From contig CBDCJH010000002.1 in NCBI GenBank assembly GCA_965217775.1, forward strand, positions 1,824,001-1,888,000: a stretch of DNA of 64,000 nt, read 5' to 3'. Under the pieces are notes generated by a model. The model searched no databases. It saw only the letters and a list, made by a program, of their open reading frames with translations, and had not been told where the DNA came from. Numbering within the stretch: the first letter of the stretch is position 1; each line of letters begins with the position of its first letter. Both the position numbers and the translations under genes were made by a program. This DNA is from Acidobacteriota bacterium. GTDB lineage: Bacteria; Acidobacteriota; UBA6911; RPQK01; JAJDTT01. Shown here one piece after another: positions 1 through 64,000 of the stretch.

Positions 1-1023
1 TCCAGGAGCCAAAGTCAGCCAGATGAACAGGCCGCCCTGGGGACGGCTCCAGGAAGCCCCGAAGTCCGACGGCTCTCCGAACCCCTCCTCCAATCCCTCC
101 AGCATGGCGTCACGCTTGCAGCGGAGGATTCGGTTGGCGGACCGGATGTGCTCTTCCAGGTGGCTCACGGCATAGCGATGAATGGCCAACGCTCCCAACT
201 GGCTCACTCCGCCGCCACTCTTGATAGCCGAGATCCGGTCCAGGAGCGGTGAGGGTCCGGCCAGATAACCGAGGCGGACGCCTGGCCCAATGATTTTGGA
301 GAAGGAACCGACGTACACGACCACTCCCTCGGTATCGAGGGAGGCGATGGCCGGCACCGGCTCGCCCTCGTAACGAAGGTCCACGTAGCAATCGTCTTCC
401 AGGATGGCGATCCCGTGCCGTTGGGCCGTTTCCAACAGGTGCCGCCGCCGCTTCACACTCATGACCCATCCCAGGGGATTCTGGAAAGTCGGAATCGTAT
501 AGATGAGCTTAACCCTCTTCCCCTCGCCTGCCGCATTTCGGATCGCCTGTTCCAAGGCATCGGGCAGGAATCCTTCCCGGTCGCAGGCCACCCCCCGAAT
601 ATCCGCGCCGAATCGTCTCAGAATTCCCAGAGTCCCTGGATAGGTGAACTCTTCGGTCAGAACCACCTCGCCCGGGTTCATCAGAGCCTCGATGATCATG
701 TGATTGGGCTGGCTGGAGCCATCCCCGAGAATGACGTCCTCCGGCGAGACCGAATGACTTCGGTCCCGCGCCAATTTCGCCGCGATGTACTCCCGCAAGG
801 GCGGATACCCCGAGGGATGGGGGTATTTGGCCAGTCCCCGCCCTTCCTCTTTCAGACCCACCCGAAGGGCCTCGGCCAACTCCGCCAACGGCAGCGAGTC
901 GGGATCGGGATAGGCCACGCCGAAGTCGTAGGTGGCGCCAGGATGGGCCTGCCGCAGCCCCGGTTGTCGAGGTATGGAGCGGGAATAAACATCGTCTTGG
1001 GCGAACAAGCTTCGTTTCGACAT
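1..1023 (-). CDS. PLP-dependent aminotransferase class I/II (LysN/ARO8-like), runs off the window edge
   Basis: Not in the ORF track. Manual translation from ATG 1023 gives MSKRSLFAQDD...YDFGVAYPDP...YTIPTFQNPLG...ILEDDCY...GSFSKIIGPGVRLGY...GGLFIW, with the fold-type I motifs including the PLP lysine. Confidence 0.9.
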   Translation of the reverse strand, partial: MSKRSLFAQDDVYSRSIPRQPGLRQAHPGATYDFGVAYPDPDSLPLAELAEALRVGLKEEGRGLAKYPHPSGYPPLREYIAAKLARDRSHSVSPEDVILGDGSSQPNHMIIEALMNPGEVVLTEEFTYPGTLGILRRFGADIRGVACDREGFLPDALEQAIRNAAGEGKRVKLIYTIPTFQNPLGWVMSVKRRRHLLETAQRHGIAILEDDCYVDLRYEGEPVPAIASLDTEGVVVYVGSFSKIIGPGVRLGYLAGPSPLLDRISAIKSGGGVSQLGALAIHRYAVSHLEEHIRSANRILRCKRDAMLEGLEEGFGEPSDFGASWSRPQGGLFIWLTLAPG

Positions 1024-1213
1024 GGTTGGATCCTCCCGGCGACCGAGCCGGGGCCGCTTGCGGCGTCCGCTCGCCTCTGCCATTCTGCCAGACCATCGAC
1101 GATTGCCGATGAAATGTCCAGCCCGAATTTCTCACTGGGTCGCTGAGAATATGACGAAGAAGTTAGATTCTTCAGGCGTTTGCACATATTTCGTTGAAGT
1201 ACCCCGGTAAGAA

Positions 1214-3235
1214 ATGCGGGCTGGTAGAAGGTTGACACGGCTTCCTTCCCTCCTGGCCTTGGGAGCCCTCTGCTGCCAACCGGATCTTGCGTCCGAAGTC
1301 CCTGGTTCCTCGCCATACCTGATCTACGAAGAGACCCCGCAAGGGGCCGAGATCGTCCTCGATCCCGAGCGCCGGCCCCGCCGATTCCAGGAGGCCCCGA
1401 TGCTGGCCCGTCTGGTGGCCCAGGGGAAGCTCCCACCGGTGGAAGATCGGCTTCCGGAGAATCCGCTGGTGCTCCATCCCATCGAGTCCATCGGCCGGTA
1501 CGGAGGGACCTTGAAATCCGGCATGATCGCCAAAGGTCTCAACGAAGAGATGAACCGGATGATGGGTATGGAGAAATTTCTCTTCTACGACGCGACCGGG
1601 ACCCGGATCGTTCCCAGCGTGGCCGAGGACTGGCACCAGAGCGAGGATGGGCGCCGCCTCCGAATTCACCTGCGGCGAGGCATGTGCTGGTCCGACGGCC
1701 TCCCCTTCACCGCGGAGGACGTGCGCTTCTATTGGGAAGATATCCAATCCCACCCGGACGTATTTCCCTATCCCGATCCGGACCTGACGGTTAACGGCAA
1801 GACAATGCAGTTCCAGGTCCTGGACCCGCACACGGTGCTCTTCCGGTTCGACGATCCCCATCACCGGCTCGTGGAGATCGTGGCCTCCGCCTTCAGCCGG
1901 TTCGGAGGAAGCGTCTTCGGCGAGTTCCTCTGGGGACCGTACGCACCCGCGCACTATCTCAAGCAGTTCCACCCGAGCTACGTGTCCCCGGAGGATCTCG
2001 ATCGTAAAGTGCGGGAATCCCAGCAGGAAGACTGGGTCGGACTGATGAAGCTCCGGAACAACTATGCCCTGAATACCGAGCTGCCCGTCCTGATGCCCTG
2101 GATGACGGTCCAGGCGCGGGACACCTCGGCGTGGATCCTGGAGCGGAACCCCTATTTCTGGGAGGTGGACACCGAGGGCAACCAGCTTCCCTACATCGAC
2201 CGCTGGGTCCTGACGAAGGCCACGGACCGCGAAGTCGTCAACCTGCGGGCCATCGCCGGCGAATACGACGTCCAGTACCGGTATCTGGACCTTCAGAACC
2301 TGCCCGTCTTTCTGGAGCATGCCGAAGAGGAGAACTACAACGTCTATCTCAACCCCTCCCCGTCAGGGATGCTCTTCGGCTGCTACTTCAATCTGGGATG
2401 GGAGGGGGATCCCGAGATCTCCAGCTTGATTCGGGACGCGAACTTCCGCCGTGCCCTCTCCCTGGGGCTCCGCCGCTCCCAGTTCAGTGACGCCTTTTAC
2501 TTTTCCTTGGCCACCCCCGGCGCCCCCGGACCCAGCCCGGCGCATCCCGAGCACCCGGGTGAGCGCTACCGGACTCTCTGGTCCACCTACGATCCGGACC
2601 GGGCCAATGCCATGCTGGACGACTTGGCACTCCATAAGCGGGACGGCAAAGGATACCGGATGCGAAGCGACGGGCGCGGCCGGTTGCGAATCCAGATTCC
2701 CGCGCCTTCCGATCGCATGGAGATCCTCAAATTCCAAATGCTGGAACAACAACTCGAAGAGCTGGGAATCGCCGTGGACGTTCCCATCCTGGGACGAACC
2801 CTCTGGTGGGAGGAGATGCGGGCCAACCGGGCGCAAATCACCTGCTGGACTCACCCGACCCAATCCGTCTGGGGCAGCCAGCCCCTGTATGTCCTTCCCG
2901 TCAGCCGGATGTCTCCCATCGGTCCCCTCTTCGGCCTCTGGTTTTCCAGCAACGGAAGACTGGGAAGGAAACCCACCGACCCGCAGATTCTCCGGGCCCA
3001 GGAACTCTATCGGCACGGCCGAACCCAGGACATCCGGGAAAGGACCCGGATCGGAAGGGAGATCTGGGCAATCGCCATCCGTGAACAGTGGATGATGAGC
3101 ACCGTGGGGCGGGCGCCCACTTCGGTACGCATCTCCGACCGGCGGCTGGGCAACGTCCCAGCCGGGCTCTGTACCCAAGACGATTGCCGCTTTCCTTCCA
3201 CGGGTCGCCTGGAGACCCTGTATTGGAAGGAGTAA
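1214..3235 (+). CDS. ABC transporter substrate-binding protein, family 5 (peptide/nickel)
   Basis: Signal-like N-terminus; motifs LPPVEDRLP, WSDGLPFTAEDV, ERNPYFWEVD-GNQLPYID; first gene of an ABC operon. Confidence 0.9.
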   Translation: MRAGRRLTRLPSLLALGALCCQPDLASEVPGSSPYLIYEETPQGAEIVLDPERRPRRFQEAPMLARLVAQGKLPPVEDRLPENPLVLHPIESIGRYGGTLKSGMIAKGLNEEMNRMMGMEKFLFYDATGTRIVPSVAEDWHQSEDGRRLRIHLRRGMCWSDGLPFTAEDVRFYWEDIQSHPDVFPYPDPDLTVNGKTMQFQVLDPHTVLFRFDDPHHRLVEIVASAFSRFGGSVFGEFLWGPYAPAHYLKQFHPSYVSPEDLDRKVRESQQEDWVGLMKLRNNYALNTELPVLMPWMTVQARDTSAWILERNPYFWEVDTEGNQLPYIDRWVLTKATDREVVNLRAIAGEYDVQYRYLDLQNLPVFLEHAEEENYNVYLNPSPSGMLFGCYFNLGWEGDPEISSLIRDANFRRALSLGLRRSQFSDAFYFSLATPGAPGPSPAHPEHPGERYRTLWSTYDPDRANAMLDDLALHKRDGKGYRMRSDGRGRLRIQIPAPSDRMEILKFQMLEQQLEELGIAVDVPILGRTLWWEEMRANRAQITCWTHPTQSVWGSQPLYVLPVSRMSPIGPLFGLWFSSNGRLGRKPTDPQILRAQELYRHGRTQDIRERTRIGREIWAIAIREQWMMSTVGRAPTSVRISDRRLGNVPAGLCTQDDCRFPSTGRLETLYWKE

Positions 3236-3329
3236 TATTGCGCCTGGGAGCGGCCAACGCCTCCCCCACGGATCCTCTGCAAACCAGCGTCCGGCGCTTG
3301 GATCGCGGGCCCACACGAGAAGACCGATC

Positions 3330-4322
3330 ATGGCTGCCTATCTGCGCCGCCGCCTGCTCCAGGCGACCCTGACGATCTGGGCCGTCAGCATTCTTTCGTT
3401 CGTTCTCATCGAGTTGCCGCCAGGGGATTTCGTCACCTCCTACGTGGACCGGCGCGCCTCCCAGGGAATCCCCCTGCCGCCTGAGGAAATCCAGGTCCTG
3501 AGAGTCCGCTACGGCCTGGACCAACCCGCGGCCCAGCGCTACCTGATCTGGATGGGACGGTTGCTCCGGGGCGACCTGGGCGTCTCCTGGATTCGCGGCC
3601 AGCCGGTTTCGGAGATCATCTCCGATCGTCTCTGGCTGACCATGGCCGTGTCCCTGGCCGCCATCCTCCTCACCTGGGCGGTGGCTCTGCCGGTGGGTGT
3701 CTACTCGGCCATTCGCCAATATTCCGCGGGAGACTACCTGTTCACCCTGCTCTGCTTCGCCGGTGTCGGCGTCCCCAACTTCCTGCTCGGCCTCCTGGTC
3801 ATGTACCTGGGATTCGTCTGGTTCGATGCGGATGTCGGCGGCCTGCTCTCGTCCCAGTACGTGGACGCCCCCTGGAACGCCGCCAAGCTCTGGGACCTGG
3901 CCAAGCATCTGCCGCTGCCGGCCCTGGTGCTGGGACTGGGGGGAACGGCCTACATGATTCGGATCCTTCGGGCCAATCTGCTGGATGAACTCTCCAAGCC
4001 CTACGTTCTCACCGCCCGGGCCAAGGGGCTCTCGGAGGTCCGGCTCCTCCTCAAATACCCCCTGCGCGTCGCCCTGAACCCGTTCGTCAGCACCGCCGGC
4101 TATCTGCTTCCCTATCTCGTCTCGGGCAGCGTGATCGTCTCCATGGTCATGAGCCTTCCCACCGTGGCGCCGGTGTTGTTGTCGGCCCTCATGGACCAGG
4201 ATCTGTATCTGGCCGGGACCCTGGTGCTCCTGCTGGGCGTGCTCACCGTGGTGGGAACGCTGATTTCGGATCTGCTCCTGCTCTGGATCGACCCCAGGAT
4301 CCGGTTCCGGGGACAGTCATGA
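3330..4322 (+). CDS. ABC transporter permease (DppB/OppB-like)
   Basis: Multiple TM segments; EAA loop region YVLTARAKGLSE; ends IDPRIR. Confidence 0.93.
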   Translation: MAAYLRRRLLQATLTIWAVSILSFVLIELPPGDFVTSYVDRRASQGIPLPPEEIQVLRVRYGLDQPAAQRYLIWMGRLLRGDLGVSWIRGQPVSEIISDRLWLTMAVSLAAILLTWAVALPVGVYSAIRQYSAGDYLFTLLCFAGVGVPNFLLGLLVMYLGFVWFDADVGGLLSSQYVDAPWNAAKLWDLAKHLPLPALVLGLGGTAYMIRILRANLLDELSKPYVLTARAKGLSEVRLLLKYPLRVALNPFVSTAGYLLPYLVSGSVIVSMVMSLPTVAPVLLSALMDQDLYLAGTLVLLLGVLTVVGTLISDLLLLWIDPRIRFRGQS

Positions 4323-5431
4323 ATCCGAAGCCGGAGGAGATTGGGGTCCGGCTCGAAACGGCGTCCTCCTGGCAACTGACCTGGAGACGATTCCGCCGGC
4401 ACAAGCTGGCGTTCGTCTCCCTGATCCTCCTGGGATTCCTTTACCTGGTGGTCCTGCTGGCCGATTTCCTGGCCACTGCCGACCCCAACCGAATCGATGC
4501 CAGCCGGGCCTACCTGCCTCCCCAACCCATCCACCTGCGGGACGACAGCGGATTCAACCCCCATGGGCACCCGGTGTCCGGGAAGTGGGACCACCGCATT
4601 TTTCGCCGGGTCCACCGCACCGATCCGGATCGGCGGCTCCCGGTCCGCCTGCTGGTCAGAGGCTACGAATACGACTTTCTGGGTCTGGTTCCGACCGATC
4701 TGCACCTCATCGGCGTCGAGGGTGAAACCCAGGCCCTCTCGCTGCTGGGGACGGACGGACTGGGACGCGATCTGTTCTCCCGCCTGGTCCACGGCACCCG
4801 GACCTCTCTGACCATCGGTCTGGTGGGAGTCATCCTGAGCCTGGTTCTGGGGGTCGTGCTGGGCGGAATCTCCGGGTTCTACGGAGGCGCGGTCGACACC
4901 GTGATCCAGCGAATCATCGAGATCCTGCTCTCCATTCCCACCATTCCCCTGTGGCTGGGCCTGGCCGCCGCCATGCCCCGCGATTGGGGAGTGCTCCGCG
5001 TCTATTTCATTCTCACCGTCATCCTGTCCCTCATCGGATGGACCCGCCTGGGCCGGGAGGTCCGCGGCCGTTTCCTGGTGCTCCGGCAGGAAGACTACGT
5101 CCTGGCCGCCGAACTGATGGGCGCCAGCCGGGCCTCCATCATCCGGCTCCACCTGGTGCCCGCCATCAGCAGTCACGTCATCGCCACCGCGACCCTGGCG
5201 CTCCCGGCGATGATCATCGCCGAGACCTCCCTCAGCTTTCTGGGACTGGGCCTGCGTCCGCCGGCCATCAGTTGGGGAATCCTGCTGCAGGGAGCCCAGC
5301 AGGTGCAGGTCCTGGCGCTGAGGCCCTGGTTGCTGGCTCCCGCGGCTCCGGTCATCGTGGCCATCCTGGCCTTCAATTTCGTGGGAGACGGCCTGCGTGA
5401 CGCCGCGGACCCCTATGCCAGGAGAACCTGA
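4319..5431 (+). CDS. ABC transporter permease (DppC/OppC-like)
   Basis: LGTDGLGRDLFSRL, ETSLSFLGLG, GDGLRDAADP; ATGA overlap with the upstream gene. Confidence 0.93.
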   Translation: MNPKPEEIGVRLETASSWQLTWRRFRRHKLAFVSLILLGFLYLVVLLADFLATADPNRIDASRAYLPPQPIHLRDDSGFNPHGHPVSGKWDHRIFRRVHRTDPDRRLPVRLLVRGYEYDFLGLVPTDLHLIGVEGETQALSLLGTDGLGRDLFSRLVHGTRTSLTIGLVGVILSLVLGVVLGGISGFYGGAVDTVIQRIIEILLSIPTIPLWLGLAAAMPRDWGVLRVYFILTVILSLIGWTRLGREVRGRFLVLRQEDYVLAAELMGASRASIIRLHLVPAISSHVIATATLALPAMIIAETSLSFLGLGLRPPAISWGILLQGAQQVQVLALRPWLLAPAAPVIVAILAFNFVGDGLRDAADPYARRT

Positions 5432-5436
5432 CGCTC

Positions 5437-6558
5437 ATGGCTGAGAACCGGATCCTCTCGGTCAGGGACCTGAAGACCCATTTCTTTACTCGGGAAGGAG
5501 TCATACGGGCGGTGGACGGCGTCGGCTTCGACCTCGCCCCCGGACAGGTGCTGGGCATCGTCGGGGAAAGCGGCTGCGGCAAGAGCGTCACCGCCCTGTC
5601 CATCCTGGGCATCGTGGATCACCCGGGACGCATCGTCGACGGTCGAATCCTGCTCCGCCCGGCGCAGGGGGGGCCTCCCGTGGATCTGGCTCGGCTGAAC
5701 CCCAAGGGACGCCGGATCCGATCGATCCGAGGCGGAGAGATCGCCCTCATCTTCCAGGAGCCCATGACCTCGCTGAGTCCGGTGCACACCATCGGCCAGC
5801 AGGTCTCGGAGACCATTCGGCTGCATCGCCGCAGGGGCCGCCGACAGTCCCGGGAACAGGCGGTAGAGGTTCTGCGCTCCGTGGGGATCCCCGATCCCGA
5901 GCGGGGGGCGAAGCTCTATCCGTTCCAACTCAGCGGCGGTCTCCGCCAGCGCGCCCTCATCGCCCAGGCTCTGGCGGGCGAACCCCGGGTCCTCATCGCC
6001 GACGAACCGACGACGGCCCTGGACGTGACCACCCAGGCCCAGATTCTGGATCTGCTCCGGGATCTCCAGGAGCGGAGAGGGATGGCCATCATTCTCATCA
6101 CCCACGACCTGGGGGTCATCGCGGAGATGGCCGACCAGGTCCTGGTGATGTACCTGGGGAAAGGAGTGGAGAGAGCGCCCGTCGATCGCATCTTTCACTC
6201 GCCCGAACACCCCTACACCCGCGCCCTCCTGAACTCCATGCCCGGTCTGGGAGTCACCGCGAAGCAGGCGCTTCCAAGCATCGCCGGCTCCGTGCCGCCC
6301 GCCTTCCGGCGGCCCGCCGGGTGCTCGTTCCATCCCCGTTGCCAGGAGTTCCTGGAGGGGAGCTGCAATCGCACGGTACCGGAACCGGTCATGGTCCGCC
6401 CGGACCATGAGGTGCTCTGCCTGCGCCGGGAGCCGGAAGAACCCGGTCATCCATCTTCGCTGGAGGAACTGTCCGAAAACGGACAGTTTGTGTCGAAACC
6501 GGACACTTTGTCCCGAAATCGGACACCTCACCCCCGAATAAAGAAGGGTAGAGATTGA
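5437..6558 (+). CDS. ABC transporter ATP-binding protein (DppD-like)
   Basis: Walker A GESGCGKS, signature LSGG, Walker B LIADEPT, C-terminal CSFHPRC oligopeptide domain. Confidence 0.93.
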   Translation: MAENRILSVRDLKTHFFTREGVIRAVDGVGFDLAPGQVLGIVGESGCGKSVTALSILGIVDHPGRIVDGRILLRPAQGGPPVDLARLNPKGRRIRSIRGGEIALIFQEPMTSLSPVHTIGQQVSETIRLHRRRGRRQSREQAVEVLRSVGIPDPERGAKLYPFQLSGGLRQRALIAQALAGEPRVLIADEPTTALDVTTQAQILDLLRDLQERRGMAIILITHDLGVIAEMADQVLVMYLGKGVERAPVDRIFHSPEHPYTRALLNSMPGLGVTAKQALPSIAGSVPPAFRRPAGCSFHPRCQEFLEGSCNRTVPEPVMVRPDHEVLCLRREPEEPGHPSSLEELSENGQFVSKPDTLSRNRTPHPRIKKGRD

Positions 6559-7577
6559 GACCTGAGATTTTTCTGGACGTCAGGAACCTGACCAAGCACT
6601 TCCCGGTCCGCTCCGGTCCCTTCCAGCGGCCGAGCGGCAAGGTCCAAGCCGTCACCGACGTCAGTTTCCAGTTGAGCGAGGGGGAGTCCCTGTCGTTGGT
6701 GGGAGAGAGCGGCTGTGGCAAAACCACGTTGGCCCGGACCCTCCTCCGGGGCTACGAAGCGACGGCCGGATCGGCCCGGTTCCGCACCGAGGAGGGCGAG
6801 GTCGTCGACCTGCTGACCCTGCCCCGCCGGCGGCTCAAGCCCTTGCGCCGGCAACTCCAGATGGTCTTCCAGGATCCCTATTCCTCCCTGAATCCCAGGA
6901 TGACGGTCCAGCGGATCATCGATGAGCCCTTGCGGATTCACGGCGAGGCACTGGGAATCACCACTCGGGAGAACCGTCGGGAACGCGTCCGCGAGCTGCT
7001 GGTGCAGGTGGGACTCCGGCCCGAAGCGGCCCGGCGCTATCCCCACGCCTTCAGCGGCGGGGAGCGACAGCGCATCGGCATCGCCCGTACTCTGGCCACA
7101 CAGCCCCGGCTGGTGGTGGCTGACGAGCCGGTCTCCGCCCTCGACGTCTCCGTGCAGGCCCAGATTCTCAACCTGATGCTGGAACTGCAGGAGCGGTTCC
7201 GAATCGCCACCCTGCTCCTCACCCACAACCTGATGGTCGTCCGTCACGTCAGCGACCGGATCGCCGTCATGTACCTGGGGAGAATCATGGAGACGGCCCC
7301 CACCGAAACCCTCTTCGCGAGCCCCGCACACCCCTACACGGCGGCTCTTCTCGACGCCATACCCCGGCCCGACCCCCGGGTCCGGAACCGCTCCAGGATC
7401 CGGCTGAGCGGCGAGGTTCCCAGTCCCCTGAATCCACCCTCCGGGTGCCCGTTCCACCCCCGTTGCGCCCACGCTCAGGATCGATGCCGCAATGAGATGC
7501 CGGCCCTGGAGAAAGTCGCGTCCGGGCACCATGTCCGCTGCCACCTTTGGCAAGAGCTGGACCTGAAAGGAATCTAG
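6555..7577 (+). CDS. ABC transporter ATP-binding protein (DppF-like)
   Basis: [33 protein letters not shown]. Confidence 0.93.
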
Positions 7578-7582
7578 CGGCG

Positions 7583-7683
7583 GAGCGGCGGTTTCCAACC
7601 GCCGAAAAGGAGCGTCGGTTTCCAACCGCCGAACTCCGCTGGAGCAATGCTTAGAGAGGGAACGGGCGACTGGAAATCGCCCT
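7583..7683. repeat. Cluster of REP-like palindromes
   Basis: Two near-identical CGGCGGTTTCCAACCGCCG hairpins plus GGGCGACTGGAAATCGCCC; related units recur at 22413, 28841-29085 and 31363-31425. Confidence 0.7.
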
Positions 7684-7729
7684 CCGAACCGCTCTTCAGT
7701 TTGGGATTTGAGATTTCAGCGAAGCGGTA

Positions 7730-7806
<77 letters not shown>

Positions 7807-7886
7807 ACCGGCTAGACAGCCGAAGTGTAGCAGAACCGCCCCGGAAATGAGAGCGAACCGGCCACGAAAGAAGGGGAATTCGGAGA

Positions 7887-7961
7887 CGTCCCCAACGGGA
7901 TTTGAACCCGTGTTGCCGCCTTGAAAGGGCGGTGTCCTAGGCCAGGCTAGACGATGGGGAC
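7887..7961 (-). tRNA. tRNA-Glu(TTC)
   Basis: GTCCCCATCGTCTAGCCTGGCCTAGGACACCGCCCT-TTC-AAGGCGGCAACACGGGTTCAAATCCCGTTGGGGACG; CCA not encoded. Confidence 0.96.
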
Positions 7962-8402
7962 GTCAGATATGAAGCGCGCATTTTAGCAGCCGCTGCCGAG
8001 GCCTGTCCACCGGCCTGACCGATCGAACGTGTCGGAAAAACCGGACACATTGACGTCCCATTGACAGAGACCGAGGGAACGGTGAGGAGGTCGATGGGTA
8101 AAGGATTCGAGGTGGTTCTACAGTGCCCGTTGATGTCGGCTACCTTCAACTCCCCGTCGTAAAGATGGCGCCGGGAAAACCACTCTGGTTGTTTGGTTCG
8201 TGGTCTCTGATGCTCGATCCGGGCCCGCGGTTGCGGTCGCTGACCTTGATCACCAAGCCTCGGCCACAACTGTGCCGATTGCCGAAAGGCTGGTTTCCCG
8301 GTGGCCATCGAAGAAGATACATCCGGTCGGTCCTCTGGCCAGCCCAGTTGTGTGATAAAAATTTTCAGAGATACCCCTTTAGGCGAATTTGTGAGTGACG
8401 CC

Positions 8403-9857
8403 ATGCGTCATCGTTGGAAGCCGATAGAAGACTACGATCCATACGCAGATCTGGCTCCGGCCGAACTCGGTGCTTTGGCCCAAGTCCGGCGCGAACAGCG
8501 TGAGCGGTTGAGCAGTCAGGACTCATATCGCCAGTTCGAGGTGCGATTGAAGCGCGAATGGGCCATCGAGACCGGGTTGATCGAACGCCTCTACACGCTC
8601 GACCGCGGCATCACCCAATTGCTCATCGAACGTGGGATCCACGCGGCATTGATTCCGCACGAGCGCGGGGCGAATCCGGACGCCATTGTGGCGATGATCA
8701 AAGATCACGAGGCGGCAGTCGAAGGCGTTTTCGACTTCGTGAAGGGGACACGACCACTGTCCACGAGCTACATCAAGGAGCTGCACGCCCTGATGACTCA
8801 GCATCAGGAAACCGTGGAGGGCATCGACTCCCTCGGCAGACGGACATCGGTTCCGCTCATTCGCGGTGCATACAAGCGTCTGCCCAATAATCCGTTACGG
8901 TCGGACGGCACGATCCATGAGTACTGCCCACCGGAACAGGTCGATTCGGAGATGGACCGGTTAATCGCCCTGCATCGCGAGCATGACGATGTCGCGCCCG
9001 ATGTCGAGGCGGCTTGGCTGCACCACCGATTCTCGCAGATCCACCCATTCCAGGACGGCAACGGACGGATCGCCCGTGCACTGGCGACGCTGGTGTTCGT
9101 CAAGGCCGGCTGGTTCCCACTGGTGGTCCGGAACCGGGAACGGGCGCAATACATCGGCGCTCTGGAAATCGCCGATGACGGCGACCTGAAACCGCTGGTC
9201 GAGTACTTTTCCGGTCTGCAGAAGCGCGCGTTCGTTCATGCGTTGAACATTGCCGAGGAAATTCGACAGGAGCGCCGCGTCGCGGACACGATCAGGTCGG
9301 TGCGGCGACAACTTCAAAAACGGAGAGACTTTCTTGTTACCGAGTGGGAAGCCGCCAAGTCCATCGCCGCGGCGTTACGGAAGCAAGCTGAGCAACGGTT
9401 GGACGCAGTGGCACAGGAACTGAAGCGCGAAATGTTCGATGTCTTGGAACCTGGCGCTTACTTCACCAGCGGTGCGGAATACGGCGATGAACGCAGCCAT
9501 TACTACCGCTATCAGATCATCCGGACCGCGAAGGAACTTGACTATTTTGCGAACCCACGCAGCTACCGGTCCTGGGCTCGGATGGTGCTGCGCAACACTA
9601 ATCTGACTGAAATCTTGATCGCTTTCCACGGGATCGGCCAAGAATTCCAGGGTGTGCTTGCTTGTTCCGCGTCCTGGTTTCAGCGTGTGTATACGGAGGA
9701 CGGCGAGCGGGAAGTCGGCCCCGTCACGCCAGTGACGGACAGCGTGTTCCTGATCAACTACAAGGAACACCCCGATGAGGCTGCCGCTCGGTTCTCTTCC
9801 TGGCTGGAAGACGCTATCGTGCGCAGTTTGAAACTGTGGCAGGAGACAGCGCTGTGA
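8403..9857 (+). CDS. Fic domain protein with C-terminal extension
   Basis: Canonical Fic motif HPFQDGNGRIAR; ATG 8403 preferred over the track's GTG 8301. Confidence 0.9.
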   Translation: MRHRWKPIEDYDPYADLAPAELGALAQVRREQRERLSSQDSYRQFEVRLKREWAIETGLIERLYTLDRGITQLLIERGIHAALIPHERGANPDAIVAMIKDHEAAVEGVFDFVKGTRPLSTSYIKELHALMTQHQETVEGIDSLGRRTSVPLIRGAYKRLPNNPLRSDGTIHEYCPPEQVDSEMDRLIALHREHDDVAPDVEAAWLHHRFSQIHPFQDGNGRIARALATLVFVKAGWFPLVVRNRERAQYIGALEIADDGDLKPLVEYFSGLQKRAFVHALNIAEEIRQERRVADTIRSVRRQLQKRRDFLVTEWEAAKSIAAALRKQAEQRLDAVAQELKREMFDVLEPGAYFTSGAEYGDERSHYYRYQIIRTAKELDYFANPRSYRSWARMVLRNTNLTEILIAFHGIGQEFQGVLACSASWFQRVYTEDGEREVGPVTPVTDSVFLINYKEHPDEAAARFSSWLEDAIVRSLKLWQETAL

Positions 9858-9982
9858 CGCTGACGAGCGATCGGCGATTGCCGCCATCTGCGGTAGGTGA
9901 AATCGCAGATGAAGCGTTGGTATGAAAGCGCAGATCTGAGCAGTCGACGCCGCAGGGCGCCTTCACCGATCCGGGCTGGCCG

Positions 9983-10168
9983 TCAGCCACTCCGCAGCTC
10001 ATCGACCAGTGGAACGCCGCATTGCCGGCATTGCCGCCGGCGCCGAGCGTTGAGAATGCCGCACTCCGGGCACCGCCGGTACATGACCCGGGCGAAGAGT
10101 TGGGTCAGGAGTGCGCACCCGCCCAAGATCGCCACTACCAGCAGAATGCTCAGGATCGTCGCCGCCAT
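9983..10168 (-). CDS. Small membrane protein with zinc ribbon
   Basis: N-terminal TM helix, then CPEC-x10-CRQC; lies immediately downstream of the CbiX-like gene. Confidence 0.6.
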   Translation of the reverse strand: MAATILSILLVVAILGGCALLTQLFARVMYRRCPECGILNARRRRQCRQCGVPLVDELRSG

Positions 10169-10173
10169 AAGGT

Positions 10174-11172
10174 CTACCGGAACGAAGAGTGCGTCTTTGA
10201 GACGGCGGAATCGGAACCCCGGGAGTTGGAAGAGCGAATCGAGGGAAAGGGGCTGGACCATCCCGCCCGGAGAAAGCAGTCCCGGGCCTGTTGCTGCAGC
10301 CACTCGGTCACGTTTCGGTGGGGGAGCAGACCCTTTCCGTCAGCCCGGTAGTCCAATCCCTGGAGAACCTCATCATAGGGCCCGAATCCGAAGACTCGGA
10401 ACGGGACCACCAGCACTCGTCCCTGCCGGCTCTGTTTCGAGACGAAACCCCGGATCCTCTCCTCGGCCACCCTGCGCTTGGCTTCCCAGTCTTCTCTCAA
10501 GGTTTCGACCCGAACCGCCCGAAACCGCCCCAGGACCCTCAGCCCCTGGGTCAGGCTCTCAATCCGGTCCTTCCAGTACCGGTCACGGGCGTCGGATTCG
10601 ACTCCGTGTCCGATGACGAGCACCGACTCGGCCGCCGGAGATTCGCTCAATGCCCGGACCCGGTCCAACAGCACACCCCCGGCCAGCCGTGAGTCCAGCA
10701 GACCCGCAACGCTCAGGACAACCTGGGAATCCAACTCGATAGGAGGGGGGATCTCCGCGCCTCTCAGCAACCGGACCGCATCGCGGGACATCGCCTGATG
10801 GTGATGTTCGGAATCGTGGTGCAGGAAGAACGGCGGAGGCTCGCCCCTCACACCCAGCAGGTATTCGGTCTGGGACAGAAAGGATCTGCCGTCCACGAAG
10901 AGCCGGACCACCGCTATCTTTCGGACACCCTGCTCCTCAAGCCGCAGAATGCCCTTTCGCAATGGCTCCCGTTGCGCCATTCCGTAGGCCACAACCACCG
11001 GACATATCTTCTCCAGTGGCGCCACGGCCTCCTTGACGGCCCGGTTCCATTGCTCGTCGCCCCCGTGAGCCATGATCAGCAGACCGACCTCGTGGGAGCC
11101 GCCTGTCGCCCCCTTGGACCAGACGGTCCCAACTCCCATCAACAAAACGCCGATCCACACCCGCCGCCTCAT
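10174..11172 (-). CDS. Exported CbiX/SirB-like chelatase-fold protein
   Basis: Signal peptide MRRRVWIGVLL; two domains with MAHGG and IGHG motifs; His-rich linker HHDSEHHH. Confidence 0.7.
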   Translation of the reverse strand: MRRRVWIGVLLMGVGTVWSKGATGGSHEVGLLIMAHGGDEQWNRAVKEAVAPLEKICPVVVAYGMAQREPLRKGILRLEEQGVRKIAVVRLFVDGRSFLSQTEYLLGVRGEPPPFFLHHDSEHHHQAMSRDAVRLLRGAEIPPPIELDSQVVLSVAGLLDSRLAGGVLLDRVRALSESPAAESVLVIGHGVESDARDRYWKDRIESLTQGLRVLGRFRAVRVETLREDWEAKRRVAEERIRGFVSKQSRQGRVLVVPFRVFGFGPYDEVLQGLDYRADGKGLLPHRNVTEWLQQQARDCFLRAGWSSPFPSIRSSNSRGSDSAVSKTHSSFR

Positions 11173-11431
11173 GGCCACACCCGCCGTCCACTTGAGCCGT
11201 CTGTGGCAGGCATTCGGGACAGAAACCGAATCCATCGAACCGTATCCTCTCCAGTCGTTTTATCGGGGCGTCATCATGGAACAGAACCCTTCCGAGTTCA
11301 AACTTTCCGGGAAAGCGGTGGGAGTCTCTCCGGCACCTCGTACCGGTCCCGGCGCCAGTCCTCCAACCCGCATTTTTCGGCACGCGACCAGCGTAGCCGA
11401 CGACGCCGATTCTATCTTCACCCGCCTGCCG

Positions 11432-11446
11432 CTTCTATAATAGAAG
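11432..11446. promoter_or_regulatory. Palindromic operator-like site containing TATAAT between divergent genes
   Basis: CTTCTAT-A-ATAGAAG, a perfect AT-rich inverted repeat in a GC-rich context. Confidence 0.4.
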
Positions 11447-11504
11447 TCTCCTGCGAAGAACCTGCCGGGCGGGTCTCCCGGTGCAAAATGGGGTGAAGAG
11501 AACG

Positions 11505-11876
11505 GTGCCGATCATTCGTCTGAAGCTACTGATTCGGGACGACACAGAACGTATCCGCCAGGAGACGTTGCAGGCGTTGGCCGACGAGCTCGGTAGATAC
11601 TTCGGGTCGAGCCCGGCGGGGACGTGGGTTGAAGCCGACTACCTACCGGCCGAACAGTACGCGGAAAACCTGTGCGAGCTTGCCGAGGATGTGAAACCCA
11701 CCCTGGTTTACGTATTGAGACACCACCTGCCGCACGAAGAGGAACTCGCGCGGGAAGCCAAGGAGCTTGCCCGAATAATCGCCATGCGACTGCAGCGGCC
11801 CCGAAGCTACACACACGTCATCTACGAGCCGGCCGGCAAGGGACGCGTTGCCTTTGGCGGCACCCTGGTCAGGTGA
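11505..11876 (+). CDS. Tautomerase superfamily protein (Pro-1)
   Basis: In-frame GTG-CCG start gives (M)PIIRLKL; about 123 aa; ends GRVAFGG. Confidence 0.65.
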   Translation: MPIIRLKLLIRDDTERIRQETLQALADELGRYFGSSPAGTWVEADYLPAEQYAENLCELAEDVKPTLVYVLRHHLPHEEELAREAKELARIIAMRLQRPRSYTHVIYEPAGKGRVAFGGTLVR

Positions 11877-11963
11877 TCTCTGCACTCGCATACTTCATTG
11901 CTTGATATCAGGCTTCCTTGCTATAGTGACGGCCTCAACGGGTCCAGTACAAGGAGCACGGAA

Positions 11964-12329
11964 ATGACCTACATAGTGACCGAACGATGCGTTGACAACC
12001 GATACACCGACTGTGTCGCCGACTGTCCAGTCGACTGCTTCTACGAGATTGAAGATCCTCACATGCTGATCATCAATCCGGACGAGTGCATCGACTGCGA
12101 CGCCTGCGTCTCGTTGTGCCCGGTCAACGCCATCTACCCCGAGTCCGAGGTGCCGGAAGAGTACGACGAGTGGATCGACATGAATGACGAGGAACTCTGC
12201 ACCGACGACAATCGGGTCACCGACACCGACGGGCCGCTGGACTCGGCCATCACCATCGAAGAGGTGAAAGAAAGGGAGGAAGAGGATTTCGGCGAGGCAG
12301 TGGAGGATCCATCCAGCGCCGCACACTGA
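11964..12329 (+). CDS. fdxA: 7Fe ferredoxin (FdxA type) with acidic tail
   Basis: MTYIVTERC..YTDCVADCPVDCFYE...INPDECIDCDACVSLCPVNAI; RBS AGGAG upstream of ATG 11964. Confidence 0.88.
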   Translation: MTYIVTERCVDNRYTDCVADCPVDCFYEIEDPHMLIINPDECIDCDACVSLCPVNAIYPESEVPEEYDEWIDMNDEELCTDDNRVTDTDGPLDSAITIEEVKEREEEDFGEAVEDPSSAAH

Positions 12330-12634
12330 ATGCTTCCCCTCTCTGCTTGAGGGTCGATCCCGGCTTCCCGGATCCGGACCGCCTATTGTCTGAGGTTCCC
12401 CGGGTTCGGGAGGAGGACATTCGAGGAGAATTCGGAGCGGGACCACATCCGCTTGCATTTCCCGTCCCAGATCGAGTCTTTTCCAGGCGGCGCGCCGGCT
12501 TTCGCGGCCCCACATGGGGGTGGAATGCGGAAGCTGCCTCCAGTATCCGGCGTTGGACATCCTGGTTTCCCCTTGCAGATCCTCTGTCCCTTCCCTGCGT
12601 TCGGTCCAACTCTTTCCCGGAGGTGCAACCCTGA

Positions 12635-12794
12635 CAGCCCGTGGCAAAAGTCGTCACGGCATTCGACCGGGTCTGCATCGTGCGCGGACTGCGTTGCTCC
12701 TCGGTCACATACTCCCGGTATGCTCCCTCAGAGTGCCTTGTCCGGCGGACGCAGCCCCGGTCTCGGTGCTGCGTGAGACTTTCACCACGGACTG
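12635..12794. mobile_element. MITE family A copy (IS1182-like ends)
   Basis: TIRs CAGCCCGTGGCAAAAGTC and GACTTTCACCACGGACTG; flanks CTGA/TTGA; homologous to 38287 and 63689. Confidence 0.85.
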
Positions 12795-12862
12795 TTGAGG
12801 TCCGGTCGTAGTAGACTGGGCGAACAGCGCGCCCGAACCGGCTGACAGGAGACACCTAAGCG

Positions 12863-13675
12863 ATGAAACGGAACAAGCTGAGAGAGGCGCTGAAGGCCGG
12901 GAGACCCACCGTAGGGACCCACATCCAGAGTTCGTGGCCATCGGTGACGGAAATCATCGGGCACACGGGTGTCTTCGACTACATCGAATTCGTGGCGGAG
13001 TACGCCCCATTCGACCTCTTCTCCCTGGAAAACGTGTGCCGGGCAGCAGAGTTGGTGGGACTTTCCACCATGATCAAGCTGGACCAGGAGCCCAGGCGCT
13101 TCCTGGCTCAACGTTCCATCGGAGCCGGTTTCGACAGCGTCCTGTTCGCCGACTGCCGGAATCCGGACGACGTACGAGAGTGCGTTCGGGCGGTGAAGCC
13201 GGAAACTCCCGCCGCCGGCGGCTACCACGGGGTCGGGGTGCGGAGAAGCAGCTACGTGCATGGTTCCGGACAGCCGGATTACGCTCAGCAGTTGGACGAC
13301 GTGGTGATCGCGTTCATGATCGAGAAGAGTTCCGCGGTCGACGCCCTCGACGAGATCCTGGCCCTGGGAGGGGTGGACATGATCCAGTGGGGTCCCGCCG
13401 ATTACGCCCTGAGCATCGGCCGTCCCGGTGAATTTCATGCTCCCGACGTTCGCGAGACCGAGCGCCGGGTCATCGCCACCTGCCTCGCCGCGGGGGTCCC
13501 GCCCCGAGCGGAGATCGAGAGCGTGGACAGGGCCAAGTACTACCTGGATCTGGGGGTTCGCCACTTCTGCCTGGGCACCGACATCATGATTCTGTATCAG
13601 TTTCTGAGAGACCAGGGAGAGAAGCTGCAGGACGAGCTGGGAGAGACGCTCGGGGAACCGCTGGCGGGGAGTTGA
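12863..13675 (+). CDS. HpcH/HpaI aldolase family protein
   Basis: FDYIEFVAEY, FMIEKSSAVDALDEIL, DMIQWGPADYALSIG. Confidence 0.88.
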   Translation: MKRNKLREALKAGRPTVGTHIQSSWPSVTEIIGHTGVFDYIEFVAEYAPFDLFSLENVCRAAELVGLSTMIKLDQEPRRFLAQRSIGAGFDSVLFADCRNPDDVRECVRAVKPETPAAGGYHGVGVRRSSYVHGSGQPDYAQQLDDVVIAFMIEKSSAVDALDEILALGGVDMIQWGPADYALSIGRPGEFHAPDVRETERRVIATCLAAGVPPRAEIESVDRAKYYLDLGVRHFCLGTDIMILYQFLRDQGEKLQDELGETLGEPLAGS

Positions 13676-13753
13676 CCCTCCCTGCGACGGTGTCGGCCCC
13701 GGATTTGGGGACGAGGTGAAAGGCTGGCCGTTACAGACTCACGGGAGGAGACA

Positions 13754-14827
13754 ATGCATCGATCCACATCCGTAACTCCAAGTCGCCGGTTCTCATGGGC
13801 CCTGACCACCACTCTCCTCGCCGGCCTATGGGGATGCGCCCCGGCCCCCCCACCGGCCGAGGAACCGGCCCCGCAGTGGCCTGAATTGGCCGGCTACGAG
13901 GCCATGTCCATACCCGAGGGCAACGCCATGACGGTCGCCAAGATCGAATTGGGGAAACAGCTCTACTACGATCCCCGGCTCAGCGGAGACGGAGTTCGCT
14001 CCTGTTACGGCTGCCACCTGAACGAACACGGCCTGACCGACGGCAAGCCCCTCGCCATCGGGGCTTTCGACAAGACCCTGACCCGGTCCAGCCCGACGCT
14101 GTGGAACATCGGATACCATTCCGAGCTCTACTGGGACGGACGCACCAAAGGCCTGGAAGCCCAGGTGAAGGGTGCCTGGCGCGGTGGAAACATGGGCGCC
14201 TCGGGTAAGGACGGCGCTCCCAGCATGGACGACGTCTGTGCCAAGCTGGACGAGATCTCCGGTTACAAGGAGCAATTTCAGGCAATCTTCGGCGGCGAAG
14301 CCAATCCCGACCGCGTCGCCCAGGCGGTGGCGTCGTTCATGCGGACCATCGTCGCCGTGGGTTCTCCCTGGGTTCGTTTCCGGGAAGGCGACGAGTCGGC
14401 CCTGAGTGAAGCGGCCCGCCGCGGCTACACCATTTTCAGCGAGAAGGCCAAGTGCACCAACTGCCACGACGGCCTGCTGCTGACCGATCTCCAGTACCAC
14501 AACGTGGGCATCGGAATGGACGCCGAATCCCCGGACATCGGCCGGGCCAAGGTCTCCGGAGACGAAAAGGACACCGGCGCCTTCAAGACACCCACGCTTC
14601 TGGACATCGCGGAATCGGCGCCCTATTTCCACGATGGGAGCGCCGCGACCCTGGAAGATGCGGTTCAGGTGATGCTCGACGGGGGAAAGCCCAATCAGTG
14701 GCTTGACGAGGAAAACATTCGGGAAACCAAGGAAGCCGAGCTGACCGAAGAGGAAGTGGCCGACCTCCTGGCCTTCCTGCGCGAGCTCAACGTCGACTAC
14801 GACGTCAGCCCGCCGGAGCTGCCTTGA
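13754..14827 (+). CDS. Di-haem cytochrome c peroxidase/MauG family lipoprotein
   Basis: Lipobox LWGC; haem motifs CYGCH and CTNCH; LYYDPRLS, WDGR, FKTPTL, PYFHDGS. Confidence 0.92.
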   Translation: MHRSTSVTPSRRFSWALTTTLLAGLWGCAPAPPPAEEPAPQWPELAGYEAMSIPEGNAMTVAKIELGKQLYYDPRLSGDGVRSCYGCHLNEHGLTDGKPLAIGAFDKTLTRSSPTLWNIGYHSELYWDGRTKGLEAQVKGAWRGGNMGASGKDGAPSMDDVCAKLDEISGYKEQFQAIFGGEANPDRVAQAVASFMRTIVAVGSPWVRFREGDESALSEAARRGYTIFSEKAKCTNCHDGLLLTDLQYHNVGIGMDAESPDIGRAKVSGDEKDTGAFKTPTLLDIAESAPYFHDGSAATLEDAVQVMLDGGKPNQWLDEENIRETKEAELTEEEVADLLAFLRELNVDYDVSPPELP

Positions 14828-15602
14828 CCGAACTGTCGAGCAGGCAATCGTCGTCTTCCGGAACGATGGGTGTGAAATCCCGGTGGGCGATCCATTCGGG
14901 CCGTTTGAACCTGCGGATGTGGTTGCTCACTTCACAGAGGCTCAGATAGACGATCGTCCGGTTCCAGGGGCTGATGTTGGACGGACTGGCGTGGACCAGA
15001 TTTCCGTGAAACATGATGACGGATCCGGGCGGTCCCAGCGGGACCTCGATTCCTCCCTCGTCGGCCAACCGGGTGATGGTCGCCCGATCCAGGGTCCAGA
15101 GCGGGTAGCTCGTACTCTCCAGATCGTGTCCCGCCTGCAGGACACCCAGCTTGTGACTTCCGGGAATGAACATGAGGGGGCCGTTGGCCGCCGTGACCGG
15201 GTCCAGAAAGACGGCGATGTTCATGGCCCGCGCCTCCGGCATGTGATCGTCCCGCCTCCAGGTTCCGTAGTCCTGATGCCATTGCCAGACCTCGCCGTCG
15301 AAGGCGGCCTTGGCGTTCACCTTGAATTGGTGCATGTACACCGGACCGCCCAGGATCTGCATGACCGGCTCGATGAGCCGCGGATGGGCGCCCAGCAGGC
15401 GAAACGGCTCGCTGTAGATGTGGGCGGCGAAGGCCGTCCGGGCGGCGCCGCTGCTCTCCCGCCAGACCTCCGGCCGGTCCAGCTTGTAGATCCGGCGCGC
15501 CTCCGCCCGCAACGGCGCAACCTCCTCCTTCTGGAATCGGCCGGGCAGAAAGAGGTACCCGTCCTGGCGGAACGTTTCCAACTGCGCGGCAGCGAGTTTC
15601 AT
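14805..15602 (-). CDS. PhyH-family Fe(II)/2OG dioxygenase (ectoine/proline hydroxylase-like)
   Basis: HQFKVNAK, WHQDYGTW, IPGSH, distal His in NLVHAS; start could be 15620. Confidence 0.88.
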   Translation of the reverse strand: MKLAAAQLETFRQDGYLFLPGRFQKEEVAPLRAEARRIYKLDRPEVWRESSGAARTAFAAHIYSEPFRLLGAHPRLIEPVMQILGGPVYMHQFKVNAKAAFDGEVWQWHQDYGTWRRDDHMPEARAMNIAVFLDPVTAANGPLMFIPGSHKLGVLQAGHDLESTSYPLWTLDRATITRLADEGGIEVPLGPPGSVIMFHGNLVHASPSNISPWNRTIVYLSLCEVSNHIRRFKRPEWIAHRDFTPIVPEDDDCLLDSSVKAAPAG

Positions 15603-15733
15603 TTCGGTGAAATCTACCACAGATCCCGGGGAACCGGCACGGCGCGCGGAGGCCGGGCAGGTCGAGCGCCGTCAGGCGCCGTCGGCGTTCCGGACCGGAC
15701 CGGGAACAGCCCAGGCTGACTGCAGGAGGACTT

Positions 15734-17413
15734 ATCTCCAAACATCCCATCAGTGGAAATGTCCAAGGCATCCGAGCCTCGCAACGGCGGATGCTGGAGC
15801 GCACCTATCGCCGCCGCGTGCCGCCCCGGCAAGCCATAACTCCCGAACTGGCTCGACATTTGACGTCTGCATCACACGACCTGGGCCGCGAAGTCGGGGT
15901 CCTGATCGGCCGCGACGGCATCGTGCGAAACGTGATCGTCGGCAACGCCCGCGGACTCATGCTGCCGGACATCGGCCGTCTCCGGGGCGGGACCGGACGA
16001 TTTCGCGGACTGCGGCTACTGCACACGCGCCTCCGGGGTTCGGCCCTCACCCACGACGACCTGAACGACCTGGTCCTGCTTCGTCTCGATCTGGTGGCCG
16101 TCATCGAGGTGTTGGAAGGGGGTTGGCCGGGAAGGCTGGAAGCCGCCTATCTCGATCCCGCGTCCCTGGCCGGCAGTGGCAACGGCGACTCAGCGGCCGA
16201 ACCCTTCCTGCGAATCCGATCCCGTTCGGTCCATGACCTGGACCTGGATTTCCAGGCCACGATCCAGGCGCTGGAGCGGGAGTTCGCCCGCCTGGCCCGA
16301 AGGACCCGGGGACCGAAAGGCGCCGAGCGGGTCATGGTCGTCGGCCTCCGGCCCGAGGACGCCCATTATGCCGAGACTCTGGAACTGGTCCGTTCCGCCG
16401 GCGCCACCATTGCCGGACGGATGCGCCAACGCCGGCCCAGGATCCATCCGCGCACCGTCCTGGGCAAGGGCAAGCTGGAGGAGCTGGTCCTGGAGAGCAT
16501 GCGCTGCAACGCCACCGCGGCCGTCTTCGACATCGATCTGAAGCCGGCGCAGGCCCGGGCGTTCGAAGACCGGACCGGCCTCAAGGCGGTGGACCGGACC
16601 CAATTGATCCTGGACATCTTCGCCCAGCGAGCCCGCAGCGCCGACGGCAAGCTTCAAGTCGAACTGGCTCAACTGAAGTATTCGTTGCCCCGCTTGACCG
16701 AGAAGGACGAGGGGTTGTCCCGTCTCACCGGCGGCATCGGGGGACGAGGACCGGGCGAAACGGTCATGGAAATCGGCCGGCGCCGGATTCGAACGCGAAT
16801 CCGGCGGCTGGAGAAGCGGGTCGAACACCTCTCGCGTCAGCGCGAGCTCCGGCGCAGGCGGCGGCGCCGTCAGGGGCTTCCCGTGCTTTCCATCATCGGC
16901 TACACCAACGCCGGCAAGAGCACTCTTCTCAACGCCCTGACCAACAGTGTCGTCGAGGCCCGGGACAAGCTCTTCATGACCCTCGACCCCACCAGCCGGC
17001 GTCTTCGTTTCCCCCGCGAGGGAGAGGTGCTCATCACCGACACGGTCGGATTCATCGCCGAGCTGCCTCCGGACCTGATCTCCGCCTTCCGGGCGACACT
17101 GGAAGAGCTGTTGGAGGCCAACCTCCTGCTGCACGTCATCGATGCCGCGGACCCGGAGTTGGACGACAGGATCCGGGCGGTGGAGATGCTGCTGGTCGAC
17201 CTGGGTCTGAACCGGATCCCGCTGGTGAAGGTGCTCAACAAGATCGATCTGTTGCCCCCGGAACAGGTGAAGGCCCTCTGCGGCCGGCTCGGTGGACTGG
17301 CGGTGAGCGCAACTCGACGCGAGGGGCTGGCGAAATTGGTGAAGACCGCGGAGGACCGGTTGTCCCTGCCCAAAGCTCCACGGACGGATCCTATCTCGAC
17401 AATGCCGATTTAA
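15734..17413 (+). CDS. hflX: GTPase HflX (long form)
   Basis: GKLQVELAQL, GIGGRGPGET, GYTNAGKS, DTVGFI, NKID. Start placed at in-frame ATC 15734 after AGGAGG; the track uses ATG 15791. Confidence 0.93.
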   Translation: MSKHPISGNVQGIRASQRRMLERTYRRRVPPRQAITPELARHLTSASHDLGREVGVLIGRDGIVRNVIVGNARGLMLPDIGRLRGGTGRFRGLRLLHTRLRGSALTHDDLNDLVLLRLDLVAVIEVLEGGWPGRLEAAYLDPASLAGSGNGDSAAEPFLRIRSRSVHDLDLDFQATIQALEREFARLARRTRGPKGAERVMVVGLRPEDAHYAETLELVRSAGATIAGRMRQRRPRIHPRTVLGKGKLEELVLESMRCNATAAVFDIDLKPAQARAFEDRTGLKAVDRTQLILDIFAQRARSADGKLQVELAQLKYSLPRLTEKDEGLSRLTGGIGGRGPGETVMEIGRRRIRTRIRRLEKRVEHLSRQRELRRRRRRRQGLPVLSIIGYTNAGKSTLLNALTNSVVEARDKLFMTLDPTSRRLRFPREGEVLITDTVGFIAELPPDLISAFRATLEELLEANLLLHVIDAADPELDDRIRAVEMLLVDLGLNRIPLVKVLNKIDLLPPEQVKALCGRLGGLAVSATRREGLAKLVKTAEDRLSLPKAPRTDPISTMPI

Positions 17414-17656
17414 CCCGCATTTCTCACCAGGTCGCTACGCGTATTATGAAAAAGGACCTGTTTTTGCGCATTTAAGCGAATTTTCCCAAGGTTTCTCCGG
17501 GACAGACTGCGCTGGGCGCGCGCTCGCTGGTCTTTTCGCCCTCAGCGCGCACATGCTCCCTCAAGCGTAGTCACCACTACGCTCTCAGTCGCGAGCACGC
17601 GCTGAGGGCGAAAATCCTGCGCGATCGTCACGCCCCCTGGTGAGAAATGCGGGTTA
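17411..17656. mobile_element. MITE family B copy with nested hairpin insert
   Basis: TIR ACCCGCATTTCTCACCAGG...CCTGGTGAGAAATGCGGGT, TA on both sides; homologous to 24148-24283. Confidence 0.8.
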
Positions 17657-17682
17657 GCCGGCGGAGACCACAGGGAATCGAG

Positions 17683-18900
17683 TCACCGTAGCGGATTCTC
17701 GTACCAGACCACGTTCTGGCTGAGCCGGCCGGCCACGAGCAGGTCCAGGTCGCCGTCCCCATCCAGATCCACGGCGCGAATGTCGTAGGACTCCTGATCC
17801 CGATCCAGGACGTGGATCCGGAACCGGCCCGACCCGTCGTTTTCGTACCAGGCGGCCATCTTGGACCCGAAGGCGCAGGTCGCCGCATCCATGTCGCCGT
17901 CCCCATCCAGGTCGGCCACGGTCAGGGCGTGAGGTTCCCGGATCTCGGGATGGATCTCATGGACCTTCCAAAAGGGCGCTTCGAACCAGATCACACCCTG
18001 CGCATGCCCCCGAGAGGCCACGAAATCGACCCGGCCGTCTCCGTTGACGTCGGCCGGATGGATATTGGTGGCTCCGGGCTCGAGGCCTCCCAACCGGTGC
18101 CGTTTCCAGACCGCTTCCGGATCCTTCGGGGCTTCCCACCAGGCGAACCAGTTTCCCAGACCCGTCGTATCGGAAGGACCTCCCTTGGCGGCCGAGGCGA
18201 TGTCGGGTCGTCCGTCTCCGTTGACGTCTCCGAATCCCAGGTAGTGACTGAGTCCCGGCGCGTCCCGGTGGGCGAACACGAAACGATGCCAGGAAGCGGC
18301 CTGCTTCGGTTTTTCCGGAATCCGGTACCAGACCAGGGAATCGCGGAACGGCCCCATGGGCTGGGCGCTGGTGGCCAACAGGTCCAGGCGCCCGTCCCGA
18401 TCCACGTCACCGGTAAGGAGCCCATGAATGCCGTCGACCCGATCGTCGACCAGCCGCTCCTTCCAGGCATCGGTCTCGGGGTTCTCAGGCTGCTCCAACC
18501 AGGTGATCAGGCCCGGCTTGTAGCGGGCTCCGACCCAGTCCAGGTCACCGTCGCCGTCCACGTCCAAGGCCTCGCTGTGGATGAAGTTCCTCTCGTCCTC
18601 CGGCCCCAGAAGGATCTCCTTCCAATCGGGAGCCACCAGCAGGCGGGTCCGCCCGTCGCTGTTGGCGATGACGTCGGGTAGACCGTCTCCCGTGAAATCG
18701 CCGCCCACGGCGGTGTAGGCGTTGGCGCCGGAATAGACCTGATGCTTGCGCCATTTCCCTTCTCCGCCGGCGGCGCCCGAAACCGGATCCACGAACAGGG
18801 AAAGCGCCGCCATCGCGGCCACCGCGGGAAGGAAACGGGAGCAACAGAGTCTCGACGTCTCCATCAAAGAAGCCTGGTCTGGTTGAATCGACTGCATCAT
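17683..18900 (-). CDS. FG-GAP/VCBS repeat beta-propeller protein, secreted
   Basis: Seven DxxxDGxxD repeats and a signal-like segment; true start probably downstream of 18900. Confidence 0.85.
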   Translation of the reverse strand: MMQSIQPDQASLMETSRLCCSRFLPAVAAMAALSLFVDPVSGAAGGEGKWRKHQVYSGANAYTAVGGDFTGDGLPDVIANSDGRTRLLVAPDWKEILLGPEDERNFIHSEALDVDGDGDLDWVGARYKPGLITWLEQPENPETDAWKERLVDDRVDGIHGLLTGDVDRDGRLDLLATSAQPMGPFRDSLVWYRIPEKPKQAASWHRFVFAHRDAPGLSHYLGFGDVNGDGRPDIASAAKGGPSDTTGLGNWFAWWEAPKDPEAVWKRHRLGGLEPGATNIHPADVNGDGRVDFVASRGHAQGVIWFEAPFWKVHEIHPEIREPHALTVADLDGDGDMDAATCAFGSKMAAWYENDGSGRFRIHVLDRDQESYDIRAVDLDGDGDLDLLVAGRLSQNVVWYENPLR

Positions 18901-18985
18901 TCCTCCAGCGAGAATCGGAATTGCCGAACGCCTGGACCGGTAAGGATTCGCCTGCCGCGCGGGCTGAAGACCTCTCCGGGCAGAC

Positions 18986-21256
18986 GTGAGTCTATTCGGA
19001 GTCCCGAGAGAGGATCAAGATCCTCACCCGAGTCGGCGAGACCAGACGGTATACTCTCTGGCCATGCGCTGGGGCATGGCCTGGGCCCTGATCCTGCTCT
19101 CACTATGCCCGGCTCTGAGGGCCTTGGAGGGAAGACTTCTCTTCCCCGACGGAACGCCCGTGGCGGGGGCCCAGGTCATGATCCTGGATCAACCCGGCCA
19201 GAGCCGAACCGACCGGGAGGGGAGATTCCGCTGGTTTCCCGACCCTCCCGTGCCCTTCGAAGTTCGGGTCGAACTCCCGGGCGGTCACGACACGTTGCAC
19301 ATCGTGGTTCGGGAAGCGGTCCCGGAAGGGCCTCTCGAGATGGTGGTCCGGCCGCTTTTCCGAGAGGAAATGACGGTTACGGCCGGCAGCCCGACACGCA
19401 CCGGGACCACGCCGGCCAGCGCCCTGGACCTGGTGACTCATGAGGAGCTGGCTCAGAGCCGGCCCTCCCGGCTGATCGATGCGATCGAGGGAATCCCGGG
19501 CGTGGGCCGGATCTCGGCGGGTCACGCCGGCGTCCCCTCCATTCGGGGCTTGGCGCGGGGCCGGACGTTGATTCTTCTGGACGGCGCCAGGGTCATCTCG
19601 GAAAGGAGAGTCGGACCCAGCGCGTCGTACCTGGATCCCTTCTTCCTGGACCGGGTCGAAGTCGTTCGGGGGCCCGGCTCCGTCGCCTACGGATCCGACG
19701 CCTTCGGCGGCGTCATTCACGCCCTGACCCGGAGACCGAACCCGGAATCTGATTATGGAGCTCGATTCATGGGAAGCCTCGGTTACGGTATGCCCGAGCA
19801 GAACGCCGGTCTGGAGCTGAGCCGAAGTCTGGAATCGGGATCCGTCTTCTTTCTGGGAAGTCTCAGGAACTACGGCGACTACCGGAGTTCCGGAGTCACG
19901 GTGGACAATTCGTCCGCCCGCAACCGCTCGCTCCTGGCGGGCACCCAACTCCAAGTGGCAGGAGGAGAACTCTCCCTGGGATGGCAGACGGACCGGGGCC
20001 ACGATCTGGGCCGTCCCACCTTGCGGTCGCCCCAGATGCGAACCTTCTACCCGGAAGAGAGTTCCGACCGCATGAACGTCGCCTTCGAGTCGAAGCCCAT
20101 CGGCGGCTTCGAACAGATCCGGATCGAAGGGTCGACGGGCCGCTATGCCCTGATCACCGACCGGGAACGCCTCCCTTCACCGAACCGGGACCGCCAATTG
20201 CAGAGGTCCCGAATATCAGCCCGTCACTTCGACCTCCGCATGCAAGGCGTCGCCCCCCTGGAGTGGACCCGGCTGGAGTTGGGGTTCGACGTCAATGGCC
20301 GCTTCGGACTCCACTCCGAGAATACGACCCGCAGCTTCGATGCCGGGAATCAGCCCACCGGCACCCATGCCGGCGCCTCCATCGAGAACGCGAGCCGCAT
20401 CAACTTGGCTCCCTTCCTTTCCGCGGAGGTGACGGTCAACTCCTTTCTGTCCCTCTGGGCAGGCGGCCGCTGGGATCAGGTGTCCAGTTCCAGCCGCGGG
20501 TCTCTGGGAGACTTCAACAGGATCGGCCGGGCGCTCTCCGGCTATCTGGCGGTCGTCGCACGTCCCCTGCCCCCCCTCCAGCTCACGGCTCAGCTCTCCC
20601 GGGGCTTCCGGGAACCCACCCTTTCGGACCGCTATTTCCAGGGAGTCAGCGGCCGCGGCCTGGTTCACGGCAACCCCGACCTGGCGCCGGAAACCAGCCG
20701 GCAGTGGGACCTTTCGGCCCGCTGGTCCGGAAACGACTGGCGCTGGGACCTGTTCCTCTACCGCTACGAGATCCGCCAGTTGGTGGAGCGCTTCGAAGCC
20801 CAACCTCGCAGGTTCTTCTTTCGCAACCGCGGAGCGGCCCTCTTGAGTGGAGTGGAATTGGAGCTGCACCGCCATTTCGGAGAAGGGCTGTCCGTGGGCC
20901 TGGGAGGACACGCTGCCGGGGGCCGGACCCAAGTAGACGGGAACCCGCTGGACGACGTCCCCGCCCCCGCGCTCACGCTGATGGTCGGAAAAACTCTGGG
21001 TTCGCGGAGCCACCTCCGGCTCCATGGCCGGACCTTTGCCCGGGATTACAGAGCCGGCCCCACGGAGACCCCCACTCCGGGTTTCGGTACCTTGGATCTC
21101 TCCTGGAGCTGGCTGTTGGACTCACGGACCCAGCTCCGGTTCCTGGTCAGGAACCTCACCGACAAGGACTACCCGGCCAGCCCCGACCGCTGGTCCGTAC
21201 CGGCCCCGGGCCGCAGCCTGCTTCTGACCCTGATGTACAATCTCAATAATCGGTAA
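18986..21256 (+). CDS. TonB-dependent receptor
   Basis: N-terminal carboxypeptidase-like domain; plug RVEVVRGPGSVAYGSDAFGGVI; GNPDLAPETS. Start likely ATG ~19064-19077. Confidence 0.9.
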   Translation: MSLFGVPREDQDPHPSRRDQTVYSLAMRWGMAWALILLSLCPALRALEGRLLFPDGTPVAGAQVMILDQPGQSRTDREGRFRWFPDPPVPFEVRVELPGGHDTLHIVVREAVPEGPLEMVVRPLFREEMTVTAGSPTRTGTTPASALDLVTHEELAQSRPSRLIDAIEGIPGVGRISAGHAGVPSIRGLARGRTLILLDGARVISERRVGPSASYLDPFFLDRVEVVRGPGSVAYGSDAFGGVIHALTRRPNPESDYGARFMGSLGYGMPEQNAGLELSRSLESGSVFFLGSLRNYGDYRSSGVTVDNSSARNRSLLAGTQLQVAGGELSLGWQTDRGHDLGRPTLRSPQMRTFYPEESSDRMNVAFESKPIGGFEQIRIEGSTGRYALITDRERLPSPNRDRQLQRSRISARHFDLRMQGVAPLEWTRLELGFDVNGRFGLHSENTTRSFDAGNQPTGTHAGASIENASRINLAPFLSAEVTVNSFLSLWAGGRWDQVSSSSRGSLGDFNRIGRALSGYLAVVARPLPPLQLTAQLSRGFREPTLSDRYFQGVSGRGLVHGNPDLAPETSRQWDLSARWSGNDWRWDLFLYRYEIRQLVERFEAQPRRFFFRNRGAALLSGVELELHRHFGEGLSVGLGGHAAGGRTQVDGNPLDDVPAPALTLMVGKTLGSRSHLRLHGRTFARDYRAGPTETPTPGFGTLDLSWSWLLDSRTQLRFLVRNLTDKDYPASPDRWSVPAPGRSLLLTLMYNLNNR

Positions 21257-21401
21257 ACAAATATATAGAATTAAAGGAATGTTTTTGGATACACGTTCTT
21301 ATCCCGACTCCCTGCACCCGCGTCGGGGCGGCCTTTGTGGCCGGCCTTCCACCGGTTGTCGGGCTGGGCAAAGAGGATAATCGTAAAAGGGAGGAACCCC
21401 A

Positions 21402-22340
21402 ATGGCAGTCGACTCCATGCATCTTCGGGAAATGGCGCTCGAGGACCGGTCGGAAGTGGCCGAGCTCATCTACGCCTCCATCAACGCCTGGTACGGCCTT
21501 CGAGGCCTGGGCCAGCCCTTTCAAGGGTCGCCCAAGGTCACGGAGATCTTCCACGAGGTCTATTCGGCAACGGGTTCCAGCCGTTGCGTGGTGGCGGAAA
21601 ACGCCCGCACCGGGCGTCTCATGGGCTCCTGCTTCTACCATCCCCGAAAGACCCACGTGGGTCTCGGCATCATGACCGTGCATCCCAACTACTTCGGTTT
21701 CGGCGCCGGGAGCAAACTCCTGGAGTACATCTGCCGCTTCACCGACGGGAACGGGTACCAGGCCCTGCGCCTGACCCAGAGCGCCCTCAACCTGGACTCC
21801 TTCTCCCTCTACAACCGATACGGCTTCGTCCCTCGTCAGGCTTACCAGGACATGATCCTCCAGGTGCCCGAGTCCGGCCTGGATCACGAAGTGCCGGGAC
21901 TCGACCGGGTCCGGGACGCCACTCCGGACGACGTTCCGGCAATGGCGGCTCTGGAAATGGCGGTGAGCGGGGTGAGCCGGGAGGAGGACTATCGGCTCTG
22001 CATCAAGAACGAACTGGGTTTCTGGTCGGTCTCGGTCTACGAGGGGGCCGGCGGAAACATCGAAGGGTTCCTGGCTTCGTCGTCTCACCCGGCCTTCAAC
22101 ATGCTCGGGCCGGGCGTGATTCGAACGGAGCCGCAAGCGGCGGCCCTGATCCACACGGAACTGGACCGGCACCGTGGCCGGACGCCCGTCTTTCTGGTCC
22201 CTGTGGACCGGTACGGCCTCGTCCGACAGATGTACGACTGGGGCGCCCGCAATTGCGAACTCCACTTCTGCCAGATTCGAGGGCAATACCAGCCCTATCA
22301 AGGCATCAACATGCCGACGTTTCTCCTGGAAACCGCCTGA
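21402..22340 (+). CDS. GNAT family N-acetyltransferase
   Basis: Motif A TVHPNYFGFGAGSKLL and SLYNRYGF; RBS GGAGG. Confidence 0.82.
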   Translation: MAVDSMHLREMALEDRSEVAELIYASINAWYGLRGLGQPFQGSPKVTEIFHEVYSATGSSRCVVAENARTGRLMGSCFYHPRKTHVGLGIMTVHPNYFGFGAGSKLLEYICRFTDGNGYQALRLTQSALNLDSFSLYNRYGFVPRQAYQDMILQVPESGLDHEVPGLDRVRDATPDDVPAMAALEMAVSGVSREEDYRLCIKNELGFWSVSVYEGAGGNIEGFLASSSHPAFNMLGPGVIRTEPQAAALIHTELDRHRGRTPVFLVPVDRYGLVRQMYDWGARNCELHFCQIRGQYQPYQGINMPTFLLETA

Positions 22341-22412
22341 GTCGAACCGGTCGCCCACGGCCACATCCACTTAATCTGCCTATCGCGCGCAGGCGTTAAT
22401 TTCTTCGCCGGA

Positions 22413-22500
22413 GCGGTGGCTTTCCAGCCGCCGACTCTTCGTCTGGTCACGTCTTGCTCCGCCTTGGACCGAAGAGGGCGCCCACAAGGGGCGCCCCTAC
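22413..22500. repeat. REP-like palindromes
   Basis: CGGTGGCTTTCCAGCCGCCG, and GTAG-type GTAGGGGCGCCCCTTGTGGGCGCCC on the minus strand. Confidence 0.6.
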
Positions 22501-22796
22501 TTGTTGCCGTCTTGGTTTCCGAGACGAATAACGGTCCCACTATTTGAACCGGAACAGATTTGCTTTGCCATTGCGAAAAGGACGACTGTCCAGCCGTTCG
22601 TGCACCGGATCCAAACTGGCGACAGGAAGCGCCGGCCCTGGGCCAGCAACGCGCACGATCGTCTCCTTCGTGAGGGAAGCCGTAAGGCGCAACTCGGGAG
22701 ACGGCAGTTGCAGGTCGAGGCGAACATGCGCTCACCGAACCCTCCAAGCAAGCGGGAACGCGCCATATCCACCGAGCACCCACTCCAGAACGGATT

Positions 22797-23252
22797 ATGA
22801 GTCCGAGCATGGGAACGTCCGACGCCGGCAGGCCAGACGGAAACCGATTTTTCGAAGAGCTGTCCGGAAACGCCTTCGGTGGCGTGACCTCTGCGGTCGT
22901 GGCGTTGCCCATGGCGCTGACCTTCGGCGTGGCGTCGGGGTTGGGACCCGTGGCCGGAATCTATGGCGCGGTCGCGGTCGGGTGCTTTGCCGCCGTGTTC
23001 GGCGGGACACCCTCGTAGATCTCCGGTCCGACGGGTCCGATGACGGTCGCCATGGCGACCGTCGTCACGCTGCATGCCGACAACCTTGCGAACGCGTTCA
23101 CCATCGTCATGGGTCTCAGAGGCGAGGTCGCCGCCGTGCTGCGCTCCCTCATGGTCCTCCGGGAAATCCCCGAGGAGCACTTCGCGGACAGCTTGGACGA
23201 AGTGATCAGCCTTTCCAAACGCAGCTTGGACGAGCGCAGGACCACGGCTTGA
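22797..23252 (+). pseudogene. SulP anion transporter pseudogene
   Basis: GGVTSAVVALPMALTFGVASG...FGGTPS*ISGPTGPMTV with in-frame TAG at 23016, then a large internal deletion joining to a STAS-like end. Confidence 0.85.
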
Positions 23253-23448
23253 ACCCTCGATTGTCCGGAGAGAGCTTCAGCTCTCGACAGGCTCCATTTC
23301 CGCACACTGTTGCGCTAACCGTTCCCCGGTCCGGCCGCGGCGTGGTGCCTTTGCGGCGGACTGTGAATCGTCATCCCTGTTAAGCTTTCTGTCCGGAGTA
23401 CGCACTGCAGGAGAAGACCCTGCAACCGCCCTCGCCTCGGCATGACCC

Positions 23449-24150
23449 ATGGAAGGCAAACTGACCGTCGTCATTCCCGTCTACAACGAATGCGGCACGG
23501 TGGAGGATATCCTGAAACGGGTCGCCAAGGCGCCCCTGAGAAAAGAGGTCATCGTCGTGGACGACGGTTCCGATGACGGGTCCCGCGAGATCCTGGAACG
23601 CCTCTCGGGGATTGCCGGCCCCCCGGATGAACTCCGAATCTTCTTCCACGCACAGAATCGGGGCAAGGGAGCCGCGGTTCGGACCGGGATCGCTCGAGCC
23701 ACCGGAGATTGGATCCTGATCCAGGACGCCGACCTGGAATACGATCCCCGCGACTACCCGCTGCTGCTGGCCCCGCTCCTGGACGGCCGCGCCGACGTGG
23801 TCTACGGCAGCCGCTTCCTGGGTGGCGCCGGTCAGACTCGCTATTTCCAGCACTACCTGGCGAACCGTTTCCTGACGTTCGTGACCAACCTGTTGACGAA
23901 CCAGAACCTGTCGGACATGGAGACCGGCTACAAGGTCTTTCGCAGGCAGGTCCTGGACGGCATCCGGCTCCGGTCGAACCGCTTCGAGTTCGAACCCGAG
24001 ATCACGGCCAAGGTGGCGCGCAGAGGCTATCGAATCCACGAGACTCCCATCTCCTACAACAGCCGCTCCTACCAGGAGGGGAAGAAAATCACCTGGGTCG
24101 ACGGCCTCAAGGCGCTGTGGGCCTTGTTCCGCTATCGATTTTTCGACTAG
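23449..24150 (+). CDS. Glycosyltransferase family 2 (DPM1-like)
   Basis: VIPVYNE, VDDGSDD, NRGKGAAV, QDADLEYDP, VYGSRF. Confidence 0.93.
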   Translation: MEGKLTVVIPVYNECGTVEDILKRVAKAPLRKEVIVVDDGSDDGSREILERLSGIAGPPDELRIFFHAQNRGKGAAVRTGIARATGDWILIQDADLEYDPRDYPLLLAPLLDGRADVVYGSRFLGGAGQTRYFQHYLANRFLTFVTNLLTNQNLSDMETGYKVFRRQVLDGIRLRSNRFEFEPEITAKVARRGYRIHETPISYNSRSYQEGKKITWVDGLKALWALFRYRFFD

Positions 24151-24283
24151 CCCGCATTTCTCACCAGGTCGCTACGCGTATGATGAAAAATAATCTGTTT
24201 TTGAGCATTTACGCGGAATTTTCCAAGATTTCTCCGGGACAGACTGCGCGCTCGTCACGCCCCCTTCTGAGAAATGCGGGTTA
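24148..24283. mobile_element. MITE family B copy (short form)
   Basis: TA-GCCCGCATTTCTCACCAGG...TGAGAAATGCGGGT-TA; body homologous to the 17411 copy without the hairpin insert. Confidence 0.8.
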
Positions 24284-24451
24284 CGAGGACTTCACCCATT
24301 TGGGGGAACTCCTGAACCAATACGAAGGACCGAAGTTCCGTCCTTCGGCCTGTGACTTTGGATCTGGGGGCGAAACCGGCTTCAGGCATCACCTCCTGCC
24401 CGGTAAGACTACGTCAGCGTAGATTCGAAAAGGCAGACGCTCGCCAGTCGG

Positions 24452-27061
24452 CTATTCGCGGCGGGTCCAGGTTTCGAAGTTCCAGAGCTCCGAATCCCAG
24501 GCGTTCATCCAGACCCCCTCGATGTCGTTGGAGTGGGCCGAAACGTTCCCGCGGTGAATCAGCGGGATGATGGAGTAGCTCCGGATCAGCAGGTCGTTGA
24601 GCTCGACGGTGAGCTCGTCGCGCCGATCCTTGCCGACCGTGCTCCGGAGTTCGGCATAAAGCCGATCATATTCGTCCGATTGGAAGCGCTGGACGTTCGA
24701 ACCACGGAACGAGTTGGACGCTCCGGCAATCTGGGACGTGACCCACGACCCCAGATAGCCTTCGGGGTCCGGGGCGCCCGCCCCGTCGGCAAACATTTGG
24801 ACATCGGCATAAAACCGGCCCAAGGTATCGGGGTTGTCCGGGTCGCCGCCGAAAAAAACCGACGGACTGATGTCCTTCAGCTCGGTCTCGACGCCGATTT
24901 CCGCCCACCAGCCCTTGATGTGCTCCTGGGTCGTCTGCCGCACCGAGTTCGTCGAGGTCTGATACGAGATCTTCAGCGGTACCCCTTCCCGCTCCCGCAC
25001 CCCGTCGCCGTCCGAATCCACGATTCCCGCGTCGTCCAGAATCCGGTTCGCGAGATCGATGTTCCGGACGAGGCATTCGTCGTTGCTGGTCGAGGTCTGG
25101 GCTGATGAGCCGAGCCAGACGTTGCAAGTCGCCCGGCCGGACTCGCCATAACCGACCCGGACCAAGGTGTCGCGGTCGATGGCGAGAGAGAGCGCCCGCC
25201 CCACGACCGGATCGGTCAGGAACGGGTGCGGGTTCGTACCGTCTGCGTACTCCGAACGAAGTTCCCCCAGACTGGGGTCCGGGTTCGTCTGGTTGACCGA
25301 AAGGCGCTCGACCAGCGTGGCGAACGCCGAGACGACGGTTCCGCCGCCTCCCTCGGCCAGGGAAGCGAGGACGTCCGGTTCGACTTGGAGATTCCAGGCA
25401 TAGTCGGCTTCGTTGAGCTCCAGGACGGACCTCGCCGCCGCGGCTGCGCTGCCGCCCCCCTGCAGCATCACCTCGCCGAAATGCGGAACACCGTAGTCGA
25501 CGCCGCGGTAGAGCGGATTGAACTCGTAGCGGACGGCTCCGGTGGTGCTGAAATCGGCCACGGCGTACGGACCCGTGCCGATGGGCCCCTCGTTGGCATC
25601 CGTACAACCGGTCGCCGCCGCGCCCAGGCAGTCAGCGAACTGCGAGGCCTGGAGGATCGGACTGAACAAGGACACGAATGGAGCATACGGGAACGACGTC
25701 GGTCCATCGAAAGTGATGGTGACGGTCCGGTCGTCGACGGCATCCACGGAGGACACGTTTGCAAAGGCCTTCGTCTGGATGCAGCCGGCGTCCGGCGCGG
25801 TGCAGTATTGCCATGTGAACACGACGTCGCCGGCGGTAAGGGGCGTGCCGTCGGACCACACGATATCCTCCCGAAGGGTCCACGTGATCCGGGTCCGGTC
25901 GGCGGAGATACCCTGGTTGGCGAGTGTCGGGATCCGCGTCGCCAGAACCGGGACCAATTCGCCGTTGGGGTTGTACTCGGCCAACGGCTCGATGACCAGC
26001 GATGCCGCCTCCCCATCCTTGTTGCCCGACGAAAGATACGGGTTGAGGATTGTCGGCGCCTGCCAATAGCGGAGCGTCGCAGTTCCACCCTGACCTGCGG
26101 CATCCGCGAAATAGCCGGCACCGATAAGAATCGGCAGCCCGTAGGAAACCACCCTCTTGACGAAAACCACCTTCCGCCGCTTCGTCTGAGTGGCGGGATT
26201 GAGGGATTTGTAGTAAAGGAAAGTCTCGCCGAAAGCTTGCGCCACACTCACATCGTCCCGGTCGCTGAGCGACGTCAACTCGGATCCGGCGAGGTCTATC
26301 TCCTCCTGGGAGGAATCCCCGCTGAACAGAGTGTTGCCCTGCCTGTCCAAACCGAAGACATAGACCGACTTGTGCGTCCATCGCGGGTCGCCCGACAGGG
26401 TGATGGCAGCGAAGAACCCGTTCGCTTCCAACTCCAGCGCGGCACAACGGACGAAATGCTGAAGTTTGTCTGCAGAAGGATCGGCGACCATATCCATGGC
26501 GTTGACGTCTTCCGGCCTGCAGGTGCCGGGGAGATCGGGCCGATAGACCCCGGCGCCGATCGCGGCCGGAGTCCCGTCCCAATCGATGGACCTGAAATAC
26601 GAAGCCTTCGGGTCTTTGCTGCCCGTCGCCGGGTTGATGGTGGAATAGTAGAGCCAGCCGTCGCCGTAACCTTTCACGATCCGATGCAATTCCACGGAGT
26701 AATCGTGTCCGAAGATGTCCATCAGCGGTCCCCATTCCGCCCCTTCCTGTGCCGGGTCAGGAGGGAAAACCAGGGATCGAGACATCGCCGGGTCGGGCGC
26801 TATATCGGTGACGACGACGTAGATTTCGGCGCTTCTCCAGCGGGCATCCTCATGGAACGCCCGCCGGGCTTCCTCGAAGCCCATTTCCTGGACGTACTCG
26901 TAGGCACATTGAACGAACGCTTGAACGTCCTCCATGGTGCGGATGGCGTCGGCCACGACGGACTTGTCCGAACAGGGCAGAGGTTCAGCATCAACATCAG
27001 TCAGGATGGCGAACTGGAGAATCAGGGGAAGGAATAATCGGGGGGGAGTCCCTTTGATCAT
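24452..27061 (-). CDS. Fusion of two Cache-like domains with a family-5 peptide ABC substrate-binding domain
   Basis: Two repeats of FVxCA..YVF..YY..NPATG..K..YF..IGAGxY, then YWQAPTILNPYLS, WSDGTPLTAGDV, PIGTGPY. Confidence 0.8.
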   Translation of the reverse strand: MIKGTPPRLFLPLILQFAILTDVDAEPLPCSDKSVVADAIRTMEDVQAFVQCAYEYVQEMGFEEARRAFHEDARWRSAEIYVVVTDIAPDPAMSRSLVFPPDPAQEGAEWGPLMDIFGHDYSVELHRIVKGYGDGWLYYSTINPATGSKDPKASYFRSIDWDGTPAAIGAGVYRPDLPGTCRPEDVNAMDMVADPSADKLQHFVRCAALELEANGFFAAITLSGDPRWTHKSVYVFGLDRQGNTLFSGDSSQEEIDLAGSELTSLSDRDDVSVAQAFGETFLYYKSLNPATQTKRRKVVFVKRVVSYGLPILIGAGYFADAAGQGGTATLRYWQAPTILNPYLSSGNKDGEAASLVIEPLAEYNPNGELVPVLATRIPTLANQGISADRTRITWTLREDIVWSDGTPLTAGDVVFTWQYCTAPDAGCIQTKAFANVSSVDAVDDRTVTITFDGPTSFPYAPFVSLFSPILQASQFADCLGAAATGCTDANEGPIGTGPYAVADFSTTGAVRYEFNPLYRGVDYGVPHFGEVMLQGGGSAAAAARSVLELNEADYAWNLQVEPDVLASLAEGGGGTVVSAFATLVERLSVNQTNPDPSLGELRSEYADGTNPHPFLTDPVVGRALSLAIDRDTLVRVGYGESGRATCNVWLGSSAQTSTSNDECLVRNIDLANRILDDAGIVDSDGDGVREREGVPLKISYQTSTNSVRQTTQEHIKGWWAEIGVETELKDISPSVFFGGDPDNPDTLGRFYADVQMFADGAGAPDPEGYLGSWVTSQIAGASNSFRGSNVQRFQSDEYDRLYAELRSTVGKDRRDELTVELNDLLIRSYSIIPLIHRGNVSAHSNDIEGVWMNAWDSELWNFETWTRRE

Positions 27062-27189
27062 TTGAATGACAGACTACCATGCGTCGATGTGTTATCAACA
27101 TTACCGTTTCCAGGTAAATCTCCCACTTCTACAGCTACGGTGGGATGGGTGCAGCGCCGGACGGAACGCTCGCGAAAGGAGCCTGAATC

Positions 27190-27990
27190 GTGAATCTGGA
27201 GAAGATCCTGATGCATCTGAAACTGGACGGTTTCTGCGTGGTGGAAGGGGTTATTCCCCCGGAGGACGTCCCGACCATTCGACGTGAGGTCGAGGCAGTC
27301 ATGGCGGCGGAGGGTTCGGCCGACACCTATGAGGGTGTGAGCAGCGCCTTCGACGTGCTGGATTCCATCCCCGCTTTCGTGCCTTATCTGGCGGATGAGA
27401 CGGTCATGGACGTGGCCCGCGAATGGTTCGGCGGGCACATGCGGATCTCCTATACCGGCAGCATGATCACCGAACCGGGAAACGATCGGGGCCGCTGGCA
27501 CGCGGACTGGCCCTACAACCAGGAGAAGGCCGCGCATGTCCCGGCTCCCTACCCCGATTACCCGTTCCAGCTCTCCTCCATCTGGATGATTTCCGAGTTC
27601 ACCGACGAAAACGGCGGCACCTGGATCGTCCCCGGCAGTCACCGGACGTCCGACAACCCCACCGGCGACATCGGGGTTCCCCGGTTCGAACCCTATCCCA
27701 CCGAGAGGCATGCCACCGGACCGGCCGGCAGCGTCTTCCTCTTCGACAGCCGGCTCTGGCACGCCACGGCCAGCAACGAGAGCAACGGACGCCGCATCAG
27801 CATGATCGTGCGTTACATTCCCTGGTGGCTGGACATCCGGGTCCTGATGCCGGGAACCCGGGCGCGCCGAACCATGGTGGACGAGCCGGGCTTGTTGGAG
27901 AACGAGATCCCGCCGGTACAGCCGGACGTGTACGAACGCCTGCCGGAATCGGTGAAGCCCCTTTATCGCCATTGGGTCAGGAGTTCCTGA
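27190..27990 (+). CDS. PhyH-family dioxygenase
   Basis: WHADWP, NGGTWIVPGSH, FDSRLWH. Confidence 0.88.
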   Translation: MNLEKILMHLKLDGFCVVEGVIPPEDVPTIRREVEAVMAAEGSADTYEGVSSAFDVLDSIPAFVPYLADETVMDVAREWFGGHMRISYTGSMITEPGNDRGRWHADWPYNQEKAAHVPAPYPDYPFQLSSIWMISEFTDENGGTWIVPGSHRTSDNPTGDIGVPRFEPYPTERHATGPAGSVFLFDSRLWHATASNESNGRRISMIVRYIPWWLDIRVLMPGTRARRTMVDEPGLLENEIPPVQPDVYERLPESVKPLYRHWVRSS

Positions 27991-28035
27991 AGCTTTCCTC
28001 GAATCTGTCTGACCTGAGGACGAGTCCAACCGGCC

Positions 28036-28839
28036 ATGAACATGCATCGAGCGGCGGATACGCCGAGCTCCTTTCGGGAACGGTGGAACGGCTGGCTCAA
28101 TTTTCCCCTGGCCGGCTCCCTGATTCCCTTCTCCTACCAATTCCCTCCCCTGGATCGCCTGGTGGACGCAGTCCGCCGGGATGAGGAGGTCTGGATCCTG
28201 AGCGGGAAACGGGGAGACCGAATGGACGAGACCGACATCTCGCGGCGCTTCCGGTCCCTCCCCATCGAGGAAGCCCTGGATTCTCCATTCCAGATGTCCC
28301 ATTTCGACCTTTCCCGGTTTCAGGGACCGGGCGAACTTCTGGAGGGATTGGAAGAGCAGGTGATGACTCCTTGGAAGCGGTTCCTGCGCTCGGCCGGCTT
28401 CACCTGGCGGCGCTGCTTCCCCATCCTCTTCATCTCGGGTCCCGGCTGCGCCACCAACTACCACATGGACCTCTCCCACGTCCTGGCCTGGCAGATCTAC
28501 GGGACCAAGCACTTCCATGGCCTGTCCGAGCCCAGCCGCTGGGCTCCCCTGGACGAGGTGGTCCGGGAAACCCGCCGGGAGGAACTGTCCAAGCCGTGCG
28601 GTCTCCAGCCGCGTGATGTCCTCACCTTCTTCATGAAACCGGGGGACTGCCTATGGAACCAGCTCCTGACGCCTCATTGGGTGGAAGCGAGTTCGGAGAC
28701 GGCCGTGAGCCTGAACCTTTCCCACGGAGGCCTGCGCTACCAGGGTCGCCTCGCGCCCCAGGAGCAGGCCCTGGAGGAGTGGTGGCAAACCCATCCCGAA
28801 GAGGTCTGGCTGGGGCCGCCGCATCTGCGTGAGGAGTAG
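28036..28839 (+). CDS. JmjC/cupin-like protein
   Basis: TNYHMD, WQIYGTK, MKPGD..W....PHWV (HxD...H triad). Confidence 0.7.
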   Translation: MNMHRAADTPSSFRERWNGWLNFPLAGSLIPFSYQFPPLDRLVDAVRRDEEVWILSGKRGDRMDETDISRRFRSLPIEEALDSPFQMSHFDLSRFQGPGELLEGLEEQVMTPWKRFLRSAGFTWRRCFPILFISGPGCATNYHMDLSHVLAWQIYGTKHFHGLSEPSRWAPLDEVVRETRREELSKPCGLQPRDVLTFFMKPGDCLWNQLLTPHWVEASSETAVSLNLSHGGLRYQGRLAPQEQALEEWWQTHPEEVWLGPPHLREE

Positions 28840-28840
28840 G

Positions 28841-28968
28841 AAGGGCGATTTCCAGTCGCCCACCAGGAGGGGCGATTTCCAGTCGCCCTCCGGGAGGGGC
28901 GATTTCTAGTCGCCCTCCGGGAGGGGCGATTTCTAGTCGCCCACTGGAGGGGCGATTTCTAGTCGCCC
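28841..28968. repeat. Five tandem 26-27-bp REP-like palindromes
   Basis: Unit AGGGGCGATTTCYAGTCGCCC plus a 5-6 nt linker. Confidence 0.9.
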
Positions 28969-29007
28969 AGTCGCGCTTGTTTCGCACTAACTTTGGAGGT
29001 CGGCTGC

Positions 29008-29087
29008 GCGGCGGTTGGAAAACGCCGTTTTCTCGGGGCGGCTAGAAACCGCCGCTCCTGTTCGGCGGCTGGAAACCGCCGCTCCTG
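29008..29087. repeat. Three REP-like palindromes
   Basis: GGCGGYTRGAAAMCGCCG units, reverse-complement relatives of the 7586 type. Confidence 0.75.
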
Positions 29088-29111
29088 TCCGGAGGAGACG
29101 ATCCGTCTAGA

Positions 29112-30023
29112 ATGAGCCCCATGTTCAACGGATTCACCCGCAGCCGGATCGACGCCGACGGCACCTCCGTCCATCTCGTCCACGGCGGCCAAGGCCCTCC
29201 GCTCCTCCTCCTTCACGGATACCCCCAGACCCACGTCATGTGGCACAAGACGGCTCCGCTGCTGGCGCCGCACTTCACCGTGGTGGCACCCGACCTGCGC
29301 GGCTACGGAGACAGCGGCAAGCCGCCGGCCCCCCCTGGCGACCTGAGCGTCTACTGCAAACGGACCACGGCCAACGACCAGGTCCAGGTCATGGCCCGGC
29401 TCGGCTTCGAATCCTTCCACGTGGTGGGCCACGACCGCGGCGCCCGGGTCGGGCACCGGATGGCTCTGGACCATCCGGACCGGGTCAGAACCCTGACCTC
29501 CCTCGACGTGGTCCCCTCCCAGTCGGCCTTCGACAAGATGGACAAGGACCTGTCTTTTGCCTGGTTTCACTGGCATTTAATGCGGCAACCCGAACCTTTT
29601 CCTGAAACTCTTATCGGCAATAGCGCCAAGTTCTACCTGGACTTCCTGCTGGAGCGATGGTGCGGCATCGAAGGTTCCATCACCCAAGCGGCGTACGACG
29701 AATATCTGCGCTGCTTCTCCGACCCCGAGACGATTCGCGCCACCTGCCTGGACTACCGGGGAATCGCGCTGGATCTGGTCCACGACGAAGAGGACCGCGG
29801 GCGGCGGCTGACTTGTCCGGTGCTGGCGCTGTGGGGGAGCGACACCTCCAAGCGTCCCGGGTGGCAGACCGGGGCCAGCCTGGATATGCTCACGGTGTGG
29901 CGGGAGAGAGCCGTGGACGTGCGGGGCAGAGCCTTGGCTTGCGGGCACTTCCTACCCGAGGAGCTGCCCCGGCAGACGGCCGCCGAAATCATGAAGTTCC
30001 TGGGAGTCCGCCCGGCTTCCTGA
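29112..30023 (+). CDS. Alpha/beta hydrolase, haloacetate (fluoroacetate) dehalogenase-like
   Basis: LHGYPQTHVMWH, DLRGYGDS, nucleophile GHDRGARV, WFHW, CGHFLPEE. Confidence 0.9.
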   Translation: MSPMFNGFTRSRIDADGTSVHLVHGGQGPPLLLLHGYPQTHVMWHKTAPLLAPHFTVVAPDLRGYGDSGKPPAPPGDLSVYCKRTTANDQVQVMARLGFESFHVVGHDRGARVGHRMALDHPDRVRTLTSLDVVPSQSAFDKMDKDLSFAWFHWHLMRQPEPFPETLIGNSAKFYLDFLLERWCGIEGSITQAAYDEYLRCFSDPETIRATCLDYRGIALDLVHDEEDRGRRLTCPVLALWGSDTSKRPGWQTGASLDMLTVWRERAVDVRGRALACGHFLPEELPRQTAAEIMKFLGVRPAS

Positions 30024-30061
30024 GCCATCGACCCGAGCCCTGGATTGAAGGAGAAGACCTG

Positions 30062-31360
30062 ATGACGAGACATCCCTGCCAACTGATAGCCCTGTCCGCC
30101 CTGGTATTCGGGATCAGCGCCTGCCAGCCGGCTCCCGAACCGGAGATGCAATCCGGCGCTCCCAAGGTCCGCCTGGAGGTGGGTGACCCCGTGACCGTTC
30201 CCACCGACCAACACCCGGACATTTCCATGGGCCCTCGGATCGTGACCCTCCCGGACGGAAGAGTCCTGGCGGGACGGGGAGAGGTTTCCTTGACCACCAG
30301 TGACTCGGGAGCCACATGGGACGTCGGCCCGGCCATCGCCAGACCACACCTGCTTCCTCTCCGGGACGGAAGCTTCTTCTTCCTGAAGGGCCGGGGCGTG
30401 CAAAGCGACGAGCCGGGTCTGTTCTCCCTGGAAATGGCGCACGTCCAGTCCCTGGATGAAAATGCGACCGAGGAACGGATCTCCTGGTCTCCCGCCACGG
30501 CGCGCGTGGACCGGTGGGCCCCGCTGACTGCCGACAACGAGACCGAAGTGGACTACTTGGGCGTCGGGGGTCCCTTTCTGGAGCTCGAGGACGGGACCCT
30601 GCTGGCTGCGTGCTACGGAAATTTCAAGGGCGACACGGTGCCCATGGAGGGATTTCTCGCCACCAGCGGCCAGAAGTGGTTCAAGTACCGAACCTATCTG
30701 CTGGCCTCCAGCGACGGTGGTGTCAACTGGGAGTACCTCTCCACCATCGCCTACGACGGGGACACCGGTCAGGAGAGCTTCTGCGAACCGGCCATCGTGA
30801 ACTTGGGCGGCGGCGAGCTCCTGGCGGTGATGCGGACCGGCCGTTTCGCACCCATGTACCAGGCCCGCTCCTTGGACGGAGGCAAGACTTGGCAGAAGCC
30901 GGAGTCGATGCACATCCTGGGATTGGCGCCCCAGATGGTCCTGCTGGAGAACGGCGTTCTGGTATGCAGCTTCGGCTGGAGACGGCTCAAGATCGGCTAC
31001 GGCCATGGACTTAACGACGAGGGCGGACCCTACCCGGCCGCGGCCCGAGACTACCAGGAACGATATCTCCAGGACGTGGGCATCGAAAACCCGTCCGAGG
31101 CCGCCGGCGACTACGTGATGATCAGCCTGGACAAGGGAAAGACCTGGTCCGAGCCCCGCAAGATCGCCGAACCCCTGACGTCGGGATACACCCTTCTTGC
31201 CGCCTCCGGGCCCGATACCGTCCTCGTGATCTCAGCGAGGCTCACCATCCCCGGTCAGTCGCCAGAACGTCACCTGGAAATCTGGGAGCGGGAATGGACC
31301 CAGTGGTCCGACAATTCCGTCGTGGTCCGGATAGCCCGAAAGATCCGGGTCGTCCTATAG
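30062..31360 (+). CDS. BNR/Asp-box sialidase-like lipoprotein
   Basis: Lipobox ISAC after ATG 30062; Asp boxes SDSGATW, SSDGGVNW, SLDGGKTW, SLDKGKTW. Confidence 0.82.
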   Translation: MTRHPCQLIALSALVFGISACQPAPEPEMQSGAPKVRLEVGDPVTVPTDQHPDISMGPRIVTLPDGRVLAGRGEVSLTTSDSGATWDVGPAIARPHLLPLRDGSFFFLKGRGVQSDEPGLFSLEMAHVQSLDENATEERISWSPATARVDRWAPLTADNETEVDYLGVGGPFLELEDGTLLAACYGNFKGDTVPMEGFLATSGQKWFKYRTYLLASSDGGVNWEYLSTIAYDGDTGQESFCEPAIVNLGGGELLAVMRTGRFAPMYQARSLDGGKTWQKPESMHILGLAPQMVLLENGVLVCSFGWRRLKIGYGHGLNDEGGPYPAAARDYQERYLQDVGIENPSEAAGDYVMISLDKGKTWSEPRKIAEPLTSGYTLLAASGPDTVLVISARLTIPGQSPERHLEIWEREWTQWSDNSVVVRIARKIRVVL

Positions 31361-31362
31361 GA

Positions 31363-31425
31363 GGGGACTTTCCTGTCCCCCATTCTTTCTTTTTTCCCGA
31401 TTGCGGGGGTTGGAAAACCCCCACT
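31363..31425. repeat. Palindrome pair between convergent genes (REP-like or terminator)
   Basis: GGGGACTTTCCTGTCCCC followed by a T-tract, and GGGGGTTGGAAAACCCCC. Confidence 0.55.
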
Positions 31426-31429
31426 CCCA

Positions 31430-32413
31430 TCAGGCGTGAACCGCTTCCATTCCTTGGGTGGCCCTGATCTCCGCCTCCTCCCAGTCCGGAAGCCGCCGGG
31501 CATACTCATGCGCCTGCGAGACAAAATCCAACCCGGCCAAGCGCATCCACGCCTCGGTCAGCCGGCGAAAAACGGGCCCCGGACGCCCATCCCCCACCCT
31601 CTGCCCCTCGAAGCTGGCCGCGTGGACCAGCGAATAGGTGGTCGCCGTGCAGAAGATCTCGTCGGCCTGCAAAGCCTCGTACCGTCCCAGATTCGCCTCC
31701 CGCACGGGAACCCCCAACTCGTTCGCCAGATCGATGGTGGCGCCGCGGGAGACCCCCAGCAGTATGTTTCTTCCCTCCGGCGTCAGGAGGACGCCGTCGC
31801 GAACCAGGAAAATGTTCCATCCGGGCCCTTCGGCCAGGAAGCCGTCCGGGTCCATCAGGACGGGCCACTTGTTCTCGCCCATCCGTGCGCCCTGCAGCAC
31901 CGCCATCTGATAGTGCAGACGGCTGCGCGTCTTGGCCTTGGCATCCACGAGATGAGACGGCAACGCCTGTTGAGACGCGATCACCACATCTACTCCCCGA
32001 TCGTAGTTGGGCGCGAAATGTCCCATATGGGTCACCAGGGGCCAGCAGTTGATGGAGACGGTGGGCTGCACGCCCTTGGGGAATGCGCTCCGGTAGAGAG
32101 ACAGTGGCCCGCGCGACACGTCGTGCATGATCTGCCAGTCCATGTCGGGCGGCTCGGTGGGGAAATTCCGGTCCAATGTCTCCAAGGTCAGATCGAACAT
32201 CTCCGGTGCCGTCATGCCGGGATCGATCTCCAGCAAACGGAGCGATGCATAGAGACGATCCAGGTGGTGTTCCAAGCGAAACGGTTCCCCCCCGAACGTC
32301 CGGGCCACCTCGAATGCCATGTCTCCGAACATGAGGGACGAGTCGAATATGGAGACCCGAGCCTCGGACTCGGGCACGAACTCACCGTTGAAATAGACGA
32401 TTCTTCCTGACAT
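31430..32413 (-). CDS. Aminotransferase class IV (BCAT/D-amino acid aminotransferase-like)
   Basis: YFNGEFVP, FRLEHHLDRL, EGPGWNIF, ILLGVSR, ADEIF. Confidence 0.9.
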   Translation of the reverse strand: MSGRIVYFNGEFVPESEARVSIFDSSLMFGDMAFEVARTFGGEPFRLEHHLDRLYASLRLLEIDPGMTAPEMFDLTLETLDRNFPTEPPDMDWQIMHDVSRGPLSLYRSAFPKGVQPTVSINCWPLVTHMGHFAPNYDRGVDVVIASQQALPSHLVDAKAKTRSRLHYQMAVLQGARMGENKWPVLMDPDGFLAEGPGWNIFLVRDGVLLTPEGRNILLGVSRGATIDLANELGVPVREANLGRYEALQADEIFCTATTYSLVHAASFEGQRVGDGRPGPVFRRLTEAWMRLAGLDFVSQAHEYARRLPDWEEAEIRATQGMEAVHA

Positions 32414-32540
32414 CAGCGCTCCTCCAAGAGAGCGATTGTACCCGTTTGGCTCGTCTTTCTCACGCCGGGCACATCTGCGATGCCCTGCGGACGGCGTTCG
32501 GTGAGTGAGTCGACAAATATGGTGTTGACGAAATGCGCCG

Positions 32541-33872
32541 CTACCGAAGTATCCCCTGAATATAGGTGCTCACGCCCTGGGTAAAATCGTCCTCGACCTG
32601 ATCGGTGAAGGGCGTGACACTGCCGGGTTCGTAGCCTCCTTCCGCGAAGGCCTGCCGGGTGGGCAGATACCCTAGAAAACCATTCGTGTAGCCTACGAAG
32701 AATGTGAAGGGAAAGGGAGAATGGTTGCGTACGTTGATGGCGATCTCGCAGAAGAGCTCGACCGGCGCCGTCCATAGGACGAGATCCTGGTTGAGCTTCA
32801 GGAAGCGTACCGGGACGCGAATCAGGCTCACTCCGGTTTCCGTCACCCGAAGGTAATGCGCCAGCTCCTCGACCCAGCCGAAGCCGGCCTTGCGGGGAGT
32901 CTCGATGACCGTTTCTCCAGTCCACAAAACGACCTTTGAAGTGCCGCTCTTCAGTGAGCGATTCGCCTGCAGGATTCGATCCCCCAGCATCACGTTGAAC
33001 TGGGTGATGTGACCTCTCTTGAAATTCGGACGAGTGCTGTAGATGGGGGCGATATTCCCGGCCGCACCGTTGATATACAGCATCGGCGCACCCAGCTTTT
33101 CCTCCACGTACTCGGCCACGATCCCCTGAGCATCTCCGCTGATCAGGAGATTCTCGGACCCGAGAACGGTCCCGTGCATGGCATATTTGGCAATCAGAGC
33201 CAGCGGCGACCCGTCCAACCGGTCCAGCCGAATCAGCCCGATCTGACGGTCCACCGGTCCGTCCGGATTCATTCCCAGGGAGGCGCTTCCATCGACATCG
33301 ATGGCGCGCCGGTTGATATTCGCCATCGAATGACCGGTCGTCACTCCCAGACGCGCCGGTTCCAGTTTCGATCGAGCCTCCCGAATGCCTGCGATCAGTC
33401 GGGCTTTCACCATCTCGGAATATTCAGGGTTGGGCTCGTGCAAGTATCTGCTGGCCAGCATGATCTTGATGATTCCCGGCGAGCCCACCTCGGGAGCCGA
33501 GTGGGTGTGCGTCAGGGTCCACCACACCTGCTCGGACTTGATCCCCGTCTCCGTCTCCAATTCTCTGGAAAACTGTTCGTAGAAGGCAGGAGAAATGGCG
33601 GCCAGATCCGAGGAGACGAGAAAGAACTGCATCTTCCCATCATCCATTGCGGCGATTCGATGATAGAGGCGGTCGTGGACCCCCTCGGACTTTCTGGGGC
33701 CGTAACCCAATAGCCACAGAGATTCTTCCGGGGTGATATCCACCTTTACGCAGGAAGCCCGAAAATCCCCGGAGGCTGCTCCAAGGAGCGATACCGCAAC
33801 GGCCATGACCAGAATCGGTACGAAGATTATTGAGCTGTGAAATCGTTTCATTGTCGGATTCTGTTTCGTCAT
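32541..33872 (-). CDS. Neutral/alkaline ceramidase-like protein, secreted
   Basis: KVDITP, THTHSAP, YAMHGT, NGAAGN, GYLPT..AFAEGGYE. Confidence 0.8.
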   Translation of the reverse strand: MTKQNPTMKRFHSSIIFVPILVMAVAVSLLGAASGDFRASCVKVDITPEESLWLLGYGPRKSEGVHDRLYHRIAAMDDGKMQFFLVSSDLAAISPAFYEQFSRELETETGIKSEQVWWTLTHTHSAPEVGSPGIIKIMLASRYLHEPNPEYSEMVKARLIAGIREARSKLEPARLGVTTGHSMANINRRAIDVDGSASLGMNPDGPVDRQIGLIRLDRLDGSPLALIAKYAMHGTVLGSENLLISGDAQGIVAEYVEEKLGAPMLYINGAAGNIAPIYSTRPNFKRGHITQFNVMLGDRILQANRSLKSGTSKVVLWTGETVIETPRKAGFGWVEELAHYLRVTETGVSLIRVPVRFLKLNQDLVLWTAPVELFCEIAINVRNHSPFPFTFFVGYTNGFLGYLPTRQAFAEGGYEPGSVTPFTDQVEDDFTQGVSTYIQGILR

Positions 33873-33962
33873 TACAAACTCCCACGTTAGAGGACGTTGG
33901 ATCGGAATCCATTCTCAGGTCTCATTGAATACGTCTGACGAACAGGACAGGGCGTCGCATTC

Positions 33963-35880
33963 TCACTCAGCCCTGACCTGAATCTTGATCCGGCGCCGGT
34001 CCACTCCGCCACGGGTGGAGTGGATGGAGACCTCCGCGTCCACCGACTCGACGTCCTTGAGCCGTACCCTCCAGGCCACGGTCCGATTCTGCGCCGGGTC
34101 CAACCAACCTGCCTCAATATCCTTGCTTCGCAGCGACGGCTCCAAGATCTTTACTTTCCCGCTCTCCACAAGCTCTTCGTCGAATTTGATCCGGGCCGTG
34201 TCCGGCTTCACGATCTTGACCCGCCGGGCCTGGACCAGGGCCGTGGGGAGATGGCCCACATTACGGTAGGTGAGCTCGATGGAATAGTCCCCGGGGGCCA
34301 GAGACCTCACCCGGATCCGTGAAATCCGGACCTGAGGGAGTTGCCTGGCCAGGAACAGATTGAACCGGGTGCTCTTGAGCGCCCACTCCTCAAGCAGGTC
34401 CACGGGCGGATTCCAGAAGGCGAACTTGGGCGTGAATCCCCCGATCTCCACTTCTCCCAACTGGGGATGTGCGATCTTCTTCCAGGGAATGAACTCCTTG
34501 CCGCCGCGCTCCCGGTCGTTCCAGACCATGGCGTCGTAGTCGTCCAGTCTGCCGTCCCCGTCAAAATCCTCCTTGCGTCCAATGTTCCAGAGCTCGTCGT
34601 TGTACCAGATGGAGCCGAAGTAGAAGTATCCGAAGTCGGGCCCGTGGCCGAACAGCGGGATGGGCCGGCTCGGCTCCCCGGTGATGACATGGAAGGGATG
34701 GACGTTCCGGTAGTCCTCGTAGACGTCGCCGGCCCACGGATACCCCGAAATCGCCTTCCCCTGTTTGTCCAGGTAGACGTACCACTTGAGGTCCTCAGGG
34801 GCCATGCTCTCCTGGCTGCGGCTGGTGGAGGGCGGACGCAGGTGCATGGCCATGGGCGTGTCCATGGACTGGCCGATGGCCACGTTGGGATGGGTCAGCA
34901 GGAAGAGGACCACGGCCCGCGTCTCCGGCTCGGACAGGGGGTATTCGCCCGCGCCCACCTGGGTGAACCCCCGGCCGGTGGCGTCCCGGCCCGGTTCCGG
35001 CCGCCAGTTCTCCGGATAGTTGCGGTGCAGGTCGAGTCCGCCGATCCCGTCCTCGTTGAACTTGCCGTCCCCGTCGTTGTCCACGCCCTCCGGGTCGACC
35101 TGCCAGTCCCCCTCCCCCTCGGGCACCATCTTCATGAGCCGCTCCGGGTCTCTCGGGTCCCGGATGGCGTTTCCCTTCCCCTCTCCCACATGGTGGCGCA
35201 TCTGCAGCAGGAGGCCGTCGCCGTCCAGATCCTCGCCCGGGTCCTCGTCCAGGAGGCCGTCCCGGTCCGTGTCGTGGGGACGGACCGAGCTGCGATTGGT
35301 CTGGGCCGTCAGCAGGAAGAGCTCGGCGCCGTCGGGATTGTTCACCGGGCGCAGGTAGAAGGCCTTGGTATCCACCAAGTGGGTGATCTCGGGGTCCTTT
35401 CCGTACCCGGTCACCAGCAGATGAATGAGCTGGACGATGGAGACGGAACTGGCGATCTCGCCCGAATGACGGCCGCCCTCGGCGAACATGGCCGGCTTGT
35501 CGGTGTCCTTGCCCGTCTCCCGGTTGGTCACGGTCACCTGCCAGATCTCGCGCCCCTCGAAGGTCCGGCCCACCGAGTAGAGCTCCAATATCTGCGGATA
35601 CTCCCGCGCCCACCCCTGGAGGAACCCGTGGATCTCGCCATAGGTGGGATAGTGCTCGAAGTCCAGTTCTCCTTCCTTCAGAGGCTTCACTTCCGGGTAA
35701 TGGACCCGGGGAAAGAAACTTGGACCGTCCCGTTTTCCCCCGACCCGGTAGGTCTCCGCTGCCTTTTCTTCGCCAGCTCCAGGTTCGGATTGAGGTTGTG
35801 CCCCAAAACCGACTTCGGCATAAACCCCTGCCAGAACCGCAGCGGCGATCCAGGTCAGACTCTTCCTTCTCATATCCATC
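33963..35880 (-). CDS. M14 zinc carboxypeptidase family protein
   Basis: RHSGE, NNPDG, DLHRNY, PLSEPET; DxDxDG loops; start taken at MDMRRKS, which begins a signal peptide. Confidence 0.85.
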
Positions 35881-36067
35881 CTGAGCGACCTCCGAGGCCG
35901 ATTATGGCTGCAAGTCATCATGTGCTCGTGCCCCGCTGGAACCGGATCAGTTTCCTTCGACGGCTGCGCCATTTCAAGAATCTTGCGTTCGTCCCATTTT
36001 GACCCGGAGATATCGGATGGATAGACTCGCTGTCCGTTCCTGACGGGCCACACGGAGGATCCGAACG

Positions 36068-37579
36068 ATGAGACCACTTCTGCTCGCGGCTCTGCTGTTC
36101 ACGACACCTGCATTGAACGCCGGAAGTCACCACCAGACCCAACCTCTCGAGATCGGCGACCGGCTGGAGCTCATGGTAGACGACTACTTGATCGACTCCA
36201 TGACCGGGGACGTCCGGCTGGAGCTTCAAACCCCCACCTCCGGCGGCAGAGTGCTCCATTTCGACAAGCCTTGGGAGGGCACGACCTGCTTCTACGTCTC
36301 GGTGGTTCACGGCGACGGCCTCTACCGCATGTACTACCGGGGCCACAGCCTCCCGTCCTCCGCAGCCCCGTCCCTTCTGGAACCGGGCGAGACCATGGTC
36401 CCCGAACATCCCGAGATGACCTGCTACGCCGAGAGCCGGGACGGCCGGACCTGGACCAAGCCCGCGCTGGGTCTGGTGGAGTTCGACGGATCGAAACAGA
36501 ACAACATCATCTGGGACCGCTTCGGCAACCACAACTTCATGGTCTTCCTGGACACCAATCCCAAAACGCCACGCGAGGAACGGTACAAGGCATTGGCCTC
36601 GGGGGAACCCAACCACCCGTTGAAACGGATGGTGGGGATGGTTTCGCCCGACGGGATCCACTGGAAACCCATCCGTGAGGAGGCCATCCTGACGCAGCCT
36701 CCCACGGACTGGGGAGGCGACGAGATCTTCTGGGACCAGTTCAGGAATGAGTATGTCGCTTATCTCCGGGTCTGGTTTCCACCTCGTCACGATGGTGCAG
36801 GCGAGCGCCGGATGCCCACCATCCGGGCCATCGCCCGGGCCACCTCACCCGATTTCCTGAACTGGAGCAAGCTGGAGGACATCGAGTTGGGGGAGGGTCC
36901 CCGGGACCAGTTCTACACCAACGGCATTACGCCTTACTACCGGGCGCCCCACATCTTCCTGGGCTTCCCCAAGCGTTTCGTTCCCTGGCGGACCAAGATT
37001 GCCGATGCGCCCGAGAACGGGGTCTCCGAAACGGTGTTCATGACCAGCCGCGACGGTCTGAACTGGGACCGCAGGTTCCCCCAAGCCTTCATTCGGCCCG
37101 GCCGCGAGAAGAGGAACTGGTACAACCGCACCAACATGACCTCTACCGGAGTGGTCTCCACAGGAGATGACGAGATCTCCCTCTACGTGCTCCGCCACTA
37201 CAAGTTTCCCAGCATTCACATGGAGCGGATGGTCCTGAGGACCGACGGATTCGTCTCCCTCAACGCCGGCTACGGCGGAGGAGAAGTCGTCACCAAGCCT
37301 CTGACCTTCAAGGGGAGCAACCTGGTGCTCAACTTCGCCACCTCCGCGGCGGGAAGCATCCACATCGAGATCCAGGACGAGTCGGGGCGGCCGCTTCCCG
37401 GCTTCGCGCTGGAGGAATCGCCGCTGGTCTGGGGGGACGAGATCGAGTACACCGTCAGGTGGAAGCGTTCCCACGCCGGCGCGAATTCGGATGAACCTTT
37501 GAAGCGGATTGCTGGCAAACCGGTCCGGCTGCGTCTGGTGATGAAGGACGCCGACCTCTTTTCGCTACGGTTTCGTTGA
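36068..37579 (+). CDS. Secreted beta-propeller glycoside-hydrolase-like protein
   Basis: Signal peptide; CYAESRDGRTWTKP, SPDGIHW, SRDGLNW, LRTDGFVS; ends DADLFSLRFR. Confidence 0.75.
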   Translation: MRPLLLAALLFTTPALNAGSHHQTQPLEIGDRLELMVDDYLIDSMTGDVRLELQTPTSGGRVLHFDKPWEGTTCFYVSVVHGDGLYRMYYRGHSLPSSAAPSLLEPGETMVPEHPEMTCYAESRDGRTWTKPALGLVEFDGSKQNNIIWDRFGNHNFMVFLDTNPKTPREERYKALASGEPNHPLKRMVGMVSPDGIHWKPIREEAILTQPPTDWGGDEIFWDQFRNEYVAYLRVWFPPRHDGAGERRMPTIRAIARATSPDFLNWSKLEDIELGEGPRDQFYTNGITPYYRAPHIFLGFPKRFVPWRTKIADAPENGVSETVFMTSRDGLNWDRRFPQAFIRPGREKRNWYNRTNMTSTGVVSTGDDEISLYVLRHYKFPSIHMERMVLRTDGFVSLNAGYGGGEVVTKPLTFKGSNLVLNFATSAAGSIHIEIQDESGRPLPGFALEESPLVWGDEIEYTVRWKRSHAGANSDEPLKRIAGKPVRLRLVMKDADLFSLRFR

Positions 37580-38286
37580 ATTGGATGCGTCCGATCTACT
37601 GGCCGATGTGCGGCCGTAGGGACCGGACGTACCTCTGAATCGGATCACGGCGATTCTGATATTCTGAGACTCGCTGAAGTACCGCGCGTAGCCAGCCTCT
37701 CGACTAGTTTGAGCGCTGGGAAATGTAAGCACTGACCAGAGCACACACACATAGCCGCGCCGACGCAATTGAAGGGCCCAAGAACGTCGCTACCGGAGCC
37801 GTTTGCTCCGACGAATCCGGATGTCCGCAGTTGAGATCCTCGGTGCCGCCAACAGGGTACGATAATATACTTCATCGTAGTCTTACCCGCGCCCCTGACT
37901 CCCCAGATTTCTGCGACCTCCCCATCCATATGGTGGCTTCCACTATTCCAGGGCGTCCCGCCGTCAAAGCTGAGCTTGGTTTCAGAGCAGATCTCTCGGT
38001 ACGAGGGAACCGTCGAATACCGAATCACATGAACGCATGATACTGTACGTCGTAAGAAACCATCGGATCGGTGATCAGTGTGAAGTTTCGGCGTTGGGCG
38101 TTGATTCTACCTGCGACGGCCTTGTGTGCCGCCATTCTCTCATGCGAAGGCGAGACGGTATCGAGGGGAGACAAGAAGCAGTTCCTTGAAGAAGTTGATC
38201 GTCTCGATAATCCTTCCAAGAAGAGAGCTGAACTCGAAGCGTACATCAATCGAAATCCAGGCGGTCCCCACCTGTCACTCGCATAT

Positions 38287-38444
38287 CAGTCCGTGGTGAA
38301 AGTCGCGCGAGCACCGAGACTGTTCCTGCGCCCGCCGGACAAGGCGCGATTCGGGTGCATACCGGGAGTATGTGCCCGAATCGCAACTCAGTCCGCCGGG
38401 ATGCAGGGACGGTCGAATGCCGTGACGACTTTTGCCACGGGCTG
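38287..38444. mobile_element. MITE family A copy with ATAT target duplication
   Basis: ATAT-CAGTCCGTGGTGAAAGTC...GACTTTTGCCACGGGCTG-ATAT. Confidence 0.92.
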
Positions 38445-39306
38445 ATATGGCCTTTTGCTGGACATCCTGAGAACAGAGGACCCTCAGGACGCGCTCAATT
38501 TGGCAGATAGAATACTGAACGAGCACAAGACAGACACCGAACTCCACTATTACGCCTACCGCACAAAGTTCACCGCGTATGAAGATCTAGGTGACCGGAA
38601 GTCCGCCGCAGCATTAGCCCGCCAAGTCCTCATCTCTGAGAGTGATCCGAACCTCCTCCGTCTCGCCACCCCTCATGATCCCGATAAGGCGGAAGAGTAC
38701 GAGGCGCGGATTCAAAGCGCGGATATCAAATCTAATGAGATCCTAGCCGTTGCCTGGGAGTCGGAATTGTACGACTTAATGCCCAGTGACTTGGAAAACA
38801 TGTCAGATGAAGACAAAGCCCGCCGTTTGACTCAACTGATCCCGATCTACGAAGCACTCCCGGAGAGCGACCTCGCCTTCATCGACAAATTTCCTGCTCT
38901 TTACTTCGAGATTGCTCACCTATTGGCCCGTTTGGGAGACGGTGAGTCGGCCCTCTCTTATCTTGAGCGAGTCGAGGAAGTACCGGGATCAGACTGGCAT
39001 CTTGCCAGCGAACGTGGCGAAGTCTACGTAAAAATGGAAAAACCCTTATTAGCCATAGAAGCCTTTACTGAGGCGCTCGCTTTGACCATGGCTCCGTGGC
39101 TTTGGCAACGGATTCAGGAGATCTGCGAATCCGTGGGGGAATCTCCGGAGAAATGGCTGGCCCGAAGCCGCCAAATTCGCGCCGAACGACGATGGATTTT
39201 TCCCGATCTGAACCTGGAGACGCCTGACAGCGAGAAATGGAATCTGCATGATTTCCTGGGTAGTGCTGGAAGTGTCGTCGTTTTCTTTTCACCCGGCTGA
39301 GGCGCA

Positions 39307-39332
39307 TGCATTGCGGAGTTTCCGCATTTGCA
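39307..39332 (+). promoter_or_regulatory. Putative bacterial SECIS hairpin
   Basis: TGCA-T-TGCGGA-GTT-TCCGCA-TT-TGCA; the loop G follows 17 nt after the UGA at 39298-39300. Confidence 0.65.
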
Positions 39333-40140
39333 ACGTTTCCATGATCGCTACGCGGACTCGGGATTCCGCGTAGTACTCCTCGAATACCGCGGTTGGGAAC
39401 ATCAGGCGATCGAGTCATGGCTTGACAAGCAGGGTAGCAGTCTTCCCGTCCTCCTCGGGGCTGATCGAGAACGGCTTGAAAAGAAATACAATATTCGAGG
39501 CACTCCGACCAAGTTCATCCTCGACGAAAACGGGCGAGTACTGTTCCGTCAAATAGGATATGGCCCAGGTGTCGAGAAGATTCTGGAAGCGCAGATTAGA
39601 GAAACGCTAGGCATGAATCCTTTCTTGGAGTGATTTGCTTGAGCCCGACAGTGGAAACTTTAGGAAGCTCGAAAAATCACGACCTCCTTGACCCTTGATC
39701 CCTTCTCTGGCCCTCGGCCCAGGAGGCCAAGAAGCTTTTCGACGATGCACGGGCCAGTGGCCGCCATCTACGTTTTTCGCTTCGCCTCACGACGGGACCG
39801 CGTGACCGACGATGTATTTCAGAAGACGTGCAGAATCGCCAGCAGGCTAGGGCTGACGAATTCTGTTAACTGAAATTAACAGACGTTCTCTGGAAAAAGG
39901 GGGGAACGCCCGGGGGGGAATCAGCCCCAAGCCGCCCGGAAACACGGGTCAGAAGAAGAGGACCAAGCCCCTCGTGGGGGGAACAGAGTACGATAATTGC
40001 ACTTGATAACAATCTAACTAAGCCCTCCTCAATCTCCCCCCTTGCAACCCCGGCGACGGTCAGTGCGCCGGGGGAAGTGCATACTGAAACCACACACGCG
40101 TATGCTTGCATATACTGCTAGCGTTGGTTGAGACTCCCAG

Positions 40141-40400
40141 ATGAAGGGCAAGCATCGCAAGACTCTTGCGGCCGTCTTCCATGAGGCCGTGGAGGACTAT
40201 ATCGAGACTTGTGCCAGGATCGGCGCAGCCGCGGAAGTCCTATTCGGGCCGGGTGATGTTTCGCGTCAGCCCCGAGGTACACGGCAAGGCCGCGCAGGCG
40301 GCGGAGCTGGCCGGCAAGAGCCTGAACCAGTGGGCCGAAGAAGTGCTGGACCGTGCTGCACAGCAAGGCGCGGCGCGACTGCGGCCCATCCAGGCTGCTG
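40141..40400 (+). pseudogene. HicA/HicB deletion remnant
   Basis: HicA-like start MKGKHRKTLAAVF joined to HicB C-terminus HEAVEDYIETC / KSYSGRVMFRVSPEVH..GKSLNQW, with a frameshift. Confidence 0.75.
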
Positions 40401-40454
40401 CAGAAAGCTCTCCGCAGCGCCTCGCCCGAGCCGCACCATTCCTTCCCCCAGGCT

Positions 40455-40735
40455 GACCAGGTGAAGCAGCCCGACGGGGCCAGCGAAGCGGACCCGGAGA
40501 TGGGCTTGACGGCACAGAAGGCCCGATTCCAGTCCCAGAATCGCCCCTGACGGCCCGTTCCAGCTCCGGTGGCCCGGCCGCTTCCCGCGCCGCAACGAAG
40601 GCGTCGAGGCTGGCCGCCGAACCTCCGCTCGTGAAAAGCCAGCCCGCGCTCTCCGGACAGCCCAGCCCGCGCCGGAGCCGGTCGATAACGACCAACTCAA
40701 GCTGGCTCGGCCCGCTCGCACCAGCGAGGATAGCC
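40455..40735 (-). pseudogene. Fragments of a PLP-dependent (aromatic amino acid) decarboxylase
   Basis: GPSQLELVVIDRLRRGLG..AGWLFTSGGSAAS..VAARE; no start codon, internally deleted. Confidence 0.6.
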
Positions 40736-40739
40736 GGTG

Positions 40740-40836
40740 CGGTACGATCGGGTTCGACGAGTTCCGCCTGCTTCCAGAGGGTTTCGTCCAACTCAGGAAT
40801 ATCGCTGAAATCAATATCCTCGTCTTGTATCGCCAC
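40740..40836 (-). pseudogene. BrnA-like antitoxin fragment
   Basis: IQDEDIDFSDIPELDETLWKQAELVEP. Confidence 0.6.
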
Positions 40837-40842
40837 GATCCG

Positions 40843-43263
40843 TCAAAAGAATCTCATCATATAGGTAAATCGAACGCCTCGGCCGATCTCCGGGGCAAGG
40901 TCCTTGACGAAAGACGAGTGATTGCGGTAAAGCCGGTCACCGGCGTTGAAGACATTCACCGAAAACTGGTGAGCCAAGTGCTGCTGTGCATATATGTAGG
41001 ACGCTTTGAGGTTGACGACGGCATAGCCCGGAGTGCGTGTCTCGCCCGTAAACGTTTGGTTCTGCTGGCTCGCCAGAATCAACTGTGGAGTGAATTGGAA
41101 GCCAGCGAATCTGTAGTCGAGGCCGATCCTACCTCTCAGCGGCGGGATGCGCGGTAGAGGAGTATGGGTGTCCGTTTCTTGGGCATCGACGAAGTCGATA
41201 CCGAGATTCAGCCACAGGTCGCGGTGCAGGACAAAGTTTGCATTCGCCTCCGCGCCCACGAAGCGCGCCTCAAGCTGGGTGAATTCGATCACCAGCAGTT
41301 CATCCTCTTCCTCACCGGTTGCAAAGGGAAAGATGAAGTTGCTGAAGCCGTAGTAGAAGAAGTTGATGTCGCCGCGCACGGGGCCTTCGTTGTGGCGCAG
41401 CGACAGGTCGAAGCCGTTGCTCCTTTCGGCGTCGAGGTTCGGGTTGCCGATCTCGAAGGCCAGGTTTCCCGTGTGAGGTCCGAAATTGTAGAGCTCTTCA
41501 AGCGTCGGCGCGCGGTAGCTAAGTGTGTAGTTTGCCACGAAGGCTCCACCGGGCCAGAGGCTGGCATGCAGTCCCGCCGCGGCCGAACCGCCGGTAAACG
41601 TGCGTTTGACGGCGTCGGACACTTCTTCCTCTTCGCCATGCTCTTCCCCCTCTTCCTCATGCTCGTCCTCATGGCCGGCCTCGCCTCGCTCGGCGAATGC
41701 CGGGTTGTAACGCTGCATCTCGGCACGCCCGCCGAACTGGAATTTCACGCGCTCGAATTCCAGTTCTTCCAAAGCGAAGAGCGCGAATCCGTTCTGATCC
41801 ACGGGCGGGGAGAGTGCCTCTTCGCCTGTTGCGTCATACTCGCGGTCAATGCCCCAGAAGCCAAAACGGCCGCTCAGCGGCCCTTTCCTGGCTTGCTCGA
41901 ATACGCCGCGATAGATGAACTGGTTATTGTTGAAGGCTGTTCCGATCTCCTGCTCCCCGTTCTCAAAGAACTCAACTTCGTCGTGTTCCCAATCAACGTA
42001 GCTCAACTTCAAATCAAAGTTCTCGATTGTCGAGCCGAGGTCGTTTAGGCCCCAGTTGATGCGATAGCTCTGACGGCGCGAATCGAGCGAGACCCGTTCG
42101 AGCTCCTCCTCGTCGTCATGTCCCTCTTCTTCTCCGTGATCCTCGTCTTCTTCTTCCTCGTCGTGGTCCTCGCCTTCTTCTTCGTCGTGATTTCCTTCTT
42201 CTTCCTCGCCGTGATGACCATGGAGTTCCTGGGCGAATGGCACTCCGTTGCTGCCGTCGTCCACTTTGACATCGAAGCTGAAGAAGGTTCTATTGCCGAA
42301 CCAGCCGAAGCCCCCACCGCCATTGAAGTTGTTTGCCTCTGAGTTGAAAATCTTGCCCTGTTTCGAGGCGGTGTAATCGCCCGTGCGAATGCCTGCGGTC
42401 GAACCCCATATCATCCAGTTTCCGGCTCCATACTCGAAACCGGTACTGCCACCGGCCAGCGCGTTTGCCGTACCCGCTGATCCGGAAATGTAACCGCGCA
42501 GCCCTTCGTGCGGGTGACGATGCACCTCATGATGTCGGCTGATTGCGTTGACTGTGCCGCCGATGGCGTTACCCGAGTAAAGCAACGTCGCCGGACCCCT
42601 GACGATTTCGAGCCGCTCCAGTTGTGCCGAATTGACCACCTCGCCATGGTCGCCCGACTGCGATGCCAGCGTTCCCGTGCGAATACCGTCCTCCATGATT
42701 AACACCCGGTCGCCGTCGAACCCACGAATGATCGGCCGCGACGATCCAGGACCGAAGCTGCGTTTCGAGATCCCCGTGCCCACCTGTTGGTCAAGCACCT
42801 CGCCAATCGAAACATTGTGCAAGCCGCCCAATTCGTAGGCGTGGAGGGAATGCACATTACTGAACGCTTCGAAGGGGACCTCCTCTTTCCCGCCTCCCGT
42901 GACGGTGATCTCATATCTTTGAGCTCTCAAGCCGAGCGTGAAGTTGGCTGTCGTCGTCTCTCCGGCCACAACGTCGACGGCTTGGGTCTCATCGGTGAAG
43001 ACGCTGTCCAGGTGTGCGATGACCTGATAGCGGCCTGGAGGAACGTTCTTGAATTCATACGATCCGTCAGCGCCGCTCAGCATGCTGCGGCCGAGTTCGA
43101 TGACCTGAACGTGGGCCCCATGCAGCGGGCTGTTGATCTCTTCCATAAACACTGATCCGTCGATCTGTCCCGATTCCTGGGCTTCAAGGCAAACGGATCC
43201 CCATAGGGGAAATGTGAAAACGGCAATCAATCTGCGCAAACGGCTTGCGAATCTTTTAAACAT
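40843..43263 (-). CDS. TonB-dependent receptor, ZnuD-like, with His/Glu-rich loops
   Basis: SFGPGSSRPIIRG, SGDHG, EIVRGPATLLY, GPHTG, PRIPP, NHSSFVKD, C-terminal F; loops such as HGHHGEEEEGNHDEEE. Confidence 0.9.
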   Translation of the reverse strand: MFKRFASRLRRLIAVFTFPLWGSVCLEAQESGQIDGSVFMEEINSPLHGAHVQVIELGRSMLSGADGSYEFKNVPPGRYQVIAHLDSVFTDETQAVDVVAGETTTANFTLGLRAQRYEITVTGGGKEEVPFEAFSNVHSLHAYELGGLHNVSIGEVLDQQVGTGISKRSFGPGSSRPIIRGFDGDRVLIMEDGIRTGTLASQSGDHGEVVNSAQLERLEIVRGPATLLYSGNAIGGTVNAISRHHEVHRHPHEGLRGYISGSAGTANALAGGSTGFEYGAGNWMIWGSTAGIRTGDYTASKQGKIFNSEANNFNGGGGFGWFGNRTFFSFDVKVDDGSNGVPFAQELHGHHGEEEEGNHDEEEGEDHDEEEEDEDHGEEEGHDDEEELERVSLDSRRQSYRINWGLNDLGSTIENFDLKLSYVDWEHDEVEFFENGEQEIGTAFNNNQFIYRGVFEQARKGPLSGRFGFWGIDREYDATGEEALSPPVDQNGFALFALEELEFERVKFQFGGRAEMQRYNPAFAERGEAGHEDEHEEEGEEHGEEEEVSDAVKRTFTGGSAAAGLHASLWPGGAFVANYTLSYRAPTLEELYNFGPHTGNLAFEIGNPNLDAERSNGFDLSLRHNEGPVRGDINFFYYGFSNFIFPFATGEEEDELLVIEFTQLEARFVGAEANANFVLHRDLWLNLGIDFVDAQETDTHTPLPRIPPLRGRIGLDYRFAGFQFTPQLILASQQNQTFTGETRTPGYAVVNLKASYIYAQQHLAHQFSVNVFNAGDRLYRNHSSFVKDLAPEIGRGVRFTYMMRFF

Positions 43264-43477
43264 CCGGAGTCTCCTCTCGAGAGTGAAAAGGGGTGGAAGC
43301 AAGAAGAAAGAACGAGTTCTGAAACGATTGAAGCCGGTCTCAAAATAGACGGGATGACGCAACGGCAGAGGATTGGAGGCTGCTTCAGAGGCCAAAGCCC
43401 CGATTTTCAAGGCCGTTGCGGCACGACTGCAAGCCGTGCGCCGACTGCTGACAAAAAAGGGTTTTTTGAGACCGGTT

Positions 43478-43834
43478 CTAGCTCAGAGGAGGGCCGCGAA
43501 GCGGGGGTATTCCGACCTTGAACAGTCTGACGTTTTCGGTGGCGGATGGTGGGGTTCTGAAGACAGGGGATTTTCCGAAGACCAGAATCGGTTTCAGAGC
43601 GGGACTGAATTGCTGAGCGTGAAGGCAGTTATGATTACCGTGGTGGCCATCTTCAGCGCATACCAAACCTCTATCGACATCTGAGGCGGAGTGAGTATGG
43701 CTGTCGGCGGGCCAGAATTCTTCGATAGGATGGGCAATCTCCAGAGACCCGCCAAACGCAAAAGCCAGTAGCGGCAACAGGAGCAATGTGACGGTTGATT
43801 TCCTGAGAAATCCCGAACCCACCATAAGGACCAC
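43478..43834 (-). CDS. His-rich exported leader protein ending in RGPP (DUF2946/CruR-like architecture)
   Basis: Signal or TM segment; HTH, CAEDGHHGNHNCLH; ends PPLRGPPLS-stop, 215 nt upstream of the receptor. Confidence 0.72.
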   Translation of the reverse strand: MVLMVGSGFLRKSTVTLLLLPLLAFAFGGSLEIAHPIEEFWPADSHTHSASDVDRGLVCAEDGHHGNHNCLHAQQFSPALKPILVFGKSPVFRTPPSATENVRLFKVGIPPLRGPPLS

Positions 43835-43859
43835 TATAGCGCAAATTCGAGTGGGGCGA

Positions 43860-44814
43860 AATCGACTCCATGACCGGGGACGTCCGGCTGGAGCTTCAAA
43901 CCCCCACCTCCGGCGGCAGAGTGCTCCATTTCGACAAGCCTTGGGAGGGCACGACCTGCTTCTACGTCTCGGTGATTCACGGCGACGGCCTCTACCGCAT
44001 GTACTACCGGGGCCACAGTCTCCCGTCCTCCGCAGCCCCGTCCCTTCTGGAACCGGGCGAGACCATGGTCCCCGAACATCCCGAGATGACCTGCTACGCC
44101 GAGAGCCGGGACGGCCGGACCTGGACCAAGCCCGCGCTGGGTCTGGTGGAGTTCGACGGATCGAAACAGAACAACATCATCTGGGACTGCTTCGGCAACC
44201 ACAACTTCATGGTCTTCCTGGACACCAATCCCGAAACGCCACCCGAGGAACGGTACAAGGCATTGGCCTCGGGGCAACCCAACCACCCGTTGAAACGGAT
44301 GGTGGGGATGGTTTCGCCCGACGGGATCCACTGGAAACCCATCCGTGAGGAGGCCATCCTGACGCAGCCTCCCACGGACTGGGGAGGCGACGAGATCTTC
44401 TGGGACCAGTTCAGGAATGAGTATGTCGCTTATCTCCGGGTCTGGTTTCCACCTCGTCACGATGATTCAGGCGAGCGCCGGATGCCCAACATCCGGGCCA
44501 TCGCCCGGGCCACCTCACCCGATTTCCTGAACTGGAGCAAGCTGGAGGACATCGAGTTGGGGGAGGGTCCCCGGGACCAGTTCTACACCAACGGCATTAC
44601 GCCGTACTACCGGGCGCCCCACATCTTCCTGGGCTTCCCCAAGCGTTTCGTTCCCTGGCGGACCAAGATTGCCGATGCGCCCGAGAACGGGGTCTCCGAA
44701 ACGGTGTTCATGACCAGCCGCGACGGTCTGAACTGGGACCGCAGATTCCCCCAAGCCTTCATTCGGCCCGGCCGCGAGAAGAGAAAATGGTACAACCGCA
44801 CCAACATGACCTCT
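43860..44814 (+). pseudogene. Near-identical internal duplicate of the 36068 gene (about 36190-37145)
   Basis: Only a few substitutions versus the original; lacks both the signal peptide and the C-terminus. Confidence 0.92.
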
Positions 44815-45079
44815 AATCGAACTTACGATTAAGAAGTCGGGCGCGGATTTGCTCGAAAAGAGCTCGAAGATCGATTAGATCCTGCTCGTCGCGACGGCTG
44901 GCTAGTGCCGAGTACGTCGGGTCAAGGAGGATTTCGTTGACGGATTCAGAGGCGAGTCGCCGTCCCTCCAAGTAGAGGAACCGGGAATTCGTTGACGGAG
45001 AGCGGTTCTGACCTTCCCCGTCCGATCTCAGGGAAAGTCGTAACCTTTCGATCATTACATCAGTTTCCTTTTCCTTCAT
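44813..45079 (-). CDS. Small hypothetical protein
   Basis: AGGAGG RBS before ATG; palindrome ACACCATGGTGT just upstream. Confidence 0.5.
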   Translation of the reverse strand: MKEKETDVMIERLRLSLRSDGEGQNRSPSTNSRFLYLEGRRLASESVNEILLDPTYSALASRRDEQDLIDLRALFEQIRARLLNRKFD

Positions 45080-45224
45080 ATGTCCTCCTGTAGCACACCA
45101 TGGTGTCTAGGTAACACCGATCGCGCGAGGCCGGCTGGATTCGGACCCGCATCCCCTGGGGCGGAACTCAGGAGTTCTGGCGTTGATTTTGCGGGCCTGT
45201 TGATTCGGTAGAGAGGGGGCAACA

Positions 45225-45971
45225 TCATTCCTCGTCGATGTTTTCTCGTTTCTCAATGAATGGCGACACAGCTGTGATCAGTTCCAGCACTTCTTTAATG
45301 GATTGCCTGGTTACCCGTTCCCGAATCCTTAATTCAAACACGACACCTCCACTGGAATCCGGTGCCAATCGCATTACCGGTTTCTCGGACGCGGCAGTAG
45401 GTATGAAGGGGCCGGCGTAAGGGAGTGTGTCCACGCCAGAGATGAGGCCCACATAGACCAGATTCTGGAGAAAAACGCTGACCAGCTTTCCCGCTCCCTT
45501 CTCGCTGTAACGAGGCTCTGCCTCGGTCGTCAGGTGGCGAAAAATTACGTTCCCGACTCTCCGAAAATCTGCTTCGGAGACGCAACGTCCCAGTCGTTTT
45601 CGATAGCGGTTCCAGATTTCCCGAAAAACGGCGGGCTTCAGCGCGGCATTTCCAGCTGCGACAATGGAGCTGTCGCTTGAGCCGTGTCGATCATACCTTA
45701 AGAATTTTGTCCCATGCATCGGCACACACCAGTAATTGCTGGTGCCAGGCATGTCGAAAGGAGAGAGTAGCCCGTAGGCATGAAGGGCTGCCACACGGCT
45801 CCGGGCACTATAGCTCGACGAGGACATCTTCCAAATGCTGTAGATTCCGTCGGCTGAGATTGGAGATGATCCGTGATTCTCGTAAAGGTCCCGGAAAGGC
45901 GTTTTCAGCGCCTCCAACGGATGCCTTGGAAACGAAGGACTGCGCATTGGGGAGTCGTGTTTCTTTTCCAC
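45225..45971 (-). CDS. Hypothetical protein, possibly winged-helix
   Basis: Lower GC; N-terminal RSPSFP..LE...VAALHAYGLL pattern. Confidence 0.55.
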   Translation of the reverse strand: MEKKHDSPMRSPSFPRHPLEALKTPFRDLYENHGSSPISADGIYSIWKMSSSSYSARSRVAALHAYGLLSPFDMPGTSNYWCVPMHGTKFLRYDRHGSSDSSIVAAGNAALKPAVFREIWNRYRKRLGRCVSEADFRRVGNVIFRHLTTEAEPRYSEKGAGKLVSVFLQNLVYVGLISGVDTLPYAGPFIPTAASEKPVMRLAPDSSGGVVFELRIRERVTRQSIKEVLELITAVSPFIEKRENIDEE

Positions 45972-46348
45972 ACTGCGAATCTACGGCAAGCAGAGGTCGG
46001 CAGTCAAGAGGGAGAACAGAAGAACCGTAAGAAATGCCGTGACGGTTTTTACTTTGAGAGCGTCGTCTAGACAGGGTTACTGGCGTTTTTTGGAGGCAGT
46101 AGTGAGTTTACCTTGTAAAAAACGGGGTAAGGGAGAGGCAGCCGGCAGAGAATGTAACTGTCCCCCCTTCTCCCGTGCCCCATTGGAAGCATTACCACGC
46201 CGGGACCAGCCCGGCTGCAATCGCGTCAATCTCTTTCGTCTGCCTCCCCCAATTCAGGCACGCCAATAAGATCCATTTTGAGCCGAAGACCCTCGATGGA
46301 TAGGCTCGCTGCCCGTTTTCGGCAACGGAATAAAGGGAGGATCGGGAT

Positions 46349-46905
46349 GATGACATCAAGTCTGCTCGCGATTCTGGTGTTCACGACACCTGCATTGATC
46401 GCCGGAAGTCACCACCATTCGGCCCGGCCGCGAGAAGAGGAACTGGTGCAACCGCACCAACATGACGGCCACCGGAGTGGTCTCCACTGGCGATGACGAG
46501 ATATCCCTCTACGTGCTCCGCCACTACAAGTTCCCCAGCATTCACGTGGAGCGGATGGTCCTGAGGACCGACGGGTTCGTCTCCCTCAACGCCAGCTACG
46601 GCGGCGGGGAAGTCGTCACCAAGCCCCTGACCTTCGAGGGGAGCAATCTGGTGCTCAACCTCGCCACCTCCGCGGCGGGAAGCATCCACATCGAGAGCCA
46701 GGACGAGGCGGGGCGGCCGCTTCCCGGATTCGCTCTGGAGGAGTCGCCACTGGTCTGGGGGGACGAGATCGAGGACACCGTCAGGTGGAAGCGTTCCCAC
46801 TCCGGCGCCACCTCAAAGGCGCCCTTGAAGCGGATCGCGGGCAAACCGGTCCGGCTGCGTCCGGTGATGAAGGACGCCGACCTCTTTTCGCTATGATTTC
46901 GTTGA
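46349..46905 (+). pseudogene. Internally deleted paralog of the 36068 gene
   Basis: Signal-peptide region joined directly to the C-terminal ~160 codons; premature TGA at 46894. Confidence 0.9.
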
Positions 46906-47313
46906 TCTGGATGCTCTTGACGTCGGCGTCAAGCCGAAGTCCTCTCCGCTCGTCCTGCGAACCGCGGAGAACGGAACTGTCCCTTTCTCTAGATTCGTAC
47001 CTCTTGCGTGGAAGTTCCGATACCAGCGGGAACGCCCGGCCTGCCGGGGGTGGCGCCGATCTCAGGTTGGAATCTCCGTTCGCCAATCAGAGGAAAGCTC
47101 CCCCACCGGCGCAGTCCGGCGGACGCGTAGGAGAAACAGGCATCGAGTTCATCCGGCCCGGCGTCCTCGACGAGACCATCTCCCCTGCCCAGCCCGCTGG
47201 GCGGAAACGACCCGCCTGTCTTCACTCTTTCCTATTTCCTCTGTTTCTTCGAAGGATCCCTCTATTACGGCCGAGCAGTTTTCCGATCTTTACAGCCCGG
47301 ACCGAGTCCATGC

Positions 47314-48678
47314 TCACCAGATACCCCATATGTGCGACGCCTGTTTGGGAAATAACGCGTTAAGCAAACCGCGCGTCTCCGGGGACCCGATATCGCAGTC
47401 GGGAAAGGCGTACTCGAGCTCATCCGCGCCACGGAACCCGAAGAGCAGTTGCAAGAAAATCAGCCCGGGGAAGAATGCGTCACACGTCCCGGAACTCAGC
47501 CAGTTACCACCCTTTCGCGGCCTGGCTAATCTCTCAACCTTTGCCACACGTCCGTTGTCGAATAAAAGGTTCACTCCGTAATCGACGAAGCCTATCGTAA
47601 GCCTGCCCCCGTAACCCGCCACCGCCGAATCTGCCACCCGCCGTTCCAAGACTGGTCTGACATGCCGCAGGAAGCCGGCAATGTCGGGCACCCGGACATA
47701 CCATCCGCGAATCCTCTTCCATCGCGGCGACCTGTCGTTCATGACCGGATACGCCGGGTGTTCCGTACCCAGTTCGAACGCCACGTTGCGAAACGAGGGT
47801 TGCATCTGTCGCGCAGCGTACGCCTCGCCCATCCTCCGGAGATGCCTCACGACGCTGGGAGTGACCTCATGCCAGGAGGCGCCGTCCTTCAGCTCGTAGA
47901 GAAGAACGCAGGGTTCACCATCCCAGAGACCCCGGACGTGCACAATGAGTCCCACCGGCTCACCAGTCGCGGCCTCCACGATGCACATCTCCAGCTCTGA
48001 ATAGGTGTTCTTGCTCCGCCCGTTCAGCTCGTACCGCCACAGCTTCCCGTCGCGGACGCAAAAGACCAGGTAGCGCCCCATTGCCTCCTCGTACAGGCGA
48101 GCTATGAATGGCAGGTCTCCGGCGGTCGCGGGTCGTACCGTGTAAGGCTCCCGGACAGCATCGTCAAGTGCGGGCCAATTGGAGACGGGGCACGAATACC
48201 CCATTCCAAACTCCAGCGCCATCTCGTAGCCGAACTGGCGATAGAACCAAGGTATGCCGCTGATGACCTGCATCTTCTCGCCGCGCCTCGCACTCATCTC
48301 GTGGACGGCGTCCATCTGAGCCCGCACCAGCCCGCGTCTTCGATAGTCGGGATGCGTGGACACAAGCTCGATACGACCTGCGCTTATTTCAATGCCGCCA
48401 TAGGACCAAGTTTGTGGGATCAGGTTCAGCATCGACACGATGGCCCCGGTACCCATGTCTTCCACCAGGGTGAAGTCACAAGGCTGGAATCTTGGGAGGG
48501 CTCCGCTCATGAGGTCCCTGGTCCAGATTCTGAATGACTCGGCAAACATGTGGGGAAGGTGGACCTTAGCCTGAAACTCCGCAGCAGCCTCAGTATCCTC
48601 CGCGGTGGCCTGTCTCAGGATCAGCCCATCGCCCAAGTCCCCCGGGAGGAACCCGGGCCCCGCGGCATCCGGAGTCAT
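47314..48678 (-). CDS. GNAT (Eis-like) acetyltransferase
   Basis: ELVSTHPDYRRRGLVR, GIPWFYRQFGYE; start taken at MTPDAAG. Confidence 0.85.
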   Translation of the reverse strand: MTPDAAGPGFLPGDLGDGLILRQATAEDTEAAAEFQAKVHLPHMFAESFRIWTRDLMSGALPRFQPCDFTLVEDMGTGAIVSMLNLIPQTWSYGGIEISAGRIELVSTHPDYRRRGLVRAQMDAVHEMSARRGEKMQVISGIPWFYRQFGYEMALEFGMGYSCPVSNWPALDDAVREPYTVRPATAGDLPFIARLYEEAMGRYLVFCVRDGKLWRYELNGRSKNTYSELEMCIVEAATGEPVGLIVHVRGLWDGEPCVLLYELKDGASWHEVTPSVVRHLRRMGEAYAARQMQPSFRNVAFELGTEHPAYPVMNDRSPRWKRIRGWYVRVPDIAGFLRHVRPVLERRVADSAVAGYGGRLTIGFVDYGVNLLFDNGRVAKVERLARPRKGGNWLSSGTCDAFFPGLIFLQLLFGFRGADELEYAFPDCDIGSPETRGLLNALFPKQASHIWGIW

Positions 48679-48965
48679 CCCGTTGTCCCTGCGAGAACAC
48701 GTGTTGCGTACATGCCGCTCCTGACCCTCAGTACCCAGACCAAGCTGCCTTGATCCAAGCCCTGCGCTGCTCGATGTTGTTCTTGGTGAGTTCACCGTCT
48801 TTGGTGGTGTATTCGGACTTTGGTGTTGTATTCGAGGACTACGAAAACACCTTGACCACGATAGCACCTTTCATCACAAGTTTAGGACTTCCACCGGACC
48901 TACATCCGGGGCGCACCAAGCCCAAATTTGCCCCCTGAGCGTGCCTTTTTCCTCGGGATCGGGTG

Positions 48966-49287
48966 GAAGTTGACTACGTGGACTATCATTGACGGAGAAG
49001 ATCGATCATGGCCATGCACAACCCACCGCATCCGGGCGGCATCGTATAGCGGCAGTTCCTCGAACCCCTGGGTTTGACCGTGACCCGAGCCGCCGCGGGT
49101 TTGGGCGTCACTCGGCAGGCGCTTTCGGAGCTGGTGAACGGGGATCTCGGTAGAGATGGCAATACGGCTGTCGAAGGCCTTCAGCTCGACGCCCGAGACC
49201 TGGCTGGGGATGCAGATGGCCTACGATCTCTGGCAGGTGCGCGGCGGCGCCGAGGAGATCGCGGTGGAGCGCTTTGTGGCGCCGTAA
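48966..49287 (+). pseudogene. higA: HigB C-terminal remnant and HigA antitoxin pseudogene
   Basis: EVDYVDYH*, then MAMHNPPHPGGIV*RQFLEPLGL...LSELVNG / ISVEMAIRLSKAFSSTPETWLGMQMAYDLW (one stop, one frameshift). Confidence 0.85.
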
Positions 49288-50119
49288 CCGAGCCACTCGC
49301 TCTTGGGAGCATCACCGTCTCCTCAACGCTGGCGGCCATCGTGGCCGTCTCGATTCATCAGATTCTCCCTCCAAGGTCTTAATTCCCCCGCCTCCTTCGT
49401 CCGTCTCACGAACCACGAACCGAGAGAAGGTAACTGTCCCCTTCTCTTCCGGCTCCATTGGAAAGTCAACCTGTCGGCGGGTGACGGTCCCCCTGGCCGA
49501 TAAACGGTTTATGACTGGTTCAATCGTCCTGTTTTTGAGCCGATTCAGTCGAATCGACAGAGGTTCAAGAGAATCCGGACTCCGACCGCACGAAACCGCC
49601 GGTTTGGAAGCCCTTATCAACATGTCCCATGAATAATCTGGGATACAATAGGTTGGGAGTGTGAATCAGGCTCTCCGACCCCATGCCCTCTGCCATCACC
49701 CTTGTGATACCAGCCCTCAGCAGATTGAGTTGACCCCTCTCCTCCAGGCCGCATATAATTAGTTTTGTTTATCTTTAAACGTCGCCAGTCGTGAGTGCCG
49801 AGCACGTAGGGCTGGCGACCCTCAAGGTGCTACTAGCGTGCCCCAGGAAAGTGCCAAGCCGTATCCCGAAGATCCAATGCGGCCCCGGTTCAAAGACGTG
49901 GATCAGTGCTTCGGCCCTCGTGGATGCGAGGCCCCAGGTGAATTGTGGACCTGGACTTGACCGCGTTCGCTTGAGTTCCCTTCGGGGTTGAGCTCGCCAC
50001 ACGTCGTCGATTCAGTACAATCATTCGGTAAAGGGATGCTCGGGCAACCGGCGTGCCAGGGTATCCCTATGCCTACTTAAACCCTGCGGATCACCCCGTT
50101 TAGAGCTTAAGTACCCCCT

Positions 50120-50842
50120 ATGGAAGAATTCATCCTTGTAATAGCCGTAGTTTGGATTCTGATCTGGTTTTTGGGCGTCTATGGAGACAGACACCCTCTT
50201 GAACCCAAGGAAGTACATCGACTGGCAAAAGTCAGGCAGCGAAACGTTGGTCTCTCGAAATATCAATTCTCGCGACAACAGCGACGAGTCAACGCAAAGC
50301 AGAAGAAGGCGATGAGAGCCGGAGGGGAATTCGTCCAATGTGACCTGGATTACAAAACGGCGCCTGCTTGGGTCGCTGCGATGCTTAAATACAAGAAGCA
50401 TGAGTGGGTAGTGATCGGGTTCATCTGCTCCTTCCGAGTCAAGGCGCTCTGGTGGAACAAAGGCCCGAACAGAAACAAGGTTCGTCCCTTCTTGTCCGGT
50501 TATGCTTTGGATTCTGCAATCGACTCACTGAATCCGGATGCGATTGCTATTCTTCACAATCACCCGAATCCGAATCCTGGCATGTACGTGATGAATCGAC
50601 CCAGCCAACAAGACCTGCGATCGGCCGAATACTTTAAGAATCAAGTCGTGTCGAAAAATAATGTCAGTCTTCTAGAGTTCGTTTGTGAGCGTGGCGTCCC
50701 CCATCTATATTTCGCTGCGTTTCCAGACCGGGAAATTCCCATCCAACCCATCACAGAGCAGATTCAAGCCGTCAATGGCACGAGTATGCTTGCCAACAGT
50801 AGATTACGCCGGGAGCTACGCGGATCAGAAAAGTCTTTGTAG
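50120..50842 (+). CDS. Membrane-anchored JAB/MPN (RadC-like) domain protein
   Basis: N-terminal TM helix; E...ILHNHP...PSQQD; low GC. Confidence 0.6.
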   Translation: MEEFILVIAVVWILIWFLGVYGDRHPLEPKEVHRLAKVRQRNVGLSKYQFSRQQRRVNAKQKKAMRAGGEFVQCDLDYKTAPAWVAAMLKYKKHEWVVIGFICSFRVKALWWNKGPNRNKVRPFLSGYALDSAIDSLNPDAIAILHNHPNPNPGMYVMNRPSQQDLRSAEYFKNQVVSKNNVSLLEFVCERGVPHLYFAAFPDREIPIQPITEQIQAVNGTSMLANSRLRRELRGSEKSL

Positions 50843-50962
50843 ATGAGGCTTGAGGACCGCCCGCCAGCCCCAGGGTCCTGCGCCCACAAGCAATCCCCCG
50901 ATAAACGCGCATAACACGGCCCACAGTGGGCGCAGCCTGCAAAAAGGACCATAGAGCCCTAG

Positions 50963-51175
50963 CAGCCCGTGGCAAAAGTCGGGAGAAGTCACACTGCTGA
51001 CATAAAATGGTGCTCGGGTCGTATTCCAGAAAGTCTCGCACGCTCGCCGAATCCGACACCCGCCAGGCGATGGCCCGCTCCAAGTTCAGCCCCTCGAAGT
51101 ACCCCACCAGCAGCAGCCGAAAGTACCGTCCGGGCCGTAGACTCGGGCGACCCAACCGTTCGCATAAAAGCGCGC
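50963..51175 (-). mobile_element. Internally deleted IS1182-family remnant
   Basis: GRPSLRPGRYFRLLLVGYFEGL..ERAIAWRVSDS.SVRDFL joined to end ..GACTTTTGCCACGGGCTG-CTAG. Confidence 0.8.
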
Positions 51176-51537
51176 GTGAAAAGAACGTGACTGTCCTCTT
51201 CTCGATACGCGGCATCTGAGAGAAGGTGACCGTCCCCCTTCTCATCTTTTGGGAGGCCTCTTCTCGAAAGAATCTCTGAAATCAAGTCTGTGAAGGTGTT
51301 CCGTCTTCGTGGACGGATTAGTAATACGGTTTCAACTGGTAGTTGTTGCAATACCCCTTCTATCGGTGGGGGTCAAGACTTCTATCTGTCAATGGACATC
51401 GAATATGTCACGGAAAGAACGTGGCTGCCCCCTTCTCGATACGTGTGTAATACGAGGGCCATTGTGTCTTTCCTATTTCGTGACTCCAGCGCTTTCCGAA
51501 TATGCGCTGCAAAGGTGGGGCCTCTCAACCATCAATT

Positions 51538-51828
51538 CTATACTTGCCCCGAAGACAGCAATGCGCGCTTGACGGCCTCTGGTTCCTTTGCGATCACACG
51601 TAGAAGAGTTGCAGCCGGTCCGCTGATCTGGCGCGTCCCTTGCTCCCATTTGCGGTAGCCGGAAAGACTCATGCCCATCAATGGCGCCATCTGCGCCTGT
51701 GTGAGCTTCGCCTGCTCCCGAACCTCGCGTGGAGTCACGGGAGAGTGGAGGACAGCGTAGCCATCTCCCTTTGCGTGAGCAACAGCTTCCTTGAGAGACT
51801 GGATCAGGTCGTCGCCAAATGTGCTCAT
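51538..51828 (-). CDS. Xre-HTH antitoxin (HigA2-like)
   Basis: DLIQSLKEAVAH, LTQAQMA..YRKWEQG..GPAATLL; overlaps the toxin stop. Confidence 0.88.
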   Translation of the reverse strand: MSTFGDDLIQSLKEAVAHAKGDGYAVLHSPVTPREVREQAKLTQAQMAPLMGMSLSGYRKWEQGTRQISGPAATLLRVIAKEPEAVKRALLSSGQV

Positions 51829-52163
51829 TTCATCCCCTTTCGGGCCGCCTTGAGTGCGGCTACGAGTTTTGAAACCGTGCGTCTTTCCTTCGGCGTCATG
51901 TCAGTTTTCGAGCTCTTCGCATAGGCAAGCAGTGCGTAAATCGGACTCGCTTTGTCCAAGTAGTAGTAGATCACTCGAGCCCCGCCTCGCTTGCCCCGTC
52001 CGGAGGCCGCGAAGCGCAGTTTCCGGACACCGCCGGTGCCCGGAATTTCATCCCCCGCCAGCGGATTCTCCGCGAGGAAGTTGATCAGTTCGTGTTTCTC
52101 ATCCTCACTGAACAGCTTGTCAGCCTGACGGGAGAACGTCGGAGTCTCGGCCACCGTTTGCAT
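51825..52163 (-). CDS. RelE/HigB2-family toxin
   Basis: NPLAGDEIPGTGGVRKLRF..GKRGGARVIYY..YAK. Confidence 0.92.
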   Translation of the reverse strand: MQTVAETPTFSRQADKLFSEDEKHELINFLAENPLAGDEIPGTGGVRKLRFAASGRGKRGGARVIYYYLDKASPIYALLAYAKSSKTDMTPKERRTVSKLVAALKAARKGMK

Positions 52164-52433
52164 CGAACGACATTATATACCCCATTGGGTTAGTTTAGGC
52201 AGTCCCAATCCGTGCGATTGCGTGAGCTGGTCGAGAAGAAGGACGGTCAATTCAGACTTTGGTGAGGGAAAGGCGTCATCGCCCGTAATCGGGAGAAACC
52301 GGAAACGCGACTCGACTACAGAAACTCGACCACGCCGACCCAGAACGACCAGGGGCATGACTCGTGCGATCGGACTTGGCCCCGGACGTGACGCGGACGT
52401 GACCGAAAAAAAGTGACTGTCCCCTTCTCGACG

Positions 52434-52600
52434 CTGAAGCGCATTGCGGGCAAACCGGTCCGGCTACGGCTGATGATGAAGGACGCCGACCTGTTTTCGC
52501 TGCGGTTTCGTTGATCTGGATGCGCTTGACATTGGCGTCAAGCTGAAGCCCTCTCCGCTCGTCTTGCGCGAACCGCGGAGAGCGGAACCGTCCCTTACTC
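52434..52600 (+). repeat. Copy of the 3' end of the 36068-type gene plus downstream ~85 bp
   Basis: LKRIAGKPVRLRLMMKDADLFSLRFR*; downstream DNA matches 46906-46989. Confidence 0.88.
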
Positions 52601-52605
52601 TTCCT

Positions 52606-53004
52606 TTACGTTCTCGCGTCCACACGGCGAAGGTTGCCGCCCCAGCTCAGGATGCGCTCATCGGCCGTGAGCAGACTGTGACCCCCCAGCGCAGTCGCGA
52701 CGATGATGCGGTCGGCTGGATCCGCGTGGAAGTCCTTCAGACTGTTGGCGCGGATGGCAATGTCGCCGTCTACCGGAATCTCGACGAGACCATCCTGGAG
52801 AAGCCGGGTTCGCCACGTTCTGACGTCCTCCAGCAGGCGGATGCGCCCCTTCTCGTGCAACAGAGCCACTTCCCAGAACGAAAACGCCGACGCCGCCAGT
52901 GTGGCTTCCCGTAGTCCCCGTTCCATCAGTCCTCTGGAAAGAGGCCCGATTTGCGGTCCGCCAAGTCTCGACCACAACAGTACGTGAGTGTCCACCAATA
53001 TCAC
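52606..53004 (-). CDS. vapC: VapC PIN-domain toxin
   Basis: ILVDTHVLLW, SFWEV, HADPADRIIVATA, LLTAD. Confidence 0.92.
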   Translation of the reverse strand: MILVDTHVLLWSRLGGPQIGPLSRGLMERGLREATLAASAFSFWEVALLHEKGRIRLLEDVRTWRTRLLQDGLVEIPVDGDIAIRANSLKDFHADPADRIIVATALGGHSLLTADERILSWGGNLRRVDART

Positions 53005-53285
53005 GGATTGGCCACCCGGTCGGGGTTCACCTCGGCTTCCCACTCCAGGTCAATCGGGGAGATGATGTCGCCGATGATTTCGATCCTGTCTCGATCAGCT
53101 CCGAACCAATCCCCGAACCGCTTGCGGTAGGGCAGAAGGCGCGCGGTTGGGCGGCCATTTTTGGTGATCACGATCTCTTCTCCGCTTTCTGCCACTTCGT
53201 CCATCAGCCTGAGGCACGTGGCCTTGAACTCGGACGCCTTGATGGTACGTGATTCACTCGCTCCGTCTCGTTTGGGAACTACCAT
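53001..53285 (-). CDS. Phd/YefM antitoxin
   Basis: IKASEFKATCLRLMDEV...IVITKNGRPTARL. Confidence 0.9.
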   Translation of the reverse strand: MVVPKRDGASESRTIKASEFKATCLRLMDEVAESGEEIVITKNGRPTARLLPYRKRFGDWFGADRDRIEIIGDIISPIDLEWEAEVNPDRVANP

Positions 53286-53320
53286 GGCGTCACACCCTTC
53301 CTCTTGCAGTATGGGATCTT

Positions 53321-53343
53321 ACCATAGTCATGACCATGGTCAT
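53321..53343. promoter_or_regulatory. Putative TA autoregulatory operator
   Basis: Perfect palindrome ATGACCATGGTCAT with an adjacent degenerate copy, upstream of the antitoxin. Confidence 0.55.
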
Positions 53344-53397
53344 ATAATATACTGGTGTTCAGGTGACTCACAACTCTGAACACGGCGGTAGATTCGC

Positions 53398-53637
53398 ATG
53401 AACCGCACCCTACTTTCGCTCATCGAAGCCGAATACCTACGCTACAAGCTCCTCGGGGAACGTGCGAGCGAGGAGAACGGAACTTTCCCTTTTCTCTTCG
53501 TGAAGATCCTGAAGGGGTTCGTCGGAAAGGTAACCCATACACGGTACCAACTGACCCAAGAGGGAAAGCGAGGTCTCGCTGCCTACTGGAAACAGATTGA
53601 CGAGATTCGATCTCTTCCATCGCACATGACCCGATAG
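53398..53637 (+). pseudogene. Chimera of a DinB/DUF1572-like N-terminus and a winged-helix regulator C-terminus
   Basis: LSLIEAEYLRYKLLGERA | hairpin motif | KILKGFVGKVTHTRYQLTQEGKRGLAAYW. Confidence 0.55.
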
Positions 53638-53705
53638 GCAAGAAGACCCCTTGGCCTGGGATTGTCAATGGCTCCAGGAAGAAAGGACTGTCCCTTTCTG
53701 TTCCG

Positions 53706-54236
53706 CCCCTGGAGCTGACTCCGCAGGCGAAGTCCGAAGGTGTGAGCATCGTCGGCGGAAGTCGTGGAGCGGGCGTCGCCATGCTGGCCGGCATCCGCGA
53801 CGAGCGCATCGAGAACATCGTCGCCTTCTTCGGTCCCACCGACTTCTTCGACGACTGGGTGCGGCAAATCGTGCGCGAGGCGGTCCTGGGGCGTCCGCGC
53901 AAGCTCACGGGCGTGGCCCACATGGACTCCACTTTCGTTCAGCCCTACATGAGAGGCGAGATCGAACTGGCTGAGTTGCGCCTGGAGTTGGTGCGCCGCT
54001 CCTCCGTCCTGTTCGCCGAAGACCTGCCGGCCGTCCAGCTGCACCATGGCGATTCCGACGAGACCGTCGCCGTCAGCCAAGCGTACTCGATGATCCGTGC
54101 CATGGAGACCTTGGGACGCGAGCCTCCCGAGTTCGAGGTCTTCATCTATGAGGGTGGAGGACACGAGGTGTTCGGTCTAAGGGGTGCCATTCCGCGGGCG
54201 GTGAGGTTCCTGTGGCGTGCCCTGGGAAGGCAATAA
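53706..54236 (+). pseudogene. C-terminal fragment of an S9 peptidase/alpha-beta hydrolase
   Basis: GGSRGAG nucleophile, HHGDSDETV, YEGGGH; no N-terminus; begins right after a hairpin motif. Confidence 0.7.
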
Positions 54237-54302
54237 AGTCGCTTATCGGGCTGACCTTTTGCCGGAGTTGGAGGAATCTTTCGGAGAGGGAGGTGACGTC
54301 AC

Positions 54303-54824
54303 GTGAAAACACGCCGCAAGTTCCCCGCCGGTACAGTCCTCGTCACGGCGATCCTGGGGGCAGTTTCTCTCAGCCCATCCGGAATGGCGCACGCGGGACC
54401 CGAGGACTACGAGCGCGTCTATTGGGACAAGGGAGACGCCAGGAAGGTCATCGCCCGCGCGACAGCAATTGACATGGGGAGCACCAGTGAGATGCTCCTT
54501 CGCATCACTGCAGTCGCATTCAATAACGAACCGAACAGAGACGAGACCACTTATGGCGTCTGGCTCACAGACGACGTCTGCTGGTCACTGGCTATTCTTG
54601 TGCAAGAGGAAGAACGACGGACCGATGAGGAGAAGGAGAAAATCTACGAGGCCTTCGTGGAAACGGGTGCATGCCGTGAAGCCCGACACCCCGCCCGAGC
54701 ACCGGGATTGGTATCCACAGGGGACAGACTCACCGACAACCGAAACGGAACAGCGGAAGAGTTCAAGATGATGGAGATGTATCCGGCTTGGAGATCTCCA
54801 CAGAAAAGCCTGCCGTCGCCCTAG
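54303..54824 (+). CDS. Hypothetical secreted protein, possibly truncated
   Basis: GGAGG RBS; signal peptide ending AHA. Confidence 0.5.
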   Translation: MKTRRKFPAGTVLVTAILGAVSLSPSGMAHAGPEDYERVYWDKGDARKVIARATAIDMGSTSEMLLRITAVAFNNEPNRDETTYGVWLTDDVCWSLAILVQEEERRTDEEKEKIYEAFVETGACREARHPARAPGLVSTGDRLTDNRNGTAEEFKMMEMYPAWRSPQKSLPSP

Positions 54825-55229
54825 GAGTTCCCCGTTCCCGCCCCTAGGAGCCTGCGCGGCAGAAATTGATCTACTGCGAAAGCGGTAGAATCGGTCCATA
54901 TTTCCTCGATTTCTCGGCGAATAGAACAACTATGCACCTCCAAATCGAGAAAATCTGGCCTCGATTCCCCACTTTCTCGCTACGATCATTTCTACCGCGC
55001 AGACTCCTAGCTTGGGCCAAAGACCAGGGGCCTATACCTGAATCCTCGTGTAGGGGAGATCTCTGCACTCTGGAGGACTTCCATTAACTGAAATTGTCAG
55101 ACGTAGACGGTTCGCACTTGATTCAGACTCTGCGCCGTCCGTGCGCTTTCCCGTCCGCTTCTGTCCCAATCCGATGAGCTCCCGCCGTTGGAAAAATCAC
55201 ATCTGTTTGTACCGTGTCGGACGATGAGC

Positions 55230-55322
55230 TCGGAGGAACCCTTGAAGCGGATCGCGGGCAAACCGGTTCAGCTGCGTCTGGTGATGAAAGACGCCAGTCT
55301 TTTTTCGTTGCGGTTCCGGTGA
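55230..55322 (+). repeat. Further copy of the 3' end of the 36068-type gene
   Basis: EEPLKRIAGKPVQLRLVMKDASLFSLRFR*. Confidence 0.85.
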
Positions 55323-55602
55323 AGTCGGTGGCGCTAACCCAATCAGCCTATTCGGTGTCATAGACGCCAGATGCGCGTTTGAATCCGAGTACTGCGATCC
55401 TGAATGGCCCACCAGTCGCAGCCACCGGAACTGCATCAAGCTTGGCGCACTAATCCGAAGTTTCAGAGATGAAGTCAAGTAACTCTCTCATTTGGAACGA
55501 CTTAGATATTTTCCTCCCATAGCCTGTCTGGCTACGCCAGGACGTCACTCCCAACTGTTGGAACGCCCGTCGCTGCAATTCGGCGGACCGGAGAGATCCG
55601 GG

Positions 55603-58600
55603 CTACGAGCCCTCCATCCCATCTTCTCCCTCCCGGATGCTCAAGTTGCCGTAGCGATGGTAATCACTACTGATGCTTTGCTCCCTGACGTACCAGAGCA
55701 ACTCCACCCGGCCCTGGATCAGTACCGGCGCCCGCGCCAAGTAAACCCCCGACGCGGCCGCCGCCCGGAACACGATCTCCGGCACCCGCTCCGGCGCCGC
55801 ATAGCGGACGCGGTCGGTCTCGGCTTCGCGGACCCGGCTCGCCAGCTCGTCGTCGCTTTCCTCGAAAAATTCGACACCCTCGTTCCACGATGCGGTCAAT
55901 TCCTGCAGCCAGTCGGTGGCCGGAGACCACCAGCCCCGGGGGAAACTTACCTTGGCCCGGCAGCCGACGGCCTTGGCCGCACAGACGCGTGCAAAGATCT
56001 CGAACAGTGAATCACGGGGATCCAGGCGGATTTGGAGCCGGCGGACGGGCAAATAGCGCCGCAGGTTGTCCTGGCCCACCAAACGGAAGTGGTCATGGGT
56101 ACGGCCGAATTCCTCTTGACTGTTGGTGCAGTAGCTCTCCAAGGCTGCCGCGACCCGAGGCAGTTCGTCCCCGTACGCGGCAACTCCGGGCGGACCCGGC
56201 TCTTGCAGGCGCCAACGGAGGTCGGCGAGATCGGGATCGGCGATTTCGAGAGCGCCGGCTCCAACTTCACCGTCCCGGAAGTCCATAAGCTGGGCCACGT
56301 AGTTGGGTCCTCCCGCCTTGATTCCGGGGCCAAAGGCGGACTTGCCCATGCCACCAAAGGGTTGGCGGAGCACGATGGCCCCGGTGGTCCCTCGGTTGAC
56401 GTAGAGGTTGCCCGCCTCGACGCGGTCGCACCAGTAAGATTGTTCGCGATCGTCCAGGCTCTCGAGGCCGGAGGTCAGGCCATACCCGGTCTGACGGATG
56501 AGGTCCAGGGCTTGGTCCAGGTTCTTCACCTCCATCACCCCCAGCACGGGGCCGAAGAGCTCGGTCAGGTGAGTGAAGCTCCCCGGCCGGACATCCCACT
56601 TGACCCCTGGGGAGTAGAGATATGGATTGCCTTGCAGCCGTCGGGGCATCACCGCCCAGGACTCGCCCGGCTCCAGTTCCTTGAGGCCGGTTTCCAGGGC
56701 ACCCGAGGGCGCGCGAATCAGGGGCCCCATCCTGGTCTGGAGGTCCCAGGCCGAGCCCACCTCCAGGCTCCGCACCGCGTCGCAGAGCGTCTCTTTGAAC
56801 CTCGGATCCCGGTAGACCTCCTCCTCGACCAGGAGCAGAGAGGTTGCCGAACACTTCTGTCCGCTGTGACTGAAGGCGGAGTGAACCACGTGGCTGACGG
56901 CCAACTCCCGGTCTCCAAGAGCGGTCAAGGTGGTAGCGTTCTTCCCCCCCGTCTCAGCCAGCAGATTCATATCCGGCGTGGCCCCCAGCATCCGCAGGGC
57001 GGTCTCGGTACCGCCGGTGAGGATGACGGCGTCCACCTCCGGGTGGGAGACCAGGCAGGATCCGGCAATCTCGTCGGAGCAGGAGACCATCTGCAGGGTC
57101 CGTGGGGAAACCCCGGCCCTCCAGAAGCAACGGCAAAGCTCGTGGGCCACCAGCACCGTGTCGGGGGCGGGCTTGAGGATGACCGTGTTCCCCGCCGCCA
57201 GGGCGGCGGCGATTCCGCCTCCCGGTATGGCGATGGGAAAGTTCCAGGGAGAAACGACGACCACGACACCCTTGGGCTTGACCTGCAGACCTGGAAGGTC
57301 GTGGAAGTAGCGGGCCGCCAAGTCGTAGAAAACGACGAAATCCACCACCTCACTGACCTCCGGGTCCGACTCGGACAGAGTCTTTCCGCCGTCCGCCAGG
57401 GCGGCGCCCATGAGGTCCCCGCGGCCCCGGCGCAATTCCCGCGCCACCGACGCCAGCACTCGGGAGCGCTCTTCGGCCGTCCTCGTGCGCCAGCCGTCGG
57501 TATCGTTTCGAGCGCAGGTCACTACCCGTTCGATGTCCTCCCGGTTGGCCAGTCGATAGCGGCCGACGACCAGGCCCGGCCGGGAGGGATCCCGGCAGTC
57601 ACGCAGCTCCCGATCCTGAAAGATCTCCTCCCCGTCCACGACCAGGGGAACTTCCACCTTGTGGTCGTGGTGGCGAGGTTTCCAGCGTTCGATGATCGCC
57701 CGGCCCCACTCGCGGTTGGCAGGCAGTGAGAAATCAGTATCCGGTTCGTTGACAAATCGTTTCCACGAGCTCGGGGGTGACGACACACGAGTCTCGGCCA
57801 GGCGATTCTGGACGCGTCGAGGCATCTCCGAAACCTCTTCGCGGTGACGAGAAGATTCGAGGAACCCCGCTTCCAGTCGTTTCCATTCCGGGCTGCCGGG
57901 GACCAGCTTGAAGGCGTACCTGAGGAAATTGTCGGGTCCCGTGTTCTCGTCCAGACGGCGAAAGAGGTATCCGACGGCGTTGACGAAGTCCTCTTTCCTG
58001 GTCGCCGGCGCATAGAGGAGGAGGTTTTGCGCCATTTCGAACAGGGCCCGGCGCTGGGCATTGGCCATCCCTTCCAGCATCTCGAACTGCACCCGGTCCA
58101 GGACGCCGGCCTCCGCAGCCAACAGCAGGGCGTACGAGACGTCGAAGAGGTTGTGTGAAGCCACCCCCAGCCGCACCGCCGCAATATTCTCCGGAGCCAG
58201 AGCTTCCTGCAGCATGCGCTTGTAGTTGGCGTCGGTCTCAAGCTTTGACTCGTACGGCGCTTGCTCCCAGCCCCGCAGGGACGCCTCCACACGTTCCATC
58301 TCCAGGTTGGCGCCCTTCACCAGCCGGATCGTTACCGGTGCTCCTCCGCTCTGCACCCGCTCCCTGGCCCAGGCGTTGATTCTCTTCTGGGCCAGGTATG
58401 AGTCGGGGAGGTAGGCTTGAAGAGCGATCCCCCCGCCGGCCTGCTGCAAGCCCTTGCGGTCGAGGGTCCGCAGAAAGACCTCTGTGGTCACCGCCAAGTC
58501 GCGATACTCCTCCATGTCGAGGTACACGAACTTGGGCACCACGCTGCCGTCTCGGCGTCGAAAGCGCCCTCTGGCCGCAGCCCGATAGAGCAGCTCCAGC

Positions 58601-59337
58601 CGGTCGCAAAGCACGGAGACGGTGTGCTCGAAGGCTAGAGTCGAGATCTGGGAGTAGATGGTGGAGACCTTGACCGAGATCACCTCGATCTCCGGGATCT
58701 GGAGCGCGCTCAGGTACAACTCCAAACGCCGCTGGGCGTCGGCTTCTCCCAGCAGGGCCTCTCCCAGGAAGTTGACGTTCATCCGTACCCCGCCGGTCCG
58801 GCGCGCCTCCAGGTGCCCGACCAGCAGGTCCTCCTCCGCGGGGAGGATGACGTTGGCGGTTTCTTCCCGCATCCTTTCCCGGACCAGCGGCGCCGCCACC
58901 TCCGGGAGGTAGCTGCCGAAGGAGTGAAACCCCTTGAGCAGAGTTCGATCCAGACCGCTGAAGAAGCGGGGGATTCCCTGGATGTCCAGGATGTGCAGGA
59001 TCTGGTCGACGGCGCGGCGCGGGTTGCTGGAGCGGAAGGCTTGGTCGGTGAGCTGGGTGAGGGTCGCTTTGTCGTGCGGACTCTGCACCATCCGCTCCAG
59101 TTCGGCCTGCTGCTTCTCTTCTTCGGGGGTTTGAAGCGTCGCCGCCTTTTCCTGAAGACACCGTGCCAGGAAGACGGCTTTCTGCGCCTGCTCCGAGTCG
59201 GGTGACCCGCGGTCCGGTCTGAACGATCCGAGAAGCTCGAGCAGTGACTTCTTCACGTGGGGATCCGTCGGAATATAAGATCTTGGACCAGGAGCCTCTT
59301 TTGGTGGCGCCCCCTCCACAGGATTAACAGCCCGCAT
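55603..59337 (-). CDS. putA: Bifunctional proline dehydrogenase / P5C dehydrogenase
   Basis: LDMEEY, IRLVKGAN, ASHN, RRLDEN; SPWNFP, ETGGKN, SGQKCSA, ELFGP; start uncertain by a few codons. Confidence 0.95.
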   Translation of the reverse strand: MRAVNPVEGAPPKEAPGPRSYIPTDPHVKKSLLELLGSFRPDRGSPDSEQAQKAVFLARCLQEKAATLQTPEEEKQQAELERMVQSPHDKATLTQLTDQAFRSSNPRRAVDQILHILDIQGIPRFFSGLDRTLLKGFHSFGSYLPEVAAPLVRERMREETANVILPAEEDLLVGHLEARRTGGVRMNVNFLGEALLGEADAQRRLELYLSALQIPEIEVISVKVSTIYSQISTLAFEHTVSVLCDRLELLYRAAARGRFRRRDGSVVPKFVYLDMEEYRDLAVTTEVFLRTLDRKGLQQAGGGIALQAYLPDSYLAQKRINAWARERVQSGGAPVTIRLVKGANLEMERVEASLRGWEQAPYESKLETDANYKRMLQEALAPENIAAVRLGVASHNLFDVSYALLLAAEAGVLDRVQFEMLEGMANAQRRALFEMAQNLLLYAPATRKEDFVNAVGYLFRRLDENTGPDNFLRYAFKLVPGSPEWKRLEAGFLESSRHREEVSEMPRRVQNRLAETRVSSPPSSWKRFVNEPDTDFSLPANREWGRAIIERWKPRHHDHKVEVPLVVDGEEIFQDRELRDCRDPSRPGLVVGRYRLANREDIERVVTCARNDTDGWRTRTAEERSRVLASVARELRRGRGDLMGAALADGGKTLSESDPEVSEVVDFVVFYDLAARYFHDLPGLQVKPKGVVVVVSPWNFPIAIPGGGIAAALAAGNTVILKPAPDTVLVAHELCRCFWRAGVSPRTLQMVSCSDEIAGSCLVSHPEVDAVILTGGTETALRMLGATPDMNLLAETGGKNATTLTALGDRELAVSHVVHSAFSHSGQKCSATSLLLVEEEVYRDPRFKETLCDAVRSLEVGSAWDLQTRMGPLIRAPSGALETGLKELEPGESWAVMPRRLQGNPYLYSPGVKWDVRPGSFTHLTELFGPVLGVMEVKNLDQALDLIRQTGYGLTSGLESLDDREQSYWCDRVEAGNLYVNRGTTGAIVLRQPFGGMGKSAFGPGIKAGGPNYVAQLMDFRDGEVGAGALEIADPDLADLRWRLQEPGPPGVAAYGDELPRVAAALESYCTNSQEEFGRTHDHFRLVGQDNLRRYLPVRRLQIRLDPRDSLFEIFARVCAAKAVGCRAKVSFPRGWWSPATDWLQELTASWNEGVEFFEESDDELASRVREAETDRVRYAAPERVPEIVFRAAAASGVYLARAPVLIQGRVELLWYVREQSISSDYHRYGNLSIREGEDGMEGS

Positions 59338-59547
59338 CGTCAGTTTCTCCCGCATTCCCTTCTCTAACAACCCGCAGCCGGTTGGCTCGAGTGCTCGAGG
59401 CGGTTCCTTCCAACCGTTTCTACCACCGGCCCGCATTTCTCACCGGGGCTTGCACTCTTGAGAAGAGTGTAGAGATGGCGCAGAGTTTTTCCCGTAAGCG
59501 CCAGTTCGCGTCCGCAAAACGGTGCACCGCACTGTCCCCTTCTCTTC

Positions 59548-61097
59548 ATTCGCCGCCTGAAGCTCCCGACTCTGATCGACCCCAAGGGCTCGCGCCAGCG
59601 CAACTTGGTGCTGGCCCTGATCATTCAGCGTTTGTTGCATCCCGCCTCCAAGCTGGCCACCACCCGGCTCTGGCACACCACCACCCTGGCCTCCGAGCTC
59701 TCCCTGCAGGACGCCGACGAGGACGACCTGTACGGGGCCATGGACTGGTTGCTCCAACGTCAGAATCGGATCGAGAAGAAGCTGGCCCGGCGGCACCTGG
59801 CCGAAGGCGATCACGTGCTTTACGACCTCTCGAGCAGTTACTACGAAGGCCACACCTGTTCCTTGATGCGATTCGGCCACAGCCGAGACGGCAAACGCGG
59901 CCGGCCCATCGTCGTCTACGGGGTAATGGCCGATGCGGCGGGTTGTCCGGTGGCGATCCAAGCGTATCCCGGCAACACGGGGGATCCGGTCACGGTGCCG
60001 GATCAAGTCGAGAAGTTACGCCAGCGGTTCGGGTTGAAGCGGGTGGTGCTGGTGGGGGACCGGGGGCTGCTGACCGAGACTCAGATCAAGCATCTGAAGC
60101 GGCATCCGGGACTGGGGTGGATCTCGGCCCTGCGCCATGAGGCCATTCGCCAACTGGTGGACGCCCAAGAGGTTCAACCCTCGCTCTTTGACGAGCGTCA
60201 CTTGGCGGAGATCCGGACCGAGGCCTATCCGGGCGAACGGCTCGTCGTCTGTTACAACCCGATGCTGGGGGAGTATCGGCGGGGCAAACGCCAGGACCTG
60301 TTGGCGGAGACGGAGAAGAAGTTGGCCCGGATCGCCCGGGAGGTGGCGCGACGGACCAAGACACCCTTGCTGGCGACCGAGATCGCGGTGAAGGTGGGTC
60401 GGATCAAGAACCGGTACAAGGTGGCCAAGCACTTCGAGATGGTGATCGAAGACGGGCGCTTCGAATACGCCCGGCGCACCGAAGCCATCGCGCGGGAGGC
60501 GCAATTGGACGGGTTCTACATCCTGCGCACCAGCGAACCGGAAGAGCGGTTGGCGACGGCCGATGTGGTGCGCAGCTACAAGAACCTGACGAACGTGGAG
60601 CGGGCCTTCCGCTCACTCAAGACGGTGGACTTGCAGATCCGTCCCATCCGTCACCGGGCCGAGACGCGGGTGCGGTCGCACCTGTTCCTGTGCCTGCTGG
60701 CCTACTACGTCCAGTGGCATCTGCGGCGAGCCCTGGCTCCGTTGCAGTTCGATGACGAGGACTTGGAGGCGCACCGCGCTCGACGGGACCCGGTGCTGAA
60801 AGCCGAGCCGTCGGCCTCGGCCAAACGGAAAAAGACGAAGCGGGAAACCGAGGACGGACTGCCGCTTCACAGCTTCAAGACACTGATGGCGGAGATGGCG
60901 ACGCGTGCCCGTCACCAGTGCCGAACCGCCTCGGACCCGGACGGTCCGAGGCTGCAACGATTGACGGAACCGACGCCGCTGCAGCGACGGGCGCTGGAGT
61001 TGGTCAAGGTGTTCCCAGTGGACAACTAGTCCGCTTCGTGAGTTGTCCCTTTAGAATCAAGGAGTTATCTTGTCTCTGGGTCTGGAACTTCGGGTTA
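59548..61097 (+). mobile_element. IS1634-family element, 5'-truncated transposase (to 61029) with right end
   Basis: LYDLSSSYYEG, FGHSRDGK, VGDRG, VERAFRSLK, RPIRHR. The frame begins abruptly at IRRLKLP after a hairpin motif; end ..GGAACTTCGGGTTA. Confidence 0.9.
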
Positions 61098-61347
61098 ACT
61101 GAAATTAACGGACCTTCTGCGAGAAAAGGGAGGATTTCGCAGTTTCCCACGGGTCCTTGAATCAGCTTCGAGCCACCCGGAAACTCGGTTGGGAAGACGA
61201 GTATAGAGAAGGGGCAGAAAACGGAACTGTTCCCTTATCTTTCCATCTGGATTCCTTGGAGCGGGGGGGCGCCATCCAGGAGACCCGGACACCGGCCAAT
61301 CACAGGTGACGTGGGTAGAACCTGAATCGCGCCCCATATTCAGAAGC

Positions 61348-61650
61348 CTACCAGCGGCCTCGACCGCTTTTCCGGTAACCGCCGCCACCGCCGCCGGACC
61401 GGTTCTCACGCGGACGTGCTTCGTTCACGGTCAGGGTCCTTCCGCCCAACTGAGTCCCGTTCAAGGCACTGATGGCCTTCTGGCCGTCCGCCTCGTCCAT
61501 CTCGACGAAACCGAAACCCCGAGACTGGCCGGTCATTCGATCCGTGATTACTCGAGCCGATTCCACAGGACCGTACTCGGAGAAGGTCTCCTCCAGCCGG
61601 TCATCCGTGATTGCGTAGGGCAGGCCCCCTACATAGATGTTCTTCTTCAT
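61348..61650 (-). CDS. RRM RNA-binding protein with Gly-rich tail
   Basis: RNP2 IYVGGL and RNP1 RGFGFVEM; AGGAGG RBS. Confidence 0.95.
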   Translation of the reverse strand: MKKNIYVGGLPYAITDDRLEETFSEYGPVESARVITDRMTGQSRGFGFVEMDEADGQKAISALNGTQLGGRTLTVNEARPRENRSGGGGGGYRKSGRGRW

Positions 61651-62297
61651 TTTCTCCTCCTAATGTTGTAAGAAATGGAGTTATCCACCCTGAGACACCA
61701 ACTGTAAACAGAGCAGGGCCCGATCCTGTGTAGTTGTACGATCTGATCGGGGATTCCTTTGGGAGTCTTTCGCAGGGAAGAAACTAGCTTGGGCTCTCAA
61801 CACCTGTTCTTCGGTGCTACCTGTCGAACCCTCTGCTGAATAAACCGCCGCGAGCATAGCCCTTCTTTCCATCGCTGTCAAAAGAACTTTGTCGTTAGTA
61901 CGTGAAGTCTCCGGTCCATGAGGTGCGAGATTTTGAAGGTTGCCCGTTTTCGTGGACGGTTGGGTGGTGCGGTTTCAATCGGTCTTAGTTGTAGTCCCCC
62001 ATCTATCGGTCAATTGCCATCGACGATGTCAGAGTTGTGGCCACCGACAGAGCGTTCTTTTTCAGTGGGGGGACTGATGGAGGCGTCAGTAGAAGGGCTG
62101 AGGTTGTGGGAAATCTCTGGTTTTCCACAACGGGATACCGTGTTCAGACTCCACCAAGAGGGATCAGAGCACGACAGAAGCTTTTTTTGGACCCTGACCC
62201 GCGCCCCTGACCCCCAATTTCGCAGCCTTTTCCAGTGCTAGCTGGGCAACGAAGCCGGGACATTGCGGAACGTCCGGACGCTTCCAGCCCAAATCGG

Positions 62298-63167
62298 CTA
62301 CTGAAAGGATTCATCGCACTCAGCGATGGTGTCAGGATCGGTAGCGACCTGATCGGCCCAGTCGCGAGTCTCGAACCAATATCGGCGGTGCAGTTCGAGC
62401 CAGCCATCGGCTTGGCGAACCGCAATCCAGCCATTGAAAAAATTCAAGGCATCGAGGTCACCTTTGCGCACGGCTATCGCCAGCACGTCCGAGGCAAACG
62501 GCTCTTCGAAGGGCAGGTGCAGGGTCTGCGGGTTGGATTCAACCCATGTGGTCCGCTTCGTCGCGACAGCTGCCGCAGCATGGGCGTTACCTGCAACGAC
62601 GGCCTCGAGGACCGCGTTGTCGGTATCAAAGAGCAGTAGTCTGGCCTCGGGAAAAACATTCTCGATGGCAGAGATTGACGAGGATCCCCGGCGGGTCGCG
62701 ATCGTGACACTGGAACTGTTGAAATCTGCCAGCGTTTCCAAGTCGGCGGTCTGCCTTTTATTCGCCACCAGGTAGACACCGGCCACGTTGTATGGTGACG
62801 TGAAATTGACCTTGATGTTGCGTTCCGGAAGGATCGTCATGCCACTGATAATCACGTCAAACTCCTCAGCAATCAGGGACGGAATGATATAGCTCCAATT
62901 CGTCCGCACGAAATCAACCTCCACCCCCATGTCCTCGGCCACTTTGGTCGCCACATCGATCTCAAAGCCGATCAGTTCGCCGTTCGCATTGCAGGCCGAC
63001 CAAGGCTCGAACAGGCCCAGACCGACTCTCAGCGTCCCACGGTCCTGGACCTCCTCAATGACGCTGTCAAACGACCACCAGGGGAGAATCTGGGCCGTCA
63101 CAGGAGAGTTGACACCTCCGATCAGGGCAGCAACGATCAAGCCACACACGACGTGCTTTCTGTGCAT
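62298..63167 (-). CDS. Polar amino acid ABC substrate-binding protein (family 3)
   Basis: RGTLRVG, GFEIDVA, FDVIISGMTI..ER, VNFTSPY; GGAGG before ATG 63167. Confidence 0.9.
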   Translation of the reverse strand: MHRKHVVCGLIVAALIGGVNSPVTAQILPWWSFDSVIEEVQDRGTLRVGLGLFEPWSACNANGELIGFEIDVATKVAEDMGVEVDFVRTNWSYIIPSLIAEEFDVIISGMTILPERNIKVNFTSPYNVAGVYLVANKRQTADLETLADFNSSSVTIATRRGSSSISAIENVFPEARLLLFDTDNAVLEAVVAGNAHAAAAVATKRTTWVESNPQTLHLPFEEPFASDVLAIAVRKGDLDALNFFNGWIAVRQADGWLELHRRYWFETRDWADQVATDPDTIAECDESFQ

Positions 63168-63472
63168 CAGACACCTCCGTCGAAGTAAAGATTCGCTCCG
63201 GAAGCGGGGGCCCCTTTTCTCGCGAGCTCGGATCAGCCCCAGAGTGCCCGGAGACACGAGCCAGAAGAGGATGACCAGACCCGACCGGGAGGGAACACCG
63301 TACAACAAGAGCACTTTGTTGTGTCCTGCCCGCCCTCTGGCTCTCCTGTTTTTTACGGCGGCCGCGGTCCTGCACCATCCCCTGCTGTCCTATTTCGGTG
63401 ATCTCATTCGGGTCAATAACATGGACTCTTCTCCCCGTTTTTCAGGACCTGAGAAACTTCGAGCTTAGGAAC

Positions 63473-63688
63473 ATGATCTGGAACCCGATTCTCATTGGAA
63501 TCTTGCTTTACTTGGCCGTCGCCATCCGGGGCCAGATTCGACACCTGAAACAGTTGGAGTTGTGCTTGAGTATTAGAATCGCCAGCCTGGAGACGCAGAT
63601 CAGAGATCTACAGGATTTCGTTGCCTGGATTGCAGATCGTACCCGGCGAAGGGAGATTCACCGGATTGGCATTGGAGATGGGCCCTAG
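63473..63688 (+). CDS. Small hypothetical membrane protein
   Basis: TM helix then coiled-coil; the stop codon falls within the MITE target CTAG. Confidence 0.4.
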   Translation: MIWNPILIGILLYLAVAIRGQIRHLKQLELCLSIRIASLETQIRDLQDFVAWIADRTRRREIHRIGIGDGP

Positions 63689-63846
63689 CAGTCCGTGGTG
63701 AAAGTCCCGCGAGCACCGAGACCGTTCCTGCGCCCGCCGGACAAGGCGCGATTCGGGTGCATACCGGGAGTATGTGCTCGAATCGCAACGCCGTCCGCCG
63801 GGATGCAGGGACGGTCGAATGCCGTGATGACTTTTGCCACGGGCTG
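63689..63846. mobile_element. MITE family A copy with CTAG target duplication
   Basis: CTAG-CAGTCCGTGGTGAAAGTC...GACTTTTGCCACGGGCTG-CTAG; nearly identical to the 38287 copy. Confidence 0.92.
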
Positions 63847-63930
63847 CTAGTAACCGCATCTTCAGGAAGACCCGCGCCATCGGAACCGAATGGCATCCAG
63901 GGGAAGGAACACTCGGAGGAATTCAAGACC

Positions 63931-64000
63931 ATGATCGGACAATTTCTGGTACGGCTGGCAGTCTTACTGTTCTGCGTTTCGATTCTCATGGGCCGCTCGG
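63931..64000 (+). CDS. Start of a probable secreted protein (partial)
   Basis: GGAGG RBS, then MIGQFLVRLAVLLFCVSILMG. Confidence 0.45.
   Translation, partial: MIGQFLVRLAVLLFCVSILMGRS

Follow-up and report, generated by a model that had tools for sequence, protein, structure and literature searches.

The minus strand of the window (the whole 64,000-nucleotide stretch of DNA that was analysed) carries a small leader ORF at 43478..43825 (115 aa plus stop), for which homologues were found, followed in the same orientation by the gene for an 806-aa ZnuD-like TonB-dependent receptor at 40843..43263, with the Pfam domains CarboxypepD_reg, Plug and TonB_dep_Rec_b-barrel; all features described below lie on this strand. 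A preliminary description of the locus had given the leader 118 aa, which is the length obtained from an alternative GTG start at 43834, but the ATG at 43825 is the likelier start because relatives always begin 30 codons ahead of the HPIEE motif. The same description had placed the leader directly upstream of the receptor, and while the receptor is the next gene in that orientation, a 214-nt intergenic region (43264-43477) precedes its ATG at 43263.

The leader peptide, MVGSGFLRKSTVTLLLLPLLAFAFGGSLEIAHPIEEFWPADSHTHSASDVDRGLVCAEDGHHGNHNCLH...PLRGPPLS and then stop, begins with a signal peptide or membrane helix (residues 4-31, 43733..43816), which is the sole confident element of its AlphaFold2 model (block pLDDT 84-97); the chain beyond this helix is modelled as coil, with a pTM of 0.33. 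A first ligand cluster, L-E-I-A-H-P-I-E-E ... H-T-H, occupies residues 28-45 (43691..43744), and a second, C56-x4-H61-H62-x2-H65-x-C67-x-H69, lies at 43619..43660. Next comes a spacer or 'ruler' of fixed length and unconserved sequence (residues 70-109, 43499..43618), leading to an RGPP arrest motif (CGC GGC CCT CCT, 43487..43498) and a closing Leu-Ser-stop (43478-43486). The preliminary description was right about the peptide's hydrophobic N-terminus, its His/Cys cluster and its terminal RGPP-LS, and the spacer that it put at about 35 residues actually spans 40, from H69 to R110. The window's 6.4-Mb genome contains 83 frames of at least 50 aa that end in R[GA]PP plus 1-9 residues, and a single one of them, the leader, combines this ending with a hydrophobic stretch and an ORF of at least 550 aa within 400 nt downstream. 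The arrangement as first described is real and exceeds chance, and motif and spacing are kept family-wide.

Leader homologues are present in 12 of 41 related genomes and, within the genomes searched, are confined to one order of Terriglobia. A profile search of 1.84 billion proteins returned 60 family representatives, nearly all of 105-125 aa, and a cluster look-up of their taxa gave a single name, Acidobacteriota, for P0063. The family has no Pfam model, and the window peptide matches 0 Pfam families at E<=1. The single-protein search for related loci found one true relative, L035; L036 was dropped as a spurious 36-residue match, and the weak matches L002 and L003 (both in the window's own genome, E 0.013 and 1.1) and L014 (E 0.0043, in-frame TGA) were left out. 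The nearest ESM Atlas clusters come from other phyla and are unnamed sets of 'hypothetical protein' entries, and one cluster (score 0.95) is auto-named 'DUF2946 domain-containing protein' with PF20558 (DUF6769) as its listed Pfam; we treat these as leads only.

Conservation of RxPP and of its spacing among related leaders, a survey of which had been proposed at the outset, was borne out. RxPP followed by 2-8 terminal residues occurs in 52 of 59 representatives (RGPP in 33, RAPP in 16, RSPP in 2 and RDPP in 1; the window has RGPP plus 2), and the remaining seven end in RGSP, in RAQP or, in five cases, in divergent or truncated sequence. Of the 52 RxPP representatives, 49 have the invariant Cys 43 residues ahead of the Arg, and all have it 42-44 residues ahead. 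Columns 70-113 are gapless in all 48 aligned leaders, with the spacer otherwise unconserved. In the same 48-row alignment, F22 of the N-terminal helix is invariant (48/48), as are E29 of the first ligand cluster and C67 of the second (48 rows each), with retention of H32 (41), P33 (44), E35 (41), E36 (40) and the two His of HxH (H43 44, H45 42), and of H69 (47), H65 (45), H62 (33) and C56 (29).

The leader family shares several features with DUF2946 (PF11162) leaders, the prototype of which is CruR (Bp2923) of Bordetella pertussis (PMC9426467): a C-terminal RxPP, fixed spacing of the ligand motif, an N-terminal export signal and the first place in an operon that includes a metal-homeostasis gene. 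The earlier suggestion that the leader is a variant agrees with our searches, in which the DUF2946 HMM gave no match to the window peptide (E<=1), and the leader is therefore not a plain DUF2946 member. Among 11 leader relatives the HMM gave one weak match (E 0.045), and in the window's own genome it found nothing above the cut-off, the membership threshold being the gathering score of 23.7 bits. Profile comparison of the leader family with 39 acidobacterial DUF2946 sequences by hhalign gave a probability of at most 30% (E 5.4e-4) over the last 26 columns only, so that homology beyond the C-terminal motif was undetected by Pfam or profile comparison. The CxxC that defines DUF2946 is absent from the leader family, which has a single invariant Cys within H-x2-H-x-C-x-H; together with HP-x-EE and HxH, this fits the proposal that His-rich ligands stand in for CxxC. 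In acidobacterial DUF2946 leaders, C91 and C94 are invariant and the second Cys lies 45 residues from the Arg, compared to 43 in the leader family.

In all 20 loci, which represent only about 14 lineages by our grouping, the leader is followed on its own strand by the receptor, and the gene after the receptor is usually on the opposite strand. Among 121 neighbouring ORFs at 16 loci, we found neither a conserved neighbour other than the receptor nor any zinc gene. The best PDB match of the window receptor is ZnuD of Neisseria meningitidis (4rdr, E 7.8e-27), and its best-scoring NCBIfam family is Zn_piracy_ZnuD (NF038289, E 1.1e-57, compared to 5.1e-17 for the TonB-copper model); its 196 bits against a cut-off of 950 mean that it is not a ZnuD equivalog, and eight other receptors of the leader family score 185-220 bits against the same model. 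A His/Glu-rich insert at about residues 343-390 (42094..42237), in which a run of 40 residues includes 7 His and 22 Asp/Glu, confirms with the Pfam domains that the downstream gene is the His/Glu-rich TonB receptor first described. This insert aligns with low posterior confidence to ZnuD residues 258-320, a stretch containing HDDDNAHAHTH that we take to be the zinc-capture loop. In contrast to ZnuD, the window receptor has an extra N-terminal CarboxypepD_reg domain and an insert rich in Glu instead of Asp. Of the 13 family receptors with a valid reading (L035 excluded), only 4 have a strong His/acidic insert.

A promoter-like -10 box, TATAGT (43838-43833, within 43833..43843), lies 7 nt upstream of the leader ATG, and the mRNA is probably leaderless or nearly so because there is no Shine-Dalgarno sequence between box and ATG. 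A TA-rich -10-like hexamer stands 6-13 nt before the leader start in most of the 20 loci, mostly preceded by TGn, where the window has CGc. A consensus promoter and terminator scan of the minus strand gave no sigma-70 site at the -10 box or in the intergenic region, and no intergenic terminator. Two RNA libraries of one study have contigs that map to the leader ORF (X17, 43404-43814; X19, 43461-43855), and no RNA-library contig lies on the receptor part 42400-43403, though runs X1 and X4 cover it. A short leader transcript would fit these contigs, which we did not count since they come from a single study with possible DNA carry-over and absent cover is uninformative.

Between leader and receptor, the window carries a structured insert of about 150 nt (43334..43477), closed by a perfect 12-bp stem in which CCGGUCUCAAAA (43475-43464) pairs with UUUUGAGACCGG (43345-43334). 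Within the family, the window shares this insert with L035, its nearest relative, and with no other locus; we considered a repeated mobile element and rejected it, as the insert is single-copy in the genome. An Rfam search returned no relevant family, and none for the insert, and the fold of the whole region (43240-43520) is not unusual (z = -1.04). A pyrimidine-rich, G-poor tract (43283..43333) lies upstream of the receptor ribosome-binding site, possibly serving as a Rho-loading site or as an alternative partner of the Shine-Dalgarno sequence. C makes up 32% and G 22% of the window's intergenic region, and across the 20 loci C is the commoner of the two in 10 and G in 8, so composition does not consistently favour Rho loading.

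In most loci, RNA modelling predicts pairing between the codons of the arrest site and the Shine-Dalgarno region of the receptor gene. In the window, the 5' strand of this long-range helix is CCUCCUCUGAGC (43481..43492), in the Pro-Pro-Leu-Ser codons, and the 3' strand is CUCGAGAGGAG (43271..43281), 7 nt before the ATG at 43263. The duplex has a predicted energy of -18.1 to -18.9 kcal/mol and beats 97% of synonymous recodings, with part of the complementarity coming free because Pro-Pro codons are intrinsically anti-Shine-Dalgarno-like. Across loci, the native duplex outdoes the average of its synonymous recodings in 20/20 and falls in the lowest 5% in 9/20, and mean duplex energy is -16.25 kcal/mol for cognate compared to -12.88 kcal/mol for non-cognate pairs. 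The modelled probability that the Shine-Dalgarno is paired with stall or tail codons is at least 0.44 in 15/20 loci, and once the footprint of a stalled ribosome is masked, the energy needed to open the ribosome-binding site drops by 3 kcal/mol or more in 12/20 and by 1 kcal/mol or more in 15/20. The stall codons are therefore predicted to mask the receptor ribosome-binding site in 12-15 of 20 loci. In five (the window, L035, L005, L026 and L011) no such masking is predicted, the drop on stalling being below 1 kcal/mol, and for the window the folding model gives no gain in accessibility (-0.5 kcal/mol): the probability of a paired Shine-Dalgarno is 0.86 free and 0.97 stalled, and with a stalled ribosome in place its predicted partner is the pyrimidine-rich tract.

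Judged from sequence, the ORF is probably a regulatory leader, with no separate protein function, that heads a compact two-gene leader-receptor operon and controls the receptor through a metal-released arrest. RGPP and RAPP are described as causing robust, EF-P-refractory arrest in several contexts, with RSPP and RDPP partly permissive, and the two robust motifs as under-represented in proteomes and over-represented at the C-termini of small exported proteins encoded ahead of TonB receptors (PMC12992588). By analogy with this known behaviour, the N-terminal signal would engage the export machinery during translation and the ribosome would stall on Arg-Gly-Pro-Pro. The His/Cys/Glu clusters would at that moment lie 41-81 residues behind the stall site, and would therefore be just out of the exit tunnel or crossing the translocon. 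Metal binding would compact the ligand segment and so exert on the nascent chain a pull that frees the stall; without metal, the ribosome would remain parked on the last leader codons. In most family members the stall codons, along with the 2-5 codons of the tail, are the predicted pairing partner of the receptor's Shine-Dalgarno region. By covering these codons, a ribosome parked there would leave the ribosome-binding site open, turning the receptor ON at low metal, and a released ribosome would let the helix form, turning it OFF at high metal. At the window locus, where the 150-nt insert separates the helix strands, the stall may act wholly or partly by preventing Rho from terminating transcription in the C-rich intergenic region, the mechanism shown for CruR.

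CruR resembles the window leader in being a small exported upstream ORF that heads a TonB-dependent-transporter operon, in carrying R-A/G-P-P 2-3 residues before stop, in the long intergenic region that follows (162 bp compared to 214 bp in the window) and in the expected logic of an uptake gene, where the stall means ON and metal frees it; 45 residues intervene between its ligand motif and R-A/G-P-P, compared to 40-42 in the leader family, and a 5-residue change in this spacing impairs its regulation (PMC9426467). CruR is reported to act via Rho-dependent termination (PMC9426467), whereas most leader-family members are predicted to mask the receptor ribosome-binding site. The latter output route is that of CutF of Rhodobacter capsulatus (DUF2946), an exported leader in which a stall at a C-terminal proline motif melts the structure hiding the next ribosome-binding site (bioRxiv 10.1101/2025.02.05.636593), and it is the route predicted for the same 12-15 of 20 leader-family loci. 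CutF differs in its CxxxC and EF-P-sensitive PPP, where the leader family has RGPP or RAPP, reported as EF-P-refractory, and in that copper induces stalling and turns a detoxifying oxidase ON (bioRxiv 10.1101/2025.02.05.636593); the opposite sign would be expected for the leader family because its target is an importer. The RAPP/RGPP-class arrest peptides ApdA, ApdP, ApcA and SecM and the uORFs of Fujiwara et al. 2025 likewise carry RGPP or RAPP, rarely RSPP or RDPP, near the C-terminus, and those uORFs share with the leader a small protein, a localisation signal and a TonB receptor gene downstream (PMC12992588). The main text of that paper names no zinc sensor (the word zinc occurs 0 times) and brings in Acidobacteriota only within its proteome statistics, and its supplements may list members of the leader family (PMC12992588). 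An engineered parallel is the ADR1a zinc finger-SecM fusion, in which Zn2+-dependent folding of a Cys2His2 mini-domain frees the SecM stall within a narrow tether range only (Nilsson et al., 2015, PMC4571824). Both constructions hold a Cys/His mini-domain at a fixed distance from an arrest motif. The fusion is artificial and cytosolic, with a 24-26-residue tether, so that ADR1a folds inside the tunnel (PMC4571824), while the leader is exported with a 41-43-residue tether, which would place its folding at or beyond the tunnel exit.

Our best guess for the metal sensed is zinc, with ZnuD the closest NCBIfam and PDB relative of the receptor, but the case for it is weak. In its fullest form, put forward here tentatively and with somewhat less than even confidence, the zinc reading would make the leader the first natural zinc-sensing arrest peptide, of a family unrelated by sequence to DUF2946, in which a Cys/His/Glu knuckle 43 residues from RGPP would fold on zinc while emerging from ribosome or translocon and pull the ribosome off, and in which the stall codons would at the same time form the anti-Shine-Dalgarno strand by which a ZnuD-like importer is turned off. 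The clade of the receptor does not discriminate between metals, because in Acidobacteriota 3 of 4 canonical CxxC DUF2946 leaders stand ahead of receptors that likewise resemble ZnuD (224-256 bits). The same architecture could thus serve copper, nickel or cobalt, with the leader a sequence-diverged CruR controlling a copper-type importer: the only validated relatives, CruR (PMC9426467) and CutF (bioRxiv 10.1101/2025.02.05.636593), sense copper, Met-free sets of His and Cys ligands also bind Cu(II), Ni and Co, and the 16 loci lack zinc-specific neighbours. We regard this as unlikely, given that the CxxC of the copper sensors is replaced by one invariant Cys among dominant His and Glu, that the receptor scores far better against the ZnuD than the TonB-copper model, and that its insert aligns to the His/Asp stretch of ZnuD.

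The constant pairing of leader and receptor genes, the cleavable-looking signal and the conserved ligands right after its predicted cleavage site would also suit a small metal-binding protein that is stable and either exported or anchored in the membrane, for example a metallochaperone or receptor partner, in which RxPP is incidental or only slows translation in aid of export and regulates nothing. This is improbable, as no fold is predicted past the signal helix, the stall site uses codons that favour pairing to the receptor ribosome-binding site, and a spacer of fixed length and free sequence with the proteome's most avoided tetrapeptide 2-3 residues from stop is a trait of arrest sensors that stable proteins shun (PMC12992588). 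An arrest peptide monitoring export capacity (Sec/YidC or a TonB-related envelope state) as SecM and MifM do, with His, Cys and Glu serving translocon interaction, would account for the export signal and match most characterised RAPP-class peptides, which monitor localisation and are freed by translocation force (PMC12992588; PMC10987492), but it is very improbable given a downstream gene for a metal-type TonB receptor and not sec or yidC, eleven conserved positions that are classic metal ligands, and the metal-sensing precedent of CruR ahead of the same gene class (PMC9426467).

The leader is therefore most likely a metal-sensing translation switch belonging to a new sequence family, and the absence of any Pfam model for it indicates that Pfam-based censuses of such leaders overlook whole families. 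Metal acting on a nascent chain has been demonstrated only for copper, by the CxxC/CxxxC leaders CruR and CutF. The leader family keeps the export signal, ligands, fixed ruler, RGPP or RAPP and TonB receptor of that design with a His-rich single-Cys motif as sensor, and since the design is kept, the sensor swapped and the receptor ZnuD-like, it offers a direct test of the principle for zinc or other metals. Precise mutational predictions that are cheap to test follow from the tether length, fixed at 43 residues, and from the double use predicted for the stall codons as anti-Shine-Dalgarno strand. The family also bears on the question, raised by Fujiwara et al. 2025, of the source of the pulling force that frees RAPP-type arrests outside the secretion pathway (PMC12992588). 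If true, the zinc reading would give the engineered ADR1a-SecM force sensor a counterpart in nature and would extend nascent-chain metal sensing from copper to zinc.

The leader lies on the minus strand at 43478-43834, where a 118-codon open frame begins with GTG. In all eleven homologues the start codon stands 30 codons ahead of an HP(I/L/V)EE motif, and this fixed distance places the start in the window at the ATG at 43825, giving a leader of 115 aa. The peptide comprises a basic N-terminus and hydrophobic helix (residues 4-31 in an AlphaFold2 model), a first ligand cluster (LEIAHPIEE, then HTH), a second ligand cluster (C56-x4-HH-x2-H65-x-C67-x-H69), a spacer of 40 unremarkable residues, and the C-terminus R110-G-P-P113-L-S-stop. 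Beyond the signal helix the leader was unstructured in the model (pTM 0.33), as is reported for CruR, the copper-sensing DUF2946 leader of Bordetella pertussis, and this absence of modelled structure speaks against a stable folded protein. The TonB-dependent receptor (40843-43263, minus strand) starts at 43263 (MFKRFASRLRRL...), 214 nt past the leader, and is preceded by GAGAGGAG. The preliminary description of leader and receptor was correct except that it gave the spacer as about 35 residues and placed the leader "directly upstream", which corresponds to those 214 nt.

We found that the arrest motif and its distance from the ligands are conserved in most of the leader family, as the preliminary description had proposed to check. 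Of 41 related genomes, 12 yielded homologues in a single-protein search, which also recovered three close metagenomic proteins. A profile of an 11-sequence leader alignment (A1), run against 1.84 billion representatives, gave just 60 matches at E<=1e-3, almost all with lengths of 105-125 aa. Across all 59 new representatives (P0005-P0063), RxPP lay inside the last 10 residues in 52 (RGPP in 33, RAPP in 16, RSPP in 2 and RDPP in 1), followed by 2-8 residues (most often 2, 3 or 5, with 19, 15 and 10 cases, respectively), and the Cys of the H..CxH motif was separated from the Arg of RxPP by 43 residues in 49 of these 52 proteins, by 42 in one and by 44 in two. The seven representatives without RxPP had RGSP or RAQP in its place, or C-termini that had diverged or were cut short. 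In a 48-sequence alignment (A2, the window leader plus 47 representatives), F22, E29 and C67 were invariant, H69 (47 of 48), H65 (45), H43 and P33 (44 each), H45 (42), H32 and E35 (41 each) and E36 (40) were nearly so, and C56 (29) and H62 (33) were semi-conserved; A2 excludes P0011, 16, 25, 27, 29, 33, 45, 52, 53, 54, 56 and 61, which carry long extensions, are truncated or lack a C-terminal motif, so its counts for R110, P112 and P113 are biased upward. Columns 70-113 were gap-free in all 48 sequences, and identity reached at most 22 of 48 in the best spacer column. CruR shares this spacer of fixed length and variable sequence linking ligand residues to arrest motif: more than 2000 DUF2946 proteins are reported to hold the CxxC-RAPP spacing to one or two residues, and a five-residue change in spacing to impair regulation by CruR (PMC9426467). 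One genome marked unpublished (G016; L010/L029) supplies one of the 20 leader-receptor loci analyzed below and one of the 11 A1 rows, and no conclusion rests on it.

In the HMM search against DUF2946 proposed in the preliminary description, the window peptide had no Pfam match at E<=1. One of the 11 A1 members matched DUF2946 weakly (E 0.045), no protein in the window's genome matched it above cut-off, and matches occurred in four of 201 sampled genomes of the phylum, three of them above cut-off. The leaders from these four genomes and 123 relatives are canonical: a signal is followed by (T)HxH and (E/H)CxxC, and some 44 residues of spacer then lead to R(A/G)PP. Profile-profile comparison of A2 with the four acidobacterial DUF2946 leaders gave a probability of 3.8%, and comparison with 39 such leaders gave 30% (E 5.4e-4), covering the last 26 columns round RxPP only. 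The leader family fails two defining DUF2946 features (profile match and CxxC) and shares all the architectural ones; homology is not demonstrable at the level of sequence, both families being so short and mostly unconserved that they may or may not descend from one ancestor. In other Acidobacteriota, CxxC-bearing DUF2946 leaders with an RGPP or RAPP end (L016-L019/L052-L055) precede CarboxypepD_reg-type TonB receptors, of which three of four are ZnuD-like by best NCBIfam match. Because these leaders stand before the same receptor clade, one phylum has two differently built leader families serving that clade.

The window receptor contains CarboxypepD_reg, Plug and TonB barrel domains (Pfam), its top NCBIfam model is ZnuD (196 bits against a cut-off of 950), and its closest solved relative is ZnuD 4rdr (E 7.8e-27). 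A His/Glu-rich insert (7 His and 22 Asp/Glu per 40 residues) aligned with low confidence to the ZnuD stretch holding HDDDNAHAHTH, which we take to be a zinc-capture loop. Among the 13 family receptors with a valid reading, four had a strong insert; the row for the L035 receptor was dropped because it was in the wrong reading frame. Two receptors, at L004 (G029) and L005 (G024), have ATA where the window receptor has ATG, 7 nt past a GGGAGGG Shine-Dalgarno sequence. A TTG, the first canonical start after it, comes 10 codons later and would cost the signal peptide its basic N-region, and the ATA may be a non-canonical AUA start. At L030/L044 (G406), a Mu-type transposase lies directly upstream, the receptor is split into two ORFs of 150 and 618 aa, and its Shine-Dalgarno sequence is GGAGCAG, not GGAGGAG, a change that also weakens the predicted helix with the leader's codons; this module is probably decaying.

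We then considered how a stalled leader could act on the receptor. Leader and receptor are separated by 63-105 nt in 18 of 20 loci, among them L007 with 73 nt, by 169 nt in L012 and 217 nt in L035, and by 214 nt in the window. Only the window and L035 carry an extra ~150 nt (43334-43477, minus strand; 10349-10500 in L035), a closed structured domain sealed by a perfect 12-bp stem beginning two bases past the leader stop. This insert is single-copy in the genome and matched no Rfam family, and L004 and L005, relatives at 68-69% identity, have intergenic regions of 64-65 nt that match just the 3' part of the window's. Across the family, the RxPP and tail codons are complementary to the receptor Shine-Dalgarno region, with duplexes of -7.5 to -22.4 kcal/mol and the longest helix spanning 16 bp. 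When the stretch running from the Arg codon to the receptor start was folded with a partition function, the Shine-Dalgarno sequence was predicted to pair with stall or tail codons at a probability of 0.44 or more in 15 of the 20 loci, 0.33 in the window, and about 0 in L035, L011 and L026. Because Pro-Pro codons are inherently anti-Shine-Dalgarno-like, the null model was built from synonymous recodings. In each of the 20 loci the native duplex was stronger than the average recoding, and in 9 it fell among the lowest 5% of recodings (the window at 3%); mean duplex energy was -16.25 kcal/mol for cognate versus -12.88 kcal/mol for non-cognate pairs. By our grouping these 20 loci fall into about 14 lineages and are not independent.

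A simulated stall, in which the first Pro codon occupied the P site and the ribosome footprint was forced unpaired, cut the energy needed to open the receptor ribosome-binding site; the saving was 3 kcal/mol or more in 12 of the 20 loci, and 1 kcal/mol or more in 15. In most loci of the family, a parked ribosome is predicted to unmask the next gene's ribosome-binding site, resembling SecM and CutF, the copper-sensing DUF2946 leader of Rhodobacter capsulatus, for which a stalled ribosome is described as freeing the following gene's ribosome-binding site (bioRxiv 10.1101/2025.02.05.636593). At the window locus the simulated stall was predicted to have no effect (-0.5 kcal/mol), and folding predicted that the receptor Shine-Dalgarno sequence can alternatively pair with a pyrimidine-rich tract directly upstream. 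For these reasons we keep open for the window the CruR route, in which the stalled ribosome would block Rho-dependent termination in the long intergenic region. This region is 32% C and 22% G, but a C excess is not a general trait of the family: 10 loci have more C than G, and 8 have more G than C.

Of 401 genomes of the phylum searched with the A2 profile, 15 carried the leader family; every one belongs to the order of the window's genome, and none of five sampled genomes of its genus had it (none of eight by single-protein search). The L035 leader, 84% identical to the window's, comes from a Terriglobia MAG, and one representative carries the label Acidobacteriota. Near-identical sequence to window positions 43000-44000 (5-6 differences per ~400 nt) was found in two sponge-metagenome metatranscriptomic libraries (X17, X19) and many other runs, indicating that the organism or a close relative is widespread in public data. 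In the 20-kb surroundings of 16 loci (121 neighbouring ORFs compared with Pfam), the receptor was the sole conserved neighbour of the leader, the gene beyond the receptor mostly ran in the opposite direction, at least seven loci were flanked by transposase or integrase genes, one locus had tonB-exbB-exbD-exbD directly upstream, and no znu, COG0523 or zur gene was seen. Leader and receptor thus form a self-contained, patchily distributed two-gene module, and the window's genome holds no second arrangement of this type. A 704-aa Peptidase_M14 (zinc carboxypeptidase) gene (33966-36077, minus strand) is found some 5 kb past the receptor stop (40843); no tie between it and the module was seen in other loci.

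The module's upstream edge in the window lies about 36 nt ahead of the leader start codon. From 43870 on, the DNA repeats at 97% identity codons 45-360 of a gene located at 36068-37576 (plus strand), metagenomic contigs diverge at 43861, and the module looks to have been inserted or recombined into a broken gene copy. This second copy of the 503-aa gene, in pieces at 43870-44829 and 46462-46893 (plus strand, divergent from the leader), is without its first 44 codons, precisely at the module edge. Its codons 357-500 are 91% identical to the gene at 36068-37576, and it is split by about 1.6 kb of other DNA (44830-46461) containing an unannotated 248-aa ORF (45228-45971, minus strand). A -10-like hexamer occurs 6-13 nt ahead of the leader start in most of the 20 loci (TATAGT in the window, within 43833-43843, minus strand), following TGn in most relatives (mostly TGnTAnnnT; L004-L013, L023-L035), and no Shine-Dalgarno sequence precedes the leader start in the 20 loci examined. 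Together these suggest that the leader mRNA is leaderless or nearly so family-wide, in which case several family leaders would start on GTG.

The general kind of system is already in print, with CruR (PMC9426467) and CutF (bioRxiv 10.1101/2025.02.05.636593) as precedents. Fujiwara et al., 2025 (PMC12992588) describe RGPP and RAPP as the strongest, EF-P-refractory arrest cores, purged from proteomes, and report them at the C-termini of small exported proteins before TonB receptors in many Gram-negative phyla. The main text of that paper never mentions zinc; its supplements may list members of the present family. We found no published account of this leader family, of a zinc-sensing arrest leader or of a His-rich single-Cys sensor, and a full-text search from 2021 on found no paper linking zinc to ribosome stalling at an upstream open reading frame of TonB-dependent genes.

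At the stall, 41 residues would separate H69 from Arg110 and 65-81 residues the first cluster from it, so the ligands would have just cleared the exit tunnel or would lie in or beyond the translocon. Zn2+-dependent folding of ADR1a, a 29-residue Cys2His2 domain, is reported to release a SecM stall at tethers of 24-26 residues only (PMC4571824), and this tether dependence offers a physical reason for the fixed spacing as well as a plausible mechanism of stall release. Zinc is tentatively favored as the metal by the leader's His, Glu and Cys ligands, by its loss of CxxC and by the resemblance of the receptor to ZnuD, a preference tempered by the ZnuD-like receptors behind CxxC leaders and by the minority of family receptors with a strong insert. 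The stalling of the leader, its response to metal, the sign of that response and its output route are all inferred. At low metal the leader would stall and the receptor, acting as importer, would be expressed; at high metal the stall would be released and the receptor shut off, the same logic as that of CruR and the opposite of that of CutF.
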